Source: Candidatus Nealsonbacteria bacterium
Lineage (GTDB): Bacteria > Patescibacteriota > Minisyncoccia > Minisyncoccales > RBG-13-36-15
Direction of reading: 5' to 3'
DNA: 64,000 nt
Assembly (NCBI GenBank): GCA_011050465.1
Contig: DRFQ01000010.1
Coordinates: 15,514-79,513 of the forward strand
Shown: positions 1-64,000 of the stretch, one piece after another
How positions within the stretch are numbered: position 1 is the first letter of the stretch
How the letters are laid out: each line of letters starts with the position of its first letter
Notes under the pieces: generated by a model
Database searches by the model: none
Told to the model about the DNA's origin: nothing
Seen by the model: only the letters and a program-made list of their open reading frames with translations
Program-made: the position numbers and the translations under genes

Positions 1-821
1 TAGTGATTTGAATTAGCGCTTTGATTAGTGGTTATTTTACAAATACTGGCCAACTTTTTTAAATCCCTAAAGCCAAAAGTTACAAAGACAGCCAAGCCAA
101 CTAGAATAGCTATTAAAGCGGAAAGAGAAAAATAGAATATCTGCGGGTTAACTAGAATTATCTGTCCGTTTTTAACCATCATGTTTTCCCCAATCTTTAT
201 TATAGAAAAATTAAAGAGGCCATGCAAGACAATAGCCAGGGTGAATCCTGTAAATAATAATTTCCTTTTTTGTTTGGGTGTAAAGAATGATCTGGCCAGA
301 AAATAACCCAGAGTTCCAGAAGCTAAAGCGTGTAAAAAAGTGGCCCCGACGAAACGAAAGGCAATGATTATCGAGGCTTCCTTAATTAAAAGCGGTTTTT
401 CGGGAAAGGATAAAACAAGGATATTTTCAACTGCCGCAAAACCCAAGGCCGCAATTATCATATAAAGAGGAATATCTAAGGGCTCATCAAGTTCTGAGCT
501 TTTGAGGACTTTTATTTTTATTACTAAAAATTTAGCAATTTCTTCAATTGTAGCTACGCCCAAAAAGATATAAAGAAGGCCTCCCAACGGAAGAAAATCT
601 TTAAAGAATGAAGGCAGAAAACATTTTATTGCTCCACCTTCTGGGTGAAATCCGATTGGAATACATTCTGCTATAGCTACCAAAGGAACTATTGCCATTC
701 CCAGCAGAAAAACTAAGATAATCATTCGGTTTGATTCAGGATGCACATCTTTTCTAAGAAAAAACAGAAGCCAGATAATACTGGGGGCTAAGCCAAGAAC
801 GATATAGAGAAGAAAAATCAA
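1..821 (-). CDS. PrsW-family intramembrane protease (partial; C-terminus runs off the left edge)
   Basis: Absent from the ORF track because it stays open to base 1. Manual minus-strand translation from TTG 821 (in-frame ATG at 725) gives LIFLLYIVLGLAPSIIWLLFFLRKDVHPESNRMIILVFLLGM...GVATIEEIAKFLVIKIK...IIAFRFVGATFLHALASGTLGYFLARS. Multi-pass hydrophobic profile with an EExxK motif and a His-containing TM segment, as in PrsW-type proteases. Confidence 0.55.
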   Translation of the reverse strand, partial: MIFLLYIVLGLAPSIIWLLFFLRKDVHPESNRMIILVFLLGMAIVPLVAIAECIPIGFHPEGGAIKCFLPSFFKDFLPLGGLLYIFLGVATIEEIAKFLVIKIKVLKSSELDEPLDIPLYMIIAALGFAAVENILVLSFPEKPLLIKEASIIIAFRFVGATFLHALASGTLGYFLARSFFTPKQKRKLLFTGFTLAIVLHGLFNFSIIKIGENMMVKNGQIILVNPQIFYFSLSALIAILVGLAVFVTFGFRDLKKLASICKITTNQSANSNH

Positions 822-904
822 TTGCTACATTGCCACATTGCTACATTGCCACATTGTTTTATTAATTTAACCATTTAACAATGTAACCATTTAACAATGT
901 AACA
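821..904. repeat. Two adjacent 16-bp tandem repeats (attgctacattgccac x2.25 at 821-856; taaccatttaacaatg x2.3 at 868-904)
   Basis: Read directly. The units contain the CAATGT/ACATTG word also found at 19741-19830, 21685-21715 and 39567-39642. The array sits between the valS stop and the PrsW-like start. Confidence 0.85.
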
Positions 905-906
905 GT

Positions 907-3162
907 TTAATTTGGCCATTCTTCGATCATCAAGCATTTCTTTTTATTTTTAAGAGGCAATTTTTGATAAATTTCTTCTGTAATAAACGGAACAAAAGGA
1001 TGCAAAAGTTTCAGAGAAGTTAATAATACATAAATTAAAATTTCCGAAGTTTGGAGCTTTAAGCCCGCAGATTGAAGCTGTCTTTTGGATTTTTCTATAT
1101 AAATATCGCAAAAGTCGTGCCAGAAAAAACCATAGAGCTTATGAGCTGCTTGGCCAAAACTAAATCGCTCTAAATCTTTATTTGTTGATTTTGTTATTGT
1201 GTCCAAAGACTTAAGAACCTTTTTATCGGCTGAGGTTAAATTTTTACTTTTTAGCGTAAACCGACGCACCGAATCAACATTGATCAGGGGTAGTTTGTTC
1301 ATCATAATAAACCGCGAGGCATTCCAAATCTTATTACAAAATTTTCTACCCATTACAATATTATCTTCAACAAATCTAATATCTTGACCGCCCATAACTT
1401 GATAACTAATACCAAAACGGGTGGCATCTGCTCCGTATTTTTCAATAAGTTCTATAGGATTTATTCCGGTACCAAGCGATTTCGACATTCTTTTTCCTTC
1501 TTTGGTTAAAACCGTGGCGTGGATATAAACGTTTTTAAAAGGGATTTTTTTGATAAATTCCATTCCAGAAAAAATCATTCTTGCTACCCAGAGATTTATA
1601 ATTCCCCGGTCAGTACTTAGAACGTCAGTAGGGTAGTATATGTCTAAGTCAGATTTTCTCTTTTTGGCTTGTAAACCTGAGCCTTGGCGAAGACGGGGCC
1701 AGCCCAGAGTAGTAAAAGGCCAGAGGGCAGAAGAAAACCAGGTATCAAGGACATCATCAATCTGCCTTGGTTTACATTTTTTACAAATTGGACAACGCCC
1801 CGGCCTTTTTAGAGAAATGAAATATTTTTCTTTGTCTAATTTTTGGTTTTTTATTTTTGGTTTTTTATTTTTGCCTATTTGGCACTGCCAAATAGGCAAA
1901 TGGTGGCCCCACCACAACTGTCTGGAAATGCACCAATCTTTTATATTTTTTAACCAGCTGAAATATCCTTTTTCAAAACTTTTGGGATGAAACTTGATTT
2001 TTCCTTCCCTGACTGGTTTCTCTGCTATTTTGGCTAATTTCTCCATTTTTAAAAACCATTGCTCAGAAGGAATCAACTCGACCATAGTATCGCATCGATA
2101 ACAGACCGGAATCTGGCGAGAATAATCCTCAACTTTTTCTAACAGATCTTCTTCTTCTAAATCTTTAATAATCTTTTGGCGAGCTTCCAAAACAGATAAT
2201 CCCTGGTAAGGTAGAGGAGCTTCTTTTGTAATTTTTCCTTTTTCATCAATAACTTGAACGACAGGAAGGTAGTGCCTCAAAGAAATGTCATAATCTTTTA
2301 GGTCGTGGGCCGGGGTTATTTTTACAGCTCCTGTCCCGAATTCTAAATCAACCATGGGATCTGTAATAATTGGAATTTCTCTATTAACCAAAGGCAGAAT
2401 AGCTTTTCGGTCAACTAAATCCTTATACTTTTTGTCTTTTGGATTAACAGCTATAGCCGTATCTCCGAGCATTGTTTCTGGCCTGGTTGTTGCGACGATT
2501 ATGTAGTTTGTAGTTTGTTTCGAGTTTCGAACCAAAGGATACTTAATATACCACAGATGACCTTTCTTTTCCTTATATTCTAATTCCAGATCAGATAAGC
2601 TGGTTTGGCACCTCAGGCACCAATTTATAACTCTTTTTCCGCGATATATCCAGCCCTTTTCGTAATAATGTAAGAAAGCTTTTTCTACGGCCTTAACATA
2701 ATCTTTATCCAAAGTAAATTTGGTTCTTGACCAGTCGCAAGAAGCCCCTATTTTTTTTAGCTGTTCCAAAATAATATTTCCGTATTTTTTTTCCCACTGC
2801 CAGATTCTTTCTATAAATTTTTCCCGGCCTAAATCAAACCGGTTTTTGCCTTCTTTTTTTAATTCTTTTTCCACTACATTTTGGGTGGCGATACCCGCAT
2901 GATCAGTCCCTGGCAGCCAGAGAGCTTTGAATCCCTGAAGACGTTTCCAGCGAATTAAAATATCCTGGATAGTAGCATTAAGGGCATGGCCCATATGGAG
3001 TTCTCCTGTAATATTGGGTGGGGGCAGAACAATCGTGTAAGCTTTCTTTCTTTGGCCCGGCAATTTATCAGGATTGAAAAATCCAGATTTTCTCCAAAAT
3101 CGATATACTTTTTTTTCTACTTCTTTTGGGTTATAGGCTTTTGACAGAAGTTTCATATTCAT
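907..3162 (-). CDS. valS: Valyl-tRNA synthetase (short form, no long C-terminal coiled coil)
   Basis: 751 aa. PPPNITGELHMGHAL (HIGH region), KRMSKSLG (KMSKS), DTWFSSALWPF and TTRPETMLGDTA motifs typical of ValRS. Confidence 0.9.
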   Translation of the reverse strand: MNMKLLSKAYNPKEVEKKVYRFWRKSGFFNPDKLPGQRKKAYTIVLPPPNITGELHMGHALNATIQDILIRWKRLQGFKALWLPGTDHAGIATQNVVEKELKKEGKNRFDLGREKFIERIWQWEKKYGNIILEQLKKIGASCDWSRTKFTLDKDYVKAVEKAFLHYYEKGWIYRGKRVINWCLRCQTSLSDLELEYKEKKGHLWYIKYPLVRNSKQTTNYIIVATTRPETMLGDTAIAVNPKDKKYKDLVDRKAILPLVNREIPIITDPMVDLEFGTGAVKITPAHDLKDYDISLRHYLPVVQVIDEKGKITKEAPLPYQGLSVLEARQKIIKDLEEEDLLEKVEDYSRQIPVCYRCDTMVELIPSEQWFLKMEKLAKIAEKPVREGKIKFHPKSFEKGYFSWLKNIKDWCISRQLWWGHHLPIWQCQIGKNKKPKIKNQKLDKEKYFISLKRPGRCPICKKCKPRQIDDVLDTWFSSALWPFTTLGWPRLRQGSGLQAKKRKSDLDIYYPTDVLSTDRGIINLWVARMIFSGMEFIKKIPFKNVYIHATVLTKEGKRMSKSLGTGINPIELIEKYGADATRFGISYQVMGGQDIRFVEDNIVMGRKFCNKIWNASRFIMMNKLPLINVDSVRRFTLKSKNLTSADKKVLKSLDTITKSTNKDLERFSFGQAAHKLYGFFWHDFCDIYIEKSKRQLQSAGLKLQTSEILIYVLLTSLKLLHPFVPFITEEIYQKLPLKNKKKCLMIEEWPN

Positions 3163-3216
3163 TATTCTAACTTTTTCTTGATTTTTTGTAAATTTTCTTC
3201 TAAAATAATGATACTT

Positions 3217-3288
3217 GGCCCCATCGTCTATCGGTCAGGACATGTCCCTTTCAAGGACAAAAGAGGGGTTCGATTCCCCTTGGGGCCG
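3217..3288 (+). tRNA. tRNA-Glu (anticodon UUC)
   Basis: Manual cloverleaf: acceptor GGCCCCA/TGGGGCC, anticodon arm TGTCC-CTTTCAA-GGACA, T arm GGGGTTCGATTCCCC. CCA not encoded. Confidence 0.85.
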
Positions 3289-3396
3289 CAAAATTTAATT
3301 TTATTCTGAATCTAAAGGTTCAAATCCTAAGTCCCAAGCACCAGTCAGCGCAGTATCGAGGCCGACCGAGAGGTCTATAAATATAACTTAATCAGA

Positions 3397-3420
3397 AAAT
3401 CGCCAAGAAAGCGATTTTTT
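3397..3420 (+). terminator. Rho-independent terminator-like hairpin
   Basis: aaaatcgc-caagaaa-gcgatttttt: short stem followed by a T-run, downstream of tRNA-Glu. Confidence 0.5.
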
Positions 3421-3469
3421 GGTTTAGGGCTTTTGTTTTCTTACAAATGAAGTTAAAATAGAAGCAAAA

Positions 3470-5086
3470 ATGGAAGAAAAATATTATCTTAATATTGCTA
3501 AAGCCTCAGACTTAAAAGACACTAAAGAAAGAATTCTTTACCGCCTTTTGGAAATTTTTCCTGGCGCTTTTTCTTGGGGAACATTATTTTTGATTATTTT
3601 ACTTTCCTGGTTGAAACCTGTCTGGATCACCATTTTTATTATCATTTATGTTTTATTTTGGCTTTTTAGAACAATTTATCTTTCTTTTTATCTAAGGTCT
3701 GGATATAAGATAATGCGAGAAAACGAGAATATTGATTGGATAGAGAGGTTAAACCAGCTAACCCTCTCAAATTTCAAAGAAACTTGGGCGGACAAGCAAT
3801 CAACAATTAGCGGCTGGCGAGATATCTATCACCTTGTTGTTTTGCCAATGTATAAAGAACCATTGGAAATTATCAGAAACAGCTTTTTGTCTTTAGTGAA
3901 TTCAGATTACCCAAAAGATAAAATGATTATTGTTTTAGCCTGCGAGGAAAGAGCGAAAGAATATTCTCAGCCAATAGCCAGAGCAATTAAAAATGAATTC
4001 GGTGATAAATTTTTCAATTTTTTAATAACTTGGCATCCTCAAAATTTGCCAGGCGAGATGGCCGGAAAAGGAGCAAACGAAACCTGGGCAGTCAGAAAGG
4101 CGAAAGAAAAGATAATTGATCTTCATCCACCCAAATTTTCAAAGAAAACTTGGGCGGGCACGAAAATTCCATATGGAAATATAATTTATTCTTCTTTTGA
4201 TGCAGACACAGTAATTTTCCCGAAATATTTTAGCTGTTTAACTTACTATTATTTGACCTCTGAAGATCCAACCAAGACTAGTTTTCAACCAATCCCTCTT
4301 TTTATTAACAACATTTGGCAAGCTCCTTCTTTTTCCAGGATTTTTTCTTTTTCTTCAACATTTTGGCACACTATGAATCAAGGAAGGCCGGAAAAATTAA
4401 TCACTTTTTCTTCTCACTCAATGAGCTTTAAAACCCTGGTTGATGTCGGGTTTCGGCAGACCGATGTTGTTTCTGATGATTCCAGAATTTTTTGGCAGTG
4501 TTTTTTAAAAAACGACGGAGACTATAGAGTTCAACCAATTTTTTACCCGATTTCAATGGATGCCAATGTTGCCAGAACTTTTTTTAGGACTGTAATCAAC
4601 GTTTATAAGCAACAAAGAAGATGGGCCTACGGTGTGGCCGATATTCCCTATTTCCTTTTCGGTTTTATAAAAAATAAAAAAATCCCTATTTCTAAGAAAA
4701 TATCTTTGGGATTTGAATTAATCGAAGGCCACTGGTCTTGGGCGACAGCCTCTTTTTTAATTTTTATTCTTGGCTGGCTGCCTTTGATTCTAGGGGGAGC
4801 TGAATTCAGCCAGACTCTTATTTCTTATAATTTGCCAAGGATCACCAGCCGGATTTTAACCGTAGCTATGGCAGGTCTTATTTCTTCTGCTTATCTTAGC
4901 CTTCTTTTGCTTCCGCCAAAACCCCCTCAATACGGTAGATTTAAATATCTATTTTTATTTCTTCAGTGGTTTTTACTTCCTTTCACGATGATATTTTTCA
5001 CCACCCTTCCGGCCCTAGAGGCTCAAACTCGTTTAATGTTGGGAAAATATATGGGTTTTTGGCCCACCGAGAAAGTACGGAAGTAA
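3470..5086 (+). CDS. Membrane-embedded family-2 glycosyltransferase (processive, cellulose/chitin-synthase-like topology)
   Basis: 538 aa. N- and C-terminal TM helices. VVLPMYKEP, SFDADT, SDDSRIF and QQRRWAYG (QxxRW) motifs. Confidence 0.7.
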   Translation: MEEKYYLNIAKASDLKDTKERILYRLLEIFPGAFSWGTLFLIILLSWLKPVWITIFIIIYVLFWLFRTIYLSFYLRSGYKIMRENENIDWIERLNQLTLSNFKETWADKQSTISGWRDIYHLVVLPMYKEPLEIIRNSFLSLVNSDYPKDKMIIVLACEERAKEYSQPIARAIKNEFGDKFFNFLITWHPQNLPGEMAGKGANETWAVRKAKEKIIDLHPPKFSKKTWAGTKIPYGNIIYSSFDADTVIFPKYFSCLTYYYLTSEDPTKTSFQPIPLFINNIWQAPSFSRIFSFSSTFWHTMNQGRPEKLITFSSHSMSFKTLVDVGFRQTDVVSDDSRIFWQCFLKNDGDYRVQPIFYPISMDANVARTFFRTVINVYKQQRRWAYGVADIPYFLFGFIKNKKIPISKKISLGFELIEGHWSWATASFLIFILGWLPLILGGAEFSQTLISYNLPRITSRILTVAMAGLISSAYLSLLLLPPKPPQYGRFKYLFLFLQWFLLPFTMIFFTTLPALEAQTRLMLGKYMGFWPTEKVRK

Positions 5087-5087
5087 T

Positions 5088-7343
5088 TTATTCTAAATGC
5101 ACTTTTTCTCGGAGCTCTTCTACTCTTTTTTGAAGTAGGGGATATTTTTTTAATGCGGGATCTTGTTCTAATATTTCTTTGGCGGCTTGTCTTGTTTTTT
5201 CAACTAACGATATATCTTTTAAAGAAGACATTACTAAGTCTGGAATTCCCCATTGCCTGGTACCAGAGAAATCTCCCGGTCCCCGAATCTCTAAATCCTT
5301 TTCAGCTAATTTAAATCCATCTTCAGAATCCAATAGAGCCTTTAATCTCTGCTGAGTTTTTTTAGCTGGAGAATCAGTGAATAAAAAACAGAAAGACTGA
5401 AGCTTTGATCTTCCTACTCTTCCTCTAAATTGATGAAGCTGAGCCAATCCGAATCTTTCTGTCCCTTCAATCATCATTATGGTGGCATTGGGAACGTCAA
5501 TTCCCACCTCGATTACCGAGGTTGATATCAAGATATCTGTCTTTTTGTCTTTAAAGTCTTTCATTATTTTTTCTTTTTCTTTTGGAGTCATTTTGCCATA
5601 AAGCTGTTCTACCTTCAGATTGGGGAAAATAGTTTTTGAAAGCTTTTCGTATTCTTCTTTTACTGCTTTGACCTCAGCCCAGCTTAACCTCCCGCCACTT
5701 TTTATGTAATTTGTTTGATCTAATTTATTTTCTTGGGAAGCAGCGGGGGGCTCAATTCTTGGGCAGACAACGAAGGCCTGTCTTCCTTTTTTAACTTCTT
5801 TTTCAATAAAATTATAAATTTTCTTTCTTTCTTTGGGTTTAATTACTTTAGTGATTATTTTTTTTCTTCCTTTTGGTAATTCTGTAATTAAAGATAAATC
5901 TAAATCTCCATAAATAGTTAGGGCTAAGGTGCGGGGGATGGGGGTGGCAGTCATTGATAATAAATGAGGAATAATTTTTTCTTGTTTTTTTTGATTTTTA
6001 CAGAGCTTAGCTCTTTGTTCTACTCCAAAACGATGCTGTTCATCTAAGACGACTAAAGCCAGATTTTTAAATTTCACTTTATCTTGGATTAAAGTATGAG
6101 TGCCGATTAGAAGATCTATTTCTCCTTTGGCCGTTTTTTCTAAAATTTTTTGACGCGAAATTTCTATGGTATCATTTTTTAACTTTTTTGAAATAAATTT
6201 ATCTTCTTTACCGGTCAAAAGACCAATATTCAAATTAAAGTTCCTTAAAAAACGGGATACTTCCTGAAAATGCTGTTTGGTCAAAATTTCAGTCGGCGCC
6301 ATAAAACCTACTTGATAACCAGCTTTCATTACGTTAAGAGCTGCCATTGTAGCTACCACCGTTTTTCCAGAGCCCACATCTCCTTCTAAAAGCCTGTTCA
6401 TTGGCCTTGGTTTTTCTAAGTCTTTTAAAATCTGCCAGGCTGATTTTCTTTGGGTATTTGTTAGCTTAAAAGACAAAGAAGCAACAAACTTTTTAATTAG
6501 AGGAAGATTTAAAGAAATTTGATAGGCCTTTTTCTGAGTTAATTTTATTCTTTCTTTAATCACCAAAAGCTCGATTAAAAAAAGCTCCTCAAAAGAGAAG
6601 CGTTGCTTTGCTTTTTCAGCTAAAGCAATTGAATCTGGAAAATGAACCTGCCAGAGAGCAATTTTTAAATCAAGTAGATTATGTTTTTTTCTAATTCTTT
6701 CCGGCAGAGTTTCTGGAATTGTATTTTTTAAACTACCCAGAAGAGGCTTAATAATAAATCTTAACCATCTTGAACTTAGTCCTTCGGTTTCAGGATAAAC
6801 AGGCACAATTCTGCCGGTATGGACTAAGTTTGTAGTTTGTAGTTTGTGGCCTGCCGCCTCTGGCGTAGCCAGAGGCGAGCCTCGCCAAGGGCGGGTAGTT
6901 CGAAAGATTTTTTCGTAGGTTGGATTGGACAAATAAAGACCTTCCTTTCCAATAACTGCTCTTCCGGCCAGACATACCCAATCTCCCGGCTTAATAACCC
7001 TGACTAGATATGGCTGATTGAACCAAACAACTTTTATTGCTGCACCCCGAACCGAGCCTTGTTTTGGTTCTGGGGCTGCGGTTTTGTCTGAAACAACGGC
7101 GTGTGTTAAAGTCATTCTTTTTTTCCAGGTGCTACTGTTGTTGATTTCTAAGATTTTTCCTTGGATACAGCAAGGTTCGTTTAATTTTATTTCCGAAATT
7201 CTAATTATATTCGAAAAATCCTCATAACGATGAGGAAGATGAAAGAGTAGATCCCTAATTGTTTTAATCCCTATTTTTTTCAATCTTTTTCGGTAAGCCA
7301 GGCCAACATTCGGGATTTTTTCAATAGGAGTGGAAAGAATCAT
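5088..7343 (-). CDS. recG: ATP-dependent DNA helicase RecG
   Basis: 751 aa. Wedge-domain N-terminus, GDVGSGKT (Walker A), VLDEQHRFGV (DEQH box), LSMTATPIPRTL, QLHQFRGRVGR. Carries two GC-rich in-frame insertions (see findings). Confidence 0.9.
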   Translation of the reverse strand: MILSTPIEKIPNVGLAYRKRLKKIGIKTIRDLLFHLPHRYEDFSNIIRISEIKLNEPCCIQGKILEINNSSTWKKRMTLTHAVVSDKTAAPEPKQGSVRGAAIKVVWFNQPYLVRVIKPGDWVCLAGRAVIGKEGLYLSNPTYEKIFRTTRPWRGSPLATPEAAGHKLQTTNLVHTGRIVPVYPETEGLSSRWLRFIIKPLLGSLKNTIPETLPERIRKKHNLLDLKIALWQVHFPDSIALAEKAKQRFSFEELFLIELLVIKERIKLTQKKAYQISLNLPLIKKFVASLSFKLTNTQRKSAWQILKDLEKPRPMNRLLEGDVGSGKTVVATMAALNVMKAGYQVGFMAPTEILTKQHFQEVSRFLRNFNLNIGLLTGKEDKFISKKLKNDTIEISRQKILEKTAKGEIDLLIGTHTLIQDKVKFKNLALVVLDEQHRFGVEQRAKLCKNQKKQEKIIPHLLSMTATPIPRTLALTIYGDLDLSLITELPKGRKKIITKVIKPKERKKIYNFIEKEVKKGRQAFVVCPRIEPPAASQENKLDQTNYIKSGGRLSWAEVKAVKEEYEKLSKTIFPNLKVEQLYGKMTPKEKEKIMKDFKDKKTDILISTSVIEVGIDVPNATIMMIEGTERFGLAQLHQFRGRVGRSKLQSFCFLFTDSPAKKTQQRLKALLDSEDGFKLAEKDLEIRGPGDFSGTRQWGIPDLVMSSLKDISLVEKTRQAAKEILEQDPALKKYPLLQKRVEELREKVHLE

Positions 7344-7358
7344 GAGAAAAAATATTAG

Positions 7359-7431
7359 CGCCCTCGGTAGGAATCGAACCTACAGTCTCAAGCTCCGCAA
7401 GCTTGCATTTTGTCCATTAAACTACGAGGGC
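7359..7431 (-). tRNA. tRNA-Arg (anticodon GCG)
   Basis: Manual cloverleaf of the reverse complement: acceptor GCCCTCG/CGAGGGC, anticodon arm CAAGC-TTGCGGA-GCTTG, T arm GTAGGTTCGATTCCTAC. 73 nt. Confidence 0.8.
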
Positions 7432-7510
7432 GAACTTCTTTAAATTACCACAGAATTAACCCAAAATCAATTGACTTAAATAGGTTTTATTTATAAAATG
7501 GAGATGTTTG

Positions 7511-7598
7511 GAGAGGTGCGCCGAATGGCAAGGCAGCAGTTTGCTAAACTGTAACGGTGTAAAAAGCCGTTTGCGGGTTCGAGTCCCGCCCTCTCCGC
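7511..7598 (+). tRNA. tRNA-Ser (anticodon GCU), long variable arm
   Basis: Acceptor GGAGAGG/CCTCTCC, anticodon loop TTGCTAA, variable arm aacggtgtaaaaagccgtt, T arm GCGGGTTCGAGTCCCGC. Confidence 0.85.
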
Positions 7599-7707
7599 AC
7601 TTCGACGCGCTGCGCTTGCTCAGTGCAAGCCCGCAAGCGTTGAATTATGATAGTAGGGACGAGAAGTTTATCCTGAGCGGAGTCGAAGGGAGTCCCGCCC
7701 TCTCCGC
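7582..7707 (+). repeat. 18-nt direct duplication of the tRNA-Ser(GCU) 3' end flanking a 90-nt GC-rich insert
   Basis: gagtcccgccctctccgc occurs at 7582-7599 and again at 7690-7707. Confidence 0.85.
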
Positions 7708-7747
7708 CTTCGCTTCGTTGGAGCTTCGGCGGACAAGTCCGCAAAAT

Positions 7748-7832
7748 GGTGGGCTGTGTCGAATGGCAAGACACCAGTCTTGAAAACTGGGGCCCTGCAA
7801 GGGGCGTGCAGGTTCGAGTCCTGCGCCCACCG
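7748..7832 (+). tRNA. tRNA-Ser (anticodon UGA), long variable arm
   Basis: Acceptor GGTGGGC/GCCCACC, anticodon arm CCAGT-CTTGAAA-ACTGG, T arm GCAGGTTCGAGTCCTGC. Confidence 0.85.
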
Positions 7833-7978
7833 CTTTCCTACGGGGGTTAAAAATCGCTACAGCTAAAGATTGTCGAAGGTTCGAACCAGAGCACCGAACA
7901 CCTAAGGCATCATGTGTTTCGGTGCTCGGCCGAGCACTAAAAGTTTTTAGTGCTTTGGTCCTATTCCCTCCGCCTCAT

Positions 7979-8008
7979 AAAAAAACCGGATTTAATTCCG
8001 GTTTTTTT
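7979..8008. terminator. Bidirectional terminator hairpin
   Basis: aaaaaaccgga-tttaa-ttccggttttttt with A-run and T-run flanks, between the tRNA cluster (+) and comFC (-). Confidence 0.7.
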
Positions 8009-8035
8009 ATTCACTAAACGCTGAGTATTAGATAA

Positions 8036-8743
8036 CTATCCTCTGGCAACCACTACTCCCCAGATTTCTTTTGCTCCTGCCACTTTCAAAGTTTTTGCGC
8101 ATTCCTCCATAGTAGCTCCGGTAGTATACACATCATCAATCAAAAGAATTTTTTTACCATTCAATTTTCTGCTGGCCGCAAAAGATTCTTTAATATTTTC
8201 TATTCTTGCTTCTTCTTCTAATTCTACCTGGGGGAAAGTTTCTTTAATCTTCAATAAAATATCGTCAGCCAGAGGAAGATTTAATTTTTTTGATAATTCT
8301 TTGGCAATTTCTTTTGCCTGATTAAAGCCTCGTTTTTTCTCTCTTTTTATACTCAGGGGAATAGGAATAAAAACCCAATCCAGACCAAACCGAGGAGGTT
8401 TGTTTGAAAGTTTGAAATGAGATATAATTAAAGAAGATAAAAGCTCGGCCAGTTCTTTGACATAAGGTTCGTATTTGAATTTATGGATTAATTTTCGTAA
8501 AAGCTGGTTTTGATAAGGCAGGGCAAAATAAAGCCCATTAAGTTTTTTATAATAACAAGATCGACATTTACCAGCCAGGACCAATCTTAAAGGTTTTTTA
8601 CAAAGACAATATTGGTACTCTAAGATTTCAAGAGTTGAAAGACAATCTTGGCAGAGATAACTTCCTTCTTCCCGGCAGCTAAAACAGAATTTCGGAAAAA
8701 AGAGATCTAAGACAGATTTTTTTAGAAAGAATAAGATTTTCAT
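8036..8743 (-). CDS. comFC: ComF-family protein (ComFC-type phosphoribosyltransferase domain with N-terminal Cys clusters)
   Basis: 235 aa. CFSC...CQDC zinc-finger-like N-terminus, RGFNQA, ILLIDDVYTTGATM PRTase motif. Confidence 0.8.
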   Translation of the reverse strand: MKILFFLKKSVLDLFFPKFCFSCREEGSYLCQDCLSTLEILEYQYCLCKKPLRLVLAGKCRSCYYKKLNGLYFALPYQNQLLRKLIHKFKYEPYVKELAELLSSLIISHFKLSNKPPRFGLDWVFIPIPLSIKREKKRGFNQAKEIAKELSKKLNLPLADDILLKIKETFPQVELEEEARIENIKESFAASRKLNGKKILLIDDVYTTGATMEECAKTLKVAGAKEIWGVVVARG

Positions 8744-8804
8744 TTAGTTTTTGATTAAGCTTGTCGAGGATGAGGGAGGAATGGCTTTTTTATTTTTTTT
8801 TAAA

Positions 8805-8813
8805 TGTTATAAT
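8805..8813 (+). promoter_or_regulatory. Extended -10 promoter element (TGtTATAAT) upstream of pilM
   Basis: Exact TGnTATAAT match, 27 nt upstream of the pilM ATG. Confidence 0.5.
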
Positions 8814-8840
8814 AGAAAACAAAGAAAGTAAATTCCCGAT

Positions 8841-9983
8841 ATGATTAAACTTCCTTTTAAAATAACTCTTCCCAAACTTACAATATCCCACCAGAGTTGT
8901 TTGGGTGTGGATATTGGCACAGCTTTCATTAAGATTGTTAGCCTGACAAAAGTTGGAGCAAGGGTTAAGTTGGACAATTACGGTGAAACTTCTGCCCTAA
9001 TTTTATACGAAAAACCATTTCGAACATTTGAAAAAAATACTCTCTTACTTTCCAGCTCAGAAGTTGCCAAGGCGCTCAGAGCTATTTTATCTGAAGTTAA
9101 AACCAAGAAAAAAGAAGCTGTTTTTTCGGTCCCTGATTTTTCTAGTTTCTTTACTAATTTTGAATTACCCCAGATGACAGAAGAAGAACTTCCCCAGGCG
9201 ATTCAGTTTGAAGCACCACAACATATTCCTCTTTCTCTTTCTGAGGTCACTATTGACTGGCAGGTAGTTGAAGGGAAACCAGGGGACAAAAAAGGAACTA
9301 AGCTCAAAATTCTTTTAGTGGCTGTTCCGAATGAAGTTATTTATCAATACCGAGAAATTGCTAAACTTTCCAACTTAAAGCTTCAAGGGCTGGAGGCTGA
9401 AGCTTTTAGTCTTTCTCGAGCGGCTATTAAAAATCAAGATTTGAAAAAGATAGTTTCTATCGTTGATATTGGCGCTCAAAGCACAACTTGTAGTATTATA
9501 GATAAAGGGGTCTTGAAATTAAGCCGTAGTTTTGATATTGCCGGCAACGAGCTGACACAAACCTTAGCCAAAAGTTTAAATATTAACTATAAAGCAGCAG
9601 AAGAATCAAAAAAGAAATATGGATTAAGATTTCTTAGAGGAGATTCAGAAAGAGAAACCCTTCCTGCTTTAGAAGAAAATAATCCCAAGAAAGCGGCTCA
9701 AGCTCTTGTCCCGGTGATTGATTCAATTATAGTGGAGATCAAAAGAATCTTTCAAAATTTCCGGCAAACTGAAGATAAGACAGTCGAAAAAATTATTCTG
9801 ACCGGGGGCACATCTTTAATCCCTGGTTTCCAAGAACATTTCTCTTCTTCTTTAGAAAAAGAAACAGAGGTAATTAATCCTTTTGCCGATATTTTTTATC
9901 CCCCTATTCTAGAAAAATCTTTAAAGGAAATGGGACCAGCATATGCCGTTGTCGTAGGAGCTGCTCTCCGTGGCTTGAGATAG
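8841..9983 (+). CDS. pilM: Type IV pilus assembly protein PilM (actin-like ATPase fold)
   Basis: 380 aa. GVDIGTAFIKIV and VDIGAQSTTCSI actin-fold phosphate motifs. First gene of a pilMNO-like run. Confidence 0.8.
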   Translation: MIKLPFKITLPKLTISHQSCLGVDIGTAFIKIVSLTKVGARVKLDNYGETSALILYEKPFRTFEKNTLLLSSSEVAKALRAILSEVKTKKKEAVFSVPDFSSFFTNFELPQMTEEELPQAIQFEAPQHIPLSLSEVTIDWQVVEGKPGDKKGTKLKILLVAVPNEVIYQYREIAKLSNLKLQGLEAEAFSLSRAAIKNQDLKKIVSIVDIGAQSTTCSIIDKGVLKLSRSFDIAGNELTQTLAKSLNINYKAAEESKKKYGLRFLRGDSERETLPALEENNPKKAAQALVPVIDSIIVEIKRIFQNFRQTEDKTVEKIILTGGTSLIPGFQEHFSSSLEKETEVINPFADIFYPPILEKSLKEMGPAYAVVVGAALRGLR

Positions 9984-10091
9984 AAACCTTGGCCTAAACA
10001 ATCTTCACGCAGATCTCTAGAATTAGATATATGAGTCGATCCATGTTGCTGATCTGCGAGGAAATCTGCGTTTTTCACGAAGTGAAAAATT

Positions 10092-10622
10092 ATGATAGAA
10101 ATTATACCTAAACCAACAAAAAAAGAGCCCGTATGGACAAAGATTCTGTTTTTTCTCTCAATAGCAGTTTTAATGGGAATTACTGTGGCTTTCTTTCTTT
10201 TCGGTTATTTTATCGGGGAAGAAGAGAAGACTTTAGAATCAACAAAGAAAATTTTAGCCCAACCAAGAAGCACGAATGAACAGGAGTTAGAAAGAAGAGT
10301 TTCTCAATATCAGCGAAAGATTGACGACTTCACTCTTTTAATTAACCAGCATAAAGTTAGCTCTGATTTTTTTGCGTTTCTGGAGGGAATAACTCATCCC
10401 CAAGTCTGGATTTCTGAATTAAATTTAAATACCCAAACAGCCGAAGTTGAATTGTCAGGGGAGGCAGAAAAGACAGCTTTGGGTCAGCAACTTTTAATTT
10501 TTAGAGAAGACAAACAAATTTTAAGAACAGATTTATCTAATGTTCGGGTGAAAGAGGGAGAGAAAGTTGGTTTTACTATTTTACTTTTTCTTCATCCAGA
10601 AATTTTCAAATTTTTAAAATAA
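10092..10622 (+). CDS. PilN-like bitopic pilus alignment protein
   Basis: 176 aa. One N-terminal TM helix, a coiled-coil segment, position directly after pilM. Confidence 0.55.
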   Translation: MIEIIPKPTKKEPVWTKILFFLSIAVLMGITVAFFLFGYFIGEEEKTLESTKKILAQPRSTNEQELERRVSQYQRKIDDFTLLINQHKVSSDFFAFLEGITHPQVWISELNLNTQTAEVELSGEAEKTALGQQLLIFREDKQILRTDLSNVRVKEGEKVGFTILLFLHPEIFKFLK

Positions 10623-11165
10623 ATGCCTAGAATTTTTATCAGTTTTATTTTACTTGGTATTTCCCTTGTTCTTGGGGTAATTTTCTTTTGGCCTCGTTAT
10701 CAAGAATTAGATAATCTTCGGGTTCAAATCGAGAATGAAAAACAGGAAATTCAGAATCAAAATGAATATTATCAAGCGCTGTCCCTGATTTCTAAAGAGC
10801 TCGATAAACACCGAGAAGAACTAACAAAAATTGATTCGGCCCTATCCCTTAATCCTCCGTTACTATCATTATTGAAGTATTTACAAAAAGTTGCTCCCGA
10901 AAATGGACTAATCTTAACGGGTATCAGCTCCTTTTCGACTAAACCTATTCCTGAAAGAGCCGATATTAAAGAAATCCAGGGTTCTTTAGAACTTTCTGGT
11001 TCTTACTCTTCTTTGAAAAACTTTTTGAAAACTTTAGAGAAATCAGCTCGTCTAATTGAAGTAGATAGTATTTCTTTTTCGGCTTCTCAGAACAAAGAAA
11101 GCGAGACAGTTGAGATATCAGAGATATTTAATTTTTCACTATCAATAAGAACTAAATCTTATTAA
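10623..11165 (+). CDS. PilO-like bitopic pilus alignment protein
   Basis: 180 aa. N-terminal TM helix plus a long coiled coil. Start abuts the upstream stop. Confidence 0.6.
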   Translation: MPRIFISFILLGISLVLGVIFFWPRYQELDNLRVQIENEKQEIQNQNEYYQALSLISKELDKHREELTKIDSALSLNPPLLSLLKYLQKVAPENGLILTGISSFSTKPIPERADIKEIQGSLELSGSYSSLKNFLKTLEKSARLIEVDSISFSASQNKESETVEISEIFNFSLSIRTKSY

Positions 11166-11287
11166 TCCTTCGACATTGCAGTCCGGTCTTGAGCATTTTG
11201 GCCCGATTGAATGGAAGACTTCACTGCCGAAAGGCTCGGGATTAAGGCTGAGGGCTTCGAGTAAGCCTCAGCCGAACTCCTCGCCGA

Positions 11288-11563
11288 ATGTTTTCAATGG
11301 CTTTGCCATTTTTTCAACAAAGAAAAAGACAAAAATATTTAAATTGGATTTTTATAATTGCAGTTTTAATTGGCGCACTTTGGTTTGGCCAAAATTATTT
11401 ATTTAAACCCCTCTCTTCTCCACCATTGACACCAAAAGAAAAGAAGGTAGAAATCAATCTCGAGATATTAGAGAAACCCATACTTCAAGAACTTCAGCCT
11501 TTTGAAGAAATCCCTCCCTTTGAAGGAGATATCGGTCGAGAAAACCCCTTTTTACCATATTAA
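11288..11563 (+). CDS. Small single-pass membrane protein of the pilus operon (function unknown)
   Basis: 91 aa. Basic N-terminus, one TM helix (WIFIIAVLIGALWF), Pro/Glu-rich tail. Call rests on position only. Confidence 0.4.
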   Translation: MFSMALPFFQQRKRQKYLNWIFIIAVLIGALWFGQNYLFKPLSSPPLTPKEKKVEINLEILEKPILQELQPFEEIPPFEGDIGRENPFLPY

Positions 11564-11697
11564 AAAATGACACCAATACACTAATCGTATACTAATGTCA
11601 CGAATAATTTATTAGTGTTATTCGTGCTTTATCAACCCTACGGGGAGTCTCACTCTTTCTGAAGAAAGAGTGAGCCAGAGTAAATTAGTGTCGGGTT

Positions 11698-13452
11698 ATG
11701 ACTTTAGTTATGACTTTAGTTCAACAATTACTCAAGCAAGAGGTAATTGACAGAGAAAAGGCCACTTCTTTAGAATTTGAAATTAAAAACTCAGGAAGGA
11801 AAGAAGAAGAGGTAATTTTAGAAAAAGGAGTGGTTGATGAAAAATTCTTATTTAATCTGAAAAGCGAAAATCTTAAAATTCCCCTAAGAGAAGTCCGCGC
11901 CGAAGATGTTCTTCTGGAAACCTTAGAACTTATTCCCGAAGAGTCAATCAGATACTACAAAATGATTCCTTTAGCCAAAGATAATAATGTCTTAGAGATA
12001 GGAATGGTTTATCCCAGAGATACGGTTGCCCAGGAAGCTTTAAAATTCTTAGCTCGCCAGAATAAGTTCTCTTATCAGATTTCTCTAATTGCTCCCACTA
12101 CCCTTGACAACCTTCTAAAACAATACCGCACCCTGAAAGGAGAGGTTACCCAGGCCTTAGAAGAGTTAGAAACCGAGCTGAAAGGCGAGAAAGTCAAGGC
12201 CAGACCTTTAAAGAAATCAGAGATGGAAAGGTTGGTCGAAGAAGCCCCCGTTGTTAAGATAGTAGCTGTTATTGTTAGGCATGCTGTAGAGGGGAGAGCT
12301 TCTGATATCCACATCGAACCCCTTAGAAAAAAATCAAGAGTTCGTTTTAGAGTAGATGGCCTTTTAAAATCTAGTATTTTTTTACCCCTAAGAATTCATT
12401 CAGCAGTGATAGCAAGAATAAAAATTCTTTCCAACATGAAGCTTGATGAAACTAGAATCCCTCAAGATGGACGTTTTTCTACCAGGATAGGAAATCATGA
12501 TATTGATTTTAGGGTCTCAACCTTTCCTACCATCTTGGGAGAAAAAGTAGCTCTTAGAATTTTAGACCCAGAGAAAGGATTAAAGTCAGTTGAAGGGCTT
12601 GGTTTAACAGGAAGAAACTTAAAAATAACGAAAGAAGCTCTCCAAAAACCTTATGGGTTGATTTTGATTACCGGTCCAACTAGCAGCGGCAAAACCACTA
12701 CTTTATATGCCATGCTCTCTCGTTTAAATAAAGAGGAGGTAAATATTTTAACCCTGGAAGACCCAGTTGAATATTATCTCGATGGCATCAACCAGTCTCA
12801 GGTTAGACCGGAACTTGGTTTTGATTTTGCCAAGGGTCTTAGGCATTTAGTTAGACAAAATCCTAACATCTTAATGGTTGGAGAAATTCGAGACCCGGAA
12901 ACTGCCAACGCTGCCATCCATGCCACCCTAACTGGCCATATAGTTCTATCGACCTTACATACTACAAATGCTTTAGGGGTGGTTCCGAGATTAGTTGATA
13001 TGGGAGTGGAGCCATTTTTAATTCCGGCAGTTTTAAATATTGCCATGGCCCAGAGATTGATTAGGATTCTTTGCCCAGATTGTAAAAAAAAGATAGTACC
13101 GAAACCAGAAATTAAAGATTTAATCCTTAAAGATATTGAGAATTTGCCTTCTTCGACAAAAAAAGACGTTAAAATTCCAAATCCACTCAAGATTTATACA
13201 GCCGAAGGTTGTAAAAAATGTAATCAACAAGGGTTTTTTGGCCGGACAGCTATTTTCGAGGTTTTAAAAATGACAGACGAATTAGCTGAGATTATTTTAA
13301 AAGGCACAACCGAGGCCAAGATTAAAGAAGAAGCTTTCCGTCAGGGAATGATTACTATGAAACAAGACGGAGTCTTAAAGGTTCTTCAGGGCATCACTTC
13401 AATAGAGGAAGTTATTAGAGCAGCTGAAGAAATAAGAATAGTGGAGGGATAA
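11698..13452 (+). CDS. pilB: Type IV pilus extension ATPase PilB (GspE family)
   Basis: 584 aa. ASDIHIEP, GPTSSGKTTTLY (Walker A), MVGEIRD, tetracysteine CPDC...CKKC. The first 12 nt are tandemly duplicated (atgactttagtt x2), so the start could be 11710. Confidence 0.9.
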   Translation: MTLVMTLVQQLLKQEVIDREKATSLEFEIKNSGRKEEEVILEKGVVDEKFLFNLKSENLKIPLREVRAEDVLLETLELIPEESIRYYKMIPLAKDNNVLEIGMVYPRDTVAQEALKFLARQNKFSYQISLIAPTTLDNLLKQYRTLKGEVTQALEELETELKGEKVKARPLKKSEMERLVEEAPVVKIVAVIVRHAVEGRASDIHIEPLRKKSRVRFRVDGLLKSSIFLPLRIHSAVIARIKILSNMKLDETRIPQDGRFSTRIGNHDIDFRVSTFPTILGEKVALRILDPEKGLKSVEGLGLTGRNLKITKEALQKPYGLILITGPTSSGKTTTLYAMLSRLNKEEVNILTLEDPVEYYLDGINQSQVRPELGFDFAKGLRHLVRQNPNILMVGEIRDPETANAAIHATLTGHIVLSTLHTTNALGVVPRLVDMGVEPFLIPAVLNIAMAQRLIRILCPDCKKKIVPKPEIKDLILKDIENLPSSTKKDVKIPNPLKIYTAEGCKKCNQQGFFGRTAIFEVLKMTDELAEIILKGTTEAKIKEEAFRQGMITMKQDGVLKVLQGITSIEEVIRAAEEIRIVEG

Positions 13453-13580
13453 TAACCACCAATAAAACACTAATTAAGACCACCAATAGAACACTAATTT
13501 AACACAAATATTCACTAATAACGTATTCGTGATAATTAGTGAGTAATTCGTAATTTATTCGTGGTTGTGATTCGCGGCAT
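13450..13580 (+). repeat. 131-bp intergenic module, copy 1 (TTAGTG/TTCGTG word array filling the pilB stop to regulator ATG gap)
   Basis: Differs from 15014-15144 at 6 positions over 131 bp by manual alignment. Confidence 0.9.
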
Positions 13581-13949
13581 ATGAAAACAATTTTACTAAT
13601 TGAAGACGACCCCTTTTTAGTTGATCTTTATACCACTAAATTCAAAGAGATTGGATTTGAAGTTGAGGTTGCCACTAACGGCCGAGAAGGATTGAGAAAG
13701 ATGAAAGTAAAAAAGCCCGATATTTTGCTTTTGGATATTGTTTTACCAGCTATTAATGGCTGGGAAATTCTTGGAGAGATGAAAAAAGATGAAGGGTTGA
13801 AAGATTTAAAAGTTGTTATTCTTTCTAATCTTACTTCAAAAGAGGAGGTAGAGAGAGGCCTAAAACTGGGAGCGGATAAATATTTAATTAAATCCCACTA
13901 TACTCCCTCAGAAGTCGTTAAGGAAATTAAAAAAATTTTAGAACAATGA
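13581..13949 (+). CDS. CheY-like single-domain response regulator
   Basis: 122 aa. LLIEDDP, DILLLDIVLP (phospho-acceptor Asp context), conserved K (YLIKS). No output domain. Confidence 0.85.
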   Translation: MKTILLIEDDPFLVDLYTTKFKEIGFEVEVATNGREGLRKMKVKKPDILLLDIVLPAINGWEILGEMKKDEGLKDLKVVILSNLTSKEEVERGLKLGADKYLIKSHYTPSEVVKEIKKILEQ

Positions 13950-15016
13950 CAGATTACCACAATTTAATAAAAGAATTTCTTTCTTTATGCATTGAAGCTC
14001 AAGCTTCGGACCTGCATCTTTCGGTTGACCATCCGCCAATACTGAGAATTACCGGAAGATTGGTTCCCCTCTTGAAGGAGAGAAAATTAATCGCTCAAGA
14101 TACCCAAGAATTAGCCTTTGTTCTAATGACCGAGAATCAAAAAGAGAAATTTTTAAGAGAAAAGGAAATTGATTTTTCCTATGCTTTTGGCGAAAAAGCC
14201 CGTTTTAGACTAAACATTTTTTTCCAAAGTTCAAATATTAGTATTGCCTGCCGTTTGATTCCGTCTAAAATTAAAACCATTGAAGAACTAAATCTCCCGC
14301 CAATTTTACATACTTTTACCCATCATAGTCAGGGATTTGTTTTAATAACCGGCCCCTCTTCTCATGGTAAATCGACTACTCTAGCTGCTTTAATCGATGA
14401 GATTAATCATACCCGGGCTGATCACATTATTACCATTGAAGATCCGATTGAATATGTTTTCGAAGACGATCGTTCAATTATTGACCAAAGAGAGCTTTAT
14501 GCAGATACCCACTCTTTTACCAGGTCTCTCCGTTCTACTTTACGTCAGGATCCCGATGTTATTATGGTTGGAGAAATGCGGGACTCCGAAACTATGACCA
14601 CGGCCATTACTGCTGCTGAAACAGGCCACTTGGTCTTTGCAACCCTGCACACCAATTCAGCCGGCCAGAGCATACATCGGATTGTTGATTCTTTTTCTCC
14701 TGCCCAACAGAACCAAATTAGAGCTCAGTTGGCTTCTTCTTTATTGGGAGTGATTTCTCAAAGATTAATCCCCAGTCTTAAGGGAGGTTTAATACCTGCC
14801 TGTGAGGTGATGCTGGCCACTCCAGCTATTGCCAATTTAATTCGAGAAAATAAAGTTCACGAGATTCCTTTAGTCATTGATACCTCAGCTGAAGAAGGGA
14901 TGATATCTTTAGATAGATCTTTGGCCGCATTAGTGAGAAGAAAAGAGATTTCTTTGGATAGTGCTTTGCTTTATTCTCAAAGTCCGACGGAATTACGGAT
15001 GTTAGTAAGAAGATAA
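13946..15016 (+). CDS. pilT: Twitching-motility retraction ATPase PilT
   Basis: 356 aa. ASDLHL, GPSSHGKSTTLA (Walker A), MVGEMRD, GHLVFATLHT. The start overlaps the regulator stop (ATGA). Confidence 0.9.
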   Translation: MTDYHNLIKEFLSLCIEAQASDLHLSVDHPPILRITGRLVPLLKERKLIAQDTQELAFVLMTENQKEKFLREKEIDFSYAFGEKARFRLNIFFQSSNISIACRLIPSKIKTIEELNLPPILHTFTHHSQGFVLITGPSSHGKSTTLAALIDEINHTRADHIITIEDPIEYVFEDDRSIIDQRELYADTHSFTRSLRSTLRQDPDVIMVGEMRDSETMTTAITAAETGHLVFATLHTNSAGQSIHRIVDSFSPAQQNQIRAQLASSLLGVISQRLIPSLKGGLIPACEVMLATPAIANLIRENKVHEIPLVIDTSAEEGMISLDRSLAALVRRKEISLDSALLYSQSPTELRMLVRR

Positions 15017-15144
15017 TAACCACCAATAAAACGCTAATTAAGACCACCAATAAAACACTAATTTAACACAAATATTCACTAATAACGTATTCGTGATAAT
15101 TAGTGAGCAATTCGTAATTTATTCGTGGTTGTGATTCGTGGTCT
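15014..15144 (+). repeat. 131-bp intergenic module, copy 2 (pilT stop to pilC ATG)
   Basis: Near-identical to 13450-13580. Both copies start at the upstream TAA and end at the downstream ATG. Confidence 0.9.
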
Positions 15145-16353
15145 ATGAAGTTTTCCTATCAAGCCAGAACTGAAGATGGAGACATTCAATCAGGTATTGT
15201 TGAAGCTTTTAGTCGAGAGGCAGCTTTGGCTATATTGCAAAAACACGGAATTTTCATCACCGCTTTAGAGGAAGCTGGGGCTCATCCTATTTTTGCTAAA
15301 AAAATAAAATTATTTAGGGGAATTTCCAGAAGAGATAAGGCTATTTTTGCCCGCCAGCTTTCAATTATGTTTAAAAGCAAGGTAGCTTTAACCGAATCTT
15401 TGAGGGTGATGGTTATCCAGACTGAAAGCCTTTCTTTCCGGGAAAAAATTGTTAAAATTACTGAAGACGTTGAAGCTGGAGCCTCTTTGTCTAAGGCCCT
15501 TTCCCGTTTTTCGGAGGTCTTCTCCCCCTTTTTTATCAGTATAATTAAATCAGGAGAAACAGCTGGTAAGCTTTCCAAAGCCTTGGAATATTTAGCTGAT
15601 CACCTAGAGAAAGAAAATGATTTTTATTCTCGAATTCAAGGAGCAATGCTTTATCCTATAATGGTAATGGTAGTGATGGGTGGAGTAGTTTTGATAATGG
15701 TTCTCTTTGTTTTTCCTCAGATTTCCCAAATTGTTAAAGACATGGGGGTTGAGCCTCCTTTAATGACTAGAATTGTTTTTGGGACGGTTGATTTTATCAA
15801 AAAATGGATAATAGTTATGATTTTAGTTTTCATTACTGCCGTCTTATTCGTTTACCAGTACTTGAAAACAAAGGAAGGAAAAACCCTTTGGAATAAAGTT
15901 TCTCTAAAGATTCCGGTAATCAGCGGTCTTTTAAAAAAAATCTATCTTTCTCGTTTTGCTGAAAATCTTTCCACTTTGATTTCAGGCGGTGTCCAGATAG
16001 CCCCGGCTTTAGAGACAGCCGGAGAGGTAGTTGGCAACGAAGTGTACAAAGCTATTATTATTGAAGCTCGTGATACTGTTAGAAAGGGAGGCCAGATAAA
16101 TTCAGTCTTTGCCAAATATCCAGGAAGCTTCCCGCCTCTTTTTACCCAAATGACTTCAGTGGGGGAGAGGACCGGAACCTTAGAGGAAACTTTAATGCAT
16201 TTAGTTGATTTCTACCAAAAAGAAGTTAACAGAAGCTTGGAAAATGTTCTAGATTTATTGGTTCCCCTTACCATTGTGGTTTTAGGAATAGTTGTCGGAG
16301 GAATGGTGGGGTCTGTGATTCTTACTCTTTATAATGTCGTCGGAATGATGTAA
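15145..16353 (+). CDS. pilC: Type IV pilus platform protein PilC (GspF family)
   Basis: 402 aa. Two GspF-type repeats and three TM segments. Confidence 0.85.
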   Translation: MKFSYQARTEDGDIQSGIVEAFSREAALAILQKHGIFITALEEAGAHPIFAKKIKLFRGISRRDKAIFARQLSIMFKSKVALTESLRVMVIQTESLSFREKIVKITEDVEAGASLSKALSRFSEVFSPFFISIIKSGETAGKLSKALEYLADHLEKENDFYSRIQGAMLYPIMVMVVMGGVVLIMVLFVFPQISQIVKDMGVEPPLMTRIVFGTVDFIKKWIIVMILVFITAVLFVYQYLKTKEGKTLWNKVSLKIPVISGLLKKIYLSRFAENLSTLISGGVQIAPALETAGEVVGNEVYKAIIIEARDTVRKGGQINSVFAKYPGSFPPLFTQMTSVGERTGTLEETLMHLVDFYQKEVNRSLENVLDLLVPLTIVVLGIVVGGMVGSVILTLYNVVGMM

Positions 16354-16388
16354 CCCCCCACCACTTTTAAATAAAAAGTGGTGGGGGG
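16354..16388 (+). terminator. Strong hairpin after pilC
   Basis: ccccccaccactttt-aaataa-aaagtggtgggggg, a perfect long stem. Confidence 0.6.
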
Positions 16389-16558
16389 CTCGGTTCTCGC
16401 TTCACCGAGCACTTAACGACTCAACGTTTTAAGTGCTTGGCTTCGCTCGACTTTTCCACAACTTGACTTGATTTAGATATGTTATAGTAAAAAAAGACAT
16501 TAATAAAAGGTCGAGCCAATAAACAATAAACAATAAATAATAAATAATAAAATTGAAA

Positions 16559-17110
16559 ATGACTCAATTTTTCAGTAAAAAAAGAGGAGAAAAGGGTTTT
16601 ACCTTGATTGAATTATTGGTGGTTATCGCCATTATCGGAATTTTAGCCGGAATTGTCTTGGTGGCTTTGGGTGGAGCAAGAGACAAAGCCAAAGATGCCA
16701 GAATTCAAGCTAGTGTAGCTCAAACAAGAGCGCTTGCGGAAATGTTATATACTGGTACTGTGTACCCCGACGGAACCGCTGGTGCCAACGACGGCTTTGA
16801 TACACCAGTGTATACTGGTGGTACCGCTCCTGCTTGTACTGGGGACACGACCCGTGACTCAAGTTTAAAAGCTCTTGACGGTGATGTACGCGCACAACAA
16901 GGTGCACTCTGTACTACTGCTGCGGCCGTGAATACAGGTGCCTTGGGGAAAGCAGGCATCTTTATAGTAAAGTCTGCTGGCGATGATGCTTACGCGGCCT
17001 ATGTGGCTCTTAAGAGTGGGACCGACAAAGGTTGGTGTGTTGATTCTATTGGTAAATCCCAGGCTTATACTCTTCTGGCGGCAGATCCGACGACGACAAC
17101 TTGTCCATAG
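16559..17110 (+). CDS. Type IV pilin, paralog 1 (candidate major pilin)
   Basis: Leader MTQFFSKKRGEKG then FTLIELLVVIAIIGILAGIVL (class III signal, G|F cleavage site, Glu+5). C-terminal Cys pair. The track ORF begins at TTG 16553; the first ATG is 16559. Confidence 0.85.
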   Translation: MTQFFSKKRGEKGFTLIELLVVIAIIGILAGIVLVALGGARDKAKDARIQASVAQTRALAEMLYTGTVYPDGTAGANDGFDTPVYTGGTAPACTGDTTRDSSLKALDGDVRAQQGALCTTAAAVNTGALGKAGIFIVKSAGDDAYAAYVALKSGTDKGWCVDSIGKSQAYTLLAADPTTTTCP

Positions 17111-17205
17111 AGTATGTAAAAATTGTCTAAATTAGGGCGTAAATTAGGGTCAGTTCTATTTCCTGATTGAAAATTAGTGAGATCATCCTTACACACGATT
17201 TCCGG

Positions 17206-17237
17206 CAATCAACCCGCCAGCGGCGGGTTGATTTTTT
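17206..17237 (+). terminator. Rho-independent terminator after pilin 1
   Basis: caatcaacccgcc-agcg-gcgggttgatt followed by a T-run. Confidence 0.75.
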
Positions 17238-17299
17238 TATTTCTTTTCTTTAATTTTTGTTGTATAATTTAAGAATACAAAAACAATTAACAATTAACA

Positions 17300-17803
17300 A
17301 TGCACTCAATCCTTATCAGAAAATATCGAGGCTTCACTCTCATTGAGATACTAGTCGTTATTGCCATCATCGGAATTTTGGCAGGCATCGTTTTGGTGGC
17401 TATGGGTGGAGCGAGGAATAAGGCAAAAGATTCCAGGATTATTGCCGAGATGGGCCAGCTTCGGAACGCAGCCGATCTATTTTACAACAATAATCACGAT
17501 AGTTATACCAGCCCTCCAGGTTCTACCAACTTTGATTGTACCGTTACTAACCCAAACATTGATGCCCTTTGCGCTGACATGGCTGTCCAGGGAGGGATAA
17601 AACCATCTGATGAAGCTACTCCTGAATACGGGGTAGATATTATTGTTACTGATCAGGCTTATTGCGCCGAGGTAAAATTAAATTCAGGGAAATATTGGTG
17701 TATAGACAGTCAGGGGAGATCAGCGAGATATGATGCGAACACTACACCCACTGAGCCTGCCTGTGATGATACGCCTGGCTCAGAAGTTTATACTTGCGAA
17801 TAA
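17300..17803 (+). CDS. Type IV pilin, paralog 2
   Basis: MHSILIRKYRG then FTLIEILVVIAIIGILAGIVLVAMGGARNKAKDSRI. The N-terminal 40 aa are near-identical to paralog 1 and the C-terminal domain is divergent, with four Cys. Confidence 0.85.
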   Translation: MHSILIRKYRGFTLIEILVVIAIIGILAGIVLVAMGGARNKAKDSRIIAEMGQLRNAADLFYNNNHDSYTSPPGSTNFDCTVTNPNIDALCADMAVQGGIKPSDEATPEYGVDIIVTDQAYCAEVKLNSGKYWCIDSQGRSARYDANTTPTEPACDDTPGSEVYTCE

Positions 17804-17837
17804 TAAATTTAAAAAACGAAAAAGCCGGATTTTTTTC

Positions 17838-17872
17838 GCAATCAACCCGCCGAAGAGGCGGGTTGATTTTTT
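17838..17872 (+). terminator. Rho-independent terminator after pilin 2 (paralog of 17206-17237)
   Basis: gcaatcaacccgcc-gaagag-gcgggttgatttttt. Confidence 0.75.
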
Positions 17873-18206
17873 CATGTTTATTTCGACACCTTTGATTCCC
17901 CCAATAACCTTAATATAATAATTTTACCGGGAACTGTTCCCGAAAAGTTAGTCTTTTATTTCCCTTTTTTAATTTTTAGAGTATAATTTAATAATGTTTA
18001 GTTCGACAAAAGCGAAGAAAATTTTCCGCGTCGTGCCCACCTACCTTCTCGACGCAAATCAGATAGAACTGACACGCGATAATCATTCTCAAGGTGCCAG
18101 TTTTAAGTATTTCAACGGGCAGGAAGGCGGGCGGGTGAATCCGCATAGCTACCCGCGCCTGCCCCGTAGGGAACTAAAGGTTCTCCTTCGGGGTCAATCC
18201 GCTTCT

Positions 18207-18830
18207 ATGAATAAGGGTTTCACTTTAATCGAACTCTTAGTCGTTATTACCATTATTGGCATTTTGGCCGGCATTATTTTGGTTGCAATGGGATCAGTAC
18301 GAGAGAAGGCAAAAGATACCAAAATTGAGAGCAATATGCTTCAGCTCCAGCAGCTAGCTGAAAATCTCTATTTAGACTATGGAAATTATGATAATGTAGA
18401 CCCTACTATCTCGTCTGAAATTGCTGCTATTGAAAATGATATCATCACCCAAGGAGGTTCGCCACTAACTATTAAAACACCTTTACCAGCTGATACATAC
18501 TGTGCTTATACATCTTTAAATAAAACTTTAGACGGACAACAGGTCTATTATTGCACTGATTATTTGTTTAGGAACCAGCAGATTGGGGATCCTTCTATTG
18601 GTTGTTATGATACCTGTTTTGTTTGTCCAGCCTGCCTCGATTCCAATGGTGATGGTTTGATGACGGCCGGTCCTGACCCGATACCAAACGAGCTGTTGAA
18701 CATGTTCATATCGTCTTGTTGGGGGCAGCCTGCTTCTTGTAATCCCAGCCTAGATTTAGATTGTAATGGAATAATCAATATCTTAGATGTGATGTCTTAT
18801 AGCGGCTTAATACCTTATCCTTGTCTATAA
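18207..18830 (+). CDS. Type IV pilin, paralog 3, with Cys-rich dockerin-like (EF-hand type) C-terminal module
   Basis: MNKG then FTLIELLVVITIIGILAGIILVAMGSVREKAKDTKI. C-terminus has CLDSNGDGLMT and DLDCNGIINILDV (DxDxNGxIxxxD). The track ORF extends in-frame up to ATG 17994 through a GC-rich leader. Confidence 0.75.
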   Translation: MNKGFTLIELLVVITIIGILAGIILVAMGSVREKAKDTKIESNMLQLQQLAENLYLDYGNYDNVDPTISSEIAAIENDIITQGGSPLTIKTPLPADTYCAYTSLNKTLDGQQVYYCTDYLFRNQQIGDPSIGCYDTCFVCPACLDSNGDGLMTAGPDPIPNELLNMFISSCWGQPASCNPSLDLDCNGIINILDVMSYSGLIPYPCL

Positions 18831-18897
18831 TTTTCTTAGAGAATACTATTAACTGGTCCGTCCCGCCCTCAGAAAGGGCTTTTTACTCTGCTTTTTG

Positions 18898-18906
18898 TGT
18901 TATAAT
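18898..18906 (+). promoter_or_regulatory. Extended -10 element (TGtTATAAT) 6 nt upstream of the pilD ATG
   Basis: Exact TGnTATAAT. The spacing implies a leaderless or near-leaderless transcript. Confidence 0.5.
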
Positions 18907-18912
18907 CAGAAA

Positions 18913-19740
18913 ATGGCGCTAAATTTTCTTTTTTACTCCACTATTTTTATTTTTGGCCTAACAACAGGTTCTTTCCTGAATTCGATAATTTATCGCCTCC
19001 AGGCTGGGGAAGGCTTTTTACTTGCCCCGTTAAAATCTCGAGGAGATTTTTTTTCGGGGTTTCAAAGATCCTATTGCCCTCATTGCAAAAGAACTCTCAG
19101 TTGGCAGGATTTAATTCCTCTTTTCAGCTTTTTATTTTTAAAGGGCAAGTGCCGTTATTGTCAGAAAAAAATCTCCTGGCAGTATCCTTTAGTAGAAATA
19201 GCAACTGCGATGCTATTTCTGCTAATTCTCAATTCCCAATTCTCAATTCCCAATTCCCAATTTCTAGATTTTATTTATTTGTTAGTTATTTCTTGTATGT
19301 TGATCATTATTTTTGTCTATGACTTAAAACATTACATCATTCCCGACAAAATAATTTATCCGGCAATAGCCTTAGCCCTAATTTATAATTTCTACCAATT
19401 CGCTATCAACAATCAACAATTAGCAATGAGCAATTTCTTGGCTGCCATATTCGCTTCAGCTTTCTTTTTCTCGGTTGTTCTTATTTCAAAGGGTCGCTGG
19501 ATGGGTTGGGGCGATCCTAAATTAGTCTTTTTTATGGGATTATTGCTTGGTTTCTCCAATATTTTAGTTGCCCTCTTTATAGCTTTTTTATTCGGAGCTA
19601 TAATAGGAATAGGGCTGATCATCTTCAGAAAGAAAACATTCAAGAGCGAAGTTCCTTTTGGGCCGTTCTTAATTACCGGAACCCTTATAGCTTTGTTCTG
19701 GGGCAAAGAAATTATAAACTGGTATTTGCATTTACTCTAG
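18913..19740 (+). CDS. pilD: Prepilin peptidase PilD (A24 family)
   Basis: Multi-pass membrane protein. CPHC...CRYC zinc motif, YDLKHYIIPD and GWGDPKL catalytic Asp contexts. The track ORF starts at TTG 18895; ATG 18913 is preferred. Confidence 0.85.
   Translation: MALNFLFYSTIFIFGLTTGSFLNSIIYRLQAGEGFLLAPLKSRGDFFSGFQRSYCPHCKRTLSWQDLIPLFSFLFLKGKCRYCQKKISWQYPLVEIATAMLFLLILNSQFSIPNSQFLDFIYLLVISCMLIIIFVYDLKHYIIPDKIIYPAIALALIYNFYQFAINNQQLAMSNFLAAIFASAFFFSVVLISKGRWMGWGDPKLVFFMGLLLGFSNILVALFIAFLFGAIIGIGLIIFRKKTFKSEVPFGPFLITGTLIALFWGKEIINWYLHLL
19224..19262 (+). repeat. 14-bp tandem repeat (about 2.5 units of ctcaattcccaatt) inside pilD
   Basis: aattctcaattcccaattctcaattcccaattcccaattt, encoding NSQFSIPNSQF. 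Confidence 0.8.
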
Positions 19741-19795
19741 TAAAAATAGCTAATAGCCAATTGTTAATAGTTAATAGAGAATTAACAATGTAACA

Positions 19796-20386
19796 ATGAA
19801 ACAATGTGGTAATGTAACCCCGAAAAGAAATCAAAGATTTCTAACGGGGCAGGCAACAAATAGAGGTTTTACTCTTATCGAGCTTTTAGTTGTAATTAGT
19901 ATTATTGTTATTTTGACCGGAATAGTTCTTGTTAGTTATAGAGCGGGGGAACAACAACTTGCCCTTCAAAGAGCAGCTAATAAATTAGCTCAAGACATCA
20001 GAAGAGTCCAAGAAATGGCAATGTCAGCAAAAGAATCTCAAAAAATTTTTCCTCCGGGAGTTCCTCTAGGAGGATATGGGATTCATTTAACCAGGGGGGA
20101 AAATCAATATATAATTTATAGTGATGGCGGAAATGAAAAATGGGGTGGCGCAGGAGATTTTATTGAAGAAAATATAGGTTTAGAAAAAGGAGTGTTTATA
20201 AAAAACATTGAGCCTCCTGCAGCTTCTTTTAGTATAAATTTTAAACCCCCTGACCCTATAATTAGGATTGTAGATGCGGCAGGAGTTGATAAAGATAATG
20301 TGGCAATTATCCTCGCCTTAGAAGCTGATTCAAACAAAATTAAAAAAATCAGAGTAAATAAAGCTGGCCGAATTGAGATAGACTAA
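19796..20386 (+). CDS. Minor pilin / pseudopilin (GspH/FimT-like) with a 24-aa leader
   Basis: MKQCGNVTPKRNQRFLTGQATNRG then FTLIELLVVISIIVILTGIVLV. Confidence 0.75.
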   Translation: MKQCGNVTPKRNQRFLTGQATNRGFTLIELLVVISIIVILTGIVLVSYRAGEQQLALQRAANKLAQDIRRVQEMAMSAKESQKIFPPGVPLGGYGIHLTRGENQYIIYSDGGNEKWGGAGDFIEENIGLEKGVFIKNIEPPAASFSINFKPPDPIIRIVDAAGVDKDNVAIILALEADSNKIKKIRVNKAGRIEID

Positions 20387-20438
20387 AGATCATCTGAATA
20401 TATAAACATGTTAAAATGCTGAAATGTTTAATGTTAAA

Positions 20439-20945
20439 ATGAAGAATAAAGGTTTCACCCTTCTTGAGGTCATCATTGCCATTGTTTTGGTTCTTGTGGG
20501 GATAACGGGAACTTTTGTTTTGATTACCAAAACTATGGGAGTTATGGCTATTTCTTCTTCCCGGCTTATTGCAGCCTACTTGTCTCAGGAAGGAATTGAA
20601 ATTGTCAGAAATATTAGAGATACAAATTGGATTGAACAAAGTGCTGGTTCTAATTCTTGGGACGAAGGGTTGACTGGCTGCTCAACAGGCTGTGCAGCAG
20701 ATTATACTTATACAGCGACTGAGGATCCAGATCTATTATTGGTCCCTCCAGAGAGTTTTCTAAAAATTTCAGTTACTGGTATTTATAGCTATAATCCAGC
20801 TGATACCGATACTAAATTCAAAAGAGGAATTACTATTGTGCCAAACGGCTCGGATATTTTGGAAGTTACTGTTTTGGTTGAATGGAAAGAGAAAGGAAAA
20901 ACCTATTCTCATACTGCCCAGGAAAATTTGTACAACTGGAAATAA
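20439..20945 (+). CDS. Minor pilin (PilV-like)
   Basis: MKNKG then FTLLEVIIAIVLVLVGITG. The track ORF starts at 20424 (MFNVK...). Confidence 0.7.
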   Translation: MKNKGFTLLEVIIAIVLVLVGITGTFVLITKTMGVMAISSSRLIAAYLSQEGIEIVRNIRDTNWIEQSAGSNSWDEGLTGCSTGCAADYTYTATEDPDLLLVPPESFLKISVTGIYSYNPADTDTKFKRGITIVPNGSDILEVTVLVEWKEKGKTYSHTAQENLYNWK

Positions 20946-21024
20946 AGATTATTTAAACATCTAAACATTTGATAAACACTAAAATATAAAAATATTTAAA
21001 ATGTTAAAATGCTTAAATGCTAAA

Positions 21025-21558
21025 ATGAAGAGGGGCTTCACCCTCATTGAGCTGATGGTTGCCGTAACCTTTTTCGCCTTAGTTATCGGATCTGCTACTG
21101 GTCTTTTTATTTCAGCTGTCCGTTCCCAGGCTAAAGCTTTAGTTGTCCAGAAACTTTTAGACGAGTCGAGTTATGTTATAGAATATATGAGCCGAGCTTT
21201 AAGGATGGCACAAAAAGATACAGATGGGATGACTTGTCTTACCGCTGTTGGCTCAGGATATAATTATGAAGTTAATGCCACGGGCGATAGTATAAAATTT
21301 ATAAATTATCAAGATATCTGCCAGAAATTTTATTTAGATAACTACCAGCTTAAAGAAAACAAGGGCGGTATCTTAGAACTAACTTCTAATAAGCTGAAAA
21401 TATCTTCACTTCAATTTCATCTCTCAGGAGCTGCTCAGACAGACTCTCTTCAGCCAAGAGCAACTATTTCAATGACAATAAGAAAAGCGGGAGTAACAGG
21501 GCCGGGAATTAAAATCCAGACCACCATTTCCCAGAGAAATTTAGACATCCAACAATAA
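21025..21558 (+). CDS. Minor pilin (PilW-like)
   Basis: MKRG then FTLIELMVAVTFFALVIGS. The track ORF starts at 21001. Confidence 0.7.
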   Translation: MKRGFTLIELMVAVTFFALVIGSATGLFISAVRSQAKALVVQKLLDESSYVIEYMSRALRMAQKDTDGMTCLTAVGSGYNYEVNATGDSIKFINYQDICQKFYLDNYQLKENKGGILELTSNKLKISSLQFHLSGAAQTDSLQPRATISMTIRKAGVTGPGIKIQTTISQRNLDIQQ

Positions 21559-21687
21559 AAATCTCAATTTTCAATGACCAATAAATTAATCAACCCCCCC
21601 AATTCCTAAATTTCTAAAAATAATTGATTATTAAGTCATTGAATAGTCATTGAGATTTGGGCATTGGTCATTTTGAAGATTAAAACA

Positions 21688-22098
21688 ATGAAGCAATGTA
21701 ACAATATAACCCCGAAAAGAAATCAAAGATTTCTAACGGGACAGGTAATGCAGCGAGGTGTTGCTATCTATCTTGCCATAGTAATTATGTTCGTTTTGCT
21801 TGGTATTGGTTTGGGGATAAGCACTCTTTTAGTCGGGCAAATCAGAATAATTAGAGGAATGGGCTATTCAGTAGTTGCTCTTTATGCTGCCGATACCGGA
21901 ATTGAGAGAGTTTTATATGCGATTAGAAAGGAAAATCCACCATATGTTCCTGTCGCTGGCGATGAACCTTTCACTGGTGCTGCTTTAGATAATGGTGCTA
22001 CCTATACAGTAAAGATTATTTCAGCTAATGGGACCCTTACTATTAATTCAATAGGCGTTTATCAAGGAACTAGCCGAGCAATAGAAATTTCCTATTAA
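21688..22098 (+). CDS. PilX-like minor pilin
   Basis: QRGVAIYLAIVIMFVLLGIGLG N-terminal segment. Alternative start at ATG 21748 (MQRG...). The track ORF starts at TTG 21664. Confidence 0.6.
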   Translation: MKQCNNITPKRNQRFLTGQVMQRGVAIYLAIVIMFVLLGIGLGISTLLVGQIRIIRGMGYSVVALYAADTGIERVLYAIRKENPPYVPVAGDEPFTGAALDNGATYTVKIISANGTLTINSIGVYQGTSRAIEISY

Positions 22099-22188
22099 AA
22101 TATCTCAGCGATAGATAAAAGACTTCGGAGATTTAGCCTCCGATTTTTTGATTATAATCTAATCTCTAGTTATAATTAAAAGAGGGTT

Positions 22189-24369
22189 ATGCATAAAAAA
22201 GAAGCAAAAAAAAGAATTGAAAAATTAAAAAAACTTATCAATCGTTATCGATACCTATACCACGTTCTTGATCGGCAGGAGATTTCAGACGCTGCCTTGG
22301 ATTCTTTGAAGAAAGAGCTTTTTGATTTGGAGCAAAAATACCCTGAATTTATTACCCTTGATTCCCCGACCCAAAGAATTGGAGGAAAGCCCCTTGAAAA
22401 ATTTAAAAAAGTCAGACACTCTCAGCCAATGCTATCTTTTAATGATGCTTTTTCTGAAAAAGATATGAAAGACTGGCAAGAGAGAATTTCAAAACTTTTA
22501 ACCGGGAAAGAGCAGAAAGAAATAGATTTTTTTTGCGAGTTAAAAATTGATGGTTTGGCTGTCGAGTTGATTTATGAAAAAGGAATTCTAAAAATAGGAT
22601 CGACTCGGGGAGATGGCTTAATTGGTGAAAATGTTACTCAAAATTTAAAGACCATTGAAGCTATTCCCTTGAAACTTCAAGCAAAAAAAGACACAATAAA
22701 AAACCTTAAAAAACTTAACTTCTTACCCTATACCAAGTGCCAGATACCAGATACCATAGTCGTTAGGGGAGAAGTTTTTATTTCAAAAAAAGAGCTTGAA
22801 AAACTAAATAAAGAAAGACAAAAAAAGGGACTGGCTCTTTACGCCAATCCGAGAAATGTGGCAGCAGGTTCCATTCGGCAACTGGATTCTAGGGTTATAG
22901 CCAAAAGGCGTCTTGATTCTTTTGCTTATGATTTAGTCATCGATCTTAGCCGGAACCCCAAAAGAAGGCCTTCGATTTCCTACGGAGCAAGAACACACGA
23001 AGAAGAACATAAAATATTAAAAGCCCTGGGGTTTAAGATTAATCTTCATAACAAATATTGTAAAGATTTATCGGCAGTTTTTGAATTTCATAAGTTTTGG
23101 CAAAAAGAGAGGATAAAAATTCCTTATGAAATTGATGGAATCGTGGTAATAGTTAATTCAAATAAAATTTTTGAGAAATTGGGTGTAGTTGGGAAAGCGC
23201 CAAGGGGATCCATTGCTTTCAAATTTGCTTTGAAACAAGCGACTACCAAAATCGAGGATATAAAAATTCAGGTTGGCAGGACGGGAGCCTTGACTCCGGT
23301 TGCTTGCCTAAAGCCTGTTCAAGTTGGAGGGGTAACAATCTCTCGGGCCACCCTGCATAATGAAGATGAAATAAAAAGGTTGGGAATAAAAATAGGAGAC
23401 ACAGTTATTGTCGGAAGGGCAGGAGATGTTATTCCCGATATTGTCAAAGTTTTACCCGAGCTGAGGACCGGAAAAGAAAAAAGTTTTAAGATGCCCTTAA
23501 AATGCCCTGTTTGTGGTGCAAAAGTGATTCGACCTGAAGAGGAGGTGGTATCTCGTTGTGAAAATCCTAAATGCTTTGCCCAACAAAAAAGATCTCTCTA
23601 TCATTTTATTTCCAAAGGAGCTTTTAATATTGTCGGTTTGGGGCCAAAGATTATTGATAAATTGATTGATGCAGGATTAGTTTCAGATCCAGCCGACATT
23701 TTTAAATTAGAAATAGGAGATATCTTGCCATTGAAAAGCTTGCTCCGTAGGCCGAGCCCTCAACGCCTTGAGCGCTCGGTCCTGCGGGGATTTGCCGAGA
23801 AATCAGCCCAAAATTTAATTAAAGCAATTCAGCCTCGAAAAAAAATTACTCTACCAAGATTTATTTATGCTTTAGGAATTAGGAATGTTGGAGAAGAAAC
23901 CAGCATGGATTTAGCTAGATATTTTGGTTCTTTGGGAAAATTAAAAAAAGCCTCTTTGGTAAGGCTTGAAAATATAATGGACATTGGACCGGTAGTGGCA
24001 AAATCAATTTTCGACTGGTTTCATCAAAAGAGAAATTTGCAATTTCTTCAGAAATTAGAGAGAGTGGGAGTAAAAATAATAGACGAAAGATTAAAGATGG
24101 AAAATGGCAAATTACAAGGATTAACTTTTGTTTTAACCGGTAGCTTAGAAAATATAACTAGAAATGAGGCGAAAGAGAACATCAGAGAACTAGGAGGAGA
24201 AATTTCAGAGTCAGTTTCTCAAAAGACAGATTATGTTGTGGTGGGCAAGGAACCGGGAGCAAAGCATGAAAAGGCAAGAAGGCTGGGAATTAAGACGATG
24301 GGGGAGAAAGAATTCCTTAAATTAATCAAATCAAGCCAAACAGAGGCCCGGCCTTTGTTAACTCAATGA
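22189..24369 (+). CDS. ligA: NAD-dependent DNA ligase LigA
   Basis: 726 aa. CELKIDG adenylation lysine motif, four-Cys zinc finger (CPVCGAKV...CENPKC), HhH region, C-terminal BRCT (FVLTGSL). AGAGGG Shine-Dalgarno-like sequence upstream. Confidence 0.95.
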   Translation: MHKKEAKKRIEKLKKLINRYRYLYHVLDRQEISDAALDSLKKELFDLEQKYPEFITLDSPTQRIGGKPLEKFKKVRHSQPMLSFNDAFSEKDMKDWQERISKLLTGKEQKEIDFFCELKIDGLAVELIYEKGILKIGSTRGDGLIGENVTQNLKTIEAIPLKLQAKKDTIKNLKKLNFLPYTKCQIPDTIVVRGEVFISKKELEKLNKERQKKGLALYANPRNVAAGSIRQLDSRVIAKRRLDSFAYDLVIDLSRNPKRRPSISYGARTHEEEHKILKALGFKINLHNKYCKDLSAVFEFHKFWQKERIKIPYEIDGIVVIVNSNKIFEKLGVVGKAPRGSIAFKFALKQATTKIEDIKIQVGRTGALTPVACLKPVQVGGVTISRATLHNEDEIKRLGIKIGDTVIVGRAGDVIPDIVKVLPELRTGKEKSFKMPLKCPVCGAKVIRPEEEVVSRCENPKCFAQQKRSLYHFISKGAFNIVGLGPKIIDKLIDAGLVSDPADIFKLEIGDILPLKSLLRRPSPQRLERSVLRGFAEKSAQNLIKAIQPRKKITLPRFIYALGIRNVGEETSMDLARYFGSLGKLKKASLVRLENIMDIGPVVAKSIFDWFHQKRNLQFLQKLERVGVKIIDERLKMENGKLQGLTFVLTGSLENITRNEAKENIRELGGEISESVSQKTDYVVVGKEPGAKHEKARRLGIKTMGEKEFLKLIKSSQTEARPLLTQ

Positions 24370-25460
24370 GGGATGTTTTAATTCATCTTAAAAAATTAGA
24401 TTGGATTTTGATTATTATTGTTCTTTCGTTGATTGGTATTGGGCTGCTTTCTATTTATAGTTCCTCACTGGGAAGGGAAGATTTTTTGAATTTTAAAAAA
24501 CAGATTATCTTTTTAACGATGGGATTTTTTTTAATGTTAATTTTCAGCTTTTTAAACTGGAGAATGTTTAAAGATAATCCTCATTTAATTTTGGCTCTAT
24601 ATTTTTTATGTTTACTGGCTTTGGTCGGCCTATTTTTTTTCGCCTCAGAAATTAGACAAGTTAGAAGTTGGTATAAATTAGGGCCTCTTGTTTTTGACCC
24701 AAAAGAATTTACTAAAATTATTTTAATTATTTTACTGGCTAAATTTTTTTCGATGAGACATATTGAAATGTACCAACCAAGACATATTTTGCTTTCTGGG
24801 GTTTATGTGTTTTTGGCAGCCTCTTTAATTTTTTTTCAGCCAGATTTTGGCTCGTTTTTAATTTTTATTTTTTTGTGGGCGGCAATTTTAGTCGTTTCCG
24901 GTATAAAAATTCGCCATTTTCTGATTTTAATTTTTTTGGGGTTAATTTTTTTAGTTTTCAGTTGGTCGTTTTTACTAAAAGACTATCAACAAAAGAGAAT
25001 CATCAGTTTTGTTCAACCCCAGGCAGATCCTCAAGGAATGGGCTGGAGCCAGCAACAGGCAAAAATTGCCATTGGATCTGGAGGGATATTTGGCCAGGGA
25101 ATTGGTAAAGGTTCTCAGGTTCAGTATGGTTTTTTAACCGTTCCTCAGACTGATTTTATTTTTTCTGCTATTGCCGAAGAAATGGGCCTAATTGGAGTGC
25201 TAATTTTATTGACTCTTTTATCTCTTTTAATCTGGCGAATTGTTAAAATTGCTCTTTCTGCCAAAACTAACTTTCCTCGTCTATTTGCTGTCGGTTTGGC
25301 CACCATCTTAATTTCCCAGATTTTTATTCACATTGGCATGAATCTCGGGCTTTTGCCGATTATCGGCATACCCTTGCCTTTGGTTAGCTATGGGGGTTCC
25401 GGCTTAATTTCTATCTTTATTGGCCTGGGTATTCTCCAAAGTATTAAAACAAAGAAATAA
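24366..25460 (+). CDS. SEDS-family peptidoglycan polymerase (FtsW/RodA)
   Basis: 364 aa, about 10 TM helices. QPDFGS, TDFIFSAIAEEMG, PLPLVSYGGS motifs. Confidence 0.85.
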   Translation: MRDVLIHLKKLDWILIIIVLSLIGIGLLSIYSSSLGREDFLNFKKQIIFLTMGFFLMLIFSFLNWRMFKDNPHLILALYFLCLLALVGLFFFASEIRQVRSWYKLGPLVFDPKEFTKIILIILLAKFFSMRHIEMYQPRHILLSGVYVFLAASLIFFQPDFGSFLIFIFLWAAILVVSGIKIRHFLILIFLGLIFLVFSWSFLLKDYQQKRIISFVQPQADPQGMGWSQQQAKIAIGSGGIFGQGIGKGSQVQYGFLTVPQTDFIFSAIAEEMGLIGVLILLTLLSLLIWRIVKIALSAKTNFPRLFAVGLATILISQIFIHIGMNLGLLPIIGIPLPLVSYGGSGLISIFIGLGILQSIKTKK

Positions 25461-25655
25461 TTTAGTATATTAGTATGTCGGATTGATTAGTCTTTCTTAG
25501 TTTTCCTCTTGAGGATCCGGCAAGCGAACGGTCGGTTAGCGAAGAAACAATTGGAGAATCAGCGGACGAACAGCTAGTTGAATAATAGTATTTCGTATTT
25601 GGTATTTTGTATTTAGTATTTTGTATGTTGTATTTCGTATCTCGTATTTAGGAAT

Positions 25656-26043
25656 ATGAAAATTAGATCATTTACTGATCTCGATGCTTGGCGAGAAGGA
25701 CATAAATTGGTTTTAATGATTTACAATATTGCCAAGCACTTTCCGTCGGAAGAAAAATTTGCTATTATTAATCAAATGCGACGCTGTGTTGTTTCTATCA
25801 CTTCAAACATTGCCGAAGGCTTTGCCCATCAATCTAAAAAAGAGAAAATTCAGTTTTACTCTATAAGCTAAGGGATCAAATACTGAGTTACAAAACCAAC
25901 TTTTAATCGCAAAAGATATAGAATATTTAGAGCGGAGAGATTTTAATAAGATGGCCGATCAATCGACAAAAGTTAGCAAACTTTTGAATGGTCTAATAAA
26001 GTTTTGTAAAAAATCAACCAAAATATCAGATACGAGATACTAA
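25656..26043 (+). pseudogene. Four-helix-bundle protein (23S rRNA intervening-sequence protein family), interrupted by a 1-nt frameshift
   Basis: Frame 0 gives MKIRSFTDLDAWREGHKLVLMIYNIAKHFPSEEKFAIINQMRRCVVSITSNIAEGFAHQSKKEKIQFYSIS then a stop at 25869. The +1 frame continues AKGSNTELQNQLLIAKDIEYLERRDFNKMADQSTKVSKLLNGLIKFCKK to a stop at 26041. Deleting one A near 25866 restores a family-typical protein of about 128 aa. Confidence 0.65.
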
Positions 26044-26059
26044 GTACTATATACGAATT

Positions 26060-28222
26060 ATGCGGGAACAACTTATTAATATTTTTTCAAAAATTATTGA
26101 GTGGGGATTAATTCTTCTGGTTTTTTTATTACCCTTGTTTTTTCTTCCGATAACTACGGAAGCTTTTGAATTTCCTAAACAGCTATTGCTTATCTTTTTT
26201 GTGAGCGTTTTAACGATTATTTGGGCAATCAAGATGATTCTGGAAAGGTCAGTCAAGATACTTCACAGCCCTCTGACAATACCTATTCTTGCTTTCTTTG
26301 GCTTTTTCTTTCTTTCAACAGTCTTTTCTGTTCATCGTTTTGCCTCAATTTTTGGCTCCTATCCCAGGTTTAACGATGGCTTAGTCAGCCTTTTTATCTA
26401 TCTTCTTGTTTTTTTCTTAGTGGCCTCCAATATTAAAGAAAACAAACAGATTGTTAGAATTTTAGCTTTTATCAGCTTTTCCGGAGTTTTAGTCGCCATT
26501 TTAGGAATTTTGAATTTCTTTGACTTTTATCTTTTGGCTAATTTACTAAAGAATCCCCTGATAACTCCGGCTGGTTTTGCGGATAGAACTGTTTTCTTCT
26601 TAGCAATTTTGTTCCCGATTATATACTGGGTTTTTCTGTTTGAAAAGAAAAAAATCTTTCAGGTTCTTTCGGCTCTTACTGGCTTCCTTTTTCTCTTTTA
26701 CATTTTTCTAATTTCGCATTTGGCAGCAATTTCAGCTGTTTTTTTGGTTTTTCTTTTACTTCCTGCCTTGGGTCGCTTTCAGCTCTCAAAAGTAATAGCG
26801 ATTAAAGTTGGAATTGTTTTTTTAACTTTCCTTTTCCTTTTGGCTATCAACAATATCGGATTTATTAAATCTCAAATCCCATTTCTCAAAGATAGAACTG
26901 TTCAACACGAATTAAAAATTAGTCCAAATACAGCCTGGGCAATTACCACGGGTTCTTTTCAGAATTTAAAACTTTTAACTCTGGGCTCAGGACCAGGGAC
27001 CTATCTTTTTGACTTCACGTCTTTCAAGCCGATTGGATTCAATCAAACTCCTTTCTGGAATCTTCGTTTCGAAAGGTCTTTTAATGAATATTTTCAAATT
27101 ATATCCACCTTGGGAATTTTAGCTTTCTTTGCTTTTCTGTGGATTTTGTTTAGATTTTTTCAAATGGCCAGGGAGGTCCGGAAGAAAATAACTTCTGAAA
27201 ACAAAGAAAGTCATACTTTAGCTTTTGGACTATTCTCTTCTTTGTCTGTCTTTTTATTGATTTCCTTATTTACTTCCTCTTTTACTTTAATTTACTTTAC
27301 ATTTTGGTTGTTTTTAGGATTGGCCGTATCTTTTTCTCGTATAGCTGGTTTAGGACGTTCGGCTGAGCTCAGTCGAAGCCCTGGAGTTAGAGATATTGAG
27401 CTTTCTTTAGCTACCATTCAGATTCGAGGGATAAGCGAAAGGAAGGGCGAGATTATGCCCTGGTTGGCAGCAGCTTTTATTATTTTAGTTTTATTACCTT
27501 TATTGTGGAAAGAAGCAAAGATTGTTCAGGCCGAGCTTCATTTTGCCAGAGCCCAAATTGAACAGCTGCAAGAAAGCCCAGATCCTGATTTAATCTTGGG
27601 CTCTTTAGTTAGGGCCAGAAATATAATGCCAAATAATGACAGTTATCGGAGAGCTCTATCTGCAATCTCTCTTAATTTTACTATTTTGGCTGAGCAGCAA
27701 AAATTATTATCAGACGAAGCAAGGCAGCAACTTTTACAGACTGCAGTAATAGAAGGAGAGATGGCTGTTCGTTTGGCTCCCCATAATATTTTCAATTGGG
27801 AAAACCTCCAAAGAGTTTATAGTTTAGTTACTCTTGAAAATCAAGATGATCTATTAATAAACAATGTCTTTCCCCAAGAGATTTTGCTTGATCCAGCCAA
27901 TCCCAGACATAGGAATGATTTAGGTTGGACCTACTTTAACTTAAGGAACGACATTGAATTAGCTAAGAGAAATTTCCAAGATGCTATTTCTTTGAAGCCA
28001 GATTTTGTCGATGCCCATTATAGCTTAGCCAGAGTTTATAAAGAAGAAGGGAAAAGAGATTTGGCCTTACCCCAATATGAACAAACCTTGAATTTATTGA
28101 ATCAGCAAATTGCCTCTCTGGAACCAATTGCCTCAGCATGGCCAGACTTGCAAAGAACTTTAAATCAACTAAAACAACTTGAAGTTCAGATAAGGTCAGA
28201 GCAAGAAATCCTTTTACAATAA
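26060..28222 (+). CDS. O-antigen ligase/polymerase-like multi-pass membrane protein with C-terminal TPR repeats
   Basis: 720 aa. At least 10 TM helices in the first 480 aa, then TPR-like repeats (AHYSLARVYKEEGKRDLALPQYEQTL). Confidence 0.55.
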   Translation: MREQLINIFSKIIEWGLILLVFLLPLFFLPITTEAFEFPKQLLLIFFVSVLTIIWAIKMILERSVKILHSPLTIPILAFFGFFFLSTVFSVHRFASIFGSYPRFNDGLVSLFIYLLVFFLVASNIKENKQIVRILAFISFSGVLVAILGILNFFDFYLLANLLKNPLITPAGFADRTVFFLAILFPIIYWVFLFEKKKIFQVLSALTGFLFLFYIFLISHLAAISAVFLVFLLLPALGRFQLSKVIAIKVGIVFLTFLFLLAINNIGFIKSQIPFLKDRTVQHELKISPNTAWAITTGSFQNLKLLTLGSGPGTYLFDFTSFKPIGFNQTPFWNLRFERSFNEYFQIISTLGILAFFAFLWILFRFFQMAREVRKKITSENKESHTLAFGLFSSLSVFLLISLFTSSFTLIYFTFWLFLGLAVSFSRIAGLGRSAELSRSPGVRDIELSLATIQIRGISERKGEIMPWLAAAFIILVLLPLLWKEAKIVQAELHFARAQIEQLQESPDPDLILGSLVRARNIMPNNDSYRRALSAISLNFTILAEQQKLLSDEARQQLLQTAVIEGEMAVRLAPHNIFNWENLQRVYSLVTLENQDDLLINNVFPQEILLDPANPRHRNDLGWTYFNLRNDIELAKRNFQDAISLKPDFVDAHYSLARVYKEEGKRDLALPQYEQTLNLLNQQIASLEPIASAWPDLQRTLNQLKQLEVQIRSEQEILLQ

Positions 28223-28355
28223 ATTGAAGCAAAAAAAGAGCAACCCCTAGAGATAGTGCCCGAAGAAGAGATAACATCTGGAGAAGAAGTAGAGGAAGAA
28301 TAATCAAGGAAGGGCTGACCCTGCACTTATTTTGTCCTACAGAAACTTGGAGATT

Positions 28356-28387
28356 AACCCTTCACCTTTAGCTAAAGGTGAAGGGTT
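28356..28387. repeat. 28-nt perfect palindrome, copy 1 (cccttcaccttta-gc-taaaggtgaaggg)
   Basis: Second copy at 58841-58868. Each lies downstream of a long + strand gene. Confidence 0.85.
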
Positions 28388-28653
28388 GACAAACTATTTA
28401 AAACGAGTAAACTTAAAAATAGACCATTTGTAATCAAAGGGTATTTTTTATATATTTGATTCAGGTTTTCTCAATTGATTTCTATAAACAATTAAAACTT
28501 TAAACAATTTCCTACCCTAAAAAAAATTAAATTTAGGGATTTTTTGCGTTTTATTCGGCTCTACGAATCTAAACGGATTACGAATATCGACCCTCCGGGG
28601 GAGTCGCTAATGAGACAGCGTAATTCGATAAAATTCGTAACTAGTGAAAAACT

Positions 28654-31600
28654 ATGAAGAAGGTCAAAACAAAAAACTTCGGGAAATCAAAAGTTCGACT
28701 TTCTTTACCTTATTTACTTGAACAACAGCAAGAAAGCTGGAAGAATTTTTGTCGAAGAGATCTAAAAGAGCTTTTCGTTGAGATGTCACCAATTCGGGAT
28801 TATACCGGCAAAGAGCTGGAGCTTTGGTTTTTAGATTATAAATTAGATACGCCCAATTATAAGTCTGACTTAGAGGCGAAGCAGAATAATGATTCTTACG
28901 CAGCCCCTCTGAGAGTAAAAACCAGGCTAGTTAATTTAAAAACAAAAGAGATTAAAGAACAAGAAGTATTTTTAGCTGATTTCCCTCTTATGACTGAACG
29001 GGGTACTTTTGTTGTCAATGGGGTTGAGAGAGTAGTTATCTCTCAGCTTATTCGTTCGCCAGGTGTTTTCTTTACGATGCAGACTAGCGGGGGAAAAAAC
29101 TATTTTGGTGCAAAGATTATTCCAAACAGAGGAGCTTGGTTGGAATTTGAGACGGAAAGTACGGGTTTCATTGGAGTTAAAGTTGATCGGAGAAGAAAAG
29201 TATCAGCCACCATGCTGCTGAGAGCTTTGGGAATTGATAAAGAAAATCAGATAAAAGAACTTTTTCAAGATGTAGACAACGACCCCGAAATTAAATATAT
29301 TGAGGAAACTTTAAAGCGCGATTCCACCCACAACCAGCCAGAGGCCTTGGTTGAAATTTATCGAAGATTAAGGCCAGGAGACTTAACCACCCCGGATACT
29401 GCCCGTGAACTGTTTGAGAATATGTTCTTTAAATTTGAGAGGTATGATTTATCTAAAGTAGGAAGATGGAGAATGTGGCAGAGATTATCAGAGTTAAGGA
29501 GCCGTAAATTACGAGATAAAAACAAAAAAGAGAAAAAAGTTTTAACTCAAAACTCTGGAGAGGAAATTACTGTTTCAGACAGAGTATTAAAGCCAGAAGA
29601 CATTGTTGCTGTCTTAAGAGAAATTATTCGTTTAAATAACGATCCCGAAGGAAAACCAGATCAAATTGACCATTTGGGAACCAGGAGGGTAAGGGTTTTC
29701 TCGGAGCTTTTGCAAAATAGATTAAGGGTGGGACTAATGAGAATGGAAAGAATAATCAAAGACAGGATGTCAACTTTAGACGTTTATACTCTAACCCCTG
29801 CCCAGGTTATTAATCCCAGGCCGTTCATGGCAGTGGTAAGAGAATTTTTTACCTCAAGCCAGATTGCTCAATTCATGGATAATGAAAATCCTTTAGCTGA
29901 ATTAGAGCACAAAAGAAGATTATCAGCTACTGGACCCGGCGGTTTAACGAGGGAGCGAGCCGGTTTTGAAGTGAGAGACGTTCAGCCTTCTCACTATGGC
30001 AGAATTTGTCCCATCCAAACTCCGGAGGGACCAAATATTGGCTTAGTTGGACATTTGGCTTCTTTTGCCAAGATTAATCCTTATGGATTTTTAGAAACTC
30101 CCTATTTTAAAGTGAAAAAAGGTAAAGTTACTTCAGAAATTCATTACCTTAATGCTTATGAAGAAGAGAAATATAATATTGCTTCAGCCAGCATTCTTCT
30201 TGATAAAGATAATAAGATTTTATCTTCCAAAGTGGAAGCTCGAATAAAAGGAGAGCCAGGAAAGATAGAAAAAGAAAAAATTGATTTTGTTGATGTTTCT
30301 TCTGAACAATCTATTTCGGTTGCTACTTCCTGCATTCCTTTCTTGCAGAATGATGATGCTAATCGCGCCCTAATGGGTTCAAATATGCAGAGACAGGCTG
30401 TGTCTTTAATAAAACCAGAAATTCCTTTAGTTGCTACCGGAATAGAAAGGAATGTTGCTACAGACTCGGGACAGGGAGTGATAGCTCCGGAAGACGGGAC
30501 AGTTATTAGGGTGGATGCCAGTCAGATAACACTAAAAATGAAAGGGAAAAAACCTGAAATCCAGAGATATGAATTGCGAACTTTTCTTCGAACCAATCAA
30601 TATACCTCTTTTCATCAACGGCCAGTAGTCAAGAAAGGAGACATTGTTAAACGAGGAGACATTTTGGCCGATGGAGGGGGAATCTCTCGAGGATTTTTAG
30701 CCTTAGGCCAAAATATCTTAGTGGCTTTCTTGATTTGGCGGGGAAGTAATTTTGAAGATGCAATAATTATTTCTAAAAAATTAGTGCAAGATGATATCTT
30801 TACTTCTATTCATATAGAAGATTTTACTTGCGATGTTCGGGAAACAAAACTGGGGCCCGAAATTACTACCGCTGACATTCCTAATGTTGGAGAAGAAAGA
30901 TTAAAAGATTTAGACGAAGAAGGAATAATTAGGATTGGAGCCGAGGTTGGACCAAGCGATATCTTGGTTGGGAAAATCTCTCCTAAAGGAGAGGCTGATT
31001 TAACCTCCGAAGAAAGATTGCTGCGAGTAATCTTTGGAGAAAAAGCCAGAGAAGTTAAAGACAGCTCTTTAAGAATGGAACACGGAAAGAGAGGAAGGGT
31101 GGTTGAAGTGAAGCTTTGGGAAAGAGAGAAGGGGGCGAAGTTAGAACCTGGAGTAATCAAAAGAATTCAAGTGGAGATAGCTGAAATTCGAAAAATTCAA
31201 GCCGGAGATAAATTAACCGGTCGTCACGGAAACAAAGGGATAGTTGCTCGAGTCTTACCGGCCGAAGAAATGCCTTTTTTGGCAGATGGCACGCCGGTCG
31301 ATATGATTTTGAATCCCTTGGGTGTTTCCTCAAGAATGAACCTTGGTCAGATTTTAGAAACTCATCTTGGCTGGGCAGCTAAAAAGCTGGGTTACATTGC
31401 TTTGTCTCCGGCACTAGCCGGAGCAACCGAAAAAGATATAAAAATCGAGCTAAAGGCAGCCGGCCTACCAGAAGACGGAAAAGTAACCTTATTTGACGGA
31501 GTGACCGGTGAACCTTTTGGGGCCAAAATTACAGTTGGCTACATTTATATGATGAAGTTGATTCATATGGTGGTTGACAAGATTCATATGCGTTCCATTG

Positions 31601-31899
31601 GCCCCTATTCTTTAATAACCCAACAGCCTTTGGGGGGGAAAGCTCAATTCGGTGGTCAGAGATTTGGAGAAATGGAAGTTTGGGCTTTAGAGGGTTACGG
31701 GGCAGCTCACGTTCTTCAAGAAATTTTAACTATCAAATCTGATGATGTTCCGGGAAGAACAGCTGCCTATGAAGCAATTTTAAAAGGAGAGAAGATTAAG
31801 AGTCCTAATATTCCTGCTTCTTTTAACCTTTTAGTCAACGAAATGAAAGCTTTGGGACTGAATATTGAAGTGATAGAAAAACCCAAAGACAGAGAATAA
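28654..31899 (+). CDS. rpoB: DNA-directed RNA polymerase subunit beta
   Basis: 1081 aa. TERGTFVVNGVERVVISQL, GRHGNKG, FGEMEVWALE motifs. Confidence 0.97.
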   Translation: MKKVKTKNFGKSKVRLSLPYLLEQQQESWKNFCRRDLKELFVEMSPIRDYTGKELELWFLDYKLDTPNYKSDLEAKQNNDSYAAPLRVKTRLVNLKTKEIKEQEVFLADFPLMTERGTFVVNGVERVVISQLIRSPGVFFTMQTSGGKNYFGAKIIPNRGAWLEFETESTGFIGVKVDRRRKVSATMLLRALGIDKENQIKELFQDVDNDPEIKYIEETLKRDSTHNQPEALVEIYRRLRPGDLTTPDTARELFENMFFKFERYDLSKVGRWRMWQRLSELRSRKLRDKNKKEKKVLTQNSGEEITVSDRVLKPEDIVAVLREIIRLNNDPEGKPDQIDHLGTRRVRVFSELLQNRLRVGLMRMERIIKDRMSTLDVYTLTPAQVINPRPFMAVVREFFTSSQIAQFMDNENPLAELEHKRRLSATGPGGLTRERAGFEVRDVQPSHYGRICPIQTPEGPNIGLVGHLASFAKINPYGFLETPYFKVKKGKVTSEIHYLNAYEEEKYNIASASILLDKDNKILSSKVEARIKGEPGKIEKEKIDFVDVSSEQSISVATSCIPFLQNDDANRALMGSNMQRQAVSLIKPEIPLVATGIERNVATDSGQGVIAPEDGTVIRVDASQITLKMKGKKPEIQRYELRTFLRTNQYTSFHQRPVVKKGDIVKRGDILADGGGISRGFLALGQNILVAFLIWRGSNFEDAIIISKKLVQDDIFTSIHIEDFTCDVRETKLGPEITTADIPNVGEERLKDLDEEGIIRIGAEVGPSDILVGKISPKGEADLTSEERLLRVIFGEKAREVKDSSLRMEHGKRGRVVEVKLWEREKGAKLEPGVIKRIQVEIAEIRKIQAGDKLTGRHGNKGIVARVLPAEEMPFLADGTPVDMILNPLGVSSRMNLGQILETHLGWAAKKLGYIALSPALAGATEKDIKIELKAAGLPEDGKVTLFDGVTGEPFGAKITVGYIYMMKLIHMVVDKIHMRSIGPYSLITQQPLGGKAQFGGQRFGEMEVWALEGYGAAHVLQEILTIKSDDVPGRTAAYEAILKGEKIKSPNIPASFNLLVNEMKALGLNIEVIEKPKDRE

Positions 31900-31967
31900 A
31901 AAACAGACAACAAAAAACAATAAATGGAGAATATTACTCTTGTTTATTATTTTTTATTTATCAAATT

Positions 31968-34900
31968 ATGCGTGTAATTGATATCGACTCAATTAGAATA
32001 AAAATAGCTTCGCCCGAAGTAATTCTTTCTTGGTCCCATGGAGAAGTAACAAAACCAGAAACTATTAACTATCGGACCCAAAGGACGGAGAAAGATGGTC
32101 TTTTCTGCGAAAAGATTTTTGGACCGACCAAGGATTATGAATGTTATTGCGGAAAATATCGAAGGATTCGTTATAAGAAAGTTGTTTGTGATAAGTGCGG
32201 GGTGGAGGTAATAAAGTCCCAGGTCAGAAGAGAAAGAATGGGTCACATCAAATTAACCTCGCCGGTTTCTCATATCTGGTTTTTAAGAGGAGTTCCTTCA
32301 AGAATCGGGATGGTTTTAAATATGCCCCTTCAGCAGGTAGAAAAAGTTATCTATTTTGTGGCTTATATTATTACCGGCGTTTCAGAAGAAGCTAGAAATA
32401 AAGTCTTAGAGGAGATAGAGAAAGAATATAAAAGAAAGATGAAGGAGGTAAGGTTGAAAGGAAAAAAGAAACAGTCGGCTAAGCTGCTTGAGTTAAAGAG
32501 AATGAGAGACATAGCTAAAGAAGAGCTTCGGAGCATAAAGCCCTTAAGAATTCTATCTGAAACCGAATATCATCGTCTTTCTCTAAAATACGGAGAAGTT
32601 TTTGAAGCAGGTTCAGGAGCAGAAATTTTAAGAAAAATTTTCGAGAAAATAGACCTTAAAAAAGAAATAAAGAAGTTAAAAAAAGAGCTAGAAACCACCT
32701 CGTCAATTAATCGAGGAAAAGTTTTAAGAAGACTAAAGCTTTTCCAAGGGATGATGAAGGCAGCAATCAGGCCAGAATGGATGTTTTTAACAGTTTTACC
32801 GGTTCTACCCCCAGATTTACGGCCAATGGTTCAACTTGACGGTGGAAGATATGCTTCTTCTGACCTTAACGATCTTTACCGACGGGTAATTAACCGGGAT
32901 AATCGATTGAAATATTTACTTGAGGTTTCAGCTCCTGAGGTTATTGTTCGGAACGAAAGAAGAATGTTGCAAGAAGCTGTTGATGCTTTGATTGACAATA
33001 CCATGAGGAAAGGAACAACCACTCAAGCCACCACCGGAGGGAGAAGGCTTTTAAAGTCTCTGGCTGATATATTGAAAGGAAAACAGGGAAGATTTAGGCA
33101 AAATTTATTAGGCAAGAGAGTCGATTATTCTGGAAGATCAGTTATTGTTGTCGGGCCGGAGCTTAAACTCTATCAGGTGGGGATACCAAAGAAAATGGCT
33201 TTGGAACTCTTTAAGCCTTTTGTTATTCAGAAGATTTTAGAGAAAGAATTAGCTTATAATATCCGAGGAGCCTCTCGATTGATTGAGCAGGAAATTGATG
33301 AAGTTTGGGCGATGCTGGAAGAGGTGGTTAAAGATAAATTGGTTTTGCTTAATCGGGCCCCTACTTTGCACCGATTAGGGATTCAGGCCTTTCAACCTTT
33401 ATTGATTGAAGGAGAGGCACTTAGAATTCATCCTTTAGTTTGCAAGGCATTCAACGCCGATTTTGATGGAGATCAGATGGCGGTTCACATTCTATTGTCT
33501 CAAGGTGCCCAGCAAGAAGCTCGACGATTAATCTTATCTACTGTCAATTTATTGAAATCAGCCACCGGTACTCCTATTGTTACCCCCACTCAAGACATCG
33601 TTCTTGGTTGTTTTTGGATTACAAAAATAGAAAAAGGGGCTCGAGGTGAAGGCAAAATATTCGGTTCTCAAAATGAAGCTATTTTGGCCTATGACACAAA
33701 GACCGTTGACCTAAGAGCAAGAATTAAAGTCAGATTAGGAAAGGAATTTATAGAAACTTCGGTAGGACGAATTCTTTTCAACATAACCCTACCTTCAGAG
33801 ATTGCTTTTGTTAACGAAGAAGTAAACGGAAAACGGTTAGATAAAATAGTTAGCCTGATTATTGAAAAAATAGGATTGAAAGATTCTCATCCATATTTAG
33901 ATAAGATTAAAACCTTAGGATTTGAGATTGCGACCCAAGCTGGAATTACTTGGGGAATGGATGATTTAATAGTGCCAAAAGAGAAGAAACAAATTATTAG
34001 CAAAGCTGAAGAGAATATAGAGAGAATTGATAAACACTATCAAAAAGGATTATTATCTCGGGAAGAAAAATCTTTTCAAGTAATTGAAACTTGGCAGAGA
34101 GCAAAATTGGAGATTGAGAAATTAGTGCCCAAAACCCTACCGCCCCTAGGTCCAGTTTCTCTAATTATTAATTCAGGGGCTAAAGGAAGCTGGGCTCAGC
34201 CAATCCAGATGACGGGAATGAAGGGTTTGGTTATTAATCCAATGGGTAAGATTCTTGAGCTTCCGGTAAAAAGTTCATATAAAGAGGGATTTGATATTTT
34301 GGAATACTTTATTTCAACCCATGGAGCAAGAAAGGGGACGGCTGATACCGCCCTAAGAACTGCAACGGCTGGATATTTAACCCGTCGTCTTATTGACGTT
34401 GCTCATGAAGTCATTATTACCGAAGAAGACTGCCGGGACGACAAAGGAATTACTGTTTTTAAAAAAGATGCAATTGAGCTTGGTCAGAACTTTCTTTTCA
34501 AGATTTTAGGGAGAATAAATCTTCAGGATATAAAAATAAAGGGAAAACACCCTAACATTAAGAAAGGGGAAATTATTAATTGGGAGAAAGCTCATTTTAT
34601 TGATGATTCAGGAGTTGAAGAGGTAAGTGTTCGTTCTCCTTTGAGCTGCAAAACCCTATTGGGGGTTTGCGGACAATGCTATGGCTGGGATTTAGGTCAA
34701 AACCAAGAAGTTAAATTAGGAGAGGCAGTAGGCATTATTGCTGCTCAAGCAATTGGCGAACCAGGCACCCAATTAACGATGAGAACTTTTCATTTAGGAG
34801 GAGTGGTTGGCGAAGGAGATATTACTTTGGGTCTACCAAGAGTTGAAGAAGTTTTTGAAACCCGTTCCCCCGTGAGAAAAGCAATTGTTTCCACAATAGA

Positions 34901-35609
34901 AGGAGAGGTGGTAGAGATTACTCCGGAACGAATTATTAAAATAAGGAAGAAAGGCCAGAAAACCCCACACCAGAACCCCAAAGGAAAGCCTTCGGCTTCC
35001 TACGGGGCAGGCAAGTTCGGCGCGGGGCAGGTAGAAAAGAAACAGAAAAAATCAGTGGCAGAAATAGTTGAATATGAAATTCCTGCTCCAAATCCTATTT
35101 TAATTAACCCAGGCAATGAAGTGAAAATAGGCCAACAACTTTCCGAGGGCAGCATTGATCTAAAAGAGCTTTTTAAATTAACCAACCAAAGAGAAACCCA
35201 GAGATATATCGTTAAAGAAATTCAAAACATTTATGTTTCTCAAGGAGCAATTATTCATGATAAACATATTGAAGTAATAGTTAGACAAATGTTTTCCCGG
35301 GTTAGGATTAAAGACGAAGGAGACAGCGGTTTTTCGGCAGGAGAAGTTGTTGAGAAAGGATACCTGTTTGAGGAAAATCTAAGATTAAGAAAAGAGAACA
35401 AAAAACCTGCTACTTTTCAGCCTATTCTTTTGGGTATTTCAAAGGTTGCCTTAACCACAGATTCATTTTTGTCAGCTGCTTCCTTCCAGGAAACTTCCCG
35501 GGTTTTAATTAAAGCAGCTATTGAGGGCAAAAAAGATAGGTTAAGGGGTCTTAAAGAAAATGTAATTATCGGGAAACTTATTCCAGCCGGTACCGGTTTT
35601 CGAAAATAG
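31968..35609 (+). CDS. rpoC: DNA-directed RNA polymerase subunit beta'
   Basis: 1213 aa. CYCGKYRRIRYKKVVCDKCG zinc motif, NADFDGDQMAVH catalytic motif. Confidence 0.97.
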   Translation: MRVIDIDSIRIKIASPEVILSWSHGEVTKPETINYRTQRTEKDGLFCEKIFGPTKDYECYCGKYRRIRYKKVVCDKCGVEVIKSQVRRERMGHIKLTSPVSHIWFLRGVPSRIGMVLNMPLQQVEKVIYFVAYIITGVSEEARNKVLEEIEKEYKRKMKEVRLKGKKKQSAKLLELKRMRDIAKEELRSIKPLRILSETEYHRLSLKYGEVFEAGSGAEILRKIFEKIDLKKEIKKLKKELETTSSINRGKVLRRLKLFQGMMKAAIRPEWMFLTVLPVLPPDLRPMVQLDGGRYASSDLNDLYRRVINRDNRLKYLLEVSAPEVIVRNERRMLQEAVDALIDNTMRKGTTTQATTGGRRLLKSLADILKGKQGRFRQNLLGKRVDYSGRSVIVVGPELKLYQVGIPKKMALELFKPFVIQKILEKELAYNIRGASRLIEQEIDEVWAMLEEVVKDKLVLLNRAPTLHRLGIQAFQPLLIEGEALRIHPLVCKAFNADFDGDQMAVHILLSQGAQQEARRLILSTVNLLKSATGTPIVTPTQDIVLGCFWITKIEKGARGEGKIFGSQNEAILAYDTKTVDLRARIKVRLGKEFIETSVGRILFNITLPSEIAFVNEEVNGKRLDKIVSLIIEKIGLKDSHPYLDKIKTLGFEIATQAGITWGMDDLIVPKEKKQIISKAEENIERIDKHYQKGLLSREEKSFQVIETWQRAKLEIEKLVPKTLPPLGPVSLIINSGAKGSWAQPIQMTGMKGLVINPMGKILELPVKSSYKEGFDILEYFISTHGARKGTADTALRTATAGYLTRRLIDVAHEVIITEEDCRDDKGITVFKKDAIELGQNFLFKILGRINLQDIKIKGKHPNIKKGEIINWEKAHFIDDSGVEEVSVRSPLSCKTLLGVCGQCYGWDLGQNQEVKLGEAVGIIAAQAIGEPGTQLTMRTFHLGGVVGEGDITLGLPRVEEVFETRSPVRKAIVSTIEGEVVEITPERIIKIRKKGQKTPHQNPKGKPSASYGAGKFGAGQVEKKQKKSVAEIVEYEIPAPNPILINPGNEVKIGQQLSEGSIDLKELFKLTNQRETQRYIVKEIQNIYVSQGAIIHDKHIEVIVRQMFSRVRIKDEGDSGFSAGEVVEKGYLFEENLRLRKENKKPATFQPILLGISKVALTTDSFLSAASFQETSRVLIKAAIEGKKDRLRGLKENVIIGKLIPAGTGFRK

Positions 35610-35652
35610 CTGAAAACCCCGAAGGAATGTTTTCGACATCCTACGGGGCAGA

Positions 35653-35661
35653 TGATATAAT
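35653..35661 (+). promoter_or_regulatory. Extended -10 element (TGaTATAAT) 6 nt upstream of the ftsK GTG
   Basis: Exact TGnTATAAT. Confidence 0.45.
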
Positions 35662-35667
35662 AGAAGC

Positions 35668-37857
35668 GTGAGAAGGAGAAAAGACAAAAAGAAATTTAAG
35701 AAAAACACAGAGAAAAGAAAAAATCATAACCCTCCAATTTTATATAAAAAGACTAAAGCTTGGATTACAGGAATTTTAATGATTTTGGTGGGGGTAATTT
35801 CTTTCTTGAGTTTTTTTAATCAAGCCGGGATAGCTGGAAGGGTATTTTTTGACGGATTTAGCTTTCTGATTGGAAAAAGTATCTTTTTAATCCCACCCCT
35901 TTTCTTGTTGGGTGGGATTTTGTTTTTAAAAAAGAGCCGGCAGAGAATCTATCTACCGATATTGTTGGGAATTTTTATTCTAATATTAGGAACTTCAGGC
36001 ATGATATCGATTTTTCAATTGGTCCAGACAAAGGGGATAGCAGACGGAATTAATCAATTAATCATAAAAGAAGGGGGAATAATGGGTTTTCTAATGGCTT
36101 TGCCGCTAGAAAAAACCTTTGGGGTAGAAGTAACTTTCATTATAAATTTAGCAGTAATCATTATTGGCGGTTTAATCTTGATTCAATTTTTGCTGCCAGA
36201 AAAAGACAAAATAGTCTTCGAAAAAGAACCTTCTTTTTTATCTATTCGGAAAATTTTAACTCCTAAATTTAAGATAAAAGAAATACCTCCCCTGGCTGGG
36301 ACTTCGACCTCTTTTCCGGAAGAAAAAAGAAAGACCCCGGAAATTCTTGTTCAATCTCAAACTCCAGAAAATCTCTTAGCCAAAGATCTGAAAGTTAAAC
36401 CGATCGAAGAAAAGAATAAGATTATTTATCAAAGGCCTCCCCTAGACCTTTTGGAGTCTGACCATGGAAAGCCTAGCCCCGGAGACATTAAATCCAACTC
36501 AGTCGTTATTAAAAAGACTCTTCAAAATTTTGGTATTCAGGTTGAAATGTCAGAAGTCAATATTGGCCCGACCGTAACTCAGTATACTTTTAAACCAGCT
36601 GAAGGAGTGAAACTTTCTCGAATCACGGCCTTAAATAATGATCTATCCTTAGCCTTAGCTTCTCATCCAATCAGAATAGAGGCTCCCATTCCTGGCCGGT
36701 CTTTAGTGGGGATTGAAGTGCCCAACAAAGTAAGGGCTCAGGTTAGGCTGAGACATTTAATTGCTCATCCAAGTTTTCAGAATTCACCCGCCAATCTTCT
36801 TTTGTCCTTAGGCAGAGACGTCGCCGGCAATCCTGTTTTTGCTGATTTGGCTCGGATGCCTCATTTATTAGTCGCTGGTTCTACGGGTACGGGCAAGACC
36901 ATTTGTCTTAATAATTTAATTTCGAGTCTTTTATATCGTAATCCTCCAGAAACCTTAAGATTTATTTTAGTTGATCCAAAAAGAGTAGAGTTTCCTGTCT
37001 ATAATCAACTTCCTCATCTTTTAACTCCGGTAATTTTTAATGTCAATCAAACTATTAATGCTTTAAAGTGGTTGACTAGTGAAATGGAGAGGAGGTTTGA
37101 TGTTTTATCTGAGGCTAGAACTCGAGATATTGCTGTCTATAATGAAATGATGGGACGGGAAGGTCAGACTATGCCTTATATTGTTTTAATTATTGATGAA
37201 TTGGCTGACTTGATGGCGGCTCGTGGTCGAGACATTGAGGCAGGAGTTGTCAGAATAGCCCAAATGGCCAGAGCAGTAGGTATTCATTTGATAGTTGCAA
37301 CCCAGCGGCCATCAGTTGAAGTAATTACCGGGCTGATTAAAGCAAATATTACTTCTCGGATTACTTTTCAGGTAGCTTCTCAAGTTGATTCGAGAACAAT
37401 TCTAGATATGGCCGGAGCCGAAAAGTTATTGGGAGCAGGAGATATGCTTTATATTTCTTCCGATGTTTCTAAACCAAAAAGAATTCAGGCAGCTTATATC
37501 TCAGAAAAAGAAGTCAAAAGAGTGACTAATTGGATCAAGAAAGCAGAGAAACCAAAAGGAGAAATAGTAGAAGATCTAAGCGAAAGCCTGGAAAAGACAT
37601 TAACCTTACCAGGGGAAACAACAGAGACCTTTTCTGAGGAAGGAGAAGACCCTCTCTTTGAAGAAGCAAAAAAAGTAGTTATTGAAGCCAAAAAGGCGTC
37701 AGCTTCCCTGCTACAACGAAGATTAAGGGTAGGATATGCTCGGGCAGCCAGATTAATTGATATGATGGAGGAAAAAGGGATTGTTGGCCCGGGAGAAGGG
37801 GCAAAGCCAAGAGAGGTTTACATTGAGACCGAAGAGGAAGAGCGTTCGGAAATGTGA
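35668..37857 (+). CDS. ftsK: DNA translocase FtsK/SpoIIIE
   Basis: 729 aa. N-terminal TM helices, GSTGTGKT Walker A, IDELADLM Walker B, C-terminal gamma-like winged helix (LLQRRLRVGYARAARLIDMMEEKGIV). GTG start. Confidence 0.9.
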   Translation: MRRRKDKKKFKKNTEKRKNHNPPILYKKTKAWITGILMILVGVISFLSFFNQAGIAGRVFFDGFSFLIGKSIFLIPPLFLLGGILFLKKSRQRIYLPILLGIFILILGTSGMISIFQLVQTKGIADGINQLIIKEGGIMGFLMALPLEKTFGVEVTFIINLAVIIIGGLILIQFLLPEKDKIVFEKEPSFLSIRKILTPKFKIKEIPPLAGTSTSFPEEKRKTPEILVQSQTPENLLAKDLKVKPIEEKNKIIYQRPPLDLLESDHGKPSPGDIKSNSVVIKKTLQNFGIQVEMSEVNIGPTVTQYTFKPAEGVKLSRITALNNDLSLALASHPIRIEAPIPGRSLVGIEVPNKVRAQVRLRHLIAHPSFQNSPANLLLSLGRDVAGNPVFADLARMPHLLVAGSTGTGKTICLNNLISSLLYRNPPETLRFILVDPKRVEFPVYNQLPHLLTPVIFNVNQTINALKWLTSEMERRFDVLSEARTRDIAVYNEMMGREGQTMPYIVLIIDELADLMAARGRDIEAGVVRIAQMARAVGIHLIVATQRPSVEVITGLIKANITSRITFQVASQVDSRTILDMAGAEKLLGAGDMLYISSDVSKPKRIQAAYISEKEVKRVTNWIKKAEKPKGEIVEDLSESLEKTLTLPGETTETFSEEGEDPLFEEAKKVVIEAKKASASLLQRRLRVGYARAARLIDMMEEKGIVGPGEGAKPREVYIETEEEERSEM

Positions 37858-38256
37858 CCTTGTATGTTCGTATCTATTTATAATCAACCCTGCGGGAGAC
37901 TTGTTCGGGTAGAGCCCCATCAAAGAGACACAATAATTTTCCCCAGCGAGGAAAATTTTGTTCATCTCTCGGCCTCGCTCTTTCGCTTCGCCAGATACAG
38001 CACTGTATCTGGCTTCGTTCGAACCATGCCCGCTCGGCCTCCGAGGTGCTCTTTGAGGGGCTTACCCTTACTCCAGAATGATTAGGGGGAAAAGGAAAGA
38101 CTCCCCGAAGCTAGAGAGCCTTGAATGCGAGGAGCAAGCGAGTGCCTCAGTGGCAAAAGCAATAGCTTTTATTGTCGAATGGGTGGCAGAAACGGTAATT
38201 CACTTAATAACAAAACCTCATTGACTATTATTTCAAAATGTTTATCATAAAATAAA

Positions 38257-39273
38257 ATGGCAAAACAAAAAAAAGAACAAAAAATTGAAAAGGATAAGAT
38301 TCAGGAGGCAATTGAGGAAATCAAACAACGCTTTGGTGAAGGGGCAATTATGACATTGAAAGAAGTAAGAGCAGTTGATGTGGACGTTATTCCAACAGGC
38401 TCCATTTCTTTAGATTTAGCTTTGGGGGTAGGAGGCGTTCCTCGGGGAAGAGTAATTGAAATTTTTGGACCCGAAATGTCTGGCAAAACTACATTATCCC
38501 TTCACATTTTGACCGAAACTCAAAAAAAAGGAGGAGTAGGGGCTTTTATTGATGCAGAGCACGCTTTGGATCCTGACTATGCCAAGAGAATTGGAGTGAA
38601 TGTTGATGACCTTTTAATTTCTCAGCCAGACTCTGGCGAACAAGCCTTGCAAATTGTGGAGACCCTGGTTAGGTCAAATCAGGTTGACACGATTGTTATT
38701 GATTCGGTTGCCGCTCTTACTCCTAAAACTGAAATTGCGGGCGAAATGGGGGAATTTCAAATTGGACTTCAGGCAAGATTAATGAGTCAGGCTTTGAGAA
38801 AGTTATCTGGTATTGTTGCAAAGGCAAAAACAGTAGTGATATTTTTGAACCAGACCCGAATGAAAATTGGAGTTCGTTTCGGGAATCCTGAGACTACCTC
38901 CGGAGGGTTGGCTCTTAAATTTTACGCTTCAGTTAGGCTTGATTTAAGAAGAATAGCCCAGATTAAACACGGAGATGAAATTATCGGATCGCGTATTAAG
39001 GCAAAAGTAGTTAAAAACAAAGTGGCTGCGCCCTTTAGGGTTGCTGAATTCGATATTTATTATAATGAAGGAATTTCTTATTTTGGCGATATTGTACAGA
39101 GTGGTTTAAACCAAGAGCTGATCAAAAGATCCGGAAGTTGGTTTCAGTATGAAAATACAAGACTTGGCCAGGGGATGGAGGGAGCAAAGAAATACTTAAA
39201 AGAAAACCCTGAATTGGCCGAGAAAATAAGAAAAGCAATATCAGAAAAAGCTCAGAGGAACTCTGGCTTATAA
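38257..39273 (+). CDS. recA: Recombinase RecA
   Basis: 338 aa. [11 protein letters not shown]alker [32 protein letters not shown]. Confidence 0.97.
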
Positions 39274-39286
39274 TCCAACAGGATAA

Positions 39287-39318
39287 TAAAAACGGCCAAT
39301 GATCTTTTGGCCGTTTTT
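39287..39318. terminator. Bidirectional terminator between recA (+) and rpsR (-)
   Basis: aaaaacggccaa-tgatctt-ttggccgttttt. Confidence 0.75.
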
Positions 39319-39362
39319 AGTTTGTGGGTTTAGAGAATAATTTTGATATATAGATAGTAAGA

Positions 39363-39566
39363 CTATTTTGTGGTATATGGAAGCAACCCAAAATGGCGTG
39401 CTCTTTTTATGGCTTTTGCGAGCTTCCTTTGATGCAAGGAACAAACTCTGGTCCTTTTTTTGGCTCTGATTTTGGCCAGACCGGAGGTAAATTTCCCCAA
39501 AGTTCTAATATCTTTAAAGTCAATTTCTTGAAAGTTGTGTTTACAAAAATAACAGTTACCGTCCAT
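39363..39566 (-). CDS. rpsR: 30S ribosomal protein S18
   Basis: 67 aa. CYFC...IDFKDIRTLGKF...RKLAKAIKRARHFGLLPY. Part of a conserved rpsF-ssb-rpsR arrangement. Confidence 0.85.
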   Translation of the reverse strand: MDGNCYFCKHNFQEIDFKDIRTLGKFTSGLAKIRAKKRTRVCSLHQRKLAKAIKRARHFGLLPYTTK

Positions 39567-39642
39567 TGCTAAATTGCTAAATTGCTACATTGCTACATTG
39601 AAAAATCAGTTTGACAATTCAACAATGTAGCAGTGCAACAAT
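39567..39642. repeat. 8-bp tandem array (tgctaaat x2, tgctacat x2) plus CAATGTAGCA words immediately 5' of the rpsR start
   Basis: The gene-sense strand reads caATGTAGcaATGTAGcaatttagcaatttagcaATGgac. Confidence 0.85.
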
Positions 39643-40193
<551 letters not shown>

Positions 40194-40616
40194 TTATTCA
40201 CCCAATATTTCTTCTAATTTCTTCTCAATTTCTTTTAAATCAACTTTTTTTGGAGGCGGTTTAACGTCTTTTGCCTTGGAAATTATAGATAAAGGCCCGT
40301 AGATTTTGGTTTTCTCTGGTATTTTTTTGGCCAGAATAACGTAACGAAGGATTTGGCTTTCAGAAGTAAGTTTTACTTTTAGTTTTTCTATCTTCTGAGG
40401 ATCAAAATAGAAACTTAAAACATTTAAATAAGCTTGACTCTCTTTTTTTATTGGTGAAGCTAATTTCTTTTTGACTATTTTTGCTTGAGCTAAAGAGTTT
40501 TCAACTAAAGTTCCTTCGTTTTCTTTGATAAAGGAGAATATTTTTTCTGAAAAATTTTTAAGCTCTTCTTCGTTTAAATTTGAAGAAAGAAAATAAGTAA
40601 GTTCGTATAATTTCAT
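40194..40616 (-). CDS. rpsF: 30S ribosomal protein S6 (with C-terminal extension)
   Basis: 140 aa. MKLYELTYFL start and position upstream of ssb-rpsR. Sequence similarity judged by eye only. Confidence 0.6.
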   Translation of the reverse strand: MKLYELTYFLSSNLNEEELKNFSEKIFSFIKENEGTLVENSLAQAKIVKKKLASPIKKESQAYLNVLSFYFDPQKIEKLKVKLTSESQILRYVILAKKIPEKTKIYGPLSIISKAKDVKPPPKKVDLKEIEKKLEEILGE

Positions 40617-40711
40617 ACCATTGATTAATCACTAATTTTTTCACTGATATTCGCTAATGATTTGATTTATCGGTGATAATTAGTGATTTTAATTCGTGAT
40701 TCTATTAGTGG
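40617..40711 (-). repeat. Intergenic TTAGTG/TTCGTG module (ychF stop to rpsF ATG)
   Basis: Gene-sense strand: tataaccactaatagaatcacgaattaaaatcactaatt...attagcgaatatcagtgaaaaaattagtgattaatcaatggtATG. Confidence 0.7.
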
Positions 40712-41755
40712 TTATATTTTGAATTCTATTACATCTTTGTCTTGAACAAGATAATCTTTTCCGGCCGTTTTTATTTGTCCCAATTCTTTGGCTTTTTGCC
40801 ATGACTTTATTTTGAACAGCACTTTCCATTCAGCAACTTCGGCTCGGATAAATTTCTTGGCAAAATCAGAATGAACAAGTTCTGCCGCTTTCAAAACCGT
40901 ATCTCCCTTTTTCAGCGTCCAAGCTCGAACTTCTTTTCCGCCAGCTACCGTGTAGAAAGTAATTAACTCAAGGGTATTGTAACAGGTAAGGATTAACTGG
41001 TCAACTCCGGATTTCAGCTCTAATTCTTTGGCTTCTGATTCTGATAATTCAGAAATTTCTTCCTCGGTTTTTAAATCAATCGCTAAGTGAGGTAATAAAT
41101 TTTGAATGCTTTTTTCTTTATAATTTTCGTCAATATTTAAGATATAGACAATTGGTTTTAAGGTTAGAAACTGGAATTCTCCGATTTCTTTTTTCTCTTC
41201 TTTTGACAGGGAAAGAGTTGAAATTAATTTTCCTTGAGAAAGGGGTTGCTGGATTCTCCGGAATAGTTCCCCTCTTTTTAAAATTTTTTTGTCCCCAAAT
41301 TTAAGGTCTTTTTCTATCTTTTTTAATAAGTTTTCTACAGTTTCTAAATCTTTCATTAGAAGTTCAGTCCCGATTGTTTCTATGTCTTCTTGAGGATTAA
41401 TTTCTCCTTCAACATGCTCAACTTCTTCTCCTTTAAAATCTCTGACCACTTCTAGAATTAAGTCGCAGTTTCTGATATGTGAAAGGAATTGATTACCCAA
41501 CCCCTCTCCCTTATGAGCCCCCCTGACTAAACCCGCAATATCAATAAAGTCAATAATGGTAGGAGTAATTTTTTCTGGTTTTATTACTTCGGCAATTTTT
41601 TTTAATCTTTCATCGGGAACAGCCACTACTCCCACATTAGGATCTATGGTGGTGAAAGGGTAAGAGGCAATATCAACCTGTTTTTTAGTTAAGGCCTTAA
41701 ATAGAGTTGACTTGCCAACATTTGGTAATCCAACAATACCTACTGAAAAACTCAT
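40712..41755 (-). CDS. ychF: Ribosome-binding ATPase YchF
   Basis: 347 aa. GIVGLPNVGKSTLFKALT (G1 motif), C-terminal TGS-like domain. Confidence 0.9.
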   Translation of the reverse strand: MSFSVGIVGLPNVGKSTLFKALTKKQVDIASYPFTTIDPNVGVVAVPDERLKKIAEVIKPEKITPTIIDFIDIAGLVRGAHKGEGLGNQFLSHIRNCDLILEVVRDFKGEEVEHVEGEINPQEDIETIGTELLMKDLETVENLLKKIEKDLKFGDKKILKRGELFRRIQQPLSQGKLISTLSLSKEEKKEIGEFQFLTLKPIVYILNIDENYKEKSIQNLLPHLAIDLKTEEEISELSESEAKELELKSGVDQLILTCYNTLELITFYTVAGGKEVRAWTLKKGDTVLKAAELVHSDFAKKFIRAEVAEWKVLFKIKSWQKAKELGQIKTAGKDYLVQDKDVIEFKI

Positions 41756-41830
41756 ACAGTTATGTTACCCCGTTAGAAGTTCTCTGTCATTTTTTTTGAT
41801 GATTTTATCCTCGCAAAACTTCTGACGGGG

Positions 41831-41839
41831 TGTTATAAT
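41831..41839 (+). promoter_or_regulatory. Extended -10 element (TGtTATAAT) 9 nt upstream of the phosphomutase ATG
   Basis: Exact TGnTATAAT, directly abutting the hairpin at 41768-41830. Confidence 0.5.
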
Positions 41840-41848
41840 AAAAAAAAC

Positions 41849-43279
41849 ATGAAAATTAATCCTTATATATTTCGTGGATATGATCTGCGGGGTATAGTTA
41901 ATAAAGATTTAAATTCGGAAATCGTTGAACACATCGGAAAAGCGTATGGCGCTTTCTTGCAGCGGCGCGGTATTAAAAAAGGAGTGATAAGTTATGATTC
42001 AAGAGCCACAAGTCCTCAATATAGCGAAGCCATCATTAAGGGTTTAAATTGGGCTGGTATTGATATAGTCGATATAGGCATGAATCTTATCGGGACTTTT
42101 TATTGGTCACAATACTATTTAGATTGCAAAGGCGGGGTTTACGTTACTGCTTCGCACAATCCGGCTGAATATAATGGTTTTAAATTAGCTATTGATTTTT
42201 CTGAAACTTTGGTTAGTGAGAGTATTCAAGAGTTAAGACGAATAGTTGAGAATGAAGATTACAAGCAAGCTGATACACCGGGTAAAGCCGAAAAACAGGA
42301 TATTCGCCAGGCATATTTTGCTGACTTACTAAAAAGATTACCCATTAGTAAAGAATTTAAAGTTATTGTTGACCCAAGCTGTTCAACGGCCGGGGTAATT
42401 GCCCCAGATTTACTGAGACGAACAGGATGCAAGGTAGTAGAAAGTAATTGCGAACTAGATTCCTCTTTCCCTTTAGGCGCGCCAGATCCAACTGGACTTA
42501 CTGTTGCCCAACGCTTGAGAGAACGAGTGTTGCAGGAAAAAGGAGATATCGGTTTTTCATATGATGCTGATGGTGATCGAATTGGAATAGTTGACGACAA
42601 AGGAAATATTATCTGGAATGATGTGCTGGTGGCACTTTTTGCGATTGATGTTTTGAATGATTACCCTGGAGCAACGATAATGTATAATACGCTTTGTTCA
42701 AAAGTTGTTGAGGAGACAATTTTAAATCATGGCGGCAAGCCCTTTATGTGGCGGACTGGCCATTCATTTTTAAAGAAAAAAAATCAAGAAATTAAGGCAG
42801 CATTTATTGGAGAACTTTCAGGACACTTCTTCTTTTCCGCTGATTTTTATAATCATGATGATGGACTTTATTCAACTTTGCGTTTGCTAAAATATCTGGC
42901 AAAAACTAATCAGTCGCTCTCGAATGCCATTGATTCACTTCCTAAATATATATCGAGTCCAGAAATAAAAATATATTGCGCCGATGAAAAGAAGGTCGCG
43001 CTGATGGAAAAAATTAGCCTGGTGCTTAAAAAAGATTTTCCAGAGGCTAAAGTTATTGATGATGAACGAGCCGGCGATGGAATCAGGCTTGATTTCACCA
43101 ATGAAATGTTTGTCATTCGTTATTCCCAAAATGCCCCCTATCTTACAGTCAAATTTGAAGCAAAAACAGGAAATCGATATAATTATCTGAAAAACTATAT
43201 TAACAAATTACTCCATAGTTACGAGGAAATAAACTGGAATTCAAAAATAAATTTAAACCTCAAGGCGCTTGAAGAATAA
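41849..43279 (+). CDS. Phosphomannomutase/phosphoglucomutase (alpha-D-phosphohexomutase family)
   Basis: 476 aa. TASHNPAEYNGFK (active-site Ser), YDADGDRIGIV (Mg-binding loop), GELSGH. Confidence 0.85.
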   Translation: MKINPYIFRGYDLRGIVNKDLNSEIVEHIGKAYGAFLQRRGIKKGVISYDSRATSPQYSEAIIKGLNWAGIDIVDIGMNLIGTFYWSQYYLDCKGGVYVTASHNPAEYNGFKLAIDFSETLVSESIQELRRIVENEDYKQADTPGKAEKQDIRQAYFADLLKRLPISKEFKVIVDPSCSTAGVIAPDLLRRTGCKVVESNCELDSSFPLGAPDPTGLTVAQRLRERVLQEKGDIGFSYDADGDRIGIVDDKGNIIWNDVLVALFAIDVLNDYPGATIMYNTLCSKVVEETILNHGGKPFMWRTGHSFLKKKNQEIKAAFIGELSGHFFFSADFYNHDDGLYSTLRLLKYLAKTNQSLSNAIDSLPKYISSPEIKIYCADEKKVALMEKISLVLKKDFPEAKVIDDERAGDGIRLDFTNEMFVIRYSQNAPYLTVKFEAKTGNRYNYLKNYINKLLHSYEEINWNSKINLNLKALEE

Positions 43280-43294
43280 AGTTTCAAAATAGGT

Positions 43295-44272
43295 TCAAAC
43301 AAAGCCCATTTTTTTTCTGACATTTTCCATAGTAGAGACAGCTAAAGCTTGGGCTTTTTTTGATCCTTGGTTAAGGACTTCTTTTACATAGACTTCTCTA
43401 GAGAGAAGCTCTTGCCTTTTTCTTCTAAAAGGCTCTAAAGAATTCACTAATAATCTTATCAAAGATTTTTTGAGTTCTGCATAGCCTTTATTTTTGAAAT
43501 CTTTTTCTAATTGTTTAATCGGTTTTTCACTAAAAAGATGATAAACAGTTAGGAGATTAGAAATGCCTGGTTTTTTGATGGGGTCATATTTTATAACTTT
43601 TCCGGGATCAGTAACTGCTGCCATCACCTTCTTTTTAATTCCATCAGGTGTGTTGAATAGTCCGATGCATCCCCGAGGATCGTCGGTTTTGGACATTTTT
43701 TTCTTGGGGTTTTGCAAAGACATAATTTTTTCTCCAATTTTTGGCAATAGCGATTCAGGTTCTTTGAAAACTTTCCCAAATTTATTATTGAAACGACGGG
43801 CAATTTCTCGGGTTAGTTCAACGTGTTGTTTTTGATCTTTACCAACCGGAACTAAATCTGTTTGATAAAGAAGAATATCAGCTGCCATTAAGAGGGGATA
43901 GTTTAAGAGACCAGCATTAATATATTCTGGGTGTTTTTTTGCCTTTTCTTTAAATTGGGTTATTCTATTTAATTCTCCCAAAGGTGTAATTGTTCCCAAC
44001 AGCCAAGCTAACTCGGTATGTTCTTTTATTTCCGACTGAACGAACAATATACATTTTTCTGGATTGAGACCCGCAGCTAAATAAACAATAGCTAAATCTT
44101 GAATGTTTTTTTGCAATTCTCCGGGCTTATAGGGCGTAGTCATAGCATGCAGATCAACAATACAAAAAACACACTCTGCTTTTTCCTGGAGTCCAATCCA
44201 TTGTTTTATTGCTCCTAAATAATTTCCGATATGAAGTTCGCCGGTTGGCCTAATGCCACTAAATACCCGCAT
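43295..44272 (-). CDS. trpS: Tryptophanyl-tRNA synthetase
   Basis: 325 aa. GIRPTGELHIGNYLG (HIGH), KMSKTD (KMSKS), GKDQKQH. Confidence 0.9.
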   Translation of the reverse strand: MRVFSGIRPTGELHIGNYLGAIKQWIGLQEKAECVFCIVDLHAMTTPYKPGELQKNIQDLAIVYLAAGLNPEKCILFVQSEIKEHTELAWLLGTITPLGELNRITQFKEKAKKHPEYINAGLLNYPLLMAADILLYQTDLVPVGKDQKQHVELTREIARRFNNKFGKVFKEPESLLPKIGEKIMSLQNPKKKMSKTDDPRGCIGLFNTPDGIKKKVMAAVTDPGKVIKYDPIKKPGISNLLTVYHLFSEKPIKQLEKDFKNKGYAELKKSLIRLLVNSLEPFRRKRQELLSREVYVKEVLNQGSKKAQALAVSTMENVRKKMGFV

Positions 44273-44396
44273 GTTTTTTCGCCCTCTCGGGCTCAGTCAA
44301 AATTGAATATTAAAGATAAAAAACAAATATGTAAAAACTGAAGAATTTTTACGTTTTGTTTGTTTTTATTTTTGGTTTTTTATTTTAGCAAAGCGT

Positions 44397-46079
44397 TTAT
44401 ACCTCTATAACAACGGGAAGAATCATGGGGCGTCTTTGTGTTTTTGTGTATAAGAATTGCCCGATTTTATTTCTGATTTCATCTTTTACATAAACCCAAT
44501 TAACAGCCTTTCCAGATCCAGCCGTTTGATTGACAATAGCAATAACCTTTTTGCGCGTAGCAGCTAACAATTCTTTTGACTCTCTTAAATAAACAAAACC
44601 TCTTGAGATTATGTCTGGGGAACCTCGAACTTGGCCAGTTTGTCTATCAATTACAGCGACGATAACAAACATTCCATCTGTAGCTAGTGTTTGGCGGTCT
44701 CTAAGAACTACCTCTCCAACGTCTCCGACACCCAAACCATCAACCATAATATAATTTGAGGGGACAGTCTTTTTTGTGATAAAAGCCATTTGCTGATTTA
44801 AGTTAATAATCTGGCCATTTTCAGCTAGAATGATATTTCTTTCTGGAATTCCTTGAGATTTAGCTAGATTAGCGTTAGCAATCAACATAGATAACTGTCC
44901 ATGAACTGGAAAAAAGAACCTTGGATTCATAATCCTGATCATTTGCTTTAATTCTTCTTGCTGGGCGTGACCGCCGGCATGGATATCCATCATTTGGTAA
45001 TGAAAGACTTCGGCTTTTTGACGATAAAGTCCATCTTTTAAGATTTGGACCGTTCTCTCGTTTCCGGGAATAACCGACGAAGAAAAGATAACAGAATCTC
45101 CTTTTTTCAGGCGCAAGATGGGATGTTCTTTGTTGGCAATTCTCATCAAAACTGCCTGTCCTTCGCCCTGGGCTCCGGTGCAGATAATGGTTATTTTGGA
45201 ATCAGGCCATTTTATTAAATCTTTAGTCTTCATTAAAGTTCCTTTTTTTGCTTTAAAATAACCTAAGTTTCGGGAGATCTCAATATTTGTTTTCATTGAA
45301 TAACCCTCGACCGCTACTTTTCTTCCGTATTTTTCAGACAAAGACACTATTTGCTGGATTCTATTAATAAGAGAGGCAAAAGTAGCAGCAATGATTCTGC
45401 CTTTTGCTTCTTTAAATATTTCATCTAAATTTTTTAAAATTAGACTTTCAGAAAGAGAATGACCTTTTTCCTCGGCCCCCGTTGAATCAGACATTAGAAG
45501 CAAGATTTTTCGAGAACTCAATCTATGTAATTTTCTAAAATCGGTCGGCAAGTCATTAACTGGGGTAGAGTCAAATTTAAAATCAGAGGTATGCAAAAGA
45601 TTTCCAATAGGGGTTTGGATAAAAAGACCCAAGTTGTCGGGAATATTATGATTTTGGCGGAAAAATTCCACCCCAAAAGGGCCAAGTTTTATTCTTGAGC
45701 CGTTTTTGACAGTTTGGATTTCCAGCTTTTTTCGAATCGGGAAATCTTGTTGTCTTTTCAAGATAATTCCTCGTGCCAAAGGAGAGGCGAAAAGAGGCGG
45801 ATAACCCAACTTTTCTATTAAATAAGGAACCGCCCCGATATGATCGTAGTGACCATGGGTGAACACTACCCCTAAAATATTTTTTTCTTTTCCTTTCAAA
45901 TAAGAGATATTCGGTATAATATAATCGACTCCTGGCATATCTTCTTCTGGCATTCGAAAACCCATATCAATAATTAAAATCTTTCCTTGCCATTCCAGAA
46001 CTATCATATTCCGGCCAACCTCGCTTAATCCTCCCAGGGGGATTATTATAAGATTTGATTGTTTAAATGTTTTTTTCAT
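44397..46079 (-). CDS. rnj: Ribonuclease J (beta-CASP metallo-beta-lactamase)
   Basis: Start re-set to ATG 46079 (MKKTFKQSNLIIIPLGGLSEVGRNM...). FTHGHYDHIG motif. The first 82 codons of the track ORF run through a repeat element and tRNA-Leu. Confidence 0.85.
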   Translation of the reverse strand: MKKTFKQSNLIIIPLGGLSEVGRNMIVLEWQGKILIIDMGFRMPEEDMPGVDYIIPNISYLKGKEKNILGVVFTHGHYDHIGAVPYLIEKLGYPPLFASPLARGIILKRQQDFPIRKKLEIQTVKNGSRIKLGPFGVEFFRQNHNIPDNLGLFIQTPIGNLLHTSDFKFDSTPVNDLPTDFRKLHRLSSRKILLLMSDSTGAEEKGHSLSESLILKNLDEIFKEAKGRIIAATFASLINRIQQIVSLSEKYGRKVAVEGYSMKTNIEISRNLGYFKAKKGTLMKTKDLIKWPDSKITIICTGAQGEGQAVLMRIANKEHPILRLKKGDSVIFSSSVIPGNERTVQILKDGLYRQKAEVFHYQMMDIHAGGHAQQEELKQMIRIMNPRFFFPVHGQLSMLIANANLAKSQGIPERNIILAENGQIINLNQQMAFITKKTVPSNYIMVDGLGVGDVGEVVLRDRQTLATDGMFVIVAVIDRQTGQVRGSPDIISRGFVYLRESKELLAATRKKVIAIVNQTAGSGKAVNWVYVKDEIRNKIGQFLYTKTQRRPMILPVVIEV

Positions 46080-46103
46080 AGTTAAAATGATACTGATAAG
46101 AAT

Positions 46104-46224
46104 CCGGCACTGAAGCGAAGCCCAGAACCAGAGCAGAACTCGGTTTTGGGCTGTCCCGAACTTCGTTCTGGTTCGGGGCTCGGTGCTGGATTGGTCCTGC
46201 ACCGAACGAAGTTTTGGTGCGGGA
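46104..46224. repeat. GC-rich bipartite hairpin element(s), intergenic copy
   Basis: cccagaaccagagcagaactcggttttggg...cccgaacttcgttctggttcgggg...cctgcaccgaacgaagttttggtgcggg. Same family as 50235-50318, 56285-56368 and 58963-59027. Confidence 0.8.
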
Positions 46225-46249
46225 GATTTGCACTCTTTTATTTCTATTA

Positions 46250-46331
46250 TGGGCAGGGAGGGGGTCGAACCCTCAAGCCTTTCGGCATACGACCCTGAAC
46301 CGTACGTGTTTACCAGTTTCACCACCTGCCC
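46250..46331 (-). tRNA. tRNA-Leu (anticodon CAG), long variable arm
   Basis: Reverse complement: acceptor GGGCAGG/CCTGCCC, anticodon arm TACGG-TTCAGGG-TCGTA, T arm GAGGGTTCGACCCCCTC. Confidence 0.8.
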
Positions 46332-46376
46332 CTACAAAATAGGTTTATTTATTCCGCCATGCCCGTCTATTTCAGA

Positions 46377-46604
46377 CCCCGCACTAAATTTCGCAAACTG
46401 ATTTTGAAGGTAGCCCGCTTCCCCGAACTATTCCTCGCTTCGCTCGTAAAGTACGGGGCATAGCGTCCAAAAGAGAAGGATGAGGCTACCTGCCCCGTAT
46501 AATCCCGAAGGGATTTATATGGGGTTCGCCACACGCGGGCTACAGAATGTTAAAAATAAAATTCTATATTTAATTATTCATTCCGCGGCGAAATTAGTGC
46601 GGGG
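46377..46604. mobile_element. MITE-like 228-bp non-coding element with 17/18-nt terminal inverted repeats and nested hairpins
   Basis: Left end ccccgcactaaatttcgc (46377-46394), right end gcgaaattagtgcgggg (46588-46604). Inner pairs gtagcccgc/gcgggctac, tacggggca/tgccccgta, aatccc-gaa-gggatt. Confidence 0.55.
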
Positions 46605-47172
46605 CAAGGAAATCCAAATTTTTTGGCATTTTCTTTAAAGATTTTTTAAATCGTAACTTCGGCACTTTCTTGTAATTTTTATTTTTTATCCAACCAGACC
46701 TTGTATAGTAATAACAAGCTCCCTGCCTTTTTTCGAATAGATTATAAGAATTTTTACATTTTTTAGAAATCCAGTTAGCAATTTTTAATTCTTCTTTAGA
46801 AGCATTAATAGTTATATGGCCATAATAAGGAGGAACGATAACAATAGCACCGATTTTAGCTCTAACAGCGTAAACATCTTCAATTGTCTTATTTCTATAT
46901 TTCTGAAACAGAAAAATCGCTTTTCCTTTCAATACTTTGTAAACTTCCTGAAAGGTTTTAAGATGTTCGTGTCCTTTTGTTTTGGGGAATTCTTTTCCCA
47001 GCATTTTAGTTTTTATTTCTGTGATATCATACCTTAATTCACCTTTTGTTTTAATGCCCCGATACATATAATAAATCTCAAAATTGGCAGTTTTTTTTAG
47101 CCATTCTTGATCGTAGACCACTCTCTTCATGTCGTTTAAGAAACGGATTTCTGGTTTTTTTCTTATTTCCAT
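46594..47172 (-). CDS. pgiA: Cupin-type (archaeal-type) glucose-6-phosphate isomerase
   Basis: 192 aa. LGKEFPKTKGHEHLKTFQEVYKVLKGKA and IVIVPPYYGHITIN match the TKGHFH...EVY and VPPYWAHRTVN metal-binding motifs of Pyrococcus-type cupin PGI (recalled from memory). Confidence 0.8.
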   Translation of the reverse strand: MEIRKKPEIRFLNDMKRVVYDQEWLKKTANFEIYYMYRGIKTKGELRYDITEIKTKMLGKEFPKTKGHEHLKTFQEVYKVLKGKAIFLFQKYRNKTIEDVYAVRAKIGAIVIVPPYYGHITINASKEELKIANWISKKCKNSYNLFEKRQGACYYYTRSGWIKNKNYKKVPKLRFKKSLKKMPKNLDFLAPH

Positions 47173-49187
47173 GACCTTTTAGTTTTAATGTACCAATTTT
47201 CAATGTCGATAAATCTTTTCGAGGGATCAGCCACTATTTTTGTTTTTATTCCTTTAATCTCTTCAGAAACCAGATAGAGATAGTCCGGAGAATATAAAAA
47301 TACAGCCGGAGCATCTTTAATTATAATATCTTGGAAAATGCGATATTTTTCTAATCTTTCTTTTTCATCCAAAATTTGTCGAGCCTCTTCAAGAAGTTTA
47401 TCAGCCTCTTTGTTGCCATAAAGGGAAAGATTTAACCCTGGCTCTCTTTTTTGAGTAGAATGCCAGAAAGGGTAGGGATCTGGGATTAGACCCATTATTT
47501 TTCCAAAAAGAAGACTTTCGTAATCTCGAGGGTTCCAGAAATCTTGCTCCAGACTTAAGAGAGAAACTTTCTTAACCTCCAATTGTACCCCCAGAGCCTC
47601 CCATTGTTTTTTGATTAAATCAGCCGCTTGGCTGAGTTCTTCTTGGTCAATCGTTACTAAAGAGATTTTTAGTGGCAAAACTTTTTTGGGAGCATCGACA
47701 CAAACTTCATTTAATTTAGCTCGAGTTGTTTTACTGACAATTCCTGTTCCTTGTGCAAATCCCCAGGGTTCTAAAATATCTTCAGAATATTTCTCTTGAA
47801 ACCTAATGACCGCTTTTTGGGTTTTTTCGCCAAAGTAACCAGTTATTTCTCCTTCTGGATAAACTTGCGGATCTTTACTAAGACAACTTTGGAGATTTCT
47901 AACATCTTCGTCTTGGCTTCCTTTTTTAAGGTCTTTCTTAAATAAAATTTCCACTGCTTCTTGGATAATTTTCTCTCTTTTTCCGTCCCCATCTTCGTCC
48001 CGCCAGCCAGCTTGTTGTAAAATCTCTTTTCCTTTTTCTAAGTCAAACTGATAACCATCGGGAGCCGAGATGTTATAGATTCCCGGCACAAAAGGAGACT
48101 CTACTATTTTACCGTAACCCAAAAGAATTTCTTCCAGAAGAGCTTTTTTATTTATTCCATAGTTCAAAGCCTTCCTTACTGATTTTTCTGCCAAAATTTC
48201 AGACTTCTCTGGATTGAAAGAAATATCAAAATAGCGAGGGAAAGAAAAATTATAAACCTTAAAACCTTCACTTTTTATAGTTTTAAGATTTTTTGGAGAA
48301 ACGTAATCCAGGCCTTTAATTTCTCCTCTTTGAAGGGCTTTAATTGAGTCCTGCTTATTTTCAAAAAAATGAAACGAGATTTCTGTTAGGTAGGGTTTTT
48401 TCCCAAAATAATTAGAATTCTTAACAAGAGTTAGGGAAGTGATATAGCCCGTTCTGTCATTTTTTTTCAAGTCTTTAAGCCTGAAAGGGCCTGTTCCAAT
48501 TGGTTTAAAATTATAAATAGCCAAGGGGAAATTTTCAGAAGAGATATCTTGCCAGATGTGTTTTGGTAAAATTTTAAAGGTTAAGGTTTCTAAAAAAGGA
48601 GCATAGGGGTTCTTTAATTTAAATCTAACCTTGAAGTTATTTATTTTCTCTACTTCTACTCCGAATAAAGAAACCCTCAGTTGTTTGCTGTTATAATCTG
48701 GATCTTGGATTATTTTGACTGTAAAAACTACATCATCGGCTGAAAAGATCTCGCCATCATGCCAGTAAACATTTTCTAACAGATCAAATTCATATACTTT
48801 ACCGTTTTCTTTAATGTTAGGGTATTCTTTGGCCAAATCCGGTACGATATCTCCGTCAGAATTATATTTCATTAAACCCGAGAAGATGAGTTCAGTTAAA
48901 TCTCGATCAACATCATTGGCCGGGGCATAAATTGGATTAATGAATCTTGGTTGGCCAATTAATCCCTCACTATAGCTTCCTCCCGAAGTCGGCCGGAATT
49001 CAGTATTTTGAAAATAGAAGCTTAAGCCGAGAAAAATACCAGACCCTATAAACAAAAAACAAAAAAGAAAGAAAGCTATCTTTTCTCTCCTTTTTAGAAT
49101 TTTAAAAAATTGCTTTAATTGAAAAAAAGCTGGGAATTTTCGTCCTTTTGAAAATTTTAAAGTAGCTTTTAGATTTTTGAGATTCAA
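47163..49187 (-). CDS. Family-5 (peptide/nickel type) extracellular solute-binding protein with an inserted peptidoglycan-binding-like segment
   Basis: 674 aa. N-terminal TM anchor, SBP_bac_5-like core, inserted DVRNLQSCLSKDPQVYPEGEITGYFGEKTQKAVIRFQEKY. No ABC permease or ATPase gene is adjacent. Confidence 0.65.
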   Translation of the reverse strand: MNLKNLKATLKFSKGRKFPAFFQLKQFFKILKRREKIAFFLFCFLFIGSGIFLGLSFYFQNTEFRPTSGGSYSEGLIGQPRFINPIYAPANDVDRDLTELIFSGLMKYNSDGDIVPDLAKEYPNIKENGKVYEFDLLENVYWHDGEIFSADDVVFTVKIIQDPDYNSKQLRVSLFGVEVEKINNFKVRFKLKNPYAPFLETLTFKILPKHIWQDISSENFPLAIYNFKPIGTGPFRLKDLKKNDRTGYITSLTLVKNSNYFGKKPYLTEISFHFFENKQDSIKALQRGEIKGLDYVSPKNLKTIKSEGFKVYNFSFPRYFDISFNPEKSEILAEKSVRKALNYGINKKALLEEILLGYGKIVESPFVPGIYNISAPDGYQFDLEKGKEILQQAGWRDEDGDGKREKIIQEAVEILFKKDLKKGSQDEDVRNLQSCLSKDPQVYPEGEITGYFGEKTQKAVIRFQEKYSEDILEPWGFAQGTGIVSKTTRAKLNEVCVDAPKKVLPLKISLVTIDQEELSQAADLIKKQWEALGVQLEVKKVSLLSLEQDFWNPRDYESLLFGKIMGLIPDPYPFWHSTQKREPGLNLSLYGNKEADKLLEEARQILDEKERLEKYRIFQDIIIKDAPAVFLYSPDYLYLVSEEIKGIKTKIVADPSKRFIDIENWYIKTKRSWK

Positions 49188-49235
49188 ATTAAAAAAAAGA
49201 GAAAATTTTCTTTGACAAACTGATATTATTAAACT

Positions 49236-49472
49236 TTAAGCAAGGATCAACCTCGAAAGGGCCAGAATGATAAAGAGGGCTCCAGTGATTATTGTTACCC
49301 AAAGAAGTTTTTTCTGAATACCTCTCCTGGTGCCATAAAATGCTCCTTCTCCCCCTCCCCCTCCGCCGCTACCGAAAATTGAACCCAAAGCCGTTCCTCT
49401 TTGTTGGAGTAAAATAAAAATAACCAAACAAATACTAACTATAATTTGTAATAAGAGTAGAATTTCTTTCAT
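49236..49472 (-). CDS. secG: Preprotein translocase subunit SecG
   Basis: 78 aa. Two TM helices, LLQQRG...GSIFG motif, Gly-rich loop. Confidence 0.75.
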   Translation of the reverse strand: MKEILLLLQIIVSICLVIFILLQQRGTALGSIFGSGGGGGGEGAFYGTRRGIQKKLLWVTIITGALFIILALSRLILA

Positions 49473-49495
49473 TTAAGATAATGTTGAGTTTAAGA

Positions 49496-49861
49496 TTATT
49501 TTAAGAAAGATTTTTTAGGCTTAGGAAATAAAATTGAAACAACAAACCCAAGCCCCCAAATAACAAGGGTTGTCCAGAGAAGAGGTATAATTAACGGAAT
49601 GGTCAGTTCAAAAAAAATAAGATCCACTGTCCAGATAATCAGCATATTAATAATTAAACTAAAAAGCCCGAAAGTCAACAGCCTTAGCGGAAGAGTTATA
49701 AAATTCAGAATCGGTTTTAAAAAGAAATTTAAGAGCCCAAGAATTAGTCCGGCTAAAAGGAGGTATTTATTCTCTCCGACAAATTCCACCCTTGGAATAA
49801 ACTGAATGACCAGCCAAAGTCCTAAAATTCCGGAAACAATCTGTAAAATTAACTCTCTCAT
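49496..49861 (-). CDS. Small four-TM membrane protein (phage-holin-4_2 / DUF360-like)
   Basis: 121 aa. GLLNFFLKPILNFITLPLRLLTFGLFSLIIN resembles the family signature (recalled, not searched). Confidence 0.5.
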   Translation of the reverse strand: MRELILQIVSGILGLWLVIQFIPRVEFVGENKYLLLAGLILGLLNFFLKPILNFITLPLRLLTFGLFSLIINMLIIWTVDLIFFELTIPLIIPLLWTTLVIWGLGFVVSILFPKPKKSFLK

Positions 49862-49943
49862 TATTTAAATATATCAAAATTTAGGTTTAAAGTCAATTTC
49901 GTCGCTCCGATCCTTAGACACCTTCGGTTTCTAACGGTCGCCT

Positions 49944-51704
49944 TTAGCGACCTGTTTTTCCACCACGAGAGGAAACACCAATGCGTTTCCCCCGATCCCT
50001 CCTCTGGGAATTGCCAAACGCAATTTCTCTTAATTTTCTATGATAAGCAAGAGCAAAACGGTGGGCTTCGTCGCGGAGTTGCAAAATTAAATTAAAGATT
50101 TCTCGAGGAAGACTTTTTAATAAAATCGGCTTCCCCACACCAGCCTTCGTCCCGAGGTCCTCGGCTGAGCTCGGTCGAATGCCCTCAGGCCGAGGGGAAA
50201 TTTTGTTCAGGTCTCGGACTGGTCCGGCCCCGTGCCCCGAACCAGAAACTTTGTTTCGGTTCAGGACTGGTCCAGCACCGAGCTTCGCTCTGGTGCTGGG
50301 CTCGGCTCTGGTGCTGGGTTTCCGATTTTCTACAAATAGCTCGTTTTTTTTCTTCGCAAGAGCAATAACAGGAATTGCTAATTGTTGATTGCTAATCGTT
50401 GATTGAACAGCATTTAATTGGGCCTTGCCACCGTCAATTAGAATTAAATCTGGAAAGCCCCACTCAGAGTGTTTTAATCTTCGTTTAATGATTTCTTTTA
50501 TCATCGCAATATCATTTGGTTTGTCTGTAATTCTAATCTTAAATTTTCGATAACAATTTTTATCGGGTTGACCATTAATAAAAGTTACCATTGAACCGGT
50601 GGCTAGTTTACCCTGAATATTAGAAATATCGTAAGCTTCGATCCGAGATATTTTTTTCTTTATTTTAAGGAGATTTTGAAGAACTTCTTGAATTTTTAGC
50701 CAGTTTTTCTCTAAACTTATCGAGATTAATTTCTTTTCCCTAAAGATTTTAGCGCGTCCTCCCAAATCCCGCCCTCTCTGGAGAGAGAGCGGGACTAGGT
50801 GGGTATGAGCAAAAACTCTTTCTATGGCGTTAATTTGGTCTCTAATTCTGGCTGCTATTTCAAAGTTTTTTAAGGCAGAAGCATTTTTCATTTCTTTTTG
50901 CAATTTTTTTAAAACCAACTGTTTTCCTCCTTTCAAAACAGTGATTAGATTTTTAATATTTTTTTTATACTTTTTTAAATCAGGGTTGGGGCCGGGGCAG
51001 AGATTTAATTGACACCAAAGACATAAAGTTTCGGGGTGCCGTTTTACGGTGTAATAGGGGAAAATTTTTCTGAGGATTCTTAAAGTTATTTTAAGGGCAG
51101 AGCCCTCTACAAAAGGCCCGATGTAAATAGATTTTGGGCTTGTCCGCCCAGTCCCGCCTCTTTTGGAAAGGGGCGGGATTTTGGCGGGTTGGTGGGTTAA
51201 GAAAACTTGGGGGAAATATTCCCCAGTTATTCCCACAAAAAAATAGTTTTTGTCGTCCCGCCACAGAATATTATATTTTGGCTGATATTTTTTGATTAGT
51301 TTGGCTTCTAAAATCAAAGCCTCAATTTCTGAGCCTGTTTTCAAGTAACCAATCTTTCGGATTTTATTTATAAAAAGAGGACTCTTGAATCCTGGCCTAG
51401 AAAAATGATTTTTTACCCTTTTTCTGATATTTGAAGCCTTGCCAATGTATAAGAATCTGTCTTTAGTAGAACCTTGATTCTTTGCTTCGTTCGGAAATAA
51501 GAACCTTGACTTCGTCAAGGACCTTGAATACTTCATATTTAAAAATTCCCTATCTTTTTTTTCGCCTACGCTTGTTGCAAGCGAGCTTCGGCGGATCCGC
51601 CGTAGCTCCGACTTTGTCGGAGCAGAGGCGGAAAAAGCATAAACTCCGGGGCCTTTTGGCAGTTCCGAGATTTTATTTTTATCTAAAAATCTAAATTTTT
51701 TCAT
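49944..51704 (-). CDS. uvrC: Excinuclease ABC subunit C, carrying several GC-rich in-frame insertions and no recognisable C-terminal (HhH)2 domain
   Basis: 586 aa. GPGVYAF...LYIGKASNIRKRVKNHF (GIY-YIG), UVR-like helix, IEAYDISNIQG, LILIDGGKAQL, RDEAHRFALAYHRKLR. Confidence 0.85.
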   Translation of the reverse strand: MKKFRFLDKNKISELPKGPGVYAFSASAPTKSELRRIRRSSLATSVGEKKDREFLNMKYSRSLTKSRFLFPNEAKNQGSTKDRFLYIGKASNIRKRVKNHFSRPGFKSPLFINKIRKIGYLKTGSEIEALILEAKLIKKYQPKYNILWRDDKNYFFVGITGEYFPQVFLTHQPAKIPPLSKRGGTGRTSPKSIYIGPFVEGSALKITLRILRKIFPYYTVKRHPETLCLWCQLNLCPGPNPDLKKYKKNIKNLITVLKGGKQLVLKKLQKEMKNASALKNFEIAARIRDQINAIERVFAHTHLVPLSLQRGRDLGGRAKIFREKKLISISLEKNWLKIQEVLQNLLKIKKKISRIEAYDISNIQGKLATGSMVTFINGQPDKNCYRKFKIRITDKPNDIAMIKEIIKRRLKHSEWGFPDLILIDGGKAQLNAVQSTISNQQLAIPVIALAKKKNELFVENRKPSTRAEPSTRAKLGAGPVLNRNKVSGSGHGAGPVRDLNKISPRPEGIRPSSAEDLGTKAGVGKPILLKSLPREIFNLILQLRDEAHRFALAYHRKLREIAFGNSQRRDRGKRIGVSSRGGKTGR

Positions 51705-51818
51705 AATCTATTTATTGTAAAATATAACTTTTGATTTTTCAATTTAAATCAAAAAAGCCATCCAATATGAAAGTTTATATCCAGACGCTAAAGAATAAAT
51801 TTTAAGGAGATCGATTTA

Positions 51819-54800
51819 TTATGGAGGTGATATTGGGAACCCCCAACTTACAAACTGGGGTGTTAAATCCACCCCCGCGTTTCCGCTTAATAAATGAGCA
51901 AAAAGCTCTACTTTTTCAAGATCGGTTGCTGGTGGAGATTCAGTTAAAGTCGCAAAATCCCGAAAAGTTTGCCGAAAAGGTTCCCAACCAATGTCTTCCT
52001 TTAATAAATAGAGAAGCCCCGTATAAGCGTCGCCCGACATATTCTGCCAGTCAGTACGGCTAGAATCTATCCAAGGGAGTGCATAACCTTCTACAAAATA
52101 TTGATACGAAAATTCTCCGATAGGGACATAGCCTACAGGGCCTTGATAAAATGTTGCGGTAGGGTAGGTATTAGAAAGCACATCAGCCACATAAGTTAAC
52201 TTAAAATTTGCCCAGTGTTCAGAGTTTATGGGGCTACCTCCCGCGTAGTGTTGAGATAATGCGTCAAGATCGAAATCATGGCTTAATTCATGAATCGGAC
52301 CGAAGCTTAAATCGTTTTGAGTATTGATTGCTTCAAGGGCATCAGGAACATAATCTCCAAGCCAGAGAATTGGATTTCCTGCGATCATGAGACCTCCGGC
52401 ATAATTAACAATTTCCTGTATTAATATTTTGTCACCATTATAAGGAGTCTGTCCAGTAAGATTATGAAGAGCAAGGTAGGCGTCGTCAAGTTTCTGAAGC
52501 CAACTGTTTGGGTCTGTTAGTAATGAACGGTGCTCAGGCAAGAAGCATATAACCACATGTTGTCCCCCAAAAGGAGGGTCAAGCTTTTCAAATGACATAT
52601 CATCAAAAAAGACAGTTCCCGTGACAAGCGACCAACTATATCCGATCCGAGCAGCAACAGTTACAGTGTCTGATGCTATAGAACAGAAAAACAAGCTTTC
52701 TTCTATCCAGTCTTGAGTCCCCCAGATTCCTGGCGAACGATTAAATGATAAATAAACGGAAAGGTTAGCTCCCGTGCTCCAGCCGCCGGGTGTATCAGAT
52801 AAAACAACATTTTCAGTTTTTATCCACCCCTTAAATAGATAAGAGTTATAAGGCTCTACTGAAACATTCTGTATCCACATGGCATCGTTGGGGACTGATG
52901 AAGTAATTTTAGCCGAACCCACCCCACTTCTTACAGTAGATCCGTCTGAAATCCACTCAAAAGAAGAAGGTCCGTTTCCGCCCCACTGGTTTATTGTCCA
53001 ACCAGTAGGCATGCCTCCTGAGCCACTTTCAAAACCAGGATTTGCTACAAGTGAAAGGGTCGCCTCTGTTACCGTTAAATTATAAGTTACTGTTCTGGTC
53101 AGGGCAGTAACAGTAATTGGAAAGGTGCCAGCAGGAGTGTCAGGAGAGGTCATAATGGTCATTGTTGAAGAACAGGTAGGATTGCAAGAGGTTGGAGAAA
53201 AGGAGATATCCACTGTTAGGTCAACCATTATTGGCTCAGCCGAGGCAGAAAAGCCAACAGATTCAGAAGTGCCCGAAATTAAGGTGATATCAATAGGGAC
53301 GGAAACTGAGTTACCTTGAATTACTGAGGTAGGGGCAACGGAACTGACCGAAAGGTCAAAAAAGAAAGGGTGAATAATGGCCAAAGTGTAAATAGCAGTT
53401 TTAGTTAATGTTCCGCTAGCACCAGTGACGGTGATATCATAAGTTCCCTCAAGAGGGATACCATCAGCAAAGGCGTTAATAGTCATGGTCGAGGAACAGG
53501 GAGATTCACAACTAGTTGGGCTTAAAGAACCCGTAGTTCCTGGAGGAAGGTCGAAAGAGAAATCAACGGTTTGAGCAAAACCACCCATAGAATCAACAGT
53601 GACCGTAGTTGAGATTGAATCACCTTCAGTCACTGTGCCAGAATTTGGACCGACCGAGAGACTAAAGGCAGGAGTAATACAGCTTTCATCTGCTTGGCAT
53701 TGCTGGCCAGAGGAACAGCCACAAGTACTACAATTATTTATTAAGATTCCATTTTGGCAATATAATGGTTGATTAGTTGAACATTGGTTGTAGGAAGTAC
53801 CGTCTGCACATATTAGGGCAGTGCAGACACCTTCACTGCAAGCCTCATTTGATGTGCAATCATCATAAACACTCCAATCGTCCCATTGTAAGGAACCGTC
53901 GCAGTTCGCTGAAATTCCAGAACAGTATCTATCTTGATATTTTATTCCAACATCATCTCCAAGATCGCTTCCCCAAGGACAACCGTATTCTACATTAACA
54001 TTATTTTGACATTGGTAAGTGGAAGGCCTAAAGGTATTTGTCGAAGTATCGCAACAAGACCCAGAAGTACATTGAAGAGTAGCAACGTTTATGGTTACCC
54101 TGTCCTCGGTGGTCAATCCGCCTCTTTCCACAATAACCTTAGCAGTGTAGGTTCCTTCTGATGGGTAATTGCAGACATCCGTATAAGAGCTAGTGAAAAC
54201 ATAATCTATTCTATTATTATAACCAGGCATAACATCTGTTCCCGCATCAGAACGGTCACAATAAAAAATATAATTAGCTGGCCCAGTATCTATTCCGGAA
54301 ACTTGGGCAGTAAGCTCAATATCTAAAGGGGCATTGCCGGACGAAGGATCGACAGATAAAGAAACTGAGAAGGTAGGAGTAACACAGCTTTCATCTGCTT
54401 GGCATTGCTGACCAGCGGGACAGCCGCAAGAGCTACATTTGTCAATTAGGTTACCATTCTCGCAATATATTGGTTTTATTGAGGAGCATTCGCTATAAAT
54501 TGTATTATCATCACATCTTTGTATGACCTCATATTCACACTTTGAATCTTTTGTTAAAGGATTAAGACACTTATCAATGGTTTCAGAGTTCTTATCATCA
54601 CAATCTACGTCTGAACAACATTCATAATTTTTACATTGGCGATTTTCGACATATTTACAATAATCACATATTATTATTTGACAAGTATTACTATCACAGA
54701 CTTCATTTTCTTTGCAATCATTGTGATCTAAGCATTTTATCGGCTCAGGTGGTTCTATCGGTTCTGACATTTGTTTTGCAAGGTAAAAATATAACCCTCC

Positions 54801-54881
54801 GGTTATTAAGCCAGCAACAACTATAACAAAAATTATACCGATTAAAAGTTGTCCTTGATTATGAAATCTAGATTTTTCCAT
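51819..54881 (-). CDS. Large membrane-anchored, Cys-rich multidomain surface protein with Ig/PKD-like repeats, a CBM-like jelly-roll segment and a C-terminal HExxH (zincin-like) domain
   Basis: 1020 aa. N-terminal TM helix (LLIGIIFVIVVAGLITGGLYFYL), two copies of a Cys module (C..C...YC.NG.LI..CS.CGC..GQQCQADESC.TP.F), PKD-like SVSLSVDPSSGNAPLDIELTAQ, GFESGSGGMPTGW segment, HELSH at 52278-52292. Confidence 0.7.
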   Translation of the reverse strand: MEKSRFHNQGQLLIGIIFVIVVAGLITGGLYFYLAKQMSEPIEPPEPIKCLDHNDCKENEVCDSNTCQIIICDYCKYVENRQCKNYECCSDVDCDDKNSETIDKCLNPLTKDSKCEYEVIQRCDDNTIYSECSSIKPIYCENGNLIDKCSSCGCPAGQQCQADESCVTPTFSVSLSVDPSSGNAPLDIELTAQVSGIDTGPANYIFYCDRSDAGTDVMPGYNNRIDYVFTSSYTDVCNYPSEGTYTAKVIVERGGLTTEDRVTINVATLQCTSGSCCDTSTNTFRPSTYQCQNNVNVEYGCPWGSDLGDDVGIKYQDRYCSGISANCDGSLQWDDWSVYDDCTSNEACSEGVCTALICADGTSYNQCSTNQPLYCQNGILINNCSTCGCSSGQQCQADESCITPAFSLSVGPNSGTVTEGDSISTTVTVDSMGGFAQTVDFSFDLPPGTTGSLSPTSCESPCSSTMTINAFADGIPLEGTYDITVTGASGTLTKTAIYTLAIIHPFFFDLSVSSVAPTSVIQGNSVSVPIDITLISGTSESVGFSASAEPIMVDLTVDISFSPTSCNPTCSSTMTIMTSPDTPAGTFPITVTALTRTVTYNLTVTEATLSLVANPGFESGSGGMPTGWTINQWGGNGPSSFEWISDGSTVRSGVGSAKITSSVPNDAMWIQNVSVEPYNSYLFKGWIKTENVVLSDTPGGWSTGANLSVYLSFNRSPGIWGTQDWIEESLFFCSIASDTVTVAARIGYSWSLVTGTVFFDDMSFEKLDPPFGGQHVVICFLPEHRSLLTDPNSWLQKLDDAYLALHNLTGQTPYNGDKILIQEIVNYAGGLMIAGNPILWLGDYVPDALEAINTQNDLSFGPIHELSHDFDLDALSQHYAGGSPINSEHWANFKLTYVADVLSNTYPTATFYQGPVGYVPIGEFSYQYFVEGYALPWIDSSRTDWQNMSGDAYTGLLYLLKEDIGWEPFRQTFRDFATLTESPPATDLEKVELFAHLLSGNAGVDLTPQFVSWGFPISPP

Positions 54882-54954
54882 TTCGGACTTTTTATATAAA
54901 TTTCAATATAGATTCTGTGTCTTTTCATTGTTATGATATAATAAAATTGACTTA

Positions 54955-55731
54955 ATGAAAAATAAGAGTATAGAAAATCAACAATTTTCTTCATTACCCC
55001 CTCAGCCTGAAATTTCTTCATTGCCGGGAATTGGTGATTTGTTCAGTAGAACCTGGCAGATTTATAAGGAAAGAATTTGGGTTTTTCTCGGGATAATGAT
55101 TTTACCCGTTTTTATCAATCTCGGGATTGCTTTATTCTCGGGTGGCTTATTTATATCTGTATCAGAACCAGAGCGATTATCTCCATTATTGACAATCTGG
55201 CTACCAGTCATGCCCATTTTTGTTTTAACGGCTATTATTATTAACCTTTGGGCGCCTGTAGCCTTACTTTATGCCACCAAAGAAAGAGAAGAAAAAATCA
55301 GAATTAAAGAATCTTTTGTCAGGGGTTGGCATAAAATAATTTCTTATTCTTGGATTTCTTTTTTAATGGGAATAATTATTTTTTTTGGTTTTTTGCTTTT
55401 TATTATCCCTGGTATTATTTTTATTATTTGGTTTAGTTTGGCGACTTATGTTTTGGTTGCCGAAGATTTAACCGGAACAAAAGCTTTATCGAGAAGCAAA
55501 CAATTGGTTAGCGGAAATTGGTGGAAGGTTTTCTGGCGATTTTCGGTAATTACCATAATTGCTATTGTTATTTCCCTCATTATTAATTTTATTAGCAGAT
55601 TAGCGGGAATTCCTCGAGAGATTGATATTTTTTCCGTAATTATTTTACTGTTCTTTGTTCCTTTTGCTGTAACCTATACCTTTCTTATCTATGAAGACTT
55701 AAGAAAACTTAAAGAAAGCGTTCCTATTTAG
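54955..55731 (+). CDS. Multi-pass membrane protein, function unknown
   Basis: 258 aa. About 5-6 TM helices. No motif recognised. Confidence 0.5.
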   Translation: MKNKSIENQQFSSLPPQPEISSLPGIGDLFSRTWQIYKERIWVFLGIMILPVFINLGIALFSGGLFISVSEPERLSPLLTIWLPVMPIFVLTAIIINLWAPVALLYATKEREEKIRIKESFVRGWHKIISYSWISFLMGIIIFFGFLLFIIPGIIFIIWFSLATYVLVAEDLTGTKALSRSKQLVSGNWWKVFWRFSVITIIAIVISLIINFISRLAGIPREIDIFSVIILLFFVPFAVTYTFLIYEDLRKLKESVPI

Positions 55732-55846
55732 ATTTAGCCATTGCTCAATTATTGTTTAACGTCGGGTGTTCAACATGGGCGGCCCAGCTAAGCTGGGTCG
55801 CCTTATTGATTTTTCTGAAAACTTAGAGTATGATGTAAGACTCAAT

Positions 55847-58840
55847 ATGTCCCAAGATTTTATAAAAATCAGAGGAGCTCGAGTCCATAACCTAAAAAAC
55901 ATTGACGTCGATATTCCTAAAAATAAATTGGTGGTTATCACCGGTATTTCAGGTTCTGGCAAATCGTCTTTAGCATTTGATATCTTATATGCTGAAGGCC
56001 AAAGAAGATATGTTGAATCATTATCTGCTTATGCCAGGCAATTTTTGGGAATAATGCAAAAGCCTGATGTGGAAAAAATAGAAGGGATATCACCTGCCAT
56101 TTCTATTGACCAAAGAAAATCAGCCCATAATCCTAGATCTACCGTTGGCACAATTACCGAAATTTATGATTATCTAAGACTATTGTTTGCTAGGGCCGGT
56201 AAACCCCACTGTCCAAAGTGTAAAAAATTAGTTGCCCGTCAAACCATTGATCAAATAGTTGAACAAATCCTGAAATTGTCTAAACCCAGCACCAGAGCGA
56301 AACCCAGCACCAGAGCCGAGCACGGTGCTGGACCAGCCCGAGACCCGAACAAAGCATCTGGTGCGGGGAAAACCGAAATTACTATTTTAGGCCCAATTAT
56401 TCGCAGCCAGAAAGGCGAGCATCGAGGCTTAATAGAGGAAATTCAAAGAGGAGGATTTATTCGGGTGAGAATTGATGGTATCATTTACCGAACAGAGGAG
56501 GCCTTAGAAAAATCATTAGACAAAAAGAAGAAACATGATATTGAGGTGGTGGTAGATAGATTAATGATTGAGAAAAGTTTGGATAAATCTCGGTTGGTTG
56601 ATTCATTAGAGACAGCCTTGAAATTAGGAAAGGGCATCGTAATAGTAAATCAGAAACTTTTCATTGCGAAGCAATTGCCCATTGTTCGCACACAGCAAGG
56701 AGCGGAACGATTGGTTCATAAATCTAAAAATCTGAAATCTAATGACTTAATTTTCAGCGAGCATTTCGCCTGTGAGGAATGCAGTGTTTCTTTGCCGGAA
56801 TTGGAGCCCCGTCTTTTTTCTTTCAATTCTCCTTATGGAGCCTGTCCGGCCTGCCATGGATTGGGGGAAAAATTAGAAGTTGACCCAAAATTAGTTATCC
56901 CTAATCATAATTTAACAATTGCTGAAGGCGCTATTAGGCCCTGGATGAAGGCTTCTCATAAGATAGGGAGACAAAGTTATTTCTGGTGGAAATTATCTGA
57001 TTTGGCAGAAAGGCTTAAATTTTCTTTAACAGATTCCGTTAAAAATTTACCTCAAGAAATCATTCAGATTATTCTATATGGCGATGAGGAGTTTGAGGGA
57101 GTGATTCCTTCGTTGGAACGAAGATATCGAGAAACTGAATCAGATTACACTCGGGAAGAGATTAAGCAATACATGATAGAAAAGAAATGTGAGCAGTGCC
57201 AGGGAAAAAGGTTGAAGCCGGAAGTTTTGGCAGTAACAGTCGCTGAAAAATCAATTAATCAAATAGTTGAGACAAGCATCGAGAGATTAAAAGTGTTTCT
57301 CAGCGGGTTGTTAAGCTCTAAGTCTCGTGCCTCAAAGCCTGACGAGATAAAAATCATCCAACCAATTATTAAGGAAATTATAAATAGATTACAATTTCTG
57401 ATTGATGTTGGGCTTGGTTATTTGACCCTGAACCGTAAAGCTGGCACTTTAGCTGGAGGCGAGGAACAGAGAATAAGGCTAGCCACCCAAATTGGATCAA
57501 AGCTTACCGGGGTTTTGTATATTTTAGATGAACCATCGGTAGGCCTTCATTCCCGAGACCAGGACAGACTAATTAAAATATTGAAGAAATTAAGAGATAC
57601 GGGCAATACCATTGTAGTTGTTGAACATGATCCCCGGACAATAAGGGCAGCTGACTGGATTATTGATGTTGGTCCTGGGGCCGGGAAACACGGGGGAAGA
57701 ATTATCTTTAAAGGCACACCAAAAAAGCTGCTTGAAGCCCATACTTTGACGGGGGATTATATGTCCGGGAGGAAGAAAGTGAAAATAAGTCATGGTAGTC
57801 AAAAAAGCCATAAGAGTTTTACAGCTGCCACAGCTCCTATGGCTCAATATCTCATAATCAAAGGCGCGCAAGAGCATAACCTTAAGAATATTGATGTGAA
57901 GATTCCTCTTGGTAAATTTATTTGTATTACCGGAGTTTCAGGGTCTGGCAAGAGTTCTTTGATGAATGATGTTTTGGCCCGGGCTTTATTGAAAAAGTTT
58001 TATAGAGCCAAAGAAGAACCAGGCAAACACAAAGAAATCTCTGGAATTGAAAATTTAAATAAAGTAGTTTTAATTGACCAATCACCAATTGGCCGTACTC
58101 CCAGGTCAAATCCCGCAACTTATACGGGATCTTTCTTTTTCATTAGAGAGCTTTTTTCACAAAGTCGGGAGGCCAGGATTAAAGGATACTTACCCGGCCG
58201 ATTTAGTTTTAACGTTAAAGGAGGAAGATGTGAAAATTGCGAGGGACAGGGTCAAATTAAGATTGAAATGTATTTTTTACCGGATGTATATATTCAATGT
58301 CAAGAATGTCAGGGGAAAAGATTCAATAAAGAAACCCTAACCATTGAATATAGGGGAAAGAATATTGCCGATGTCTTAAAAATGACAGTAGAAGGAGCTT
58401 TAGATTTTTTTAAAAATATTCCCGGACTTTATCTAAAACTCAAAACTTTGAATGATGTTGGTTTAAGCTATCTTCAACTAGGACAACCTGCCCCTTCTTT
58501 GTCGGGAGGAGAAGCTCAGAGAATTAAATTAGCTGCCGAACTCTCAAAAAAGGGGACCGGCAGAACTTTATATATTTTGGACGAACCAACAACTGGCCTT
58601 CATCCAGACGATATTAAAAAATTACTTTTCGTCTTGAAAGAGTTAGTTAATAAAAACAATACTGTTCTTTGTATTGAGCATAATTTAGATGTAATAAAAA
58701 ATGCTGACTGGATTTTAGATTTAGGGCCAGAGGGAGGTGAACAAGGAGGATATATCGTGGCCGAAGGAGACCCAGCTAAAATTACAAATAATAGAAAAAG
58801 CCACACCGGAAGATATTTAAAGGCCGTACTTAATGCTTAA
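55847..58840 (+). CDS. uvrA: Excinuclease ABC subunit A
   Basis: Start re-set to ATG 55847 ([24 protein letters not shown]...). Two ABC ATPase modules ([20 protein letters not shown]), zinc modules (CPKCKK, CEEC...[12 protein letters not shown]...CQEC). Confidence 0.95.
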
Positions 58841-58868
58841 CCCTTCACCTTTCGCTAAAGGTGAAGGG
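58841..58868. repeat. 28-nt palindrome, copy 2 (cccttcaccttt-cgc-taaaggtgaaggg), directly after the uvrA stop
   Basis: Same arms as 28358-28385. Confidence 0.85.
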
Positions 58869-58885
58869 GCTGATCCCGTAGAGAA

Positions 58886-59027
58886 GTCCCGCACTGAAAG
58901 AACTTTAGTGCGGGACTGCGCCTCCTTCGTCGCTTGTTATTCGAAACCTGCCCCGTAGTGAGCCCCGCACCAGAACGAAGTTCGGTGCGGGACTAGTCCA
59001 GAACCGAGCTCTGCTCTGGTTCTGGGC
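58886..59027. repeat. Cluster of GC-rich hairpin elements
   Basis: gtcccgcac-tgaaagaacttta-gtgcgggac (58886-58916), cctgccccgtag core (58947-58958), bipartite element ccccgcaccagaacgaagttcggtgcgggactagtccagaaccgagctctgctctggttctggg (58963-59027). Confidence 0.8.
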
Positions 59028-59185
59028 TTGTTCTACTGCGAGGTTCTTCTACCGTGATTGACAAATTATTTAAAATAAATTAAGCTTTATAGAGTATTAA
59101 TCTAAACTTTCAATAGTTAACAGTCCTTAAAAGATTTTTAATATTATTTATTATTTACTGTTCACTGCTGTCTGTTTATTAATTT

Positions 59186-61185
<2,000 letters not shown>

Positions 61186-61202
61186 GTTTCCTGATTATTT
61201 TA

Positions 61203-61232
61203 CCCCGCCCCCGCTTAGCGGGATGGGCGGGG
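61203..61232 (+). terminator. GC-rich hairpin after groEL
   Basis: ccccgccc-ccgcttagcgggat-gggcgggg (nested ccgc/gcgg). Confidence 0.55.
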
Positions 61233-61291
61233 CTGCGTCCCCCACGCCAACCTTTGGTAGTGGGGCTTTTGTTTTGGGGCTTATTGGCCTG

Positions 61292-61322
61292 CCCAGCCGC
61301 ACAATCAAGTTGTGCGGCTGGG
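61292..61322. repeat. Perfect 13-bp-stem hairpin cccagccgcacaa-tcaag-ttgtgcggctggg
   Basis: Read directly. Shares the CCCAGC...GCTGGG arm type with the uvrA/uvrC element family. Confidence 0.7.
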
Positions 61323-61358
61323 TTTGTATTTGGAATATTTTGAGGTATAATATAATCA

Positions 61359-62135
61359 ATGATAAGATTCGGTGGAAAACCTGTGGGGGATTCAGATCCT
61401 TCGAGTGAAAAATCAAAGATTGCAGAGGTCATTTCAATTACTGCTCATCAGTTAAGACATCCGATATCAGTGATAAAAAATTATCTCGAGGCTTTGGGTT
61501 CGGAAGATTTCGGAGAGTTGAACCCGAAACAGAAAGAATACATCGGAGATGCCCTCGAAAATGTTAAACGCATGACAGAAACAGTCAATCATCTTTTAGA
61601 TATCTCCAGGGTTGAAGAAGGGAGATATGAACTTAAATTAGAGCCCATATCTTTAGTAGAAGTTACTGAATCTGTAGTTCGGGAATTGGGTTTTTGGGCC
61701 GAGGCTTCTAATTGTAAAATTGTATTTCAACAACCAAGAGAAATTTTACCGTCAGTTCTTACAGATCCTTTGAAGATTAAACAGGTAGTGGAAAATTTAA
61801 TTACTAATGCTATCAAATATAAGAAAGCAGGACAGGAGATAGTAGAAATAACCTTAATGAAAAAAGGGAAAGAAATGGTTTTCTCTTGTAAAGATAATGG
61901 AATAGGTATTCCCAAAGAGGATTCCAAAAAGGTCTTCTCAAAATTTTATCGTTCAGAAGAAGCAATGGAAATAGATCCTACCGGTGCCGGGCTCGGACTT
62001 TATTTAAATCAGGCAATAGTTGAGGCTAGTGGAGGAAGAATCTGGTTTTCTAGAAATAGAGATTTTGGAATGACCTTTTCTTTTAGTCTTCCTATTTTTT
62101 CAGCCTCTGTCTTTATCACCAGAAAAACTTATTAG
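61359..62135 (+). CDS. Soluble sensor histidine kinase (HisKA + HATPase_c only, no TM or sensor domain)
   Basis: 258 aa. H-box ITAHQLRHPISVI, N-box NLITNAIKY, DNGIGIP (G1), GAGLGLYL (G2). TATAAT at 61346-61351, 7 nt upstream of the ATG. Confidence 0.85.
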   Translation: MIRFGGKPVGDSDPSSEKSKIAEVISITAHQLRHPISVIKNYLEALGSEDFGELNPKQKEYIGDALENVKRMTETVNHLLDISRVEEGRYELKLEPISLVEVTESVVRELGFWAEASNCKIVFQQPREILPSVLTDPLKIKQVVENLITNAIKYKKAGQEIVEITLMKKGKEMVFSCKDNGIGIPKEDSKKVFSKFYRSEEAMEIDPTGAGLGLYLNQAIVEASGGRIWFSRNRDFGMTFSFSLPIFSASVFITRKTY

Positions 62136-62278
62136 TTTGTTTGATTTCATTTCATTCAATTATGTCTCATAACAAACCAAAGTATTAATGGTTGAGGAAG
62201 ACTCCGGCACCAGAACTCACTCCGTTCGTTCGGTGCGGGGCAAGAATAAGAACTATAATACTTTTGTCTCATTTACCC

Positions 62279-62665
62279 ATGTCTAACCCAAAGCTAAAAA
62301 TCTTAATGGTTGAGGAAGACCGATTTTTAAGAAAAATCTATCGGGATAAATTCTCTCGGCTAGGTTTTGAGTTTTTGGAAGCAACCAACGGAGAAGAAGG
62401 TTTAAATAAGGTTATTTACGAGAAACCCGATTTAGTCATATTAGACTTAATGTTGCCCAAGAAAAATGGTTTTGACGTTTTAATCGATATTAAAAATAAC
62501 AAAAATACCCAAAAAATCCCGGTAATTATTCTTTCTAATCTTGGCCAAGAGTCTGATATAAAAAGAGGTTTCTCTTTGGGGGCTGCAAGCTATCTAGTGA
62601 AAACTGAAGTCAGTCTATCTGGGATAGTAGAAGAAGTGAAAGAACAAATAGCCAAAAATAGATAG
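62279..62665 (+). CDS. Single-domain response regulator (receiver only)
   Basis: MSNPKLKILMVEEDRFL..., DLVILDLMLP (phospho-acceptor Asp), YLVKT. The track ORF starts at TTG 62192 inside a repeat insert. Confidence 0.85.
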   Translation: MSNPKLKILMVEEDRFLRKIYRDKFSRLGFEFLEATNGEEGLNKVIYEKPDLVILDLMLPKKNGFDVLIDIKNNKNTQKIPVIILSNLGQESDIKRGFSLGAASYLVKTEVSLSGIVEEVKEQIAKNR

Positions 62666-62676
62666 TTTTCTGTTAG

Positions 62677-64000
62677 ATGATAAAAATAACCGAACAATTT
62701 CTAAAAAAAATTTTAGTAAAACCAGATTTAATTTCAAAAAAGGATTTTAATTTAATCAAGAAAAAGGCCCTGGCAGAAAAAGAATCTTTAATTGAGGTGA
62801 TTCTGGACCAGGGCCTAATTTCTGATGAACAATTTGGTCGTTTAGTCGCCGACGAAATTAAATTTTCTTTCGTTGATCTCAAAAAAATAAAAATTAAAAA
62901 AGAGATACTTAATATCATTCCTGAGATCATGGCTCGCCATCAAGAGATTATCGTTTTTGAGAGGACTAAAGAGGGTTTGAAAGTTGCTCTCACTAATCCT
63001 CAGAACTTAGAATTAAGAGAATTTATTGAGAAGAAAACCGGAGAAAAGGTTTTGCCTTATTATACAACCAAAAAAAATATTCAAGAAACTTTAAAATATT
63101 ACAAGAAAGAAATTCAAGAAATTTTTAATGAACTAATAGATAAAGCCTTAAAAGAATCGAAAAAAACCACCAAGGCCGAACCATTGCCTATAATTAGAAT
63201 GGCCGATCTGATTTTAAATTATGGTTATGAAAATCGGGCTTCCGATATTCACTTCGAACCCTATAAGAAAAAGGCTATTTTAAGATATCGTATTGACGGG
63301 GTTTTGTACGATGTTTTAACTGTATCAAAAATTATCCACGGTTTTTTAGTATCTAGAATTAAAATTATTTCTAAACTTCGCACTGATATTCATGAGGCCG
63401 CCCAAGACGGCCATTTTTCATTTTCTGTTCCCCAAGAAAAAGTTGATGTCAGAGTTTCTATTGTTCCAATTGAAGAAGGAGAAAAAGTGGTTTTAAGACT
63501 TTTATCAGAAAGAGCTCGGAGATTCGAACTGGAGGGCTTGGGAGTGGAACAGAGAGAAATAGGAATTATCAAGAAAAATATTAAAAAATCTTGGGGAATG
63601 GTTTTAGTTTCTGGTCCGACCGGATGTGGAAAAACCACAACTTTATATGCCATTTTAAAAATTTTAAACACTCGCAAGGTTAACATTTGTACTATTGAAG
63701 ATCCTATTGAATATGATATTGAAGGCGTTAATCAAATTCAGGTTAATTTCAAGACAGGCCTCACTTTCTCTAAGGGTCTAAGGGCAATAATGCGTCAGGA
63801 CCCAAATATTATTATGGTTGGCGAGATTAGAGACCAAGAGACCGTCAAATTGGCAGTAAATGCGGCAATGACAGGTCATTTAGTTTTATCTACTTTTCAT
63901 GCAACAGATGCAGCTACCACCTTACTCCGGCTTTTAGAGATGGGAACTGAACCGTTTTTAATTTCTACAACTCTAAATTTAATTATTGCCCAGAGACTGG
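62677..64000 (+). CDS. Second GspE/PilB-family secretion/pilus ATPase (partial; continues past the right edge)
   Basis: Absent from the ORF track because it is open at the window end. Manual translation from ATG 62677: MIKITEQFLKKILVKPDLISKKDF...ASDIHFEP...RVSIVPIEEGEKVVLRLL...GPTGCGKTTTLYAIL...MVGEIRDQET...GHLVLSTFHA. Confidence 0.85.
   Translation, partial: MIKITEQFLKKILVKPDLISKKDFNLIKKKALAEKESLIEVILDQGLISDEQFGRLVADEIKFSFVDLKKIKIKKEILNIIPEIMARHQEIIVFERTKEGLKVALTNPQNLELREFIEKKTGEKVLPYYTTKKNIQETLKYYKKEIQEIFNELIDKALKESKKTTKAEPLPIIRMADLILNYGYENRASDIHFEPYKKKAILRYRIDGVLYDVLTVSKIIHGFLVSRIKIISKLRTDIHEAAQDGHFSFSVPQEKVDVRVSIVPIEEGEKVVLRLLSERARRFELEGLGVEQREIGIIKKNIKKSWGMVLVSGPTGCGKTTTLYAILKILNTRKVNICTIEDPIEYDIEGVNQIQVNFKTGLTFSKGLRAIMRQDPNIIMVGEIRDQETVKLAVNAAMTGHLVLSTFHATDAATTLLRLLEMGTEPFLISTTLNLIIAQRL

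What the first reader, a model, noticed from the sequence alone, without database searches (positions are those of the whole stretch)
56285..56368. A second, bipartite hairpin element is inserted in the same frame in uvrA and uvrC
uvrA 56285-56368 and the reverse complement of uvrC 50235-50318 are both 84 nt and align without gaps, with about four-fifths of positions identical (manual count 69/84): cccagcaccagagc..cccagcaccagagc..ggtgctggaccag..ccgaa.caaag..tctggt.cgggg. Each is in the sense orientation of its host gene and in the same frame. UvrA reads [29 protein letters not shown] and UvrC reads KPSTRAEPSTRAKLGAGPVLNRNKVSGSG. The uvrC insert continues to about 50133 with a second partial unit (about 60 extra residues in total). 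Intergenic copies occur at 46104-46224 and 58963-59027. Two partner proteins of the same repair machine carry the same foreign peptide. That could be coincidence from a high element load, or the peptide could be tolerated or used there.
Basis: partly seen in the sequence, partly recalled or inferred. Interest (0 to 1): 0.7.

Follow-up and report, generated by a model that had tools for sequence, protein, structure and literature searches.

The report
In-frame mobile double-hairpin element in CPR genes
The shared 84-base stretch in uvrA and uvrC is real: it is a copy of a tiny (66-base) GC-rich double-hairpin repeat that is spread through many candidate-phyla-radiation bacteria, sits inside ordinary genes almost always in one reading frame, and is read through as a floppy 22-residue loop, much like the palindromic elements known from Rickettsia.

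Summary
Observation confirmed: uvrA 56285-56368 and the reverse complement of uvrC 50235-50318 match without gaps at 69/84 positions. Both are sense and in frame.

The unit is a 66-nt element (CCCAGCACCAGAGCGAAGCTCGGTGCTGGACCAGTCCCGCACCGAAACGAAGTTTCTGGTGCGGGG). It consists of two related hairpins in inverted orientation and encodes PSTRAKLGAGPVPHRNEVSGAG.

- **Host:** a Candidatus Nealsonbacteria genome (Patescibacteria/CPR).
- **Insertion:** filled and empty sites in near-identical relatives differ by exactly 66 nt, with no target duplication, directly after AAA/AAG.
- **Spread:** scans found the element in 23 CPR genomes and more than 119 metagenome contigs. There were 113 distinct copies, with 94% mean column identity among the 73 distinct 66-nt sequences.
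- **Frame bias:** 48 of 66 independent sites in ORFs of at least 100 codons are sense frame 0. About 20% is expected from AAR positions alone.
- **Structure:** covariation supports the two hairpins. Sequence variation does not follow codon positions.
- **Protein context:** AlphaFold models show the inserts as low-confidence loops.

It works like Rickettsia palindromic elements, with REPIN or IS200/IS605-like anatomy. No transposase was found. I found no published description of it. The peptide looks tolerated, not used. Repeated hits in UvrA, UvrB and UvrC across lineages remain unexplained.

The parts
55847..58840 (+). uvrA (997 aa), host gene
   Evidence: NCBIfam NF001503 at 1377 bits. An exact 997-aa product is on record in GCA_011049515.1. 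PDB UvrA matches have E = 0.
56285..56302 (+). 18-nt solo 5' arm plus loop (CCCAGCACCAGAGCGAAA) in front of the full unit; encodes PSTRAK
   Evidence: Sequence. The same 18+66 layout occurs in L041 and L068.
56303..56368 (+). 66-nt double-hairpin unit in uvrA. It is a diverged copy (82% identical to canonical) and its second hairpin no longer pairs. With the 18-nt piece it forms UvrA residues 147-174.
   Evidence: BLAST 81.8% identity. Covariance model 59.8 bits, with many non-standard pairs in hairpin 2. The stretch is absent from 115 of the 120 closest UvrA homologs. AF2 pLDDT is below 50 at residues 146-174.
49944..51704 (-). uvrC (586 aa; the clade's normal length is about 410-460 aa), host gene
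   Evidence: TIGR00194 at 290 bits. Exact protein P0123 is annotated as from a Candidatus Nealsonbacteria MAG.
50301..50318 (-). 18-nt 5' arm plus loop of an outer, older unit (CCCAGCACCAGAGCCGAG)
50235..50300 (-). Intact 66-nt unit nested inside the outer unit; encodes PSTRAKLGAGPVLNRNKVSGSG
   Evidence: 93.9% identical to canonical. Covariance model 95.1 bits, E = 1.4e-20.
50133..50234 (-). Remainder of the outer unit. About 38 nt plus the last 10 nt are recognisable (my own count by eye, about 74% identical to unit positions 19-56). It is interrupted by a GC-rich hairpin segment of about 54 nt from another sequence family.
   Evidence: Sequence. The whole 62-residue insert is absent in L002 and L003 UvrC. 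AF2 pLDDT is below 50 at residues 466-520. The decomposition was read directly from the sequence.
58963..59026 (.). Intergenic 64-nt unit downstream of uvrA. It has the palindromic ACTAGT centre and scores on both strands.
   Evidence: Covariance model 79.8 bits (-) and 75.7 bits (+).
46103..46224 (+). Intergenic nested pair. The outer unit is 46103-46120 plus 46179-46224. A 58-nt inner unit (46121-46178) is inserted directly after the GAAG loop of the outer first hairpin.
   Evidence: Sequence. Fold energy -76.6 kcal/mol. Covariance model 41 bits (inner) and 26.9 bits (outer remainder).

Best explanation
The uvrA and uvrC stretches are copies of a non-autonomous, GC-rich mobile repeat of Patescibacteria (CPR).

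**The unit.** It is 66 nt long, which is 22 codons. It is made of two related ~30-nt imperfect hairpins in inverted orientation, joined by ACCAGT or ACTAGT.

**What is shown:**
- It inserts as an exact 66-nt block without target-site duplication.
- Its first-hairpin end always abuts AAA or AAG in A/T-rich DNA.
- The AAG/AAA-containing loops of hairpins of its own family are also targets. This produces the nested forms. My inference is that it also produces the 18+66 forms seen in this window.
- Inside genes it is retained overwhelmingly in sense frame 0.

**What is inferred:**
- In frame 0 the unit is simply translated into a Pro/Ser/Gly/Arg-rich 22-residue loop placed in permissive surface loops. 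In UvrA this is at the N-terminal edge of the UvrB-binding domain. In UvrC it lies between the last strand and the last helix of the RNase H-like endonuclease domain.
- Mobilisation is in trans by a single-strand-DNA enzyme of the HUH/Y1 type (IS200/IS605 TnpA or RAYT-like) that recognises the two hairpins. This is the weakest step. No such enzyme was found.
- The frame bias comes mainly from selection on which insertions survive. Strong deletion pressure may add to it by removing non-coding copies faster.

The uvrA copy is old and decaying. The inner uvrC copy is intact.
For: **Repeat family**
- A scan of one genome per species found 34 stretches, 30 of them in 23 CPR MAGs.
- Together these give 113 copies with distinct flanks, 110 of them exactly 66 nt.
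- Mean column identity is 94% over the 73 distinct 66-nt sequences. The host UvrA proteins are only about 77-85% identical.

**Precise insertion without duplication**
- L002 uvrA has GTAAAA[66 nt]AATTCA. L005 has GTAAAAAATTCA. The two UvrA proteins are 98.4% identical.
- The reverse holds at uvrC: L005 is filled, L002 and L003 are empty.

**Target**
- Positions -3, -2 and -1 are A 88%, A 90% and A 65% / G 27%. G is nearly absent at +2 and +3.
- Nested insertions sit directly after loop GAAG/AAAG: window 46103-46224, L075, L134, L015/L155 and L116/L123.

**Structure under selection**
- The two-hairpin structure has 8 pairs and 38 cells with changes on both sides, reached by 0 of 500 shuffles.
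- The rival single long hairpin shows no covariation.

**Frame bias**
- 76 of 91 copies in ORFs of at least 150 codons are sense frame 0.
- 48 of 66 collapsed sites are sense frame 0. The expectation from AAR phase is 0.20, giving p about 4e-20.
- All six frames of the canonical unit are open.

**Tolerated loops**
- The inserts fall between residues 162 and 165 of G. stearothermophilus UvrA, and between residues 124 and 132 of the T. maritima UvrC C-terminal fragment.
- AF2 gives low-confidence coil exactly at the inserts, with well-folded flanks.

**Hosts are unrelated proteins**
- 108 Pfam families occur in 48 host proteins.

**No peptide-level selection**
- Entropy by codon position is 0.34, 0.19 and 0.20.
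Against: - No transposase was identified. tblastn with two Y1 transposase sequences written from memory found nothing in about 1.2 Mb of loci plus the window. That sample covers only about 1% of each genome.
- The hairpins reach the very ends of the unit. This leaves no room for the guide sequences that IS608-type ends use, and a 3-nt target is shorter than the 4-5 nt typical of IS200/IS605 (from my knowledge of those systems).
- Selection alone does not explain the numbers. Non-coding DNA holds 14.5% of AAR sites and CDS frame 0 holds about 17%. Yet only about 8% of copies are non-coding, against about 73% in CDS frame 0.
- No transcript or peptide data show that the insert is translated.
- Independent gains and precise losses cannot be told apart from presence/absence data alone.
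Confidence: 0.78

Rival explanations
1. Classical MITE. The unit is a deletion derivative of a DDE-type insertion sequence. It would be mobilised through its terminal inverted repeats as double-stranded DNA.
For: The two ends are inverted repeats of each other: CCCAGCACCAGA... and ...TCTGGTGCGGGG. The unit is short, non-coding by itself and multi-copy.
Against: Two clean filled/empty comparisons show no target-site duplication. The target is asymmetric, with AAR only at one end. Covariation supports each internal hairpin rather than end-to-end pairing. Insertions go into hairpin loops.
Confidence: 0.08
2. The peptide is a functional module recruited by the nucleotide-excision-repair proteins, for example a shared interaction or regulatory loop in UvrA and UvrC, and is kept by selection on the protein.
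For: The same peptide recurs in UvrA (2 sites), UvrB (3 sites) and UvrC (3 sites) in different lineages, and also in LigA and PolX. The frame bias exceeds what simple models give.
Against: - Presence is patchy. L002 has it in uvrA only and L005 in uvrC only, at 98.4% UvrA identity.
- 115 of 120 UvrA homologs and 115 of 120 UvrC homologs lack it at these sites.
- The same peptide sits in tRNA synthetases, PNPase, H+-PPase, glutamine synthetase, glycosyltransferases and others.
- Variation is highest at first codon positions and follows stem pairing.
- The uvrA copy is degenerate.
- The segments are low-confidence coil in the AF2 models.
Confidence: 0.05
3. The insert is not part of the mature protein. 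It would be skipped by the ribosome (programmed bypass, as with GC-rich inserts in Magnusiomyces mitochondrial genes or T4 gene 60) or removed at the RNA level.
For: It is a GC-rich hairpin in an AT-rich coding sequence. It is often flanked by AAA on the left, and sometimes by AAA on the right (uvrA, and L003 and L005), which resembles matched take-off and landing codons.
Against: - Bypass or splicing would remove any need for a particular frame, yet 73-84% of copies are in one frame.
- The right-flank codon is AAA in only 8 of 76 copies.
- Lengths are exact multiples of three.
- Rfam finds no intron or other RNA family here.
- 66 nt is far below intron or intein size (from my own knowledge).
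Confidence: 0.03
4. It is an ancient insertion inherited vertically and no longer mobile. The patchy distribution would reflect repeated loss, and the similarity between copies would reflect gene conversion.
For: The uvrA copy and the outer uvrC copy are decayed. Decayed remnants sit at the same sites in other lineages: P0100 and P0104 in UvrA, P0132 in UvrC.
Against: - Filled and empty states differ between genomes with 98.4% identical UvrA, in opposite directions at two genes.
- The nearest relatives of each of the three filled UvrA lineages are empty, and their flanks differ.
- Copies in different phylum-level CPR groups are about 94% identical.
- Nested copies show repeated insertion.
Confidence: 0.05

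Closest known systems
Rickettsia palindromic elements (RPEs; Ogata et al. 2000, as summarised in the MITE review PMC10969869)
   Same: Both are palindromic repeats that insert into many unrelated housekeeping genes. They are retained in frame, add a conserved peptide to the host protein, and sit at positions compatible with the protein fold. Both occur in small, AT-rich genomes of host-dependent bacteria.
   Different: RPEs are about 100-150 bp, occur in about ten families and are confined to Rickettsia. This unit is 66 nt and is found in Patescibacteria. Here there are also a defined AAR target, no target duplication, insertion into its own hairpin loops, and about 94% identity across many distantly related genomes. 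Sequence relatedness to RPEs was not tested.
REP / REPIN elements mobilised by RAYT transposases (Bertels and Rainey 2011; Nunvar 2010; from my own knowledge)
   Same: Units are ~30-nt imperfect palindromes that occur as singlets and as inverted doublets. The doublet is the abundant form. There are no terminal repeats in the DDE sense and no target duplication. Solo units were seen here too.
   Different: REPs are extragenic by definition, whereas about three quarters of these copies are inside coding sequence. No RAYT gene was found. The conserved GTAG head of REPs is absent. Covariation favours two separate hairpins over the single long REPIN hairpin.
IS200/IS605-family elements and their miniature derivatives (PATEs) (Ton-Hoang, Dyda, Chandler and colleagues; from my own knowledge)
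   Same: Both have a hairpin at each end, insert in a fixed orientation directly 3' of a short specific sequence, cause no target duplication, allow precise gain and loss, and prefer single-stranded DNA. Here that preference shows as insertion into hairpin loops.
   Different: The target here is only AAR. The hairpins reach the element ends, so there are no evident guide sequences. No TnpA or TnpB partner was identified.
Mobile GC clusters, double-hairpin elements and 'byp' inserts of fungal mitochondria; coding palindromes of Nematomorpha mitochondria (PMC6649704, listed; the rest from my own knowledge)
   Same: All are GC-rich hairpin repeats that invade AT-rich genomes, including protein-coding genes.
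   Different: Those are organellar. Byps are bypassed by the ribosome and need not be in frame. Here the strong frame bias and exact multiples of three argue for read-through.

Membership tests
Rickettsia palindromic elements | Palindromic repeat retained in frame inside many unrelated protein-coding genes, adding a conserved peptide | tested here: met
   48 of 66 independent sites in ORFs of at least 100 codons are sense frame 0. Hosts span 108 Pfam families.
Rickettsia palindromic elements | Sequence belongs to one of the RPE families and occurs in Rickettsia; unit about 100-150 bp | tested here: not met
   The host is Candidatus Nealsonbacteria / Patescibacteria and the unit is 66 nt. Direct sequence comparison with RPE consensus sequences was not possible with these tools.
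REP / REPIN-RAYT | ~20-40-nt imperfect palindromic units occurring as singlets and as inverted doublets | tested here: met
   Two related hairpins in inverted orientation. Solo units occur in L033, L070, L031, L042 and others.
REP / REPIN-RAYT | Extragenic location | tested here: not met
   Only about 8% of the 113 copies are outside ORFs of at least 100 codons.
REP / REPIN-RAYT | Cognate RAYT (Y1/HUH) gene in the same genome, flanked by the repeats | tested here: inconclusive
   tblastn with IS200 and IS608 TnpA sequences written from memory gave no hit in the window plus 1.2 Mb of loci. Whole genomes could not be searched.
IS200/IS605-derived miniature elements | No target-site duplication; precise filled and empty sites | tested here: met
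   uvrA in L002 versus L005, and uvrC in L005 versus L002 and L003, differ by exactly 66 nt with nothing duplicated.
IS200/IS605-derived miniature elements | Insertion directly 3' of a specific short sequence, in one orientation relative to it | tested here: met
   The first-hairpin end abuts AA[A/G]: A 88%, A 90%, A/G 92% over 113 copies. The motif is 3 nt, shorter than the usual 4-5 nt.
IS200/IS605-derived miniature elements | Hairpin at each end that the transposase recognises, with conserved structure | tested here: met
   Covariation in both hairpins, reached by 0 of 500 shuffles. Recognition by a transposase is inferred, not shown.
IS200/IS605-derived miniature elements | Autonomous partner carrying tnpA with the same ends | tested here: inconclusive
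   None was seen in the sequence held. Complete genomes were not searchable.
Classical (DDE-derived) MITE | Terminal inverted repeats plus target-site duplication | tested here: not met
   The ends are inverted repeats, but there is no duplication at either of the two filled/empty pairs.
Introns / inteins / bypass elements | Removed from the RNA or protein, or skipped by the ribosome, so that frame is irrelevant | tested here: inconclusive
   No Rfam family matches in the window beyond tRNAs. The strong frame bias argues against removal. Direct transcript or peptide evidence cannot be obtained with these tools.

The most novel reading that the evidence does not exclude
The element is not just a tolerated passenger. 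Its establishment is intrinsically tied to coding sequence. Either it is directed to in-frame lysine codons in exposed loops, or it is positively maintained there. It also preferentially colonises the DNA-repair machinery (UvrA, UvrB, UvrC, LigA, PolX) across CPR lineages, perhaps because altering excision repair favours a hairpin-forming single-strand element.

Three observations would then be linked:
- Non-coding copies are fewer than any selection-only model allows.
- The identical nucleotide position in uvrA is occupied in three separate lineages.
- NER genes are about ten times over-represented among hosts.
Probability: 0.1. Interest if true: 0.85.

Novelty: new variant of a known kind. 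Interest (0 to 1): 0.62.

Why it matters
In-frame palindromic 'selfish DNA inside proteins' has been treated largely as a peculiarity of Rickettsia. This analysis shows the same behaviour in the candidate phyla radiation, a huge and mostly uncultured part of bacterial diversity.

This element is smaller and better defined than RPEs. It has an exact 66-nt unit, an AAR target, no duplication, covarying hairpins and natural filled/empty pairs. That makes the mechanism testable with oligonucleotides once a candidate enzyme is found.

There are also practical consequences:
- These inserts lengthen and diversify conserved marker proteins in CPR MAGs, which matters for annotation, alignment and phylogeny. 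UvrC here is about 150 residues longer than in relatives.
- They supply a recurrent source of new surface loops.
- The strength of the frame bias and the scarcity of non-coding copies raise a concrete question about how a DNA element ends up almost only in one reading frame.

Tried and rejected
- **Peptide census in the 5.8-billion protein set.** A 44-aa double peptide found only 9 candidates and 2 hits, because the word index does not suit such a short query.
- **Peptide profile against 1.84 billion cluster representatives.** Only 16 hits, mostly short fragments. Cluster representatives rarely carry the insert, so this gives no usable count. The census was done at the DNA level instead.
- **Transposase search.** tblastn with IS200 and IS608 TnpA sequences recalled from memory gave no hit with E below 1 (best 2.3).
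- **Vectors.** No copy in IMG/VR viral contigs, PLSDB plasmids or GenBank phages.
- **Rfam.** Only tRNAs in the window.
- **Single long hairpin (REPIN-like fold).** Pairing is possible, but there is no covariation, so I rejected it in favour of two hairpins.
- **Replication origin between uvrC and uvrA as the cause of both sense orientations.** At 2-kb resolution GC skew simply follows gene strand, so this is not supported.
- **uvrC broken, with its HhH domain in ORF 49496-49861.** Rejected. That ORF is a syntenic holin-like gene, and short UvrC is normal in this clade.
- **L008 as a third filled uvrC site.** This was my early reading and it was wrong. The host there is another protein.
Full report
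**1. The observation**

- Window 56285-56368 (+) and 50235-50318 (-) align without gaps, with 69 of 84 columns identical. A local BLAST of the core gives E = 6e-11.
- The window has 37.6% G+C. The two stretches have about 60%.
- The host ORFs are uvrA (NCBIfam NF001503, 1377 bits) and uvrC (TIGR00194, 290 bits).
- The uvrA start is the ATG at 55847. The 997-residue product is on record exactly in GCA_011049515.1.
- The 586-residue UvrC is on record exactly as a Candidatus Nealsonbacteria MAG protein (P0123).
- The best UvrA homologs, about 75% identical, are also from Nealsonbacteria and Patescibacteria.
- Both stretches are in sense orientation and in the same frame.

**2. They are insertions**

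- Against solved structures, the UvrA stretch falls between residues 162 and 165 of G. stearothermophilus UvrA (2r6f). That is 30 query residues against 2.
- This lies at the start of the region that matches the isolated UvrB-interaction domain (3fpn).
- The UvrC stretch falls between residues 124 and 132 of the T. maritima C-terminal endonuclease fragment (2nrr).
- 115 of the 120 closest UvrA homologs have nothing at this position.
- Syntenic relatives have UvrC of 429-464 residues. The window's UvrC is 586 because of five separate inserts. The one in question is 62 residues, 50133-50318.
- AlphaFold2 with homolog alignments places low-confidence coil at the inserts: UvrC 41-79, 180-186, 302-322, 466-520 and 574-586; UvrA 146-174 and 273-297. 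The flanking domains fold with confidence.

**3. The unit**

Relatives carry a shorter, cleaner copy at the same two sites. L002 and L003 have it in uvrA, and L005 has it in uvrC. This defines a 66-nt unit:

CCCAGCACCAGAGCGAAGCTCGGTGCTGG-ACCAGT-CCCGCACCGAAACGAAGTTTCTGGTGCGGGG

- It encodes PSTRAKLGAGPVPHRNEVSGAG.
- It consists of two ~30-nt imperfect hairpins. The second is essentially the first in reverse orientation. Each has one bulged base (A10 and T57).
- On 73 distinct copies, the two-hairpin structure shows 8 pairs and 38 cells changed on both sides. No shuffle out of 500 reaches this.
- The alternative single long hairpin is equally pairable but shows no covariation.
- Entropy is highest at first codon positions (0.34, against 0.19 and 0.20). 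It concentrates in loops, the centre and covarying stem pairs.
- So conservation acts on the DNA structure, not on the peptide.

**4. How it inserts**

- L002 and L005 have UvrA proteins 98.4% identical over core columns.
- L002 reads GTAAAA[66 nt]AATTCA in uvrA, and L005 reads GTAAAAAATTCA.
- At uvrC the situation is reversed. L005 reads AAGAAA[66 nt]AAACCG, and L002 reads AAGAAAAAACCA.
- The difference is exactly the 66 nt, with nothing duplicated.
- Over 113 copies with distinct flanks, the three bases before the first hairpin are A 88%, A 90% and A 65% / G 27%. The bases after the unit are A/T-rich, with G almost absent at +2 and +3.
- The family's own hairpin loops (GAAG, AAAG) contain this motif and are hit:
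  - Window 46103-46224 is a complete nested pair, with the inner unit directly after the outer loop.
  - So are L075, L134 and L015/L155, and L116/L123 in the second hairpin.
- The '18+66' form in the window's uvrA also occurs in L041 and L068.
- My inference is that it arises when a nested pair is excised from the outer left end to the inner right end and then re-inserted.
- The uvrC insert has four parts in order:
  - an outer 5' arm;
  - an intact inner unit (95 bits with the covariance model);
  - a decayed outer remainder;
  - a ~54-nt hairpin segment of another family.
- The uvrA unit has lost pairing in its second hairpin.

**5. Distribution**

- The pattern TCGGTNCNGGACNAGTCCNGNACCGA found 34 stretches in one-genome-per-species contigs. 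Thirty are in 23 Patescibacteria MAGs (Nealsonbacteria, Parcubacteria, Paceibacteria, Jorgensenbacteria and some labelled Saccharibacteria).
- The other four are partial chance matches in high-GC Streptomyces, Embleya and Massilia.
- Nothing was found in viral contigs, plasmids or phages.
- The 73 distinct 66-nt sequences are 94% identical per column on average. This is much more than their host genes.

**6.

- Of the 113 copies, 91 lie in ORFs of at least 150 codons. 76 of these are sense frame 0, and 15 are spread over the other five frames.
- After collapsing orthologous sites by flanking protein similarity, 48 of 66 sites in ORFs of at least 100 codons are sense frame 0.
- All six frames of the canonical unit are free of stops. 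The ACTAGT-centre variant closes two frames.
- If insertion simply followed AAR, only 20% would land in sense frame 0, based on the phase of AAR in 0.9 Mb of long ORFs. The binomial p is about 4e-20 on collapsed sites.
- The codon before the unit is AAA or AAG in 63 of 76 copies.
- So the shared frame of the uvrA and uvrC copies is a family property.
- Real exceptions exist, for example L010/L147 antisense and L136/L101 at +1, in ORFs of 413-644 codons. The bias is therefore not absolute.

**7. Hosts**

- The 48 frame-0 host proteins match 108 Pfam families.
- They include:
  - PheT, AlaS, PNPase, LepA;
  - a FakA/DegV-PlsY fusion, H+-PPase, a P-type ATPase;
  - GlnA, a Mur ligase, a PilB-like ATPase, a MiaB-like enzyme;
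  - a glycosyltransferase, LigA, PolX, UvrA and UvrB.
- In the 120 closest UvrC homologs, the K|KPILL site is occupied in five: the window, P0172, P0221, composite P0185 and decayed P0132. Two other UvrC sites carry the unit, in P0169 and P0219.
- UvrB carries it at three sites, and UvrA at a second site.

**8. Mechanism**

Shown:
- an exact block is inserted;
- there is no target duplication;
- the target is AAR, with fixed polarity;
- there are two covarying hairpins;
- the unit inserts into hairpin loops;
- gain or loss has occurred recently between near-identical genomes.

Inferred:
- mobilisation in trans by an enzyme that acts on folded single strands;
- the closest models are IS200/IS605 TnpA and RAYT.

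I put about 0.4 on that specific step. No such gene was found in the sequence available. The ends also lack room for IS608-style guide sequences.

Read-through translation into a flexible loop is inferred from the frame bias, the multiples of three and the structural context.

**9. What remains unexplained**

- **Too few non-coding copies.** Non-coding DNA holds 14.5% of AAR sites and CDS frame 0 about 17%. Copies are about 8% non-coding and about 73% CDS frame 0. Selection against the other frames cannot produce that ratio by itself. Possible causes are extra target specificity, faster deletion of non-coding copies in streamlined genomes, or some benefit within genes.
- **A recurrent uvrA site.** The identical uvrA position is filled in three lineages. 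Their nearest relatives are empty and their flanks differ. This means either a hot spot or many precise losses.
- **Over-representation of repair genes.** Excision-repair genes account for roughly 5 of 47 sites from the unbiased scans, against about 1% of a proteome. A post-hoc Poisson estimate is about 1e-4, computed by hand. Relaxed selection on NER in dark subsurface habitats is the simplest explanation. This needs a proper test.

**10. Comparison and novelty**

- The behaviour matches Rickettsia palindromic elements (review PMC10969869).
- The anatomy matches REPIN doublets and IS200/IS605 miniature elements.
- It fails membership of each family on at least one defining feature: host and size for RPEs, extragenic location for REPs, and target duplication for classical MITEs.
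- Full-text searches found no description of such an element in CPR/Patescibacteria, nor of the peptide.
- I class it as a new variant of a known kind.

Noticed in passing
window 49947-50015, 50751-50801, 51129-51188, 51462-51623 (all within uvrC, - strand): UvrC carries four further lineage-specific inserts that are absent from syntenic relatives. One is about 54 residues inside the GIY-YIG domain. The others are PAKIPPLSKRGGTGRTSPKS, LVPLSLQRGRDLGGRA, and a C-terminal tail GNSQRRDRGKRIGVSSRGGKTGR. Each coincides with a GC-rich, strongly folding hairpin of other sequence families (for example CCCGCC...GGCGGG). All are low-confidence coil in the AF2 model.
   Followed up: partly
window 56669-56719 (uvrA, +): This is a second insert in UvrA ([17 protein letters not shown], residues about 275-291) on a small GC-rich island. 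The same alignment block holds different short R/S/P-rich inserts in 25 of the 121 aligned UvrA sequences (the window's plus 24 of the 120 homologs). In L087 a canonical 66-nt unit lies in this same region of UvrA.
   Followed up: partly
UvrA homologs P0006, P0021, P0026, P0031, P0061, P0014/15, P0027/41 (same loop as window 56285-56368): The loop that hosts the element in the window holds unrelated inserts in other lineages, for example EYSHGRIRISRDRAERGRANAIRMPE and LGEENKSSSSPFAAAR. So it is a general permissive hot spot for several insert families.
   Followed up: no
loci L046/L082/L083/L077/L127 (UvrB near residue 282), L140 (UvrB residue 330, just before DESH), L118 (UvrB residue 628), L025 (LigA), L156 (PolX), P0169 and P0219 (other UvrC sites): DNA-repair proteins are strikingly frequent hosts of the 66-nt unit in unrelated metagenome contigs. 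This looks like an over-representation, but I tested it only post hoc.
   Followed up: partly
window 58860-58960, 61193-61323, 46408-46551, 7038-7101, 7880-7930, 55756-55809: There are many other GC-rich hairpins of different sequence in intergenic DNA. Some lie next to tRNA genes and gene ends. A hairpin family of the CCCCGTAGC...GCTACGGGG type, seen next to 58963 and as solo units in L092, L119 and L143, also serves as an insertion target for the 66-nt unit (L015/L155).
   Followed up: partly
loci L068, L075, L114, L025, L021 (flanks of the unit): Several copies are flanked by TTTCCAA/TTTCAAA-type short repeats. In L068 the same 14 nt (TTCCAAATTTCAAA) lies on both sides of an 18+66 copy. This could be a repetitive host region, a longer composite element, or a rare duplication.
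   Followed up: no
window 51819-54881 (-): This 1020-residue ORF lies between uvrC and uvrA and has no NCBIfam match. Relatives have a smaller gene there, or none.
   Followed up: no
window 49944-51704 and UvrC homologs P0124-P0242: UvrC in this clade is short (about 400-495 residues, one of 543). Pfam matches are GIY-YIG, UVR and the RNase H-like domain. None of the precomputed Pfam lists includes a helix-hairpin-helix domain.
   Followed up: partly
window 18130-18193 (+): This is a weak covariance-model match (27.5 bits, E about 1e-4) inside ORF 17994-18830. It has a double-hairpin shape but no evident sequence relation to the family.
   Followed up: no
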